Part shown: in pieces, positions 1 to 64,000 of the stretch
How the letters are laid out: each line of letters opens with the position of its first letter
Position numbering within the stretch: the stretch's first letter is position 1
The notes under the pieces: model-generated
The model's database searches: none
Seen by the model: only the letters and a program-made list of their open reading frames with translations
What the model was told of the DNA's origin: nothing
Translations under genes and position numbers: made by a program
Assembly (NCBI GenBank): GCA_964016885.1
Contig: OZ024749.1
Span: 3,968,001 to 4,032,000, forward strand
Reading direction: 5' to 3'
Origin: Eledone cirrhosa
Taxonomy: Eukaryota
DNA length: 64,000 bases

Positions 1-848
1 GGCATCCTCTGGACTGAAATCGGAGACTGAAGGACTGATTATATCCGCACAAGATCAGTGTCTGCCAACAAAAAATTACCAAGCCAACATAATAAAAAAT
101 GGGTGCAGCCCATTATGCCGTGTATGCAAAAAACAACCAGAGACCATTGACCATATAATTTGAATGTGCAGTCCTATAGCTCCAACCGAATACCTAAACA
201 GGCATGACAGAGCTGCACAATACATACATTGGATAATGTGTAAGCATTTTGACCTGCCCCATCAAAAGAATTGGTGGGAGCATCAACCACCTCCCATACT
301 TGAAAAAGATCACATCTCAATCTTGTGGAACTTTAGCATCCAAACAGACCGAAAAATAGATGCAAATAGACCTGATATAATATTGAAGGACTTTCAAAGG
401 AGGGTATGCCTGCTAATTGATATGTCTGTTCCAATAGACAAGAATGTATCTATAAAAACATTTGAAAAATTGAGCAAGTATAAGGACCTGGAGATAGAAA
501 TTGGAAAAATGTGGAAATTGAGAACTAAAACAATACCAGTGGTTGTAGGCGCTCTGGGAATGATACCTAAGGGGTCTAACGACTACTTATCGCAAATCCC
601 AGGAAACCCGCGTATAGGAGAAATACAAAAGATAGTACTAATGGGAACTGCCCATATACTAAGGAAGATCATGTCAATATAAGTACATCACAAGTCTAAA
701 CACTAAGGATGCATGTGTGAATATGTGTGTTCTTTCTTGAACATGGCGGACCTTGTTGTCTCTTGAGGTCACTGGTTGTGACTTGGTGATAACTCGTATA
801 AACATAAAGCAAGATAAATGCAAATAATAATAATAATAATAATAATAA
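1..848 (+). mobile_element. 3' part of an R4/Dong-clade non-LTR retrotransposon, family B (zinc knuckle, RLE endonuclease, 3' UTR, (TAA)n tail); defective
   Basis: CRVC...HII*MC knuckle with a stop at 161-163; RHD; RPDIIL..LIDMSVP..KLSKYKDL (PD-D/ExK-type nuclease) in ORF 164-682; (TAA)n 823-848; near-identical to 12040-12888. Confidence 0.9.
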
Positions 849-850
849 AA

Positions 851-3470
851 ACTGAATGGGCCACTACAAATCATAGACACTAAAAATAAACTGGAAATAA
901 AGTACAAAACTAGGAGGAAAAAGCTAAATAGTATCATAGAGGAACTGAAGCAACGCATTGTAGCAAAAAGCGCAAAGATTAGGCGATAGGAGAGCAGAGT
1001 CAGTCAGTATAGACAGAACCGCATGTTTGACAACAACCAGAAGATACTGTTTGGACAGACTGAAGGGAAAGAAAGAGGCAACGACTTGATCCCTGAGGCG
1101 GAAAAAACTAGGATATTCTGGAGAGGAATACGGGAGCAGGATGTTGAACATAATAACCAGGCAGTGTGGTTTGAGACAGTACAAAAGGAGATAGTGAACA
1201 GGTACACCAACAAACTGATTTGAGTATCACAGTTGAAATTCTTACTGGGAAGGCCAGAAAACTAACCAACTGGAAATCACTAGGCCCAGATGATGTGCAG
1301 GGGTATTGGATAAAAAATACAACATCCCTCCACCCGAAACTGACAACCATGTTCAATGACTGCTTGATGCCAGGTGAGGTACCAGAGTGGTACACAAAAG
1401 GTACCACATTTCTGGTAATGAAAGACCGAAACAAGGGTAATGATGTTACCATCTATAGACCTGTCACATGCCTGTCCATAATGTGGAAACTGTTAACAAG
1501 CATTGTGTCTGAGGAAATCTACCATCACCTACACATAAACAACTTGTTAACGGACGAACAAAAAGGATGCCGAAGGAAGTCCCGTGGTACAAAGGACCAG
1601 TTACTTATTGATAAGATGGTAATGGGGAATTGCAGGAGGAGACACACTGGTCTTGCCGTGAGATGGATAGACTACAACAAGTCATTCGACATGGTACCTC
1701 ATTCTTGGATAACCAAAAGCCTAGAGATCTTCAGGGTGGCAGATAACATCAGACAGTTGGTGAGCAACAGTATGAAGTCCTGGAAAACATAGGGCGGAGA
1801 ATCTTTGGGAGGCGTGAGGATCAAGAGAGGTATCTTCCAGCGAGATAGTTTGTCCCCTATGTTGTTTGTCCTTGCCCTGATCCCCCTGACCATTATACTG
1901 CAAAACGTGAAAGCAGGATACAAGTTGGGAAAGGGAGTGCTTGCCATCAATATGTTCCTCTTCATGGACGATCTTGAGCTCTTCGGGAAGAGTGAGAAGG
2001 AGGTGGATGTGCTTGTTGACACTGTCGGTATCTCCAACAATGATATATGTATGCAATTTGGTATTAGTAAGTGTGGAGTCATTGTGATGAATAGGGGTAA
2101 ATTGAGCAGAAGTAACGGAATCCAGGTAACAACAGGTGAGATGATAAATGAAATTGACTCTGAAGAAGGATACAAGTATTTGGGTATTCTGGAGGCTGAT
2201 GACATCAAGAACATAAAAATGAAGGAATTGATAAGAACTGAATACATTCGGAGAGTAAGGAGCGTATTAAAGTCACATCTGAACAGTAGGAATGCCATAA
2301 GTGCAGTAAATTCCCGATCTGTGTCTATTATTAGGTACAGTGCGGGAATTCTGAGATGGAATGTTGCTGAACAAAAAGAAATGGATAGGAAAACTAGGAA
2401 GCTATTGACTATCTACAACATGTTCCACAAGAGGAGTGATGTCGATATACTCTACTTAAGGAGATCTGAAGGTGGAAGAGGTCTTATCAGCATAGAGGAC
2501 GTGTTCAGATGGAGAAAAACAACCTACACAAATACGTGACTGATAGTAAGGAGCCAATGCTCAGAACTGTACTAAAGGAGTGGACAATAGACCAGGGGAT
2601 GTCCAAGGAGGAAATAACATCAAGGAGAAAGAGCAGCCTTCAGGAAAAATCCCTTCATAGTACCTTCTTTGAGAAAACTGAATTTAGAGATCCATAGACA
2701 TGGAACTGGTTGAAAAGAGGAGACCTTAAAAAGGCTACAGAAGGAATGTTAATGGCTACGCAGGAGCAGGCCCTCAAAACGAAGTGGTCTAAACACCATA
2801 TTTACAAGGAGGAGGCTAGCCAACTGTGCAGGATCTGTGGAGTGAGAGAGGAGACTGTGGCTCACATTGTTACCGAGTGTAAACACCTAGCCCAGACTCA
2901 CTATAAGGGCTGGAGACATGATGTGATGGGCAGGGTGATACACTGGCACCTATGCAAAGTAAACAATTTACCACATTCTGAGAAGTGGTAAGAGCATAAG
3001 CCAGAGTCGGTGATAGAAAACGATCAGGTGAAGGTGCTGTGGGATTTTAGGATACAGACGGACAAGAAACTGGAACACAATAGACCTGACCTGGTAGTTG
3101 TGGTCAAAGAAAAAAGATCGTGCCTGATTGTGGATGTGGGCTGCCCATTCGACACGAGAGTGCAAGAGAAGGAGAGGGAGAAAATTAACCGATACCAGGA
3201 CTTAATGTGGGAGGTAAAAAGGATTTGGAACTGCCATGAAGTCAAAGTGGTCCCGATTGTCATAGGCGCACTAGGGACTATCTCAAAAAGTTTCCAGGGA
3301 TGGTTAAAGAAAATTGGCCCCTTCACGCTTTTTGGAACGCTTCAAAAGGCATGCTTGCTGGGAACAGCAAGAACACTCCGATACGTCCTGAATATCTGAG
3401 GCTGCAGGTAGTGGCTTGATATTCATTTCAACAAACTTTCCAGTTAACTAACATCAATGACTGAGACTCA

Positions 3471-3527
<57 letters not shown>
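851..3527 (+). mobile_element. 5'-truncated, decayed R4/Dong-clade element, family A
   Basis: Colinear with 6833-9468. ORF pieces 1220-1792, 1805-2539, 2710-2991 and 3010-3399 give RT (YRPVTCL, FMDD), CCHC and RLE, broken by stops and frameshifts. Starts directly after a TAA tract; (TAA)n tail 3471-3527. Confidence 0.93.
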
Positions 3528-3600
3528 TGTTTCTACATTAGGCACAAAGCCAGCAAATTACCCTGTGTATTTCTGGTACTTTACGTTATCGACCTCGAGG
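3525..3600 (-). mobile_element. 3' fragment of the dominant tRNA-derived SINE
   Basis: ttgtttctacattaggcacaaagccagc...ggtacttt...atcgacc matches the many other copies in the window. Confidence 0.75.
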
Positions 3601-3639
3601 GCTGACATCAAGAAAAACATAACAGGCGGCACAGGACGG

Positions 3640-5048
3640 TACAGGACGGTACGATGTGGGTTTTGTCCGTGTAAATATTTTTATTATTTATATAAGAAAA
3701 GAAAAACAGGACATAGATACATATATATATATAAACAAAAAAATGAAAATTGAAAATATGAAAAATTCAACAATAGGGGGAAACCTCCGAGGGTTACTCG
3801 TGGCGAAAACCACACAAAAGACCACGGCCACCCTGACCAACAGGGCAAGCGTCCTCTCTCAATATTTACATTTCTCAAACTACAGGCGTATATTCTGACG
3901 GTCCCGTTCACTCGGACCATTCTCGCTACATCCACCCCCCTTTCAACAAACTTGCTAGAAGGCAGCACTTGCCTCTCCACCCTGATTTTCCTCTTCAAGT
4001 GAAACTTGAAAAAGTTAATTAGGGATTCGCCGAAGAGGAAAGTGTATGTCTTTAACCCTTTCACCCATGTCCACCACACAATCTCTTTCGCCATGGCCAC
4101 CAGCCAGATGAAAACTACCTGCCCTTCCTCCTCGAAGGAAGACGGCGAAACCATCTGCACAATGGACTCAGTCGATAACCGGATCAGTGCTACACGCGAC
4201 AGCAACTGTTCGACATAGCTTCACAAGTCAGCAATGTTCGGGCACTGAACGAGTGCAAGCACGACGGTTTCGTCGCTCTGAACTCATATCGGACAGGCTC
4301 GGCTGACGGCACTTCCGTGCCTGTAGAGCTTATCTCAAACAGGCAGCGCTCCCCGGTAGCACTGCCAGACCAGAGATTTTTGGAAGTTATCCATAGGCCC
4401 TGGGCTGAAAGTTCTCCGGAAGAGAGCAAACAGCTGATATTCTTCGACTCCCAGGATCTCTGCTAGAACGTCGTCGCTCTTCCCCATCCACTAGTCCTCT
4501 ATAGAACGCCGACGTGGATGTTCCACCGATACTGGTGCCCAGCTGGCAGAGGGCAGTGAGCGCCTGGAGACATTCCAGTTATCAAGGACTATCCCTCGGT
4601 CGTTTTCTGACCCAGGACTGCAGCTCCGTCAAGTAGACGAGTTGTTGGAAAACATGCCTGGCGAACGGCGACCACACCTGTTCACCATCAAGGAAGCACC
4701 AGAGATGTCGCAGCCTCAGCGCATGTTTGCGCATCATCAGCCATGGCATGCCCAATCCTCCACGCAACGGGTGTTGACAGCAGATGGATCATCTGACCAT
4801 GGGGGCGCGTCTTTTCCACAAAAAAAGCAGAAGAGGAGGCGCCCATCTTGGTGAGAGTTGGGCCGGAGCAAAGGACGACGGTAAGGCGGTAGCAGATGAC
4901 GGAGGCGATGTACGCATTCGCCACCTCCGCCCGGCCTTTCAGGGACAGCTTCATCTGGGCTCATTTCTGGGTGAGGGATGCCACCTTGCTCGTCACCTCG
5001 TTCCAATTTTTCTCCATCTAGAGGTCCGGTCCGAACCAGACCCCGAGC
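3640..5048 (-). mobile_element. Tx1/L1-clade non-LTR retrotransposon, decayed 3' part of ORF2 plus 3' UTR
   Basis: Minus-strand peptides KLSLKGRAEVANAYIASVICYRL, RGGLGMPWL and WLVAMAKEIVWWT resemble the Tx1/L1 ORF2 C-terminus; frameshifted; homologous to 44690-44983. Confidence 0.8.
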
Positions 5049-5049
5049 A

Positions 5050-5510
5050 ATAATAAAAGAATTTGACAAGCTACGAAAATATAAAGATCTGCTTATTGAA
5101 ATTGAGAAAATGTGGCACCCCAAGGCCGTTAAAATACCTGTGATTTTTTGACTGGGAATGATCAAGAAAGGAACAGAACAATATTTGCGAATTATTCCTG
5201 GTTACCTTCTCTGCACGAGGTGCAACAAATTGTTTTGACTGGTACTGCACACGTATTGAGAAGAGAACTATCTCTGTAAGATTGATATCCCTCCTTGTAT
5301 TTACATAGGTCTATGCACATGTGTATATATGTATACTGTTTTTGTTTTTTTATTATAATCAATGTGCTGTATTAACTGGCTTACCAATGCTCACTGTGAA
5401 TTTATTTGCCCTAGGTGTCAGGAAGACACTCGGCATATATCTCAGAAACAATAATGAAAGAAAATAAAAATAACAATAATAATAATCATAATAATAACAA
5501 TAATAATAAG

Positions 5511-5577
<67 letters not shown>
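5050..5577 (+). mobile_element. Short 3' end of a third R4/Dong-like family (C) with 3' UTR and TAA-rich tail
   Basis: Translates (with frameshifts) as KEFDKLRKYKDLLIEIEKMW..KIPVI..LGMIKKG..EVQQIVLTGTAHVLRRELSL*, homologous to the family B C-terminus; not in the ORF track. Confidence 0.8.
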
Positions 5578-5580
<3 letters not shown>

Positions 5581-5604
5581 CAAAAAAACAAACAACAAAA
5601 CCAA

Positions 5605-5890
5605 AGCAGCACAGCAACAACAGCAAAAAACGAGAAAAACAAACAGAGAAAAACAAAAACAAAAAAAGAAACCCCAAAAACGTAAAGAAAATAAGAATGA
5701 AGAGAGAAGCAGGCGGACGGACAGAGAAGAGGGGGGAAAAAGTAAAACTTAAAAAACAAAAACTAAGTCAGACATTCGAATACTACATTACAATGAAACT
5801 TATGCTTACTCATTTTTGGGGCCCTTTCTGCCCGTGTGTTTGTTTGTTTGTTTATGTGCGTCCGTATACAGCGTGGTGATAATGCCACAC
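5605..5890. repeat. Unclassified dispersed repeat
   Basis: Shares gcacagcaacaac...ctaagtcagacattc...caatgaaac...tacagcgtg..tgccac with 19620-19818. Confidence 0.55.
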
Positions 5891-8800
5891 AAGGGCCAAG
5901 TGGGATGGCGGATCCACAGATGGCTATGTAAACATACATTCGCCAATCCTCGATAAGAGTGTGTAAATATCGAACATAAACAGTTCGAATAACGGTGAAA
6001 TGGAGACTAGAACGTCATGTGACAGACTCTCACCCAACAGGTGCCCCCTGGCTCAGCAGCAGGAACCTGACTGTCAACCAAATACTGCTGATGTTGGAGG
6101 AAGAAGAAGAAGGAAAGGGGCCAGAACCAACTGGACGAAAGAATTGAATAGAACTGTTATGCAATGCTACCTGAAAAGTAACCCCAAGGAGAGGGGCTAC
6201 AGGAGACGGATGCATAACATCTGGAACGAGATTGGTTTATTTAAATTAGATGAACAAAAATTGGCCGGGCAGGCTCGGGTAATAAGAACTAATGGGTGGA
6301 TAAGCGAGCTGGAACTGGAGGAACTGAGCACAGAGAATGGCTTGGAGATGGCGGGTGTAGTATGCCAGACAATCGAGCCGGCGGGAAATGAAGGTGAGGA
6401 GGTCCTGAGAACGGAGGAACCACCCGAAGCAGACAATGATCTAAATACTGAGATAAATAATACCTGGAACAGAGATACGGCCACTGAGGAGATGAATGCT
6501 GACGGGCTGGGACAAGATTCGGTTGACATCCTAAATTTAGTGGTAGATGAGTTGAACAATGATAGTGGGAGACCTATGAACCTAAGATTTGTAGACAGGA
6601 AAAAGTTAAAAGAAACAACAGCTAAGGTAAACAAAGTCATCCCATACCTTGAGGCGAGGAGTCTTCACCAGTGCAACAATATCCTCAAAGCAACAGCAAA
6701 TACGGTGAGGAAACTACTTGGTATAAAAGCGAGAGGAAACAACAGACAAGAAAGAGCAGAGCCGTGGTGGAAGAAGCGACTGAGTGGGCAAATCGGGGAA
6801 ATGAGAAATGACATAGGAAAGCTTGAGTCACTACTGAATGGGACACTAAAAAACATAGGCACTAAAAATAGACTGGAAATAAAATACAAAACTAGGAGTA
6901 AAAAGCTAAATATTATCATAGAGGAACTGAAGCAACGCATTGTAGCAAAGAGTGCCAAAATCAGGCGATACGAGAACAGAGTCAGTCAGTATAAACAGAA
7001 CCGCATGTTCGACAACAACCAGAAGATGCTGTTTGGACAGCTTGAGGGGAAAGAAAGAGGCAACGACTTGATCCCTGGGGCGGAACAAGCTAAAACATTC
7101 TGGAGAGGAATATGGGAGCAGGATGTTAGACACAATGCCCAGGCAGGGTGGATTGAGACAGTACAGAGGGAGATCGGTGAGCAGGCACAGCAACAGACTG
7201 ATTTGAGTATCACAGTTGAAACTCTTAAGGGGCAAGCCAAAAAACTAACCAACTGGAAATCACCAGGCCCAGATGGTGTGCAGGGGTATTGGATTACACA
7301 TTTAACATCCCTCCACCCGAAGCTGACGGCCATGATCAATGACTGCTTGGTGTCGGGTGAGGTGCCAGAGTGGTTGACAAAAGGTACCACAGTTCTGATA
7401 ATGAAAGACCGAATCAAGGGTAATGATGTTACCAACTATAGACCTATCACATGTCTGCCCGTAATGTGGAAACTGTTGACGAGCATTGTGTCTGAGGAAG
7501 TCTACCATCACCTCCACACAAACAACTTGTTACCGGACGAACAGAAAGGATGCCGAAAGAAGTCACGTGGTACAAAGGACCAGTTGCTTATTGATAAGAT
7601 GGTAATGGGGAATTGCAGGAGGAGACACACTGATCTTGCCATGGGATGGATAGACTACAGAAAGGCATTTGACATGGTGCCTCATTCCTGGATCACCAAA
7701 AGCCTGGAGATCTTCAGGGTGGCAGATAACATCAGACAGTTGCTGGGCAGGAGTATGGGGTCCTGGGAGACAGAGTTGACATCAACTGGAGTATCCTTGG
7801 GAAGCGTGAAGATCAAGAGAGGTATCTTCCAGGGAGATAGCCTGTCTCCTCTGTTGTTTGTCCTTGCCCTGATGCCCTTGACCATTATGCTGCGAAAAGT
7901 GAGAGCAGGATACAAGTTGGGAAGGGGAGAGCTTACCATCAATCACCTCCTCTTCATGGACGATCTTAAGCTCTTCGGGAAAAGTGAGAAGGAGTTGGAT
8001 GTGCTTGTTGACACTGTCCGTATTTTCAGCAGTGATATATGTATGCAGTTTGGTATTGGTAAATGTGGAGTCATTGTGATGAAGAGGGGTAGGTTGAGCA
8101 GAAGTAACGGGATCCAAATACCAACAGGTGACATGATAAAGGAAATTGACTCTGAGGAAGGATACAAGTATTTGGGCGTTCTGGAGGCTGATGGCATAAA
8201 GAACAAAACAATGAAGGAATTGTTAAGAACTGAATACATTCGGAGAGTAAGGAGCGTATTGAAGTCACATCTGAACAGCAGAAATGCCATAAGCGCAGTA
8301 AATTCCCGAGCTGTGTCTATTATTAGGTACAGTGCGGGAATTCTGAGATGGAATGTTGCTGAACAAAAAGAAATGGATAGGAAGACTAGGAAGCTATTGA
8401 CTATCTACAACATGTTCCACAAGAGGAGTGATGTCGATAGACTCTACCTAAGGAGATCTGAGGGTGGAAGAGGTCTTATCAGCATAGAGGACTGTGTTCA
8501 GATGGAGAAAAACAACCTATACAAATACGTGACCTATAGTAAGGAGCCAATGCTCAGAGCTGTACTGAAGGAGGGGACAGTAGGCCAGGGGATATCCAAG
8601 GAGGAAATAACATCAAGGAGGAAGAGCAGCCTTAAGGGAAAATCCCTTCATAGTACCTTCTTTGAGAAAACTGAATTTAGAGATCCACAGACATGGAACT
8701 GGTTGAGAAGAGGAGACCTCAAAAAGGCTACAGAAGGAATGCTAATGGCTGCGCAGGAGCAGGCCCTCAAAACGAAGTGGTTGAAGCACCATATCTACAA

Positions 8801-9490
8801 GGAGGAGGCTAGCCCACTGTGCAGGATCTGTGGAGAGAGAGAGGTGACTGTGGCTCACATTGTGTCCGAGTGCAAACACCTAGCCCAGACCCACTATAAG
8901 GGCTGGAGACACGATGTGATGGGCAGGGTGATCCACTGGCACCTGTGCAAAGTAAACAATCTACCACATTCTGAGAGATGGTATGAGCATAGGCCAGAGG
9001 CGGTGATGGAGAACAATCAGGTGAAGGTGCTGTGGGATTTTAGGATACAGACGGACAAAAAACTGGAACACAATAGACCTGACCTGGTGGTTGTGGACAA
9101 AGAAAAAAGATCGTGCCTGATTGTGGATGTGGCCTGCCCGTTCGACACGAGAGTGCAAGAGAAGGAGAGGGAGAAAATTAACCGATTCCAGGACCTAAAG
9201 TGGGAGGTGAAAAGGATTTGGAACTGCCATGAAGTCAAAGTGATCCCGATTGTCATAGGCGCACTGGGGACTATCTCCAAAGGTTTCCAGGGATGGTTAA
9301 AGAAAATCGGCCCCTTCACGCTTTTTGGAACGCTTCAAAAGGCATGCTTGCTTGGAACGGCAAGAACCCTCCGATACGTCCTGAATATCTGAGGCTGCAG
9401 GTAGTGGCTTGATATTCAATCCAACGGACTTTCCAGTTAACCAACATCAATGGCTGAGATTCACGGAATAACAACAATAATAATACTAAT
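5891..9490 (+). mobile_element. Apparently full-length R4/Dong-clade (RLE-type) non-LTR retrotransposon, family A
   Basis: Short putative 5' UTR (5' boundary approximate), single long ORF, 3' UTR shared with the copy ending at 3470, AAT/AAC tail 9467-9490. Confidence 0.9.
6000..9392 (+). CDS. 1130-aa polyprotein: R4-type N-terminal domain, reverse transcriptase, CCHC zinc knuckle, restriction-like endonuclease
   Basis: Uninterrupted ORF with WTKELN..MQCY, KSPGPDG, YRPITCL, WIDYRKAFDMVPH, GIFQGDSLSPLLF, HLLFMDDLKLF, YKYLG, CRIC-x8-H-x4-C, RHD and RPDLVVVD..IVDVACP..EK. Confidence 0.96.
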   Translation: METRTSCDRLSPNRCPLAQQQEPDCQPNTADVGGRRRRKGARTNWTKELNRTVMQCYLKSNPKERGYRRRMHNIWNEIGLFKLDEQKLAGQARVIRTNGWISELELEELSTENGLEMAGVVCQTIEPAGNEGEEVLRTEEPPEADNDLNTEINNTWNRDTATEEMNADGLGQDSVDILNLVVDELNNDSGRPMNLRFVDRKKLKETTAKVNKVIPYLEARSLHQCNNILKATANTVRKLLGIKARGNNRQERAEPWWKKRLSGQIGEMRNDIGKLESLLNGTLKNIGTKNRLEIKYKTRSKKLNIIIEELKQRIVAKSAKIRRYENRVSQYKQNRMFDNNQKMLFGQLEGKERGNDLIPGAEQAKTFWRGIWEQDVRHNAQAGWIETVQREIGEQAQQQTDLSITVETLKGQAKKLTNWKSPGPDGVQGYWITHLTSLHPKLTAMINDCLVSGEVPEWLTKGTTVLIMKDRIKGNDVTNYRPITCLPVMWKLLTSIVSEEVYHHLHTNNLLPDEQKGCRKKSRGTKDQLLIDKMVMGNCRRRHTDLAMGWIDYRKAFDMVPHSWITKSLEIFRVADNIRQLLGRSMGSWETELTSTGVSLGSVKIKRGIFQGDSLSPLLFVLALMPLTIMLRKVRAGYKLGRGELTINHLLFMDDLKLFGKSEKELDVLVDTVRIFSSDICMQFGIGKCGVIVMKRGRLSRSNGIQIPTGDMIKEIDSEEGYKYLGVLEADGIKNKTMKELLRTEYIRRVRSVLKSHLNSRNAISAVNSRAVSIIRYSAGILRWNVAEQKEMDRKTRKLLTIYNMFHKRSDVDRLYLRRSEGGRGLISIEDCVQMEKNNLYKYVTYSKEPMLRAVLKEGTVGQGISKEEITSRRKSSLKGKSLHSTFFEKTEFRDPQTWNWLRRGDLKKATEGMLMAAQEQALKTKWLKHHIYKEEASPLCRICGEREVTVAHIVSECKHLAQTHYKGWRHDVMGRVIHWHLCKVNNLPHSERWYEHRPEAVMENNQVKVLWDFRIQTDKKLEHNRPDLVVVDKEKRSCLIVDVACPFDTRVQEKEREKINRFQDLKWEVKRIWNCHEVKVIPIVIGALGTISKGFQGWLKKIGPFTLFGTLQKACLLGTARTLRYVLNI

Positions 9491-12400
9491 ATTTCTACAC
9501 TGACATGTACTACCCATCAAATACATCGAATACAGAACAACTATATATCAACTGGAAAAAGAAACATCCCGAAAACAGAGGCTATATTGACAGTAACAAA
9601 CTAGCCAATATACGAAGAAATATTGTAAGAAAAAAGTTACTAACTGATATAGAAATTGATCAGATCAAGCTAGTAGCACAAAGTCAGCGAAGGGAAAATG
9701 AAGCATGTGTCAGTGAAAACGAGGTAAACTGTAACACTTCGAATCCCAGGGTTGGGGCGGAATCACTGGCAACAGAACAAATTAAAGAAAGGAGCGAAAA
9801 AGTGGAGGGAGTGCATGTTCAGGATGAAACTCCAAATGAAAATAATGAGATCGTAAATGATCTAGAAATGAATGAGAATGAACTTGCCAACTTGAAGGAT
9901 GAAATTATGATCGAATGGATGAAAATGAAAGAATCTGACATGGGGCAACGAGATACCCTCCCTAAGATCCAGAACTCCAAACAGAACCAAAAGATAATAC
10001 ACAAGACTAACATAATTCTCAAAAACATTATCATCACAAACAAACTAAACATTACTAACTAAAATCATCTCTATTATGCATCGGCTAAAGTCACCACTCA
10101 CTTATCTGGAGTGAAGATGAAAAAACAAAGGAATTCCCACAAGAAATCTACTTGGCAAGATAACATCAATCGCCAAATAAACCTTCTCCGATCTGACATA
10201 GACATTTTAACAAACTATAAAGTAGGTGAACATGTTAAACAAACTAAACTTAGAAAATTGAAAAAAAAGTACAGTATAAGATCAACATGTGACATAGACA
10301 TGCTGATAGAAACAATCAAGCAAAAAGTGTCGGCCAAAGCTGCTCGTATAAGGCGCTTTGAAAAACGATCTAGATTCTATAAGGACAATAATATGTTCAA
10401 AAACAACCAAAGAAACTTCTACAGAAAAATTGGTAAGTCAACAATAACTGCTAAATCAATACCACCCAAGGAGGAAGTGCAAGAATTCTGGGAAAAGATC
10501 TGGGCCGAAGAAAAAGTTCATAACATACATGCCCCATGGATAGACAGACAAATGAAAGATACAGCTCACCTTGAGGAACAAACATGGGAAAATATAACAG
10601 TTGAACAGTTGCGCTTGGCTCTAAGAAAAACCAGCAAATGAAAATCCCCAGGAAAAGACAAAATACAAAACTTTTGGATAAATGCCTTCACAGAGTCTCA
10701 TGAGCTGTTAGCCCAACTTTACAATGAAATAGTTAAGGAGCCAGAAAAGATACCATCATGGCTAGTTAACGGCATTACATTCCTGCTACCGACGAATGAT
10801 GAGACAAACAATCCCAAAAATTACAGACCGATAACCTGCTTGACCACAATGTATAAAATTTTAACATCAGTCCTAACTGAATACACATATGACCACACAG
10901 TTGGATTGAAAAATGTTTAGAGATTTTCAAAATATCCCCCGTTGTCAGGAGATTTTTGTCATTCAGTATGAAGACATGGAGAACGACACTCCTTTTGAAT
11001 AGTCAAACAAAATCACTGGAAGCTGGAGAAGTTAATATTAATTGTGGAATTTTTCAGGGTGTCTCTTTATCACCGCTTTTATTCTGCATCGCACTTATAC
11101 CATTAAGTAAAATGCTCAATGAAACAAAACATGGATATAGAGTCTATGACAAAACCATTAATCACCTGTTCTACATGGATGACCTGAAACTATTTGCAAA
11201 AAATGATGAACAATTGCAAGGGCTATTATCCAATGTGAAGCAGTTCAGTGATGACATTAAAATGGAGTTTGGACTGGATAAATACGCCAAAGCAACGTTC
11301 ACCAGAGGAAAGCTGCTGAAGAGTTCAGACATTAATCTTGATCGGGGGGAACGTGATAAGAGAGCTTGATCAAGAAAAAACTTACAAATATCTAGGTGTT
11401 TGTGAAGGAGACGGAATCAAGCACTCGACAATGAGGGAAAGGATAAGGAAGGAATGTTACCGCAGAGTCAGAGCAATCTTAAGAACGGAATTGAATTCAA
11501 GGAATAGGATCGATGTCATAAACACGCTTGCCATACCAGTAGTAACCTACAGTTACAATGTCATCAACTGGTCAAGCACAGAGATCCGTAGGCTCGATAC
11601 AAAAATCCGAAAATTCTTAACCATGCACAGAGCAACACCCTAAGGCAGGCATAGATAGAATATATCTCCCTAGGAAAGAAGGAGGACGTGGGTTAATCCA
11701 GTTAGACATTGCGTTGAAAACTGCAACAATTGGATTATCCACATATCTAAGGAAATCACATGATTGGATGATCAAACTCGTTTTGAAACACGAAAGCACC
11801 AAAAGATCATATTCCATTACAAAAGATGCACAAAGATACAGTAATGGACTACACATTTCAGAAGTCCCATTTACTGCTGAAATGGAAAACACAGAAAAAG
11901 CAAAGCAGGTAAAAGTAACTGCAAAGAAAGAACTGCTACAGAAACTGGCTAAGAAATGGCAAGAAAAGCCTCTGTATGGAAAATGCCCAGAGCGAGCTAA
12001 CAATCCTGATGTTGACAAAACTTTAACCCATCAGTTTTTGGCATCCTCTGGACTGAAATCGGAGACTGAAGGACTGATTATAACGGCACAAGATCAGTGT
12101 CTGCCAACAAAAAATTACCAAGCCAACATAATAAAAAATGGGTGCAGCCCATTATGCCGTGTATGCAAAAAACATCCAGAGACCATTGACCATATAATTT
12201 GAATGTGCAGTCCTATAGCTCCAACCGAATACCTAAACAGGCATGACAGGGCTGCACAATACATACATTGGATAATGTGTAAGCATTTTGACCTGCCCCA
12301 TCAAAAGAATTGGTGGGAGCATCAACCACCTCCCATACTTGAAAAAGATCACATCTCAATCTTGTGGAACTTTAGCATCCAAACAGACCGAAAAATAGAT

Positions 12401-12898
12401 GCAAATAGACCTGATATAATATTGAAGGACTTTCAAAGGAGGGTATGCCTGCTAATTGATATGTCTGTTCCAATAGACAAGAATGTATCTATAAAAACAT
12501 TTGAAAAATTGAGCAAGTATAAGGACCTGGAGATAGAAATTGGAAAAATGTGGAAATTGAGAACTAAAACAATACCAGTGGTTGTAGGCGCTCTGGGAAT
12601 GATACCTAAGGGGTCTAACGACTACTTATCGCAAATCCAAGGAAACCCGCGTATAGGAGAAATACAAAAGATAGTACTAATGGGAACTGCCCATATACTA
12701 AGGAAGATTCTGTCAATATAAGTACATCACAAGTCTAAACACTAGGGATGCATGTGTGAATATGTATGTTCTTTCTTGAACATGGCAGACCTTGTTGTCT
12801 CTTGAGGTCACTGGTTGTGACTTGGTGATAACTCGTATGAACATAAAGCAAGATAAATGCAAATAATAATAATAATAATAATAATAATAGTAATAATA
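9491..12898 (+). mobile_element. Near full-length but inactivated R4/Dong-clade element, family B
   Basis: ORF pieces from 9505 to 12721 give an R4-type N-terminus, KSPGKD, YRPITCL, FYMDDLKLF, CCHC and RLE; several stops and frameshifts; internal RT deletion near 10900; (TAA)n tail 12863-12898; begins in the tail of the family A element. Confidence 0.92.
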
Positions 12899-12902
12899 AC
12901 AG

Positions 12903-12970
12903 AGAAGAAGAAGAAGAAGAAGAAGAAGAAGAAGAAGAAGAAGAAGAAGAAGAAGAAGAAGAAGAAGAAG
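12903..12970 (+). repeat. (GAA)n microsatellite
   Basis: Direct reading. Confidence 0.97.
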
Positions 12971-13506
12971 GCATAACATTAGTAATACTAAAAATAATAA
13001 GATGTAAAATAATAATGTTAATAACAGTGAAGTATAGGTGCGTATTTTCGGATTGTTAATCAAATAAAGCAAACGAGTCTCATTCGCTATTGCGATCAAG
13101 TCTAAACAGTGTTTACTGCCTGCAATTATCATTAGTAAAATATTCGACAGTTGTCATTTAATAAAAAAAAAAAAAAAAAAAAAATCTAACAAATAAATAG
13201 CATAGAAGAGATAAATCACTAAATAACATTTAAAAAAAACTCTTCCGAACCATACGGAACTTCAATTAGAAGAAGAACTCACGAAAATCTTGGCATATAA
13301 TAAGAATTATTATACTAGAACTAAAAATAATCTTAACACTAATAACTGTAAAGTAATGATAATGATGGTAAAGGTAATAACAATAGTAAGAGTTGTGGTA
13401 GAAATGATAATAATATTAATAATTGTAATGGTAATAATAATAGTAATGATGATATTAAATAAAATAATGATAATATTAACAACATAAAAATAATAGAAAT
13501 AATAAT

Positions 13507-13840
13507 AATTGTTTCTACATTTGGCACAAGGCCAGGAATTATGCCAGTGTATTATTGGTACTTTATTTTATCGACCTCTAAAGGATGAAAGGCAAAGTTA
13601 ACCTCGGCGGGATTTGAACTCAGACTGTAAATGGCCGTAACTCTTTGCTGCAAAGCATGGCGTCCGACTCTCTACCAATACTGCCTAGTAATAGTTGTTT
13701 CTACTTTAGTCACCAGGCCAGCAATAACCCAGTACATTACTGGTACTTTATTTTATCGACCCCATAAGGATGAAATGCAAAGTTAACCTCGGTGGGATTT
13801 GAACTCAGACAATAAAGGGACGTAACTCTTTGCTGAAAAG
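13507..13840 (-). mobile_element. Two tandem tRNA-derived SINE copies (Nin/Deu-like central domain)
   Basis: Minus strand has B box gagttcaaatccc, then gccgaggttaactttgcctttcatcc..gtcgataaaataaagtacca and a ...tagaaacaattatt tail. Confidence 0.85.
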
Positions 13841-14529
13841 CAGTAATAATGGTTTAATTTATTGTCTACGAGGACCCATAACATTTGGAGTAATAAAAAA
13901 CAAAAAACAACACCACATTGTCGGAGTAATGATTGTAATAACAGTAATAACAATAGTAAAAAGTTATACTAATGTTAATAATAATAACAATGACATTATG
14001 AATAATAATATGAAATATATATAATGGCGACAATAATATCAATGATGATGATGACAGTGATAATGATAGCTGTGTTAAAACAAATATGTTCGTTAATACC
14101 AAATGAATTAAAATAGCGTAAAGACAATTGTAACAGAAATTTTAATAAATTCTTTTTATATTTCTACCAATTCGATATAACCTATATTCCATACTCTCTT
14201 CCAATTAAGAACCAAAATACCTAAATGATAGATACTAGTTTGATTTGACCCAGTTATAACTATGTTTTGTAGTTAATGTATTTTGGTGAGGAACATCATT
14301 AAGACACAATCAATATTTTCAAACTATTTATTTCTTCAGAAACTTGTTATTCTTGAGAAGACATAAAATCGTATCAGTTTTCACAACTGTATGATATCCA
14401 CACACACACACGTACACAGGCACGCCTCTCTCTCTCTATATATATATATATTTATATATGAGAGTATTGAAGTTTGCTTGAAGCATTGTGGAATAATAAG
14501 GTAAATTTCTTTAAGTCGATACTTGAATG

Positions 14530-15215
14530 GATGTTAGGACATTGGATAGAATGATTTATGGTATTCGTTCTGGCACTCTTCTGTCTGAGTCCAAATTCCG
14601 CTGAGGTTACCTTTGCCTTTCATCCTTTTGATGTCGATAAAAAAGGTACAAGTCTAGTACTCGGGTCGATTCTTATTCTATATATCTATCTCATTTCTTC
14701 TCCCTCACTTTCTATCTTTCTCCGGAAGTAATCTGCTGTACTCAGGCCTGAAAATGGATGGGCTCCGCCAGGCTTCCAGTGCCCAATAAATGACGTATTG
14801 ATATACGTTACGGGAACATACATATTGATTGGTACTTTATTTTATCAACTACAGAATTAGGAATTCCAACGTTGAGCTGAGCGGGATTTTAACTCTGAGA
14901 AGGAAGAAGTTCGTAACACGAAGCAGAAATTCATTTGGTCCGGAGCTCTAAAGGAGCTCTGTCAATACACAGCCTTTGTTGAGCAGATTATAGTAATCCT
15001 TTCTCATTACGGCACAAGGTAAACTACGTTAGTAGAAAAGGGACGTCGATTAAATCAACCCCAATGTTTTAGAGGTAGTTTATTTTATCGAACCCGTAAG
15101 TAGGAAATGCAAAGCTAATCTAGACAGAATTTGAACTCAGAATATAAAAGGCTGCAAGTACATGCTGCAAACTATGTTGTTTAATACTGATAATGACCAT
15201 TTTACCGCCCTTGGA
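14530..15215. mobile_element. Three diverged copies of the same SINE (one +, two -)
   Basis: gaggttacctttgcctttcatcc at about 14603 (+); ggtactttattttatc..aactc at about 14830 and about 15075 (-). Confidence 0.65.
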
Positions 15216-16087
15216 CAAATCATAATAATATAACAGGCTCGAAATTTGAACGGAGAGTTATTTTTCATGTAATATTTAGATATGTACATTAATATTAGTA
15301 AGAAGTGTAAAAGTAAAATATTTTAGTTTAGAATATCGTTTGGCTTACTTTGTATTAATAGAAATAGATTTCACTTTCGATAAAGTTGTCAGAAATATCG
15401 ATCCTAGATATTCCCCTATCAGTGTTAAACACAGAGATGCAGAAATCTTATATATAAATAAGAATCACCTGAAATTTGATTACAATGACATATGTAAATT
15501 ATTCGGAAACATGATGGAAAATATCTAGATATCTATTTGCACGAAGGGTCAGAAAGTTATGATAGTGATGCCCTGTTACGAACAGAGTTACAGTGTTTGC
15601 GAAATGTATCTTTAAGTTATATAGAAGTTATAGATCCTGAAAGACATAACACAGCCGCAGAGACGAATCATGGCTATCTGATGTTCGGAGTGCAGCAAAG
15701 GTTAACGGAGAATCGTATTAGAGGAATGCTAACATAAATCGGTAGTGAAAGATTATCAAACAAGTAGAGGGAAAACTGGAGTACGAATATATCACGTACT
15801 GTGATTGATGCCCGAGGTGAAATAAAGAAATAAACACATCTTTCTTATATAGATAATTGAATAAAGGAATAAATATTACAGACTATGCAAGATATGATTT
15901 CCCTGGCTAACATAGAGAGATTGTATAACAACTGAAATTCTTTAGACATATTCTACGTCTCTTTAAAAAGCGACTAATGCCGGCATATATATGCGAACCC
16001 TAATATATGCTGATTAACACGCTCAGATTTTGCCCAGATTCGACTCTAAAATCTCACGCCTGTAATTATTTGTGCCCAATGATTAGC

Positions 16088-16200
<113 letters not shown>

Positions 16201-16288
16201 AAGTTATATTTAAAATTGTTGGGTTACAACTAGTAAATATTTATAATTGATATAAAAGCACTCGACAAATACTTGGAGTATATTTAAT

Positions 16289-16363
<75 letters not shown>

Positions 16364-16459
16364 AGGGAGTGTTACTTGGACCTACTGTAGGCACTGGATG
16401 TAGGCACTGGATGTTTAGGTTCACTTCAGTGTCGAGGTGTAGAGATAGGTAGAGTGTAT

Positions 16460-16726
16460 TATAGTGAAATAAAATAACAGGGACGATTGTTTACTACTTC
16501 ATTACGTTTATTGGTTGGTGATGAGCGTTTCGCCACTGTTCAGTTCATGCTTTGATCTGTATCGATCTGACCGACTCGATCTGACCCGATATCGATCCGC
16601 GGTTCGTCAGACACTTTGTAATGGTAATGGAAAAATGAATATACCATGAATATATTGATGGCGAAACGCGCGTCACCAAACAATAAACGTAATGAAGGAG
16701 TAACCAATCGTCCTTGCTACTTTATT

Positions 16727-16734
<8 letters not shown>
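16460..16734. mobile_element. Short element with about 75-bp terminal inverted repeats and hammerhead motifs (Penelope pLTR-like)
   Basis: Arms 16460-16535 and 16659-16734; GAAA-CGCGCG-TC at 16663-16674 (+); CTGACGA...GAAAC on the minus strand (16610-16527); same family as 48245-48512 and 60195-60310. Confidence 0.75.
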
Positions 16735-16787
<53 letters not shown>

Positions 16788-16965
16788 CGTTTCTCAATTT
16801 GCTGGCAACATGACCCTCCCAAAGCATAACAGTATATATATATATATATATATATATAAATGTGAGGCCTAAAATCCAAAGAGGCCTCGATAAGGATAAA
16901 TATATATCAAATATAGAAGAACCCTAGAGGAAATATTTTAATAAATAAATACATATATATACACA

Positions 16966-17006
<41 letters not shown>

Positions 17007-17296
17007 CGATAAATTAACTGAGCCATAGACTCTCGCTATTCCCTGTAAATAATCTGCTCAAAGGAGAAGAAATCCTGAGCTCTTTAAAATACAATATGTT
17101 GAAAGTTAACACACTAGAGAGAGATACAGTGCGCTATCAATGAAACAGGGAAAAAACCACCAGTGTATGGAATCCATAACCTATGAAAGGCAGAGTAGAC
17201 ACACGATAATCAAAAATATTAATTAATGTGTAAATACATTTGAGCACATTATTGACAGGGAATAGCGAGATTCTATGGATCTGTTAATTTATCGTG
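17007..17296. mobile_element. MITE-like element with about 55-bp imperfect terminal inverted repeats
   Basis: acgataaattaac..ccataga.tctcgctattccctgt.aataat.tgctcaaa is mirrored at 17239-17296. Confidence 0.7.
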
Positions 17297-17340
17297 ATAT
17301 TTGGCTTCTTATAACAGTCTTTTCTCTCTGTCTGTTTGCT

Positions 17341-18921
17341 TTAGTACACCTCTCTGAGTGATAGGCCTGGGAGTGGAAAAACCTCCACAGGCGTTAGTTT
17401 TGGTTGTGGCGTGGTGGATGGTGTAGGCGCTGGTGCTAGTTCTGAAGCGTTGGGTGGTGGTGGTGTTGGTTTTGCTACTGTTGCTGGGGTTGTTGCTGTT
17501 ATAGTTGCTTCTCTTGTTGTTGCTACAGTTGTTGTTGCCATCTCTGCTACTGGTGGTGTTGATGGTTGTGTCAGTGGGGTGGGTAGGAGAGGTGGCCTCA
17601 ACCTTTTAGCCTGAGGGCAGAAATCCCTTAGGTGGATTCCTTCACCACAAAAACACACCTAGGCCTTCTGCCCTCGACAATTACGGTGAGGTGGCTTCCG
17701 TCAGTGATGTCTATTACCTCTGGGATCTCCTCAATGCTTTTTTGGTCCGCTTGGATCAGGAGCTCCATCCCAGATCTGGACCAGTACTCTTGCTTTTCTT
17801 TTGCTATTGCTATTATCTTTGTGTTGGCTTCGATGCCGGCGAGGACGGCCGCTATTAGCCAGGGAATTTCGATGGCCGGTGGCACGTGGGTCACCCTGAT
17901 CTTTACGAGTCTCTGGCCACAATAGCTTGGGACGAGTATGAAGTCGTCACTTCTTAATGGGGCCATGGAGTGTTCGCTAGCCTCCTCTGGTGTTTCAAAG
18001 AACACGCCCACGGTTCCATACTTCTGCCCACGTCTGATGTGGGTTTTTCTTGCCCACACATGTCCCAAAGCTTTTTGGATTTGGGACTCGGATGCACGTT
18101 CCACTCGGCGCGATTTTACATTTATTGTTCGATACGACACAGTGCATAGGCGCCGATGCTCCATTTTATTAGGTGTGTGTGTAGCGGGGAGGGGGGGGGG
18201 GCTGACTCTGAACCCATCTTTCTTTACCATTTGTTTGGCATTTTCTAATTCCTGCTGAGTTACCGTATATGCTTCGCACTGTTTTGCTACTCTGGCAAAA
18301 CTCAGGGTGGTGTTTTTAATGTCATTGTTGTTGTTGTTGCTATCGTTATTTTTGTTATTATTAATTTTAGTTTCAGTTGTGGTGGTGGTGACGTCAGTGA
18401 AGTTCGGTTTGGGAGAGTCCATTTTGGTTGAAAATATTTCGACACCACGAGTTGATTTATTTTTTTCTTTTGTTTCTGTTGTCGCGGTGGTGGTGGAGGT
18501 GATGGTTGTCGCGGTGGTGGCGGCTTTAACACCTGCAGTCATTGGTAATGGCGGGAAATGAATGTCTGCCTGAGACAAATTTAAAATATTGCTAGTGCTT
18601 AAATTGTGTGTGTTGTCAGACGTAGTATCATTTACAATGGTGGTGTCGGTGCGAGGTGTTAATTTGTGAGAAAGGCTTTCAGCTGATTGGTGCAGTGGTG
18701 AATTAGTCATCTTTTTTTCAAAGAAATTTTTTGATAATCATAAAAGTTTAAATTTTGGGCACAAGGCCCCAATCTTTTTCGGTGTCCTTTTCGGAAAACA
18801 ATGTATGTGAGCTTATATATAGTTAACAATAAAAAATGTCCATAAATGGCAATTTAAAAAAAAACGGAAATAACAAACCTTTGCGGAGCTCACGATAATA
18901 CGATTTACTACGTAGGTCGCC
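17341..18921 (-). mobile_element. 5' UTR and ORF1 of a Tx1/L1-like non-LTR element, 3'-truncated
   Basis: 360-aa ORF 17628-18710 ends IPEVIDITDGSHLTVIVEGRRPRC; a 1-nt frameshift continues as FCGEGIHLRDFCP, giving a CX2CX4HX4C gag knuckle and a Pro/Thr-rich tail; 5' end abuts (TAA)n 18922-18982. Confidence 0.78.
17628..18710 (-). pseudogene. ORF1 (gag-like, CCHC) of a Tx1/L1-like element, frameshifted in the knuckle
   Basis: SFARVAK motif, RRM-like middle (YGTVGVFFETPEEA), knuckle split between ORFs 17628-18710 and 17341-17658. Confidence 0.72.
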
Positions 18922-18982
<61 letters not shown>

Positions 18983-19384
18983 GGTAAGGAAACGCACATG
19001 GTGGATATATATCGTTATGGAATCGCTCCCGTAAGTTTTTTATTTTTACTTATTTAAAACAACTGTGATAGAATAATTCTTATTACAAATGAAGTATCAG
19101 ATTACAGTTTTAACGCTCTGGAAGCCATAACGCATCAACTTACGGCATAGGGCCCCAATATTTAATATTTAATTTTGGATCAGAAATGTTATAGTCGAAA
19201 AAGAGGAAAATGGCAAAATGGCTAAATAGCTAAATGGCTAAGTGGACAGACAGGCAAATAATTTAACCACCACCACCACGACCGCCACCATCACCACTAC
19301 CACGCCAAAAACTCTAGTCAAGTACCTCAACTTCTATTTCTACTTCAACTTCAACACCATCACTACAGTACTACGATCACATCA

Positions 19385-19527
19385 CCACCACCACTGCCTC
19401 ATTATCGCTACCGCCGCTATTCTCTCCCACTAACTCCTGCTAAGTACTACTAGCCGAGCACCACCACCACCACCACTGCCTCATTATCAATACCGCCGCT
19501 ATTCTCTCCCACTACCTCCTGCTAAGA
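19385..19527 (+). repeat. Local duplication of about 60 bp
   Basis: caccaccactgcctcattatc..taccgccgctattctctcccacta.ctcctgctaag occurs twice. Confidence 0.85.
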
Positions 19528-19899
19528 CATACATCGTAGTGTCCCCACAAAAAGAGGAAGGCATCAAAAGATATAAATAGACTGATTTGATGACCCGGTC
19601 AAAAAATCTAATTCAAAAGAGCACAGCAACAACGAAAAACGTAAAGAAAAGAAAAATGAAAAGAAAAACAAACAGACAGACAGAGAAGGAAAAAAAATCT
19701 AAGTCAGACATTCAAACATTACATTAACAATGAAACATGTGCTTATTCTTCTTGGTTTTTTTTTTTACCTATTTGTTTATTTGATTATTTATGTTCATCT
19801 ACAGCGTGATAGTGCCACGCGTGACTATCTCCCCCTCCGCCTTTTGGGATTCTTTCTCACGTCGTGTAGACGCGTTCTTGAAGCTAGTAAAATGAGGTA

Positions 19900-19989
19900 T
19901 CCTCTTGATAAGTCGGCAGACCTCGCAAGGACTCTATATCTTTATGATGTATTGTTTTTGTTTATGCCACGAAACTACGTAGTCGAGGA
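19900..19989 (+). ncRNA. Type I hammerhead ribozyme candidate, U3-A8 core variant
   Basis: Stem I TCCTC/GAGGA; core TTGATAA 19905-19911; stem II GT(C)GGCA/TGCCAC; GAAA 19971-19974; palindromic stem III CTACGTAG; GUC site at 19984. Confidence 0.72.
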
Positions 19990-20492
19990 ATCTAGGAACA
20001 GTTTAGGTATGATACATTTTATTACTAATTATATCTCAATGTTTCTTCTCTCTTCATAATGTATTTTTAACTCTGATACTGGTCCAGTCTAATTCAACCG
20101 GATTGGTCTGTCCCAGTCATTCATTGTGCAACATCGGTAAGGTTGGCACCATTAATTCACGGTTGGGTGTGGATGCATTCATGTATATGTGTGTGTCCGC
20201 ATGTATCTGTGTGTTTCTAAATATATTGTTCATAACTCCCTCTGGTCGAGTAATCTTTGAAGTGTGGTGACTGCTGGAAAGCTGCCATTACTCATACTTC
20301 TCGTCTCCTTCACCATCTCTTCTACGGCTTCGATATAAATACCCCCTCCGCCTCCGTGGTATTTTCGTCGGGGTTATAAGAGGCTTAGCTCTGTTTCTCG
20401 ACCGTTATATCGCGTGACTATCTCCCCCTCCGCCTTTTGGGATTCTTTCTCACGTCGTGTAGACGCGTTCTTGAAGCTAGTAAAACGAGGTA

Positions 20493-20582
20493 TCCTCTTG
20501 ATAAGTCGGTAGACCTCGCAAGGACTCTATATCTTTATGATGTATTGTTTTTGTTTATGCCACGAAACTACGTAGTCGAGGA
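20493..20582 (+). ncRNA. Second copy of the U3-A8 type I hammerhead candidate
   Basis: Same architecture; TTGATAA 20498-20504; GAAA 20564-20567; GUC site at 20577; one stem II C>T leaves a G-U pair. Confidence 0.72.
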
Positions 20583-20815
20583 ATTTAGGAACAGTTTAGG
20601 TATGATACATTTTATTACTAATTATATCTAAATGTTTCTTCTCTCTTCATAATGTATTTTTAACTCAGATACTGGTCCAGTCTAATTCAACCGGATTGGT
20701 CTGTCCCAGTCATTCATTGAGCAACATCGGTAAGGTTGGCACCATTAACTCACGGTTGGGTATGGATGCATTCATGTATATGTGTGTCCGCATGTATCTG
20801 TGTGTTTCTAAATAT

Positions 20816-20858
<43 letters not shown>

Positions 20859-20999
20859 CAAAAATCATGGACTCACTTTGTTTGCTAACATAATATATAT
20901 ATATATATTTTTTTTTTTTTTATCGATCGACTTTCGTCAAATCGGACCGAGGAAACAATGTTTTCGTCGGTCTTTCCAGTTGCTAATACTATCTATCGG

Positions 21000-21590
<591 letters not shown>

Positions 21591-21854
21591 ACATATATAT
21601 AGTTTATCATAAATCTTTCGTTGCACATCTGCAACATCGTCAGTGGTGTTATCGTTTCCTCCTGTTGTATTATATGTCTACGCCAATTTTATTCAGTCTG
21701 TCTATATATTTATTTATTTATTTGCTTGTTTGTTTATTTTATTTTGTCTTCTTTGCGCATGCGTTTGCGTGTGTGTAGTGTTTTGTTTGCTGTGTGATGG
21801 GTGACTAGTGTGTGTGTTATGTGCTTGTTGTTATTGTTATTGTGTTTGTGTATG

Positions 21855-21890
<36 letters not shown>

Positions 21891-21892
21891 GC

Positions 21893-22099
21893 AACGAGTA
21901 GGACCCCGTCGGCTGAGCTCAAGCCGTTTCGACGGGTAATTCTGGACTAAAATCATGCTTTTAGTCCAGAATTAGCCGTCGAAACGGCTTGAGCTTAGCC
22001 GTCGGGGTCCTACTCGTTCCTATTACCCACTCTATTACCCTAAGTATTGAGTACTTTGGTGCGTTATGGTCCATCTGGCTCCTTACAACATTTCCTTCG

Positions 22100-22100
<1 letters not shown>
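21893..22100 (+). mobile_element. Short repeat with a 60-bp-arm fold-back centred on hammerhead stem II
   Basis: Arms 21893-21952 and 21959-22018, loop tcatgc; GAAA-CGGCT..AGCCG-TC-GGGGTC at 21981-22009; 3' body shared with 27655-27780, 29583-29682 and 48929-49100. Confidence 0.8.
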
Positions 22101-22151
<51 letters not shown>

Positions 22152-22179
22152 TATATATATATATATATATATATATACA

Positions 22180-22242
<63 letters not shown>

Positions 22243-22245
<3 letters not shown>

Positions 22246-22418
22246 GTTTCTACTTTAGGCACAAGGCCAGCAATTAACCAGTGCATTACTGGTACTTTAT
22301 TTTATCGACCCCGTAAGGATGAACGGCAAAGTCAATCTCGGCGGGATTTGAACTCAGATCGTAAAGGGACGTAACTATGCTGGGAAGCATGGCGTCCGAC
22401 CCTTTACCGATACTGCCA
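22243..22418 (-). mobile_element. Near-complete tRNA-derived SINE
   Basis: A box tggcagtatcgg, B box gagttcaaatccc, central domain, tail ...tagaaacaatta. Confidence 0.9.
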
Positions 22419-24529
22419 TACAAAAAAAGATGGACTCACTTTGTTTTCCTAACATCAATGAAACCATTTACACATCAAGTCTCACATATCTGAGCAGCAA
22501 TCGATTACAGAATCGGGACCAATTGTGATCAACGGCACTTTGAGGTGCCCGATATGTAACACTGGCCATGTGTGAATAAAAATTGTACTCATACGATGCA
22601 ATCTTCATAGTTTGTCTAGCCTGCCTGTTATGTGTAAATGTGTGTGAGAGAGAAAGAAACAGAGAAAAACAGAGAGAGCGGAAAATGTGTATAGCTTTAC
22701 TATTCTCGGGTTAATATTTTCCTTATTCTTCAACATAATTAAATGGAAGCTTGACTCGTTGTGTTCGTATAACTGAATGTATATCTAAATGAAAGAATGG
22801 TTAGAAGACAATTTGTCGTAGCACACATCTGCTATATTTCTCTGGCCGACATAATCATTTCTTATACAGCAATTGCTTCGAATGTTTTTTATGTTCCTCG
22901 TACGATGTTCAATGCCTTTGAGATGTATTTTCGTGATGCTTCTGTTTGTTGTAACATCCTTGGTTCAATGAATTAACTTATTAACATCAAAACCATTCAT
23001 AAAAGTGTGATCAGCAATATTAACTTGTAGTTAAGGCTATATGGATATGTACGCATATCATTATGGTGATTCGCACAGCAATAGACGACTGCTCTAGTTG
23101 TTTATAGCAACGGAAATGTCTGCTTATTTAATTCATGTGTAAGTGGTTGAACATTCCACAAAACCGTGTGCTATTAACGTAATTCTCAGGGAGATTCAGC
23201 ATCAGAGTTTATGTGACAAGGCTGGTTCTTTGATATAAATTACACTCCATCTGATAGGTCGCCAAAAATATTCCCTCTACCACATTTCACTCACAAGTTA
23301 TTGGTCGAGCCAAGTCTATGTTATATATATGTATGGTCCCGTAATTCCTGATATAGTCGCACGGACGCTGTATTAATATAGGGCGTATCTTGGGCATGTG
23401 AAGGCTGGCCGAGCCCATCCCTCTTCAAACCTCACAGTTTCAGCCTACCTCTCCCAGAGAAAGATATAAAGTGACAGAGGAAATGATAAATAGATATAGA
23501 GAAAGTATCATCTCCAGTACGTGACTGCTACTTTTTTATCGACCTCGAAAGGATTAAAGACAAGGTTGACCTTGGTGGGGTTTGAACTCCTATATCAATA
23601 CGACGCCCCTATGACTCTATCAGGAGTTACGGGACCATACAATCCATACCATTTATTATTGACGATTAAGAAGTTCATTTACCTGTCTGATGTCATTGCT
23701 TCAATCACGTTGCATGGTCTCTCTAATAGGTTTTCTTTTCATACTTCGAGTCTATCCACACCATGTGTTCGAAACTTGTTACATAGAAATCGTATAGAAA
23801 CCTATCGAGTGGAATATGCATTGTCACCCTTCTTCCACTTGGAAATAATGTGAAGGTTACACGTGTCCGTTGACAATACAACTATATCCACTTTAAGTCA
23901 AATGCCGGGCGTTGACATGATCTGACAGCTGAAGGCTCATCGTGGAAATCAACGGGGGATCTATCATCACAAATTCAGCATCATCTGCTAGAGTGTTTAC
24001 TTCTATTTAGTCATCCGAACAATCATCCATACAGCGGTTAAGATGTTGAACAAGTTACAAATATAATTCTCAGTTCAGTTTTACACTAAAACGATTAGCA
24101 TTTCAACTTTGCAAATGTAAAACCATGATTCGAGTTAATTCAGCTTGATAACATGTCTTTCAGTAACTACCAGGATATCATGTTAAGCTAACTGATAATT
24201 TCTACATAAATTGGCTGTAATATTAACGCTCAATAAAGCGATAATTAATACAATCATGTATAGAATTTCTCGTGGTGAAAAACACAAGTGACATGGCGTA
24301 GTGTGGGAAAAAATCTTCAATTCCAATACATGAATGTGAAACATGTAGTTAAAGATGCGTCTAGAAAATTGAAATTGAATTCAGATTACAATGAAAATGA
24401 CATGGAATGTAAACAGGTAGTAAGGCTACGGACAGCTCAAGCGAACGTAAATAATAATCAACATCAACTGTATATATATATATATAAATATGTGTGTCTA
24501 AATAAGTGTGTGTATATATATAGTAATAA

Positions 24530-24720
24530 TAAATGTGAAGACTGAATCAGAAGTGGGCTCGATAAAGATTGTATATAAATAAAATGTATATAAACCCGTA
24601 GAGAAAATATATATTGTAAGATTAAAGTTTAAGTGCTTTCACCCTTAACGAGATCTTCTGGAGATCACGTTAAGCGTAAAAGCAGCGATTCTTTGCTTAA
24701 ACATTAATATGTTCTTATAA
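24530..24720. mobile_element. Dispersed short repeat with an internal fold-back; related to 16858-16945, 30810-30880 and 32280-32430
   Basis: gctttcacccttaacg...cgttaagcgtaaaagc palindrome; gaaagcag.gatt.tttgcttaaac shared among copies. Confidence 0.65.
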
Positions 24721-24723
24721 TAC

Positions 24724-24749
<26 letters not shown>

Positions 24750-24754
<5 letters not shown>

Positions 24755-24860
24755 TTACATGAAACAAAGTCATGTTTAAATCATTTAATTGCTTATAATT
24801 GGAAGAAACAATTGTAAGCAAATAAATGATTTAAACAGAAATTTGTTTCATGTAATCTCT
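24750..24860. repeat. Imperfect palindrome (about 52-bp arms) turning at a hammerhead 3' half
   Basis: agagattacatgaaacaaa.. / ..tttgtttcatgtaatctct; GAAA-CAATTG-TA at 24805-24816. Confidence 0.75.
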
Positions 24861-25051
24861 ATATAACTGCTCTGTACAACAACTGATGTTGTTACATTGA
24901 GCTATTTATCTTACTGGTAATAAGATAGTAATAAATTACTCTCTTTCACTATTTAGGGTATACTATATATATAATTATAAAAGGTTTTAGTATATACATA
25001 ACCATAAATAGTATCCTTAATACTATATATATATAGAGAGAGAGAGACAGA

Positions 25052-25880
25052 GAGAACGGTGTCATTCGAAGGGAATCATCAGGGAATCTGACTGTCAATG
25101 TAATATGGCGTTATTTATACGTTTTCGGGTAGTAGGGTAAGGTGGTGATTGGCATGGGTGGAAGTCATTGGGGGATGGATTGAAAGAGAGGGGATTCTTT
25201 GAAAAAACTACACTTAGAGAAAAAATACAGTGAAACAGATTGATACAAATGCAGGCACTCCTAATATTCAAGGTATATGTGTATGCATGAGTGAGTGTGT
25301 ATGTGTGTATATAGGTATATATGTGTATGTGTGTATGTATGGGTATATGTATGGATGTGTGTATATGTTTGTATATGTATCTATACATTTGTTTACATCC
25401 ATATTGAGAGTGAAGGAGCCATATGTCGGTATATTGTGTATATATACCAAACACATATTCTATAGAAGGATGTGTATATATATGTACATATGTATCTATA
25501 TGTATATACGTACGTATGTATGTATATCTCTCTCTCTATATATATATGCGTGTGGGGGGTTGTAAACACCTGATCTTCTTGCAGGCTTTAACAGAGCATG
25601 TTAATACATAATGAAAACCCTGTGCTTGCTTAGAATAAATCAACCTTGAATATTAGCAGTGTCTGCATTTGTTTCACTACGTATTTCCGCACGAATATAT
25701 TTTTTTCAAAGAAACCCCATTCTTTGAATCCATCTGCCAATGACCTCCTCCCATGCCAAACATCACGTTACCCTACCCACAGAAAATGTATAAAAACAAC
25801 CATATGACATTAACAGTCAGCTTTCCTGATGATTTCCTTCGAATGAAACAGTTCTAGTCCTGTAGAAGCCATTTCTATAT
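25052..25880. mobile_element. Two diverged, oppositely oriented copies of a hammerhead-bearing Penelope-like 3' end
   Basis: 25052-25274 (-) is homologous to about 25643-25856 (+); both carry cCTGATGAtt.ccttcgaatGA.A. Confidence 0.7.
25820..25869 (+). ncRNA. Type I hammerhead ribozyme candidate
   Basis: GCTTTC-CTGATGA(25826-25832)-TTTCCTTCGAAT-GAAA-CAG.TTCTAGTC.CTG-TA-GAAGC; GUA site at 25864; weak stem II. Confidence 0.65.
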
Positions 25881-26039
25881 TACACATTTATACTCTGCTA
25901 TGTATTGAGTACCTTATTTGCTGTGGTTACCTCCGATTAAACCCAGGATACAGACACACGCGCATATATATTTATCTATATATATATGTGTGTGTGTATG
26001 TGTATGTATAGAAATGTCGTATTTCTAAAGAAACACGGT

Positions 26040-26465
26040 ATGTTTACAGGAAACATTTAGGAAGCGGTAGCTATGCAAACACCAGAGCTGACACCCTCTG
26101 GTGATGTCCAGCAGTAGCAAGTGGGACAACCGTCTGTGCGTTTCAGACAAGACTGGTTTTCATCAGATCGGTCCCTCCCAAACCTGCAACTGGTGGACTT
26201 CAGAAGAGTCAAGAACATATCATTCTCTCGTCTGTGTAAACGAGGTGATTCATCTCATTTGTATATGAAGCTGTATAAGTTGGCTCAACTTGTAACAGAA
26301 TAGAATTAGGATTTAGCTTCAAGTATAGCTGTATAGAGCTATGTATAGACATGTTGTATTTCTATATAAAGCCGTAGCTATGCAAACACATGAGCTAACA
26401 CGCTCTGGTGGTGTCCAGCAGTTGATGAATCTCATTTCCATATGAAGCTGCATAAGTTGACTCAA
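26040..26465 (-). mobile_element. Partial tandem repeat with a degenerate hammerhead (26130-26171, minus)
   Basis: gtagctatgcaaacac..gagct.acac.ctctggtg.tgtccagcagt at 26067 and 26374; minus-strand CTGATGA-AAAC..GTCT-GAAACGC. Confidence 0.55.
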
Positions 26466-26478
26466 AGAGAGAGAGAGG

Positions 26479-26559
<81 letters not shown>

Positions 26560-26967
26560 AACAATGGACAGTCACCTTCAGTTGTCTACTGGAGATTACC
26601 GACAATACAACGCATTAAAGGCAATATGGCTCACTCCAGTGCATCGATAACATTTGAAAGTTAGTGAGTGATTGGGAAAGCGGGAGTGACGTAGGCAGTG
26701 ACAGTGAAAATTTGGTTCCATTGAATTCGGACGTGATGTATATGTATATATTTGATTACCACTACCCGTGTTATTCATTAAACCCTTTTATTAATACTTG
26801 ATTAGATTTGACAGTTTCACAAAAGAACATTCCTCGTATTCGAGTTCATGAAGTAAAGTCAACTTGACATAATTTAAGAATGTTTAGACCCTGAAATAAT
26901 GAATACGCATAAAACTGTCATGATGAAGGGCATGATGTGGAGGTTAGAACCAATCATATCTACTGAC

Positions 26968-27041
<74 letters not shown>

Positions 27042-27043
<2 letters not shown>

Positions 27044-27317
27044 ACAAGTGCAGAGACATCTCCAGATATAAAGCAATGCCTGTGCCGTGAAGCTTTTATA
27101 GTGAGCAAAGGCACTGCACAAAGCCAGTCCCACTCTCTTAACCAAGATGATATTTACCAAAAAGAAGAACAAGTCAACATCATTGGATACCATCAGGGTT
27201 GCAGGTGTTATATCAGAGTTTTCCTTCTCCTAGAATTCTGCCTTGACAAAGGCTAAGGGGTCATCTCTCTGCATGGATATAAAGTAGTGGCCGTACTCGA
27301 AAACGAGTTGGCAGCCT

Positions 27318-27320
<3 letters not shown>
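27042..27320. mobile_element. Internally inverted copy of the RTE-related non-autonomous element at 49899-50500
   Basis: 27042-27270 matches 50079-50304 in the same orientation; 27271-27320 is the element's 3' tail in the opposite orientation. Confidence 0.75.
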
Positions 27321-27399
<79 letters not shown>

Positions 27400-27621
27400 T
27401 GGCTGCCAACTCACTTGTAATAATTATTTACACACATCTCACTGTGTAACACACTTCTCTTTGTGTAATATATTTGTATATATATAGAGAGATTTATGTA
27501 ATAAACAACATAAGGCAATTATTCCATTTACCAGTGGTTTCGTAAAAGGAAAAGATTTTGCTTTCAATCATCAGAATGAAAACATCCTGGTCTGTTTATT
27601 GAATTTGGATTTTAAAAAAAA

Positions 27622-27654
<33 letters not shown>

Positions 27655-27655
<1 letters not shown>

Positions 27656-28209
27656 CAAAGGAATTGTGGTAAGGAACAAGATGGACAATAACGCACCAGA
27701 GTACTCAATACTTAGGGTAGTAGAGTGGGAAATTGGAAAAAGTAAGACCCCGACGGCAGAGCTCAAGCCGTTTCTACGGCGTTTTAGGACTAAATTAGAA
27801 TGTTTAGCCTGGTGAATAAATAGCCGAACTTGTCAAGTGGGTACTTCCTTATATGGGAAGAATGTAGTTGTCAAGAGGATTGGTTAACATATGTTGTAAA
27901 CACAAATAAGTTTATCATGGCATTTGGTGGGATGTAGGGGTGGCTGAAGTTGCCTGTAGAATAATAGGGGTGTGAATGGAACGGTCATGCGTTGAAAGTG
28001 ATATGTATACAGCATATTCTAAGGATAGTGTATGACATGGAGGAGAGGGTTATAGAATAGGTAAATCGAATGAGAGTAGGAGACAATAAAATATATTATA
28101 TAAAAATTAAAAAAATATATAGTGAGAAATGAATAAAAAAATCACAATGCTATCTTACGATTAGAATCTGCTGTATACATAGAGCTCTGCCGTCGGGGTC
28201 ATACTTTTT

Positions 28210-28213
<4 letters not shown>
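27655..28213 (-). mobile_element. Penelope-like remnant with a degenerate U3-A8 hammerhead (27746-27844) and a short inverted terminal copy (28181-28213)
   Basis: Minus strand: ACCCAC-TTGACAA-long stem II-GAAA-CGGC..GCCG-TC-GGGGTC; family of 21893-22100. Confidence 0.65.
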
Positions 28214-28249
<36 letters not shown>

Positions 28250-29044
28250 GTAAAAATTTGAACAGGGACAAAACAGAGAGGCAGTAAAACAAATGTTTAT
28301 TAATTTCACGCTCTGGAGAGTGTGGTGTTGGTGGGGGACGACGTTTCGGGCATAAGCCCTTCCTCAGGTGGGAAGTGTGTGGGAACAGAGTTCAAAGGGT
28401 GTCTAGGGGAGTGGTGGAGAGACATATAGCGAAAGGAAACGGTGCGAATGAAAAAATAAAAAAATAAAGATAAAAATAAAAATAAAGCATGATCAAAATA
28501 CAAGGAATGAGATAAATTTAAAAATAAAGGCATGATCAAAATAAACTGAAATTAAAAGGGGGTTAAACAGGTGGTGGAAGGGTTTGGGGTGTGTAGGGGT
28601 GGTGGCGGGTGGAGTGGGGAGAGGGAGACGGGGTGTCCGAGCGGGGAGGGCTGAAGGTGGTGTGTGTGTGTAGGTGTGCGTGTGTGTGTGTGTGTATGTG
28701 AAAGTAAGGATTGGGGGAAGAACGGAGTTGCATGTTCAGGAAGAGGTGTGTGTGTAGGGGGGGTTTGTGGGTCGGAGTGTCTGTGCGTGTGTGGATAGAG
28801 GGGTGGGGGAAGAGGAATCAGGAGGCTGAGGGTGTAGATATGTGGTGGAAAGCACGAGTGTGTGGGGTTTAAGCTTGCTGTGGGTGTAGGTGGCGTGTGG
28901 AGAAAAACATTTTTGGGGGTGTGTGTGTGGGTGAGTTATATAGGTGATTACGTAAGAGGATGGTTGAAAAGTTGGTAAATTCCGAAGATGTTTAGTGGAT
29001 TGGTGGTTGGTCAATTTCTGCGTGTGGGTATTCCATGAAGCGAT

Positions 29045-29045
<1 letters not shown>
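28250..29045 (-). mobile_element. Penelope-like 3' end with a hammerhead core at 28337-28367
   Basis: CTGAGGA-A-GGGC-TTAT-GCCC-GAAA-CGTCG-TC followed by AATAAA; stem I does not pair. Confidence 0.6.
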
Positions 29046-29112
<67 letters not shown>

Positions 29113-29680
29113 GTAGTAAAAGTTTGCTAGAAAAATCGAAGAGTAAGATCACTCAGTCGAAAGGACGAGTTTGGAATAAATGATATATATATATAATATG
29201 CATATCTTATGAAAACAAGAGACGGTGTTATTTGTATATCTATTTATTTACATAATTCTGTTATACGTTTGTCATCAATTGAATAATATATATACATATA
29301 TATTATTCAATGCCTTAGAATACGGTGGCGATTGAAATTTTTAGAAATAGGATTAGAATCTCAGACTGTAGAATAACTACAGAAGGCTGTCTTATATTTT
29401 CAGAATATACTGCCCCAGATCAAATAACAGAGGATTAGTATTCCATTTTGTGTGTTAAAATTTGATCATGTAGTTAATATAGAGCTTCTAATTATCTTCT
29501 CAAAGACAGATACACACACTCACACACACCCACAGACACACAGACACACACACACACACAAACTGATATATATATATATATATAACGAAGGAAATGTGGT
29601 AAGGAACCAGGTGGACCGTAACGCACCAAAGTACTCAATACTTGAGGTAGTAGAGTGGGTAATAGGAACCAGTAAGACCC

Positions 29681-29728
<48 letters not shown>

Positions 29729-30328
29729 GATTAAATTTGGTAGTTCAGTACTGGGTGGTATTGGTCACTCTGCAAAGTTAATCAGGATTAACATAGAAAG
29801 AAAGCTCCCGACGTTATGGATCTCACCCATCTTGACGTCGAATGCTGGTGCTGGTGCAGGAACGGAGTTAAGTATTATATTAGAGAGTAAAATGACAGCA
29901 AGCCGGACAGTTTGAATTCCCTCAATTATTTATTTGTTCAAAGACTATGCACATATCAGTGGCTAAGTTACGAATGAACCTGGTGATATTATCAGAAGTA
30001 TATTGCATAATAGCTGTATACAAACGGAATGACGGTAAATACATTCCAAGAGGTTTTAAGAAAAAAAAGGTTAGATGAAAAATATATATATATATATGTA
30101 TATAAAGAGAGTTTTCTCTAGGATCGAGTTGGTGCGTACGTTTAATAAATAGAATTCACAGAATAATTAGAAGAATTCAACGCAAGAAACTGTTAACACA
30201 GCCTAATACGGTCAATAACTGCTCCGGGTAAAATTCACCTCAAAGGACAGACATTGTTGACTAGACGTGTGTTAGCCCACAGAACTCAGACGTAGAAACG
30301 ACTAGATCACTAGATCTTTTAACCGCAA

Positions 30329-30392
<64 letters not shown>

Positions 30393-30678
30393 CGTGCGAT
30401 TTTGCGATCAATATTGTGGAAACACAATGTGGACTGTATATTTTACACCCAGCCTCAGCTTTATGTCCAGGTCAGTAAAAATTTGTTACCTGGGTCCTGT
30501 ATTTTCGTTGCTCTAGTGATGCGGTCGGACTGCCGACTGCTATATCTAATTTGCTAAGCTGTCTGAACATAATGTTATACTCTGGGGTATTACCTCTTAT
30601 GAGTGCTAAAGCCACAAACCGAATAAGCATACACGCTAGCTTGGCCGTATACTAGAGCTTCGTCCATGCTGTACTAAA

Positions 30679-30726
<48 letters not shown>

Positions 30727-31435
30727 ATAATAATACATTTGAAGACTAAAATCCGGTTGCAACGTTTTTTGAAATATCCACTTCTTCGTTTACAGATTGA
30801 CTTTGTTAGTTTCAGAAGATCCCGTTAAGGGTGAAAGCAGGGATTATTTGCTTAAACTTTAATCTGTTATTTTAAATAATATATATATATATATATATAT
30901 ATATTAAGTGTATTGAGTTCAAAACTCAAGCATTCCTTTACAATGAAATAGCTCAAAGAAAAAAATATTTCTGAGCCGTGTAATACAAGTAAATATAAAT
31001 TAATATATATGATGAAACACAAATACCAACATAACTGTGTTTATATTGTAAAAGAAATTAAGTTAGCTAGAATGAAATATACTAATTATAATATTACAGT
31101 TTGCCTATCTCGATTTAAAATAATAAATCAATAAAAACAAACAGTATTGGCAAATGGCAATGGTGTTTAGACAAATTTAAATTTCAAAATCAAACCTGTT
31201 CCGTAGATAAGTTTAAACTTTAAAATCCAAATATGTTTCGAGATGAATAAGTGTAAGGATATCTTGTCCAGCTCACATTAGTAAACACCCTGAACAAATT
31301 GATATGCTCCACTTCTAAATATTTTAAAAGACTGTTTAACGCACATGGTTTTACAGTTTCTAGCCAGCTTCATACTCGTACTGCTAGAAATAACACCCGT
31401 ATATATGGGGCTACTATCAGCTCAACGCAAGGAGC

Positions 31436-31516
<81 letters not shown>

Positions 31517-31521
<5 letters not shown>

Positions 31522-32217
31522 AATGCCGAGCTGTGTTGTTGCAAATATGATATATAAAATAAATGAAGAATTAGAAATAGAACCCAAGACTATTCGTCAT
31601 CAGTGTTTTACTAGCCATCATAGTTATTTCTTCGCATTACAAACCATATACCTCCAGCTAGGGCGATACAATAACTAAATTTATTTATTGGGATAAAAAA
31701 GAGTAGGGTGGAGAAAGAGAGACATGTAAACAAACACGAATGGCGAGGCAACTTAACGAGAGGAAACAAATGAGAAAATCAAGTCAATTTGAACATAAGA
31801 ACTTGCGAATATTGACGAGAAGACAAAGACACATCTTGGCCGTGCGGATGTGAGCGGGCAAAGAATCTCGTACGGTGTCGGGCGATGGAGGAAGTGAGAG
31901 AGAGGGTGAGTAGCAGAGAGTGAGTGAGTGAAAGTGTGAGGCAGAGTCTGGCCAACAAAGGGTGACTAGCAGAGGGGTTGAGTGAAAGTAAAGGGGAGAA
32001 GGAGAGAGGAGGGGGAGAGAGAAAGAGGATAGCAGTAAGGGAAGAGAAAAATAGAGGCATATATGAATGAAAAATGGCGAGCTGTGTTGTTGCATTTAGG
32101 ACATATTAATAAACGAAGAATCAGAAATAGAAGCCAGGAATATCCGTCATCAGTGGTCTACTAGCCATCATAGGTATTTCTTCGCATTACAGACCATATA
32201 CCTCAGGCTAGGGCGAT

Positions 32218-32220
<3 letters not shown>
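31517..32220 (+). mobile_element. Small LTR/TRIM-like element: two about 154-bp TG...CA direct repeats around a purine-rich 400-bp interior, embedded in (TA)n
   Basis: tgaaaaatg.cgagctgtgttgttgca...gctagggcgataca at 31517-31670 and 32068-32220; AATAAA in each; no PBS seen. Confidence 0.65.
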
Positions 32221-32282
<62 letters not shown>

Positions 32283-32542
32283 TAACAGATTCAATTTTAC
32301 GCAAATAATCGCTGCTTTCTCCCTTGAACCTTAATCTTATTTTAATAAATAATGGCTCTAGGGTCCTTATATATTTGATATATATTTATCCTTATGGAGC
32401 CCTCTTTTGATTTTAGTCTTCACATTAATTATTATTACTATATATATATATTCTTTATTTAATATATGTACATATGTAGATGTGAATATATTTTAAAGAA
32501 AATCAATTATGTATTTTTTGTCCTGATTCATCTTCACACTTA

Positions 32543-33424
<882 letters not shown>

Positions 33425-33450
33425 GGATATATATATATGTATATATATAA

Positions 33451-33529
<79 letters not shown>

Positions 33530-34204
33530 ACATATATATTCACTTATTATCTTCATATACTCTCAAATCGATTTTATATATAAAACTTGAATTCATTAGT
33601 TCAAAATAAAAGTGACCCACTTGTTATAATGTAAACTGTTCTCTCCGTTTAACTCTTCACTGTAATTTATATATTCATTCAGATGTCTAATATAGCGCTA
33701 AAATCTTTTGACACTATGTAATCTATTAGAATTTTGAGGTAAAGTTAATTAAATTTGTGTATACTTTTAATGGTTAAAATGAATTTTCCTTGTCATAATT
33801 TGTTTTTGTTTCATGAGAATAATTTAAACCAGTCACTTACCAATCAATAACACTTATAGGTATTTAGAGGCTAGTATGCGTGTAGATTGGCAGCAATACT
33901 AAGTTTGAATCCTCCTCAGGTTAGTAGGTAACAACTAATCAATTATTTGTGTCTACGTAATCGTATTCCCCCCACCCTGCAATATGATGGTTTTCACTCT
34001 TAAGTAGCTATCAATATTTTCAAACAAGCTCTATAGTAGTTTTAAGTTATTCATTTTATATTTATTACTAGTTAAACGTCAGTTCGTCAAAGTATTTTCC
34101 ACACACATTATGTGATCTACTGAATGGCTATAACTTCACTTCTTTTCCTGCCCTTCTATTTGTCTTAATCTTTTATGCATCTTAACTTATTTTCTTTTGC
34201 GTTG

Positions 34205-34332
<128 letters not shown>

Positions 34333-34388
34333 TGTAATATATATAGCATCAAAGACCTAAAGTAAGTCGTGGTCCTGGCAAATCCAGT

Positions 34389-34461
<73 letters not shown>

Positions 34462-36829
34462 TACTTTGTCTGTGTATGTTTGTGTGATTGTGTTGTGTGT
34501 AGCTGCAATCATGATCCGCTGTAGATATGGCACCTGTGTTACTTTGTGATTTCCAAACGAATCATGTAATACTTAAATATTACTAGCCGTTGGGTGTGGG
34601 ATAATATATGTTCTCGTTCTGCAAATAAATATATATTGATTCAAATATCTAGAGAAGGAGCTATTATACAGGACGTTATCACGAAGAAAATCAATTATAT
34701 TCATGATGAATTGATGAATTCTTTAATCCATATCGCATTGTAAGTAAATATATGGACAATAATATCTTCTCTGGCAGTTGCCCACTAAAATAATTCGTTT
34801 GTTCGGTTAATTTCTGCTAGTTTCTCTATTCTTATGTGTGCATTTCAATTGGCATTCATTATCAATTGGCGAGTTTTTATTATTGTAGAAACTAAGATAA
34901 CCATAATGTGTTGCACGCGTCCTCTAGTTAATAACAGTTGGGCAATTTAATCACGATATTTCTACATTGTTTAGTAACAGACAAGTGTAGGCGGTAGATA
35001 TAAACTATTCCTGTGTCTGCAAAATAGTGAACACCTTTAAGTGGTGCCGATGCTAGTCGGATTTGAGGTCAGAACAAGAAAACCCGGAATGCATATTGTA
35101 CAGAATCTACCATGCTCTAAAATTTTAAATGTCTCCGTGATATAATGGAGAAATGGAGGGTCGTTCTAATCGGAAGATAATCTTGAACCCTCGCACAAGT
35201 GACAATTCCATTTAAGTCACTCAAGCACTATGTAGCGCTGTTGAATCGGAACATGGATAACATCTATCACCGACTGAGGCCATATAGACGCTTGAAATTA
35301 GAATAGTAAATACCGGATCAGAAATGACAAAGTTTTAACTCTGATGCCCTAAAATACCCCCAATGTACTGCCGTGGACGAGTATTTTATTTTATCGAACC
35401 CGTCATGATTAGAATGTAAAAGTGGGAATATATATGGCAAAACATTTTGTCGTACACTGTAACAATCTACCATTATGGTGCCTACGATGAGATAAATGTG
35501 TATAAGTAAATAGATATATCTGAATACATCAAGGCATTTTGCTTGTGGTTTTACAAGTTTGTTTTTATCCAAAACCCTTTCTGGAATAGTAATATCGATA
35601 CGTATTGTTACTTCTACTACTTGTGATATTGTGTCTATCTGTTTTTCTAATAGACAATTGTCCTTATCACATTTTGTGTGATACGAACTGTAAAGAAAAT
35701 TATTACGTTTTGAATGACGGCTACATTTCTGTGACGAGACAATGGCATTGAATAAACAGACATATCTATGTAATTCCGTTCTCTTGCAGCTTATCTTTTA
35801 CTGATATTATATAATATTCTGTTGCAATCAAAACTGATAAGGAAATTCTATGGACGTTTTCTTTTCATGTTAAGTTATGTCAAATTTATGTAGGGAATGG
35901 GATGAGTGTATGTACACTATACAGAATATAAACAAGAGTGTTGGTATATATCACTGTATGTGTGAATATATATATATGTATATATTTATTTATGTATGTA
36001 TGTGTGTGTTTTCATTGTATCACAAGAAAATATTAGCTTCTCTGAATACCTGAAAGTTTTATATAGAAGTCGTTAAACTTGCTGCATAGAACACAGTTAC
36101 ATACACTTACATATACATATGTATGTAAGTATGTAAGAATATATATATGTATGTATATGCGTAAGTATAAACGTAAGTATTTATATACGTGTATATATAT
36201 ATATATATATATATCAAAAGTGATTCAGGAGACTTGTGGATGAGGTTTGGTTTTGCCTGATGATCAGAATGGGCTGGGATCGGGTCTGTAACATTAGCAT
36301 GGGTCGTTACAAAGAATGACCCAGTGCTACCTCTCACCTCTCCCTCTCCAGTTATTACATCTTAGATATTACCCAAGATTAAGGATGGGAGGTCAAGATT
36401 ATTGAGATTTCCGTTTCTTTTCGAGATAACATCTTACAGAAACTACTATAGATTCTTACAATGATAGTAGTTTGGAAGTGACCACTGTTTTATATTTTTC
36501 ATAAACCGGAATTATACATCTTTGTTATTGTTTTGCCACACTTGAGTGTTCTCTTGTAATTTGTAGGACTTGTACTAACTTGTTATGTCATTTGTTTCAA
36601 AGTGGCTGAACCTGCTGAGAAATGTAGCCTTTTTAGAAATATCAAATATTGATATTTAATCTTATTTTTATCTAATTGAAAACTTTCCCAATAATTTTCA
36701 AATTAACATTGAAAATAATCCAGAAATTGTAGAGATTTGTTAATATGAATTTCGTTTCGTTTTTAGCTTGGATTCATGAATATGAATCTTGTAATTGTTC
36801 ATTAATGAAACATTCCACATATCTTCTTC

Positions 36830-37490
36830 TTCGCCCACATATTTCTGAGAGGGGCATGACAGGACCCAAAGGAAGGGGCGTTTGAAATACATCTTCCAGC
36901 GAGTCCTGTCAGAAGCAACCGTCTCCAACTGATAGCGCGGGATCCCCAAGCGTGACCAGCTGAGATAATGGATGTTAACGAACCCCCTTGCTCAAGATCT
37001 ACCCCACTTGGTTTTGCTCGCAAAATCTGTGTTGCGATCCTTTTATGAGACATTTTAACAACATGCCTATATTATCGGAGCTGTGATCTCATAATTCAGA
37101 GAAGTAGTGGCTCTACTTGGAGTGGCACTATGATCTCCAAGCTAAGCACTTTATCGAGTAACTTTATTCCCAAACCCCTTCACAGGAATCCCATTTCGGC
37201 CGCTTGTATTTCCGATTGTTTTCCGATCCATTTCCTGTCATTACCCAAGATTCATGACGATAGTTAAGGATTGGCACGAATACCGGTTCGAAGATAGGGA
37301 ATTTGGCTTTTACACCTACTTCTCTTCATTAGATTACTGATTGCTGAAGCTGGCGCATTACTACACCAGCTCCTGCAATTCTAGCAATTAATTAAGCCCC
37401 CAGCCATCCATCACCCGTGATCTCTTCCCCGAAATACTTGAACGTCTCTACCTGCTTCAGTGGAACTCCATTCATATGTAGAGTGCACTC
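36830..37490 (-). mobile_element. Decayed RTE-clade LINE 3' fragment
   Basis: Minus peptides MNGVPLKQVETFKYFG, MSHKRIATQILRAKPSG and LETVASDRTRW. Confidence 0.7.
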
Positions 37491-38239
37491 TACATATGTC
37501 TTAAAAAACATTTTGATGAGACATTTGTAGATGAATATAAAGACTTTCAATTAAGCTTAGATTTATCGTAGAACGAGGGATTGTTTCAGGCGTTTTTTGT
37601 ATCCAAAATGTTAATTATTAGCACGTGAACAAAGCAACGTATATATATAGACGTGCTGCAGTGCTGCATTAACTACTCTAAAATGCTAGTGCTGGCCTAT
37701 TACATGTAGTAGCAATTTCTTTAACTTTTGTATTTTAATATTTCTAATCTAATAGAGAGCCAGGCCAGTTGCTTCAGTCTCTCGATGGAGCCACTTCCGA
37801 AAGCATTACTCTGGGGGTTAGCCAATTGATACGATAATAAAATCTATTGAACTCTTTGGATTTTAAACTAGCTTTGTTTAAATCTTTAGAAAACATATCA
37901 ACCCTTCCCGTTACGGGAAGATATCACACTCATTTTGGTGTGGGTGAGAGATATCTGCTCTTGTGAAAATGGGTATAGCTTTTATTATGTAAAATCTCAT
38001 TTTATCTCATTTTGGTGCACTGTTTCCATGGTTCTCTCCTTTTGAGCTTTTAGAGGTTGGATGGTCTGTTTCCTCTGTGCTTTTGCAACCAGATGATACA
38101 AGCTGAGTTAGAACTTAAACGGCATGCACTGTGTTAAATAATGATACGTCTTCAATCCTAGATTCTACCATATCTTCCACTGAACTACTACCAAAGTGTC
38201 TCAATATGACAATCGAACAATGGCTGAATATCAGATGAA

Positions 38240-38300
38240 ATACCTGATGATGACCATTAAACCCCGTATTAATGTCGAACTAATTGACTATAATTTTCTC
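38240..38300 (+). ncRNA. Degenerate hammerhead-like motif
   Basis: CTGATGA 38244-38250, GAC.CATTAA/TTAATG.TC stem, then GAAC instead of GAAAC. Confidence 0.4.
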
Positions 38301-39109
38301 TTAAAGTCATAAACACCGACGAGGCAGTTATAACCAATTTAATTTACATTAAATACACGGTGGGCGAATATTCTATTAAACCCAGAAGACTTAAACGAAA
38401 ATACATCCTGTGTGGGCTTTTGAATTCTCAATTTAGTAAGATGTAACGAAAAGCTTTAATGTAGTATCCGTGGGTGTTCTCTCGTTTCATGCAAACTTCA
38501 GCTCTAATGGATCTTCTAAATGGAGAATTATATACAACATAGCTAATAGTTTTCATGTTACACTGGTTATGCCTATCCTTTTAGGAAATATCCTCATGAA
38601 AATAGATTTTCGAGTTCCATAAATTATTTTTCCTGGAATAAACTGAAGTTGGCATACTGTTATATATTCCAATTTACGTATCGTAGATAAATGTAATATT
38701 CTCTGAGGCTTGAAAGATTCTTCAATGTGACACATACTAAAGTATACATACTTTTTAACATTCCCCGAGTTCTACGCTAACATTAAAATGTTTGTTTTCA
38801 ATTATTTACAATTATATAACACAATTGACCATCATAGTTTTTTTGTAGAGCCCTTTGCTATGTTCAAACACTAACTTTATAATGAGAACATGGTTTATTT
38901 TAACAAATGCCAACACAATATTCATAATTTTCCAAATTATTTGAAAAACAGTTGGCTTTCTCAAACAGCACGAGTATGGCAACTAAATTGTGAGGTAGTT
39001 GCTACTATCTGCCTATCCCAATATACAGAACTGGAACAAAAAACTATATATAGCGTTTCTTCACAAAGAAAAAACTCTCATATTTTCTATTAGTTCGATA
39101 CACGTAGTA

Positions 39110-39660
39110 ACATGGACTCGAAATTAAGGTACACGTGGGGAAGTATTCCAAAAACGTAATTGTAAGGGATATTCAGCATGATGGGAAAATCCTAGACATT
39201 ACGAGATCAATACAGTCCATGTGTCAAGGTTCCAGACAACCCACTGCCAGTGACTGACTCAAACCTATAACCTATACTTCATAAGATATTACACAGTGGG
39301 ATTGAACACTTCCCCTCAAGTTTGCTAGGTGATATCCTTCCAATTTATCTTCATATCTCAGTAACAAATTCAAAATTATCAATACTCGTCTTATCTACAG
39401 GGGCACGTCATTCTAGCTTGTTGTATCTGATTGAAAGGTTTACAATTGTACTCAAGCCAGCGATGTTTGTAGATCTATTTAGGCGTTGGGAAAACAACTT
39501 GGAGTATGCATGTTTCCATCTCCCTGCACTCTAGTGTAGAATACACTGGCATCATCTTCACATTTCATCCTTCAGGATGGCGGGTCATAGTTTGGCTTTT
39601 TGTTTTTGGACGAAATACCATTCTACACTTTTCAAGGTCTGTCTTTGGGAATTGGCAGAA
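39110..39660 (-). mobile_element. Possible highly decayed CR1-like LINE remnant
   Basis: Only faint motif resemblance (e.g. ttttggaatacttccc, a W-N-x-L-P-like end); no open frame. Confidence 0.3.
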
Positions 39661-40819
39661 ATGTAAGGGCGTTAGATAACTGTTTAGAAATATATTTAGC
39701 TCTGGTTCTATACTTTCTTAGTTCAAATACACTATAGTCAAATTTACTGTTGATCTTTTTGAGGTCGCAGTGGCCTTGTGCTAAAATTGGAAAGCCATAT
39801 TGTCAAACAAATTACCTTGAGCTATTCATATCTTCTCTTTAGAAACAAACAAAAGGCTGTATAATAAATGTTTGGGATGGACTCAAAAGCAAGAACGGAA
39901 GAATAAATGTACGGGATCGACTAAAAATATAAAAGAGAATACCCCTCCATGCCCTCTCCAATCAAGACATTGTCTTTTATTCCGGGTAGTTGGTATAATT
40001 GAGGGGAAACTTTACACGGCACACGTAAGTAAGAGATAGTTCAACTATAATTTCTAATCTTATTTTTCTATTTCTCTTCTGCACTAACATCATTTTGGCC
40101 GTATTTATTTGATCATAACACAGCAGTCGAGTAAATAAAGACACCTTTATATGAAATACGGATGGATGAATTACCTACGCTTGTTTTGACACATATATAA
40201 CTGTTTGCGGTTAAATTGCAGAATCGTTAGTGTGTCAGATTGAATAGTTCGTTATCTATTCCCACCCACTGCACTCAGATTTCAAATCCCTCTGGAAACA
40301 ACTCTGCATGTCATCATTTCGGGATCGACAAAGGAAATATTAGGAGAAAATCTTCCCCTATTTCTCCTTATCAATGTCTTCGTTTTTCTTTCTCCGAAAG
40401 AAGTCAGGCGTGATCACAAATCCTGAGGGATTTGGCAGCACCTGGTTTAAATGTTAAAATGTGTCACCGCAGTACCCTAATGATTCCATCAGGAATTAAA
40501 AGCTATTCATATTTGTTTTGCATGGTTTTTTTATATGAAATCCTGTGTTGAAACATATTGTGATACTGGGGAAGGGTGATGCTATCCTAATATTGCCAGA
40601 AATATACAGTAAAACACACTCAATGTTTGGTTTCGTTTTCGCTTCAGTATCTTTTTATATCTCTATAAATAATTTAGCTGACAATCAATGTTTATCATTG
40701 ATTAACCAACAGTTAAAAATATAAATATAGATATTGACCTTTCATAATAAACATAAAACCTCATTTGATTCCCTCCAACTACATATTACTACGATTAAAG
40801 ACACTAGCAAGGAGTTTGG

Positions 40820-41980
40820 CCCAGCAGTTGACTGGTACCTCAATATATCGGACCCGCAGCGATAACAGAAAATTAAACTTTGGAAGATGTGAATTCAGAA
40901 CATAAGCTGGAAGGAATTTCAGAGAATACTTTGTATTACATATTAATGGTTCTGCTATAATAATTATTTGTTTCTACTTTAGGCAGAAGACCAGTAATTT
41001 GAAGGAGAGCAGAAAGTCGATTAACTCGACCTAAGTACATTACTGGTGCTTTATTTTATCAACTCTGTAAGGATGAAAACCAAAACTAACCTCGGAACGT
41101 AAATGGCGTGACTCTTTGCTGCAAAGAATGTTGTCCACCGCTCTGTCAATACTGCCAATCCACCACACTACCATAATAATAACTGTTTCTACATTTGGCA
41201 CAAGGCCAGCAATTATTCCAGTGTATTACTGGTACTTTATTGTATCGACCCCGTAAGGATGAAAGGCAAAGTTAACCTCGGTGGGATTTGAACTCAGAAA
41301 GGAAAGGGCCGTAACTCTATGATGCTAAGCGTGGTGTCCGACCCTCTACCAATGCTGCCAATCCACATAATAATAATTGTTTCTACTTTTGACACAAGGC
41401 CAGCAATTATCCCAGTGTATTACTGGTACTTTATTTTATCGACTCCGTAAGGAGGAAAGGCTGAGTTAACCTCGGTGGGATTTGAACTCAGTCCGTAAAG
41501 GGACGTAACTGTGCTGCAAAGCATGGCGCCCGACCCTCTACTGATACTGCCAATCCACTGCCCTTTAATAATAATGATTTCTTATATAGGCACAAGACCA
41601 ACAACTTAGGGAGAGGGGAAACTCGATTAAATATCCCTGTACTTTACTGGTACTTTATATTATCAATCTCATAAGGATGAAAAGCGAAGGTAACCTCACT
41701 GGGATTTGAACTCAGAATGTAAAAGGCCGTAACTCTATTCACCGAAGCATGGTATCCGACGCTATACGGAATAATTATGATTTCTAATTTGGGCCATTAA
41801 TTTTGTGGGCGAAGAAATTGGGTAACATTGACCCCAGTTCTTTGTTGGTACCTGAGATTGTCGACCCTATAAAGATTTGAAGGCGAAATTGATCTCGGCT
41901 TGGTTTGAACTGAGAAGAGAATTAGCCGAGGGAAGCCACGCAAATCATTTTATCTGACACACTAATGACTCTATCATAAT
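40820..41980 (-). mobile_element. Head-to-tail array of 5-6 SINE copies separated by short (TAA)n
   Basis: Units start at about 40968, 41183, 41376, 41575 and 41778, each with ggtactttattttatcgac..ggatgaaaggcaaag..gatttgaactcag; divergence differs between units. Confidence 0.88.
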
Positions 41981-42129
41981 AACAATAATGATAATAGCCT
42001 CATCCTATTTGATGTTATTGTTGTTTTATTGTTACCATTACAGTATTAGTCGTGTCTTTATATAAGAAGTTTAAGAACCTATTAAGAAATAAAGTTCTGA
42101 TTGCTACACAAGGAGTTAATTAAATAAAA

Positions 42130-42180
42130 CACAGTAATAATAATAACAATGATAACAATGGTATTAACAACAACACCATC

Positions 42181-42233
<53 letters not shown>

Positions 42234-42405
42234 TAATAATAACAATAATAATAATAATAACAATAACAACAATAATAACAATAATAATAATAATATTGAT
42301 GATGATGATGATGGCTATGTTGCTGGGTTTGCTGGTTTTACTGGTAATAATAGTAATAAAAGAAACACGGAGAGTAATAAATACTAACAATAATAATAAT
42401 AATAT
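42130..42405 (+). repeat. (AAT/AAC/GAT)n microsatellite
   Basis: Direct reading. Confidence 0.95.
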
Positions 42406-42789
42406 AATTAATAGATCTCTTAATACTAATTATCACGTTATCCATTGCTGATAGACTTGGTGATGTTGTGGTTAGTATTGATATGTTTTTTGTTGTTGTT
42501 AATATTATTACCCTCGGCTTCTTAGTTTGATCTTCTATCAAATACTCATTCAAGCAAATGCTATGACTGTGAGAAGGAAGGACGGCCAACGCCGAATAAA
42601 TAGAAAACCTCCGATCGAGTCTCCAATTAATAATAGGAGAATTACGAAGGAGAAATGTTTTATGTATTCGGGTATGCGGCGAACACATTAGATATTCACC
42701 GAGCTTTCTTGCAGACGTTTAATAGCCGTAAATACTTAATTATCATGTCCTTTGTGCTTTCCACCGGAATATCGTACATACATACATAC

Positions 42790-42871
<82 letters not shown>

Positions 42872-42961
42872 GTATGTATGTAGACACACATACACACGCA
42901 CACACATATATATATATATGTATGTACACACACACACAGATATAGATATATATATATTTAT

Positions 42962-43000
<39 letters not shown>

Positions 43001-43126
43001 TATATATATATTTATATATATGCATATATATATATATAGTTATATATATGCATATATATATATATATATTTATATATATGCATATATATATATTTATATA
43101 TATGCATATATATATATTTATATATA

Positions 43127-43231
<105 letters not shown>

Positions 43232-44598
43232 TAGTACTAGTTCATTCTAACATCTGTAGCCGATTTCGTTACCGCAAGGTGGACGCCTCCACAAATAAAA
43301 TTGGCTTGTTGTTGTTGGTGGTGGTGTTGTGGTAGAGGTGGTGGTGGTGATGGTGGTGGCGGTAGAAGTGGGTGTAAGCGATGGTGGAGGTGGCTGAGAA
43401 GACGGTGCTGGGTATGTTAGTGGTACTAGCGTTTGCTGATTGTGGTATTTGTGGTGGTGGTGGCGGTGATGTCAGTGATGTAGTAGATAATGCTACATCG
43501 TACTAGTTTCTGGGTTAAACGACTTAAAATAATAATAACAAAAGCAATAATAATAATGCTGATAATGATAATGGTATCGGTAAAGATTTTGTCCTAAGCA
43601 ATGTAGCTTTTGTGATATTGCAATTCAAATAGAATTCTTCTATTATGTCTAGACAACGTTTGCCGTGTTCATTTATCATTGGTGTGTGAAATATATTCTG
43701 TGGATTGACTGATACCTATTAAGAAGGGACACATCGGAATACCGATGAAGAAGAAGAAGAAGAAGAAGAAGAAGAAGAAGAAGAAGAAGAAGAAGAAGGG
43801 GAGCAATATTCAAATAAGTATTGAATTGATGTGAGGCGATCTGAACAGCATTAACGTAAGTTATACACGGTAAGACAATGTTAACATTTAACGAGTATGA
43901 AATTGTCTTCATCAGTTAATCGGTAATTGTCATATATTACACTACGTCTATGTCATGAAAGACTACGAAGATGTTACGTTTAAAATATATCGTAAGAGAG
44001 GTTTTGTTTCTTTTCTTTATATTTAACTAACGTTTGCTTCCTACTAGCTATATTCCTTTTAATCAGTGCCACAGCTTACAGGAGCCACATCTCACGTATG
44101 GTTCATTATTTTGAATGCAATACACTTTTATGTCAGAATATGTTGGCAAATTAATTTCCTTCTATATATGAAGTGATGAACCTACTTTCGAAATCAACCG
44201 AAGCCCTTTAGCAAGATAGTGGAAGCTTGTGTTGTAGAGGTTAGTTTCGTAATCGCAAGGTTATGGGTTCTATATACGGAATATGGTATGTGCTGTGAAC
44301 TTAGGCAAAGCACTCACATCATTTCAATTACTCCAGTCCACAATGCTAGAAAATGTGTAATACCAGCAGTGGATCGATGTCTAATTCCGGCCGTTTGTCG
44401 TTCGTAATGAATATTTAACTCTGCTCCTGCACTATCCACAGGATACAACATTAGCGAAGTATGATCTACATGAGGTCGAGTGCTTTATAAATAACATCAG
44501 GTTTACTAACCAGAATCACCAGTTTCCCCATTTGTAATATATATATATATGAAAAATAGAGCGAGAAACGGGACTATCCATCATCATATATATATATG

Positions 44599-44631
<33 letters not shown>

Positions 44632-44689
44632 GTATATATATATGTATATATACATATATATATACATATGTATATACATATATATATTG

Positions 44690-44983
44690 CTGACCTGTGG
44701 GTTTATGTCGAACACCTGCTGTCGAGTGAAGGACGGATTATGCTATCTGCAGAGTCCATCGTGAGGATTTCCCCGCCCTCTTTCTTTAGCCGGGAAGGGC
44801 AGGCAGTTTTTATCTGTCTGGTGGCCATGGTGAAATATATAGTATGGTGGACGCGTCTGAAAAGGCTGAAGACGAGCACTTTCCTCTTCGGTGATGCCCT
44901 GATTAATTTTTTAAAATTTCATTTGAAAAGGAAAATCGGGGTAGAGAGAGAAGTGCTCTCTTCCCAGCATATTGTTGAAAGAT
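44690..44983 (+). mobile_element. Tx1/L1-clade ORF2 C-terminal fragment
   Basis: LSAESIVRISPPSFFSREGQAVFICLVAMVKYIVWWT..FLKFHLKRKIGVEREVL, homologous to ORF 3684-4205. Confidence 0.8.
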
Positions 44984-44998
44984 GCATATTGTTGAAGG

Positions 44999-46115
44999 AT
45001 TGTTTACTTTGCACAGGTGCCAGTGGATCACCCTGCCCATCACATCGTGTCTCCAGCCCTTATAGTGGGTCTGGGCTAGGTGTTTACACTCGGACACAAT
45101 GTGAGCCACAGTCTCCTCTCTCTCTCCACAGATCCTGCACAGTGGGCTGGCCTCCTCCTTGTAGATATGGTGCTTCAACCACTTCGTTTTGAGGGCCTGC
45201 TCCTGCGCAGCCATTAGCATTCCTTCTGTAGCCTTTTTGAGGTCTCCTCTTCTCAACCAGTTCCATGTCTGTGGATCTCTAAATTCAGTTTTCTCAAAGA
45301 AGGTACTATGAAGGGGTTTTCCCTTAAGGCTGCTCTTCCTCCTTGATGTTATTTCCTCCCTGGACATCCCCTGGCCTACTGTCCCCTCCTTCAGTACAGC
45401 TCTGAGCATTGGCTCCTTACTATAGGTCACGTATTTGTATAGGTTGTTTTTCTCCATCTGAACACAGTCCTCTATGCTGATAAGACCTCTTCCACCCTCA
45501 GATCTCCTTAGGTAGAGTCTATCGACATCACTCCTCTTGTGGAACATGTTGTAGATAGTCAATAGCTTCCTAGTCTTCCTATCCATTTCTTTCTGTTCAG
45601 CAACATTCCATCTCAGAATTCCCGCACTGTACCTAATAATAGACACAGCTCGGGAATTTACTGCGCTTATGGCATTTCTGCTGTTCAGATGTGACTTCAA
45701 TACGCTCCTTACTCTCCGAATGTATTCAGTTCTTAACAATTCCTTCATTTTTTTGTTCTTTATGCCATCAGCCTCCAGAACGCCCAAATACTTGTATCCT
45801 TCCTCAGAGTCAATTTCCTTTATCATCTCACCTGTTGGTATCTGGATCCCGTTACTTCTGCTCAACCTACCCCTCTTCATCACAATGACTCCACATTTAC
45901 CAATACCAAACTGCATACATATATCACTGCTGAAAATACGGACAGTGTCAACAAGCACATCCAACTCCTTCTCACTTTTCCCGAAGAGCTTAAGATCGTC
46001 CATGAAGAGGAGGTGATTGATGGTAAGCTCTCCCCTTCCCAACTTGTATCCTGCTCTCACTTTTCGCAGCATAATGGTCAAGGGCATCAGGGCAAGGACA
46101 AACAACAGAGGGGAC
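44999..46115 (-). mobile_element. Young R4/Dong family A copy, truncated at both ends
   Basis: Open frame SPLLFVLALMPL...HLCKVNN nearly identical to 7844-8960; 5' end abuts (TAA)n on the minus strand (46117-46168). Confidence 0.95.
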
Positions 46116-46131
46116 ATTATTATTATTATTA

Positions 46132-46171
<40 letters not shown>

Positions 46172-46172
46172 G

Positions 46173-46395
46173 ACGGTGGAGTGGCAGTATCGGTAGAGGG
46201 TCAGCGCCATGCTTTGCTGCATAGAGTTACGCTCCTTTATGATCTGAGTTCAAATCCCGCCGAGGTTAACTTTGCCTTTCATCCTTACGGGGTCGATAAC
46301 ATAAAGTACCAGTCACACACTGGGGTCGATTTTATCGATTTACCCCTTCACCCAAAATTGCTGGCCTTGTGCCTATATAAGAAACCATTATTATT
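46173..46395 (+). mobile_element. Full-length tRNA-derived SINE
   Basis: tggcagtatcggtag A box, gagttcaaatccc B box, central domain, ..gtgcctatataagaaaccattattatt tail. Confidence 0.9.
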
Positions 46396-46410
46396 AGCAG
46401 CAGCAGCAAC

Positions 46411-46465
<55 letters not shown>

Positions 46466-46781
46466 TAATAGTAGTAGTAGTAACATTTATTACAATTTAG
46501 CAGAGATTTATCCGTGTATCACTTGTCGAGATTCTTATTATTATTGTTTCAAAATGGCCGAATATCTTTCATGTACTTCTTAAAAAACATTAATCTTTTT
46601 GAGGCTGTACACTGGAGCAATTACGCAAGGCGATAGCATCTATAATATTATACATTTACCTCTAACAGATAAAGGTCAAATGCTGGAAAATTATAACAGA
46701 TATAAAAAACATATACAAGCACACACATATATGTATATGTATATATAGATATGAATACATATATACACATACACGCGCATT

Positions 46782-46866
<85 letters not shown>

Positions 46867-47092
46867 ATGTGTGTGTGTGTGTGTGTATGTGTGTGTGTGT
46901 GTGTGCGTGTGTGTGCATACGTGTGTGTTTGTGTGTGTGTGTGCGCGCGTGTTTGTGAGTGGGTATGTGTGTATTTGTGTGTGTGTGGTTGTTTAAATAT
47001 ATATTAACTGTCTCCCTCTAAATATATATGTGTATGCATATATATAAATCTATATATATTTATATCTAAATGTATATATGCATATATGTAGC

Positions 47093-47124
<32 letters not shown>

Positions 47125-47186
47125 CACACACACATATATATGTATATATGTATATATGTATATATTTATATGTGTAAATATATATA

Positions 47187-47241
<55 letters not shown>

Positions 47242-47459
47242 CACATATGTATATATGCATACATATATATGTGCATACATGCATGTATATATATATATAT
47301 ATCTTGTTTCTCTTTTTTTTTCAGTGTTACATCCACTTTGCATCTTATGCCCGCAGCAATATCCCTTATCTTGGAGACATTTTACGTGTAATCGTCAGTA
47401 ATGGTTGAACACACGGTCACACATATTTACACCTACACATATATGCAGTGTATGTGTGT

Positions 47460-48097
<638 letters not shown>

Positions 48098-48100
48098 GGA

Positions 48101-48189
<89 letters not shown>

Positions 48190-48193
48190 TATT

Positions 48194-48225
<32 letters not shown>

Positions 48226-48244
48226 TATATATGTATACATATAA

Positions 48245-48512
48245 ATAAAGGACGATATTTTAAGCGTTCATTACGTTTATTGATTGGAGACTCGCGTTTC
48301 TCTATTGATCAGCGCTAGATTCGATCTGTATCGATCTGGCCCAGCTATGGAATCAAAAGCTCGTCTGACCTCTGCTGTTTTAATCACAGAATGATCATAT
48401 ATTAGTTCTAGAGTCGGGAATTGATAGATATCGAACCTTGAGCTATTCAATAGTGAAACGTGCGTCACCTAACAGTAAACGTAATGGAGGCTTAAAACAT
48501 CATCCTTGTATT
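48245..48512. mobile_element. Inverted-repeat element of the 16460/60195 hammerhead family
   Basis: cattacgtttattg..gactcgcgtttc / gaaacgtgcgtcacc..taaacgtaatg. Confidence 0.7.
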
Positions 48513-48634
48513 ATTGTAATTACACTTGGTTCAGCTCTGCACATTGCTACACAGGTGTAGAGCTAAAGATTGAGTGCTCACCTGGGTCAACCTACAATAA
48601 CTTCATGTATTACACTACCTGGATATATATAGAG

Positions 48635-48910
48635 AGTAGTCACGGAGCGTCGGTGCCGTCTGGTTGGCCATATTCTGCGTCTGCCAAATGAACGGCATTC
48701 GAAAACAGCGATGAACTGGACTCCGCCTGGCAGTAAACGGAGGCGAGGTTGCCCAAGGATCACCTGGCAACAAACGTTCCGGAAGGACCTAATGGCAGAC
48801 AACGTCACCTGGGACGGTCTCGAAAAAGGTGCCGCTGATCTTGACCATTGGCGAGTACTTACTGCTCGATGCGCCGAACGCCGCGGAAGAATCTTAAACT
48901 AAGACTAAGA
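48635..48910 (+). mobile_element. RTE-clade LINE 3' end
   Basis: GHILRLPNERHSKTAMNWTPPGSKRRRGCPRITWQQTF..W..AADLDHWR; (CTAAGA)-type tail. Confidence 0.85.
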
Positions 48911-48928
48911 TATGAACATATTCCGGAA

Positions 48929-49100
48929 ACCGACGGCTAAGCACCGGCCGTTTCGATAGCTACATACGAACAGTTCGTATCTAGCTGTCGAAACGGCCGG
49001 AGATCAGCCGTCGGTGTCGTCACTCTTTTCCTACTACCCCAATATCGAGTACTCTGGTGCGTTATGGTCCACTTGGCATCTGACCACACCCACTTTGTTA
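48929..49100 (+). mobile_element. Diverged relative of 21893-22100 with its own fold-back centred on stem II
   Basis: accgacggct..ccggccgtttcgatagcta.atacgaac / gttcgtat.tagctgtcgaaacggccgg..agccgtcggt. Confidence 0.75.
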
Positions 49101-49332
49101 AATATATATATGTGTGTGTGGGGGTGCGTGTGTGTGTGTGTGTGTGTATTTGTATTTCTTAATGGCAATGACCTTTCAAAGATCAGTGGGGGAGATACCA
49201 TATTAAACTAAAATACCCATTACATTAGATAAGGAACTTACCTAATGTATTTCATGTAGAAACAATTCCTATGGGGACCAGCTCCCTTCGAAATATATAG
49301 AAACTTCACACACAGACACACAATGGCATATA

Positions 49333-49369
<37 letters not shown>

Positions 49370-49424
49370 CAAGACTGGAATTGGACCATCAGCACAGGTG
49401 ATGTATGCCATACATCAATCTATG

Positions 49425-49490
49425 TATTTTATCTGATGAGGACGTACTGAAAAGACAGCAGAGTACCTCCGAAATATGTATAATAAAATA
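49425..49490 (+). ncRNA. Type I minimal hammerhead ribozyme candidate
   Basis: Stem I TATTTTAT/ATAAAATA; CTGATGA 49433-49439; stem II GGA(C)GTACT/AGTAC(C)TCC; GAAA 49471-49474; TATGTA; AUA site at 49482. Confidence 0.75.
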
Positions 49491-49898
49491 TATTTTGATT
49501 AAGTGAATGTCTAGATTTATTAATATATTGAATTAATATATACATATATAGATATGAACATGCGTGTGTGTGCATGTGTGTGAGTGTATGTGTACGTACT
49601 AGTATTTTACTATCTGACCATCAGTTATTACATATGTATATGACGGTCCTTATTCAACACACGCACATACATTCCATATATGCATGCATACACATAAACA
49701 TATATAGATACATACATTTCATACATACTTCCACCGATCCATACATACGTACATACATACATACATCTATTCATAAATACATACATTCATTCATACATAC
49801 ACACATACACACATGCATACATTCAAACATACACGGAGACATACATATACATATATATATACACATACGTACATACATCTACACATATATACATATAT

Positions 49899-50500
49899 GG
49901 TGGCTGCTAACTCGTTTTCGAGTACGGCCATTACATTATATCCATGTAGGAGAACACCTACCGAAGCGCTGAACGAGTGTGATTTTTAGTCCAGCCAGCC
50001 ACTTGAAAACTCTGGTACAAACACTACACCTGTGACAATTATTGACACATAGTGCTGGGCCCATGGTATAATGTGACGACAAGTGCAGAGAGATCTCCAG
50101 ATATAAAGCAATGCCTGTGCCGTGAAGCTTTTATAGTGAGCAAAGCCACTGCTCAAATCCAGTCCCACTCTCTTAACCAAGATGATATTTACCAAAAAGA
50201 AGTACAAGTCAACATCATTGGATACCTTCAGGGTTGCAGGTGTTATATCAGAGTTTTCCTTATCCTAGAATTCTGCCTTGACAAAGGCTAAGGGATCATC
50301 TCTCCCGGTGATTTTGGATGGCCATTGACTCTTAAGAGATCTTTTGCCCTTTGATAGGTTGTGTTTTTAATCCTGCAGGATGTCCAAAGTCACACTCCTC
50401 AACAAGAAACATTGGTGGGGTTGCCAGTTTAGTCACCAACAACCCAACCTTGAGACAGGTTGTACTGGGATACATGTTACCAGTAGCACCAACTGGTGAC
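49899..50500 (-). mobile_element. Non-autonomous, about 600-bp element with an RTE-type 5' UTR; extra 3' fragment at 50839-50985
   Basis: Contains ggcag..ttctagga.aaggaaaactctgat, resembling the conserved RTE 5'-UTR motif; 5' end GTCACCAG can pair with TTGGTGAC; no ORF; ends in (TA)-rich sequence. Confidence 0.65.
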
Positions 50501-50603
50501 ATAACATACACACATACATGCATATATATATATATATATATACACATATATATATACACACATATATATATATATATATACATTTATATGCACATGTATA
50601 TAC

Positions 50604-50650
<47 letters not shown>

Positions 50651-51062
50651 TATATACATACACACACATATATATATATATATATACACATATATATTTA
50701 CAAATCTACACATACACACATACATAGATATATAGATATTTAGATATATACACATACAAACATATATACATATATACATTTACATATATACACATCCATA
50801 TATACATTCATACATACATACAGACACACATAGATATATGGTGGCTGCCAACTCGTTTTCGATTACGGCCACTACTATTTTATATCCATGTATGGGAACC
50901 CCTACCGATGCGCTGAACAAGTGTGAATTTTTAGTCCAGCCAGCGACTTGAAAACTCTGGTACAAACACTAAACTTGTGACAAAACATACATATATACAC
51001 ACATGGATACATATATACACACATGGATATATACATACATTCAAACATATATGATCATATAA

Positions 51063-51445
51063 CTGTTTCTACTTTAGGCACAAGGCCAGCAATTATCCAG
51101 TGCATTACAGGTACTTTATTTTATCGACCCCGTAAGGATGAAAAGCAAAGTCAACCTCGGCGGGATTTGAACTCAGATCGTAATAGGACGTAACTATGCT
51201 GGAAATCATGGCGTCCGACCCTCTATCGATACGGCCAATCCACCGCCTTAAGAGAGAGAAATAATTGTTTCTACTTCAGGCACAAGGTCAGCAATTACCC
51301 AATGCATTACTGGTACTTTATTTTATCGACCCCGTAAGGATGAAAGGCAAAGTCAACCTCGGCGGGATTTGAACTCAGATCGTAAAGGGACGTAACTATG
51401 CTGGAAACATGGCGTCCGACCCTCTACCGATACTGCCCATCCACA
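51063..51445 (-). mobile_element. Two tandem young SINE copies
   Basis: Near-identical to 22243-22418 and 59518-59693. Confidence 0.9.
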
Positions 51446-51795
51446 ACCCTATATGATCATATAACAGCCTAGTGCATGTATAGTCATTACCGTCAAATTG
51501 TGTAAGTATATTTTACTTCTTCTTCCATCCTAATTACAATATCTGAGCTTTTGTTCTTTATCTTATTATAGTTTCTATTTTACTACAGTAACATGAAATA
51601 CAACATTAACAATGGCAATTTAACTTGCCAACATATCACATCTATTGTGTGAGATAAGAATTATTTCACGAGCTGTCTTAAATATACCATTGTTTCAGAC
51701 TTTATATTTGCATTTTACAATGATACTATCAATATATGGGTATGTGTATGAATGTATGTATGTATGTATGTATATATGTATGCATATAAATATGC

Positions 51796-51832
<37 letters not shown>

Positions 51833-51863
51833 TGTGTGTATATATATATATATATATATACAT

Positions 51864-51938
<75 letters not shown>

Positions 51939-52719
51939 CATTTATATACATATATATATATATATATTTACATATACGTTATATATATATATGTATATAT
52001 CCATATATCTCTCTATATATATGTGTGTGTGTGTGTGTGTGCGTGTGTATATATATATATATATATGTCTGTGTGTGTGTCTTTGTGTCTCTGTGTGTTT
52101 GTGTGTGTGTCTGTAGGATCATTTATTGTCAATTATTGTCTTTTAAACGCAAATATCCTTGGCATTGTGTTATCTAGGTGACTATTTCCTCTTTTCTTAT
52201 ATTCTATTTGTTTTCTTATTTCTGCCGTCCTTTTGTGTGGAAGTCATCGACCATAAAGAAATTTAATCAACAATATAATACATAAATAAATCATATTAGT
52301 GTACTATATATATATACTGTTATATCTTACGATATTCAATAGATTGTATGAAGTTAAAACATTAAGGCGGTGTTATAGTTTATGGTTGACGTGACTTCAT
52401 TCTGCTTTGATTCAGTATAGGATAAGCAAAAAATCATCTCAGCATTAAGCGGTTGTTGGATCTCCGTCGTTGTAGATAACGACTTCAGTTGTTCAAATAC
52501 TCTAATGCTCTTCTCATGAAATCAACTATTGGGGGTCTGACTAATAATTCTACAGACACGTGAGCCCTTACATTATTCCTGAGGGAGATTAAATGAGACA
52601 CAGCGTGTGGAATTCCAGATATAGTATGTCCTTTCCAGCTAAGTTGACTGAATCAATGTGAAATAGCGTGACTTACTCGAGAACTCTGAAGCATCAAGTT
52701 ACTTCAGAATATTAAAATA

Positions 52720-52820
52720 CAGGGTGTCCCAAAAAATTGTATACATACTTCAATAGCATTCGAATAAATATTGCCTCTACAGGTAGTCAAAATGTGTATA
52801 CATTTCTGCGGGACACCAGG
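52720..52820. mobile_element. Tc1/mariner-type MITE
   Basis: TA|CAGGGTGTCCCaaaaaattgtatacat ... tgtatacatttctgcGGGACACCAGG|TA: imperfect TIRs with TA flanks. Confidence 0.75.
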
Positions 52821-53187
52821 TATAATAGGAAATAAATACAAATCATTTCCATTAATATTTCAGTCTTTTCTAAACTCTTCGAAAGCAACCAAATACATCT
52901 TGAAGTAGAAAAAGAAAAAGAATCGAAGAATTGTAATAATTCTTCTTTTCCTAATCCAGTTTCGAGATTAACTCTTCCCTAAATATTTCTGTTTGGTCTT
53001 CTCTCTTATTTCAGAAACGTTCAATATGTTTCGAGATATTACTAACAAAATCTGGCTATCAACATCAGGGGAGAAGGCGTTGGAAACACCGTGTACCATG
53101 CGGTCACTACTGACATTATGGTGCATAGATCAGCGGAGACATATTTGATATTAACACCTGTGTATCTAGCAAGGGATGACAGCTAGT

Positions 53188-54256
<1,069 letters not shown>

Positions 54257-54899
54257 AGAGAAAACGTGGGAGGTCGAGTGAATGGGAGAAAGCTAATGAA
54301 TGTGAGGGAAACTGAACTGTTACCTTCATTAATGTTCTTGAAAGAAATATACTACAGCACTTTCCTTCTGAATTACTCTGTTAATAGTCAGATTTCCTCA
54401 ACAATGTAAAACCCCAGGGAGTGTGGGAACTGAGATCGTACCCTGCTTTATTCCTGAATTACTAAGTTTATAACAATGAAACATGGCACACGTATAGATC
54501 AGTGATAGATAAACATTTCTGCATTACAAAATGTTGCAGGCGTCACTTGTTGCACCAAGATCTGTTACAATTTAGTAGATTCATAGTGTTCAAATTGTTT
54601 CCTCTAAGGATTTAATAATAACACTTTGCAATAGTATGTTTACTGCATATAGATACAGTTATGGACTTTATCTTTGTAGTGTTTGCTACTAAATAAAACA
54701 ACAATAATGCAATGTTAAAATGTTTGCAAAATGGATTAAAACTGTTTCCGTGTTAATCACTCGGTTGCCTAGGAATTGACGGGGTTTCTATTGTCATTTT
54801 CCTACAGTTCCTACTTCATCTCATGTGATATAAATGATATAAACTCCAAAATATATTGAAATTATCACTCTTACTTCCCCTCGTGTTTTCTTTTGCATG

Positions 54900-55560
54900 C
54901 ATCTTGAAAGGAAGCATATTGCTCCCTGAAATTTGGTGACTTTTGCTAACGATTACATTGATAAAAGGTTCACTTAACTGAATTTGAAAACATTTTCACT
55001 GTTGCAAGGGAAACGACAGGAGTTGGACTGTGGGCATAACATGATGGTATTTTGATTAAAAAGCGTGTGTATCCAAAACAATATCGCCAAACAACTTTAT
55101 CTGTATGAGATCTTTGGTAAGCTCACATAGTCCAGACACAATGCCTGAACTAACCAACTGATTCAATGGAGTTTCATTAGGACCTACACTAACATACGTT
55201 TTACAGCAATGATCAGATGATACTTTCAGCGGAAAATTAGATCAGATTTCTCTCAGTCATCCCCCACTGGGGGCTTTGATATTTTTGATATCACCTTCTA
55301 CAACATGCCAACATTTTGGCCTCTTTATAATGATGGATTTGACATTGTTCTGTATAATCTTTGTTCATATGTATGATGCGGCTGCCTTATGCAAACTACA
55401 AAATATGCATGAACACACCTATGCAGATATCCTGATTAACAGCTATATAATTCGTTATATGCAACAGCATGTATTTGATGTGGTTGAATTGCTAATAAAC
55501 TTCAAATTAGACAACTTCTGCCACCTCATGCCGCCCTGACCAGCGATCCGTCTACTTTTT
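54900..55560 (+). mobile_element. Possible decayed CR1-like 3' end
   Basis: cagctatataattcgtta..ttcaaattagacaacttc..cctgaccag resembles QLYNSL..FKxKLDxF..PDQ; weak. Confidence 0.35.
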
Positions 55561-56078
55561 GAAGAACCCGTGGACGGCTTCTTTGGAATAGCTCCCAGAT
55601 CCGATATCGCAGTCCTGGAAACGTATGTTGACATCAGTATATTTAGGGAAAAGAGCCACAAGAGAGATTATAGAGCTTAGAAAATGAGCTAAATACCCTC
55701 ACAACCCATGAATCAACACAATATATCTCCATATATTTACCATCCATTAATCTTGGCACACATCCCCCTAAAACATGCATCAATACATCTATTCGTACAA
55801 GTTGGTTAACAGATATTGATTGCGTTATTCTATATCGCAGTGACATGTTTAAATGTACATGAAAGAGAAGCGGACACAATGTTTATTTTTGCAGTAATTA
55901 TAGTAGCTATGTATTCATTTGTAGTCAGAATGCACCAGGGACAAATACCGAATGATGTTTCTGTTAGGGTGTTTGCCTATTGTTTTCAATAAAATAGCAT
56001 CCCACTTTCTTTTCCTACGCTTCCATCTCACATTCTTCCACAATACAAAGCATGCATGCGTATTTGTACGCCCGTGTG

Positions 56079-56168
<90 letters not shown>

Positions 56169-56606
56169 AAATATTAAACAAATAATGAATAAAACAATGA
56201 AACAGTTCCTTATATTAAACAAAAAAAGTTCATTATTTAACGATCGTTTCTAGGATATATATGTGTTAGAATTGGCATGCATATTCAACAGATCTATGTA
56301 TAAAATTATACAAAATTATACAAACTATCAAGATTAAATATACATACCAACACATATATACGCCGTCTTCAGAAATAATGAAATATATTTATTGATAATA
56401 ACAACAATTCAAAATTTCAGGTCCGTTTGGGAACAAAATTGACCAATGAAAATACAAAAGGTTTTATGCAGTTCGGTGTGTGTATATACATGTAACTACC
56501 CCGTACTCATATTTATACAAAAATGTATGCTCAACATGCATACGCTTGCCAAAAAGATGCACGCAAATACAAAATTTCACTACCGTAAACTCTTGGTAGA
56601 TTTATC

Positions 56607-57890
<1,284 letters not shown>

Positions 57891-58704
57891 TGTATATGTG
57901 TCTTTCGTTCTTACTCTTCCTCCACCGTTAACAATAACGATGCAAGAAGCCTGATCATGACAGTAACAGCGATGGTAATCTTTTCAAACTGATTAATACT
58001 AGTTGGATGGAAGTTTAATGAGGATTACCGGAGGCAGAATGGGAATAATTAGCAATTGGAGATTGCTTTCCTTGATTAAGATATTAATTTCGTAAATAAC
58101 TGATGAAATTCACTGGATGTTTCACTATTAACTGGATGAATTTGTTGCATTTAAACATAACAATAACAAGCGATGTCACAAGACGAGTGTGATTAGATCC
58201 AACCTTCTGTTAACCCACCACGCCACTAAGTTTATCAGGCTAACACCGCCTCATATCACCATCATATCCAACCCAGGAATGAGACTATCGCTACTGAGTC
58301 AATATTATCCTACGCCACCAGCCAGACAGAATATAATGATCACTTAATCTCATTGTGCAATCAATCGGTCGCAATTGGAAAACGATTGTGATCGAATAAT
58401 CATCGTTATAAGCTCGTTTTAAATGACATGGCAAATGAAGTAGCTGAACTTCTGGCGCGGTTTTACTCGAAATAATTAGCGAGTAATTTATACATATGTA
58501 GAAATGTGTGTCAGGGAGCGATAGGGAGATAGAAAGACAGATACAGTGAGAACCTCACAATCGCAGAGAGGAAGAGAGAGACAAGGATATAGAGAGAGGG
58601 GGTGAGATAAGGGATGTAATATTGTCTGTGTCCGTACTTGTCTACTGGCTTGTGTCCAACGAGCCACTGTTTTCTCTCTCTGACTGTTTCCCCCTCTCTA
58701 TCTA

Positions 58705-58813
<109 letters not shown>

Positions 58814-58837
58814 TTCTCTCTCTTTCTCTGTCGCTCT

Positions 58838-58898
<61 letters not shown>

Positions 58899-59517
58899 TT
58901 CGTTTTTGAATTTGCTTTGCAAGATTTCTTATCTGAAAACCTGTGTTGAAACAGATATTGTGATATTTTAGGAGAGTCATGCTGCAAATAAAAACACACG
59001 CACCCATGATTTTCACTTCAATCTATTATACATTTCCGATTGGTCGGTTGATTCTATAACCGGAAAGTTGTTTATATATGTCAACGCTCTTTCGTCACAC
59101 ATTATGTGACCTCTTCAGCGGTTAGGTTTTTATTTTGTGTCTGTCCTTTTTTCTCTCCTACACCATCTTGGTTTAGTAAATTTAGCACTGCACTAACAAT
59201 AAGCGATTATGTGTATATATATATATACATATGCATACACAGTTCAAGAGTAACCAATCTTATAGAGAGAGATGGAGATAGGAGATTACCCATAGGCACA
59301 TCTCACACAATGCAGCCTCGACAGAAGAATACTGCTCGAATATGGCAGACAATATATATATATATATACCCAGGACACCATAGTGAAATACCAATATATT
59401 GAACATTACATTCATGTAACATACTTTCCTTATTTTAATTTATATTCCCTTTGAAGCTCCGATGAGCTGCTCTAATCTTATCTAAGTTAATTATTTTCAA
59501 CTGAACCAGATCAATAA

Positions 59518-60030
59518 TTATTTCTACTTTAGGCACAAGGCCAGCAATTATCGCAGTGCATTACTGGTACTTTATTTTATCGACCCCGTAAGGATGAAAG
59601 GCAAAGTTAACCTCGACGGGATTTGAACTCAGATCATAAAGGGACGTAACTATGCTGGAAAGCATGGCGTCCGACCCTCTACCGATACTGCCAATAATGA
59701 TCTATAATCATTGATCCAGAAATATTATATGGAGTTGCGAAACAATTGTAAACGGACAATAAAATAAAGTACCAGTAATGTTCTGGGTAATTGCTGGCCT
59801 TGTGCCAAAAGAAGAAACAATTATTATTAATATTATATAGGGCAGTGGATTGGCAGTATCGGTAGAGGGTCAGACACCATGCTTTCCAGCATAGTTACGT
59901 CCCTTCACGATCTGAGTTCAAATCCAGCCGAGGTTGACTTTGCCTTTCATCCTTACGGGGTCGATAAAATAAAGTTCCAGTAATGCACTGGGTAATTGCT
60001 GGCCCTGTGCCTAAAATAGAAACAATTATT
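59518..60030. mobile_element. SINE cluster: 59518-59693 (-), 59757-59826 (+, 3' part), 59839-60030 (+)
   Basis: Same SINE consensus. Confidence 0.9.
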
Positions 60031-60145
60031 ATTAATATTATTATTGTTATTCTCTACATTCCTTACATCAAGCTGAAATATGTTGACAATCTTTTAATAA
60101 TGTCTTCCTTGTGAAATTTGTGGTCTTGTTTTGCTTAACTAATGA

Positions 60146-60180
<35 letters not shown>

Positions 60181-60195
60181 TATATATCGAGTGTG

Positions 60196-60288
60196 CAGAA
60201 GTCTGATGAGTTTTCGATTCCAGAGTCGGGTCCGATTGACAGAGATCGAATATTGAGCTAATCAATCGCGAAACGCGCGTCACATCTG
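60196..60288 (+). ncRNA. Type I hammerhead candidate with an enlarged, branched stem II
   Basis: CAGA(A)GT-CTGATGA(60203-60209)-G..CGATTGA..TCAATCG-C-GAAA-CGCGCG-TC-AC(A)TCTG, then AATAAA. Confidence 0.65.
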
Positions 60289-60323
60289 AATAAACCTAAT
60301 GAAAATTAGACACCATGTCCATG

Positions 60324-60390
<67 letters not shown>

Positions 60391-61967
60391 TATTTATGTA
60401 TGCAGTTAACGATGTATGTAGTTAGATAGAAATATAGAGAGAAAAATAGATCTTTGAATACTGAGAAAGAGAGTTAAAGATAACGAGTGAGAGAGGGGAT
60501 ATAGATATAGAGATAGATAGATAGAGAGAAAGAGAGAGCGGGCTGAGAGAGAGTGAGAGAGGTTGGGAAGAGTGAGCGACTAATATTGTGGGTCCGCTGG
60601 TTAGCAGGTGAGATGAACATTGCAGTGATCCATTTCAAAAATGCTTTGAAGCGTTGAAAAATAAAATAAGATCATATTAAATATTTAAATAAAGAATTAC
60701 GTTAGATAACAATATATTACGAACAAAACCTAACAGAAATGATAGAATAGAGTGAGTTTCGAGACCTGAAGTATATCTCATACGCATTCTCTCTCTACTT
60801 TCTCTTTCACTCTGAGAGTAGACGCTATGGAGGATAGAGTGTACAGGTTCTAAAATACCTGAATCCGCTCTATCTCACAAAACTCCATCAACAACCATCA
60901 ATATGTAGCGACCCACAGAGGGAACGTACGAATATCTATCTGGGAATTATCCTTCCGAATTTATACTTCTATTTGTTGCTGAATTTTAAAGGTTGATTTC
61001 ACGTATCACTCATTTCATTTAAAACGTTTGTTCTCATCGAGAATTACCGAGTTCGATTCCATGCAGGCAACATGGTATTTTTTTCTTTCGTATGCAGGGG
61101 TACGTTAACTAATTTTCTCAGCTATAAATTATATTGATCGACTATTATTATTGCTATTTATGTTATACCATGACCATATTTCAATTTCCTTTTATTCGTG
61201 TTTCAAGGAGTAAATCTGACTCTAAAAGGAAATATAATATAGGAAACGTTATGGTGCTTTTATCAGAATGTAACAAGTAAGCAAGACTATTATTTATTGA
61301 TTCATATACAAATAATATGTATTTGCTTAGAATATTTCTAAAATTACTACACACATTTCGATTCCAATTTTCTATGAATTAAAAAAAATATAATTCTGAA
61401 ATAAAGTTTTTCTCGACATTTAATGTGACAATATATAATGTACTTTCGTTGAAGCATTACATGTATATATACACGCAGGCGCACAGGCTCACAGACATGG
61501 TTATATACACGCAGGTGCACATGTTCACACACACACTGTTATATATATGCAGGCGCACAGTCTCACACACATGGTTATATAAACCCATGAGCACATGCTC
61601 ACACATATGCTCATGTATGGAAATATGTAGGTGTTTACAAATGGGTATGTATACGTTGCTTTCCTACTCCCAACCACTCAGAAACTGGGCGTATATATAG
61701 ATATGCACACACATATAATATATATATCATGCATACATATAGAAATAGCAGACAGGTGTACATATACAAACACATATATATATATAATTCGTACGTGAAG
61801 AGTTTTGGGTGTTCATATTACATTTATACACTTTTACTTTGCAAAACATAATATACTAACTGTAGGTGTTGAATGAATTCTCAGTTATACATTAGCTGCT
61901 CTTATATTTGATATCGACTGACTACAGCCTAGCACTAAAAAGTGACACGTATATGTCAACGCTTTAC

Positions 61968-62075
<108 letters not shown>

Positions 62076-62659
62076 GGAATAGAATGAAACGAAATTTCAT
62101 TTCTCACTCTTAGTACGGCACTTACTTAAATGTAAGTATGCATGTATGTATGTATACGTACATAAATATATGTATACAGACGTATAGTAGTATGTATATA
62201 TATACATATATGCACATATACATATATATGCACGTATTGGTTTACCGAACATTTATTATAATGCTCGGTTTGTGTGTTCGTAAACAAACAAACAGCCCGA
62301 ATTACGCCGTACAGTGTTTAGGCAACCACGTCACATATTTGTTCAACACTGACACAGGAACGATGTACTAGTTTCAAGCTTATTAGCTATCGTCAGCATC
62401 GTATACCTTCCTGCCAGATAGTAGAACGTCTGAAAGTATATATTTCCCTATGCATATTAACGGCTGAGCAGCCTAATTCGCATATCGAGTGAGTTCAGTC
62501 GGCAGGGCACACCGAAAACGATAAATGGAATAGAATGAAACGAAATTTCATTTCTCACTCTTAGAACGGCACTTACTTAAATGTAAGTATGTATGTATGT
62601 ATACGTACATACATATATGTATACAGACGTATAGTAGTATGTATATATATACATACATG

Positions 62660-62691
<32 letters not shown>

Positions 62692-63161
62692 ATGCTCGGT
62701 TTGTTTGTTTGTAAACAAACAAACAACCCGAATTTTGCCGTACAGTGTTTTGGCAATCACGTCACCTTTTTGTTCAACAATGACACAGGAACGATGTACT
62801 AGTTTCAAGCTTTCCTTATGCATATAAGGATGTATGTATGTATACGTACATACATATATGTATACAGACGTACAGTAGTATGTATATATATATACATACA
62901 TGCACACATATATACATATGCACGTAACGGTATATGCATAAGGAAAGTATATACTTTCAGACGTTCAACCATCTGGCAGGAAGGTATACGATGCTGACCA
63001 ATAGCTAATAAGCTTAAAGCTAGTACATCGTTCCTGTGTCAATGTTGAACAAAAAGTTGACGTGGTTGCCTAAACACTGTACGGCGTAATTAGGGCTGTT
63101 TGTTTGTTTACAAACAAACAAACCGACCATTATAATAAATGTTCAGTAAACCGATACGTGC

Positions 63162-63246
<85 letters not shown>

Positions 63247-63320
63247 CATGTATGTATATATATACATACTCCTATACGTCTGTATACATATATGTATGTA
63301 CGTATACATACATACTTACA
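62076..63320. mobile_element. Tandem plus inverted arrangement of a Penelope pLTR-like repeat
   Basis: 62076-62400 is repeated at 62526-62812 and inverted at about 62932-63320; homologous to 47460-47955. Confidence 0.8.
62361..62401 (-). ncRNA. Minimal type I hammerhead ribozyme (Penelope-type, palindromic stem III)
   Basis: CGATG-CTGACGA-TAGCT.AATA.AGCTT-GAAA-CTAG-TA-CATCG; all core nucleotides present; GUA site. Confidence 0.85.
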
Positions 63321-63352
63321 TATATATATATACGTATACATACATACATACT

Positions 63353-63432
<80 letters not shown>

Positions 63433-63699
63433 CATATGTGTATGAGTGTGTGCGCGCGTGTGTGTAATTATTAACGTAAAACGTTGTGGACTTCTCTACA
63501 AATCACGTGTTATACGGAAAATAGGGTGTGTAAAATACAATGACTTATCTTCTGGTTATTAAGAAAATTTCTCTATTGAAAAGGTCTTAGCTCAGTTTAC
63601 AGTCTTTTTAATGTATTTCCATTAAAGTCTTTCGTGAAATGTTTTTTGTTTATATTTATCTCACGTGTTTGGGCGCTGTGCTCTGCTAAAGACAGGACA

Positions 63700-64000
63700 C
63701 TAAGCAGTACACCAACATCTTACAATATATGCTACAGGATAATACATACTCCGAAGAAGCCAAAAGCTAAATAAATTGATGACACAAATCACTGATTTCC
63801 TGAACTTAAATATCGTAATCTCTATGGGTTGCCGAAATTACATTAGCATAAAGGATTTAATGAGACATTTAAAATGGCAAATACAAATTGTGTTTGTATT
63901 CACATACCAGGTGACTTCATACTATGACCTATTATGGTGGAATCAATTTACGAAAGACATCACCGAAGCAATTTCTTTTACATCTTATTGACACTTTACT
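63700..64000 (+). pseudogene. Decayed Penelope-like reverse transcriptase fragment
   Basis: aatctctatgggttgccgaaattacat = NLYGLPKLH (PLE YGLPKIHK motif), followed by DFIL*PIM (an LRPI-like motif). Confidence 0.6.

Follow-up and report, generated by a model that had tools for sequence, protein, structure and literature searches.

The window, a stretch of 64,000 nt of the Eledone cirrhosa genome (3.0 Gb; the window lies on G000:C9), contains on its forward strand a short non-coding element made of tandem units. One full unit of 593 bp (19818..20410) is followed by a second, partial unit (20411..20820), with a period of 593 and a unit-to-unit identity of 97.6% over 412 columns. The array amounts to 1.7 units with two hammerheads and includes one complete site-to-site monomer, 19985-20577. 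An earlier account made from the letters alone (the sequence-only reading) had described a 593-bp tandem repeat with a hammerhead in each unit, and this is present, the second unit being partial. The 5' end of the element is a truncation junction against an older LINE: the 5' region of an abundant LINE family (19500..19817, forward strand), itself outside the element, is cut off at this point, and the nine other copies of this LINE that were examined all run on into LINE sequence and none into the unit. The insertion is direct, and the second unit stops at site B, one of two family-wide 3' ends described below, against a (TA)n microsatellite (20821..20855, no strand assigned) that is the inferred target.

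The unit has a GC content of 42%, and the longest stop-free frame in a doubled unit is 87 aa. No ORF with RT and GIY-YIG domains was found within the repeat, and no similarity to Penelope proteins was found in the unit (best E value 1.1). The proposal of a non-coding, retrozyme-like element is upheld, as no ORF exceeds 87 codons, the units are in tandem and each carries a hammerhead. The motif CCCCTCCGCC, presumably GC-box-like, occurs twice per unit (19832-19841 and 20343-20352) and is largely conserved between subfamilies; it is possibly part of an internal promoter.

Both hammerheads are of type I and on the forward strand, the first at 19900..19989 and the second at 20493..20582, with predicted cleavage after C17 at 19984 and 20577, respectively. 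In the first, stem I is formed by TCCTC (19900-19904) and GAGGA (19985-19989), the core reads TTGATAA (19905-19911, spanning U3 to A9, with U3 at 19905 and A8 at 19910), stem II pairs GT(C)GGCA (19912-19918) with TGCCAC (19965-19970), and GAAA (19971-19974) leads into the stem III palindrome ACTACGTAGT (19974-19983). Stem I is open, and the core, the 3-8 Watson-Crick pair and GAAA are those of a type I hammerhead. The stems, UUGAUAA core, GAAA, palindrome and GUC sites had all been read correctly before, except that stem II of the second copy is GTCGGTA, in which T at 20510 gives a U-G wobble. Stem II has a distal extension of 13 bp (19926..19960, forward strand) that varies in sequence and mostly keeps its pairing: 94.9% of cells are paired, with one-sided change at six pairs and two-sided change at one.

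Under a purpose-built descriptor, 3000 dinucleotide-shuffled versions of the unit, each searched on both strands, never gave the same anatomy, and with three helices the whole structure has 96.5% of cells paired (15 copies) versus 35-53% in slid controls. No antisense hammerhead core was found in the repeat. A search with standard models misses this hammerhead: Rfam gave 13 matches at E<=1 in 17000-24000, none of them to a hammerhead family and each scoring under the gathering threshold of an unrelated model. In the monomer stem III is weak, whereas a dimer would form a 10-bp duplex (-14.3 kcal/mol). The hammerhead is probably an active ribozyme, with predicted self-cleavage after the GUC.

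A search of the genome with the unit gave 1,719 candidates, and the 40 that were scored include full-length matches at 94-100% identity. Exact matches to the stem III motif number 8,071 (control 0) and those to the core motif 6,574 (control 27), with U3-A8 in 99 of the 100 matches listed; the cleavage-site motif of the two youngest subfamilies has 6,626. The family comprises more than 6,600 hammerhead copies in the genome, thousands of them dispersed, in at least four subfamilies, whose identity to the window unit is ~98, 93, 82 and 77%. The existence of another family combining this stem III with a different stem II was considered and rejected: of 52 matches, 30 were examined, and 29 of these are copies of the present family. 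We assume that the repeats resemble octopus sequence.

U3-A8 occurs in 363 of 364 copies taken from examined loci, with the other core positions canonical, and the 15 copies genome-wide that lack U3 include 14 that keep A8 and one that reads C3-G8. The sequence-only reading had proposed a compensatory U3-A8 core, with decay of a canonical core as the alternative; these counts exclude decay. Core and stem III columns do not differ between subfamilies (0 of 21), compared with 73 of 537 columns outside the ribozyme stems in subfamily SF3 and 80 of 354 in SF4 (binomial P ~0.05 at the SF3 rate and ~0.005 at the SF4 rate, the subfamilies being non-independent). In loci chosen by whole-unit BLAST, independently of the motifs, SF3 has 2 core variants in 545 versus 460 in 13,057 elsewhere; the contrast is weak in the young SF1 (4/689 versus 207/19,368, also at motif-independent loci). 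Stem I shows a compensatory change from U-A to C-G in 38 copies, with nine U-G intermediates. These comparisons between copies indicate that U3-A8 is the family state, kept across subfamilies up to ~23% diverged, and that the core is under purifying selection.

The special character claimed for this core stands in part: U3-A8 is real and conserved, but it has already been published, also for Penelope hammerheads. Natural U3-A8 covariation has been reported in hammerheads (PMC3088659), and Cervera and de la Pena (PMC4209133) found ~1,300 U3-A8 hammerhead matches in Schistosoma mansoni that they associate with Penelope elements named Cercyon. The core itself is therefore known and is no surprise to a specialist. 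Lunse et al. are said to have described Penelope-associated hammerhead variants, which may include similar ones.

The sequence-only reading also drew a hairpin, GAGG-TAT-CCTC, that would compete with stem I. This can be drawn, but it is probably wrong, as the covariation of GAGG is with loop II, and none is seen with stem I. In the alignment fold, UGAGGU (19893..19898, forward strand; CGAGGU at 20486-20491 in unit 2) pairs over 6 bp with ACCUCG (19920..19925, forward strand) in the internal loop of stem II, which is otherwise unpaired. This predicted pseudoknot is paired in 2,155 of 2,184 cells, its end pair being U-G in 289 copies, U-A in 64 and C-G in nine. Its helix takes no nucleotide of the ribozyme stems, which makes it compatible with the active fold. 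The helix energy is -6.9 versus -3.6 kcal/mol. A pseudoknot-free fold gives the hairpin a probability of 0.79 and stem I 0.10, and the latter rises to 0.65 once the pseudoknot strands are held out of the ensemble. Two-sided change in the pseudoknot is limited to one pair in nine related copies, and pairs with two-sided change show no excess over shuffles (56/500), the copies being related. A role for the competing hairpin as a conserved switch is disfavoured: in 37 SF3 copies with a compensated stem I, GAGG is unchanged and the hairpin carries an A-C mismatch. The hairpin could form transiently in SF1. GAGG is likely to form the 6-bp pseudoknot with loop II, judging from pairing in the alignment. 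Pseudoknots that hold stems I and II parallel are found in ~40% of representative hammerheads and speed cleavage (PMC3088659).

The insertion architecture, absent from the sequence-only reading, is the most informative on how the element moves. It was examined at 278 loci, a non-random set picked by BLAST or motif, and counted in 173 insertions with both ends visible, insertions running past the edge of a locus being excluded. The 3' ends fall at two sites. Site A (20056..20066, forward strand; unit position ~247, equal to 20064), an inferred RT start, accounts for 139 of 273 3' ends, and site B (20219..20229, forward strand; unit position ~410, most at 409-413) for 114, so that 253 of 273 lie at A or B and 20 elsewhere. 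The stretch between them is a Penelope-type tail of ~165 nt (20065..20229, forward strand), repeated at 20658-20820. A (TA)n tract adjoins 234 of the 273 3' ends versus 29 of 73 5' ends; the latter are scattered, as by 5' truncation, and partial tandems are present. The insertions thus bear the hallmarks of Penelope, with (TA)n as the target, truncated 5' ends, arms in inverse orientation and fixed 3' ends of two kinds. Penelope insertions have been described as partial tandems with a truncated copy in inverse orientation and a one-ended tail (PMC8557442), and in vitro the tail of the Anolis element is the stretch between two internal RT start sites, with no strand difference seen in the part of that report available (PMC11167929). 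Published tails measure 30-40 bp (PMC8557442, PMC11167929).

The 173 insertions include 100 that are inverted, of which 83 combine one A with one B end, one combines A with A (a 28-nt arm), none combines B with B, and 16 have one end unclassified. A+B is therefore found in 83 of the 84 that can be classified (P = 9e-24 against one half). Twin priming as in L1, with a block to the B arm at A, was considered and rejected, as three of 83 B arms end there. An 11-bp helix between A and B is predicted with a probability above 0.5 in 94 of 106 tail domains; in the window copy it reaches 0.99 (0 of 100 shuffles as high), and 0.64-0.87 when the whole monomer is folded. Folding of two autonomous families did not predict such a helix, and TA-like sites pair easily; for these reasons a modelled A-B helix that would join both start sites is put forward only as a hypothesis. 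The pairing may be a by-product of both sites being TA-like.

An inverted 20-kb array of 34 full units lies at ~193.98-194.00 Mb on G000:C1 (loci L289-L291), with one B and one A end. Its variants recur every 4-6 units, a higher-order periodicity showing that arrays also expand at the DNA level; long arrays can arise in this way and provide linear multimers with no need of circles.

A search for GIY-YIG sequences in the genome gave 10,595 candidates, of which 50 loci were examined. Among these are at least six families with RT and GIY-YIG domains (Pfam) and a CX2-5CxxC linker, the signature of Neptune/Nematis elements (PMC8557442). One intact Neptune-type protein is encoded by a 1,096-aa frame in locus L113 (975-4262, forward strand). 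In the six sampled families, the hammerhead is U3-A8 in three, C3-G8 in one, U3-A8 with GCAA for GAAA in a fifth and ambiguous in the sixth, whose two copies each deviate in the core. U3-A8 is therefore the usual state of the sampled Neptune-type elements, and C3-G8 descriptors and Rfam models miss most of their hammerheads. The GCAA variant is found nearly throughout loci L089, L091, L098, L104, L107, L117, L123 and L127, L098 having TCAA in place of GAAA; cleavage would be expected to be impaired with GCAA for GAAA. Coding families with C3-G8 and U3-A8 hammerheads (L110, L114, L115, L118 and L126 versus L111, L112, L116, L120 and L122) have the same layout, and their presence in one genome provides a natural covariation set. 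The backbone of a tree of Neptune proteins is unresolved and gives no direction for the change between C3-G8 and U3-A8. The coding Neptune-type families have (TA)n ends and the same end layout with shorter tails, for example with ends 76 and ~142 nt past the cleavage site.

In the 50 of 10,595 GIY-YIG loci, one nested insertion and TG repeats were all that matched the unit; no coding element sharing its sequence was found there or beside the 227 family loci. The assignment to Neptune consequently rests on target, layout and core. The element is likely to be a non-autonomous retrozyme mobilized by Neptune-type Penelope proteins, and Penelope-driven mobility as such is very probable. The unit could alternatively be just the terminal repeat (pLTR) of an autonomous Penelope element with coding copies outside the sample. 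Its layout is that of the coding Neptune pLTRs here (hammerhead, first end, tail, second end), and the GIY-YIG candidates examined are a small part of the total; however, in none of the 173 insertions does a coding insert separate the units, which are arranged head to tail, and no 5' flank is common to the family loci, except at one duplicated locus. In addition, the Penelope protein matches, at 11 of 227 family loci, all lie outside the repeat, and the best similarity in the unit is the insignificant one given above (E 1.1). This explanation is accordingly very improbable.

Non-autonomous derivation from Penelope is the thesis of a recent preprint on animal retrozymes, on the basis of co-occurrence and phylogeny, in which the mechanism of movement is still to be worked out (bioRxiv 10.64898/2026.07.22.740005). 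For the family described here, the copies offer evidence on the template. The cleavage site is intact in 6,626 copies versus 64 without C17, i.e. ~99% are continuous across it, so that a linear cleaved monomer can be rejected as the main template. The cleavage site is a short way upstream of both A and B, and yet copies are continuous across it, so the template was circular or uncut. In 53 of 57 cases, units resemble those of their own insertion, opposite arms included, more than they resemble units at other loci, consistent with either one circle or the transcript of a homogeneous array. Exactly at the cleavage site, 18 of the 30 cases examined among 64 are 5' junctions, an estimated ~38 in all; the figures three bases downstream are 11 of 30 among 73, or ~27, and three bases upstream two of 28. 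The site is not clearly enriched over the neighbouring position.

This lack of a clear pile-up is one point for the view that the hammerhead fold came from a Neptune pLTR, persists for a structural or protein-binding role and cleaves poorly or never. Penelope hammerheads are often weak in vitro (PMC4209133), and the Neptune-type family with fixed GCAA has still spread. Against this, the catalytic positions, the 3-8 pair, the GUC triplet and the pseudoknot are all kept across subfamilies 14-23% apart, and we regard a hammerhead of this kind as improbable.

The reading preferred here, with an active ribozyme and a circular template, would run as follows. Arrays with two or more hammerheads would be transcribed, and pseudoknot pairing of the 5' leader with loop II would dock stems I and II. 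Cleavage after C17, either in the monomer or in a dimer joined by the 10-bp palindromic helix, perhaps with the help of protein, would free a 593-nt RNA. This RNA would circularize and, probably as a re-ligated circle, would template insertion into (TA)n. The RT-endonuclease of a Penelope element, probably acting as a dimer, would nick both strands of the (TA)n tract. Of these target strands, one would be primed at site A and its counterpart at B, the two sites lying on opposite strands of one helix. Each cDNA would extend over a variable length, and the joined truncated ends would yield direct or inverted partial arrays, a few of which may later expand at the DNA level. Two points favour the circle: the core is under selection in an element whose templates would otherwise simply be lost through cleavage, and circular RNA accumulates from related metazoan retrozymes (PMC7229834). 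Anolis Penelope counts against it: in vitro, insertion has no need of ribozyme cleavage and uncut RNA is the main substrate, with no reads ending at the site in the available sections (PMC11167929). Among the predicted retrozyme dimers of Xenopus, one of nine cleaved in vitro (bioRxiv 10.64898/2026.07.22.740005). The whole chain, with a circular template, seems to us just about probable.

A less likely, though still credible, course is that the same non-autonomous Penelope element, also with an active ribozyme, uses uncut linear multimeric RNA as its template; cleavage would then trim read-through or act late, and circles would play no part in transposition. Insertion of Anolis Penelope from unprocessed RNA in vitro (PMC11167929) agrees with this, long arrays could be regenerated by DNA-level expansion, and similarity within arrays and continuity across the site fit equally well. 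Cleavage would, however, destroy such a template, yet the core is strongly selected in an element without protein, and related metazoan retrozymes accumulate circles (PMC7229834).

The circular reading can be taken further, tentatively and with rather more doubt than confidence, to a self-cleaving, circle-forming 593-nt RNA parasite of Neptune in which one helix would offer both RT starts to a dimeric Penelope enzyme, so that the nicked strands would always be primed at different sites. If true, such helix-presented start sites would account for the Penelope tail and for its presence on one side of inverted insertions, would leave tail length free while the sites are joined in space, and would make the element a minimal protein-free substrate for circle-templated integration. 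The pseudoknot and the A-B helix are specific, testable structures.

The element works like a metazoan non-LTR retrozyme, having tandem hammerhead units, no coding capacity and a GC content below 50%. Metazoan retrozymes (Cervera and de la Pena 2020, PMC7229834; bioRxiv 10.64898/2026.07.22.740005) likewise consist of tandem non-coding units below 50% GC with a type I hammerhead each, present in thousands of copies and with a proposed dependence on Penelope. The unit of ~590 nt (593) exceeds the 150-450 bp of PMC7229834 and lies within the 51-972 bp of bioRxiv 10.64898/2026.07.22.740005. The family differs from them in its U3-A8 core, long stem II and predicted pseudoknot, and in that the Penelope junction signatures (tail, inversions and TA target) are counted directly in genomic DNA. 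The Penelope pLTR hammerheads, including Cercyon of Schistosoma mansoni, share U3-A8, a palindromic helix III, a short stem I, a larger stem II and the Penelope association (PMC4209133). They are heterogeneous and mostly single motifs, whereas the present family is homogeneous, tandem and without an ORF; it has a GUC site, and its 10-nt palindrome allows a monomeric stem III of 3 bp.

Insertions of Penelope elements, including Poseidon of Anolis (PMC11167929; PMC8557442), are alike in having two internal starts that define the tail, an AT-rich target, partial tandems, inverted 5'-truncated copies and a one-ended tail. In contrast, the tail is ~165 nt here and 30-40 there, a predicted helix joins the sites, and the element has no protein of its own; A and B are paired almost without exception in each inverted insertion here, whereas the accessible text on Poseidon reports no strand difference in vitro (PMC11167929). 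The pseudoknotted hammerheads of Perreault et al. (2011; PMC3088659) share the Watson-Crick pseudoknot and natural U3-A8 covariation, and the two, the pseudoknot as a prediction, are combined here in a high-copy animal retroelement. The features of most interest are the predicted pseudoknot, the long tail and the end-pairing rule, the core variant being already known. In a literature search that covered few subscription papers, neither this family nor any cephalopod retrozyme nor a counted A+B rule came up, and preprint supplements may list similar families. Junction-level evidence of Penelope-type integration for a protein-free retrozyme, with a near-absolute end rule for inverted insertions, bears on two open fields, namely how animal retrozymes move and what purpose Penelope hammerheads serve.

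Other mobile elements are present in the window. An unbroken 1,141-aa non-LTR retrotransposon frame (5967-9392, forward strand) lies in a cluster of broken copies; read by eye, it has RT, C-terminal zinc finger and restriction-like endonuclease motifs. Relatives are found at 164-3399, 9490-12721 and 44903-46249 (reverse strand), and a family related to this frame is the apparent source of the LINE 5' region at 19500-19817. A 369-aa frame at 17628-18737 (reverse strand) has no Pfam match and by eye is like a LINE ORF1 protein. The near-perfect inverted repeat between (TA)n tracts at 21878-22019 is likely to be a fold-back insertion of another TA-targeting element. Lastly, a short interspersed repeat (family D20), which we take to resemble octopus SINEs, has at least 12 copies, including those at 13556, 13741, 22290, 41230, 51109 and 59565.
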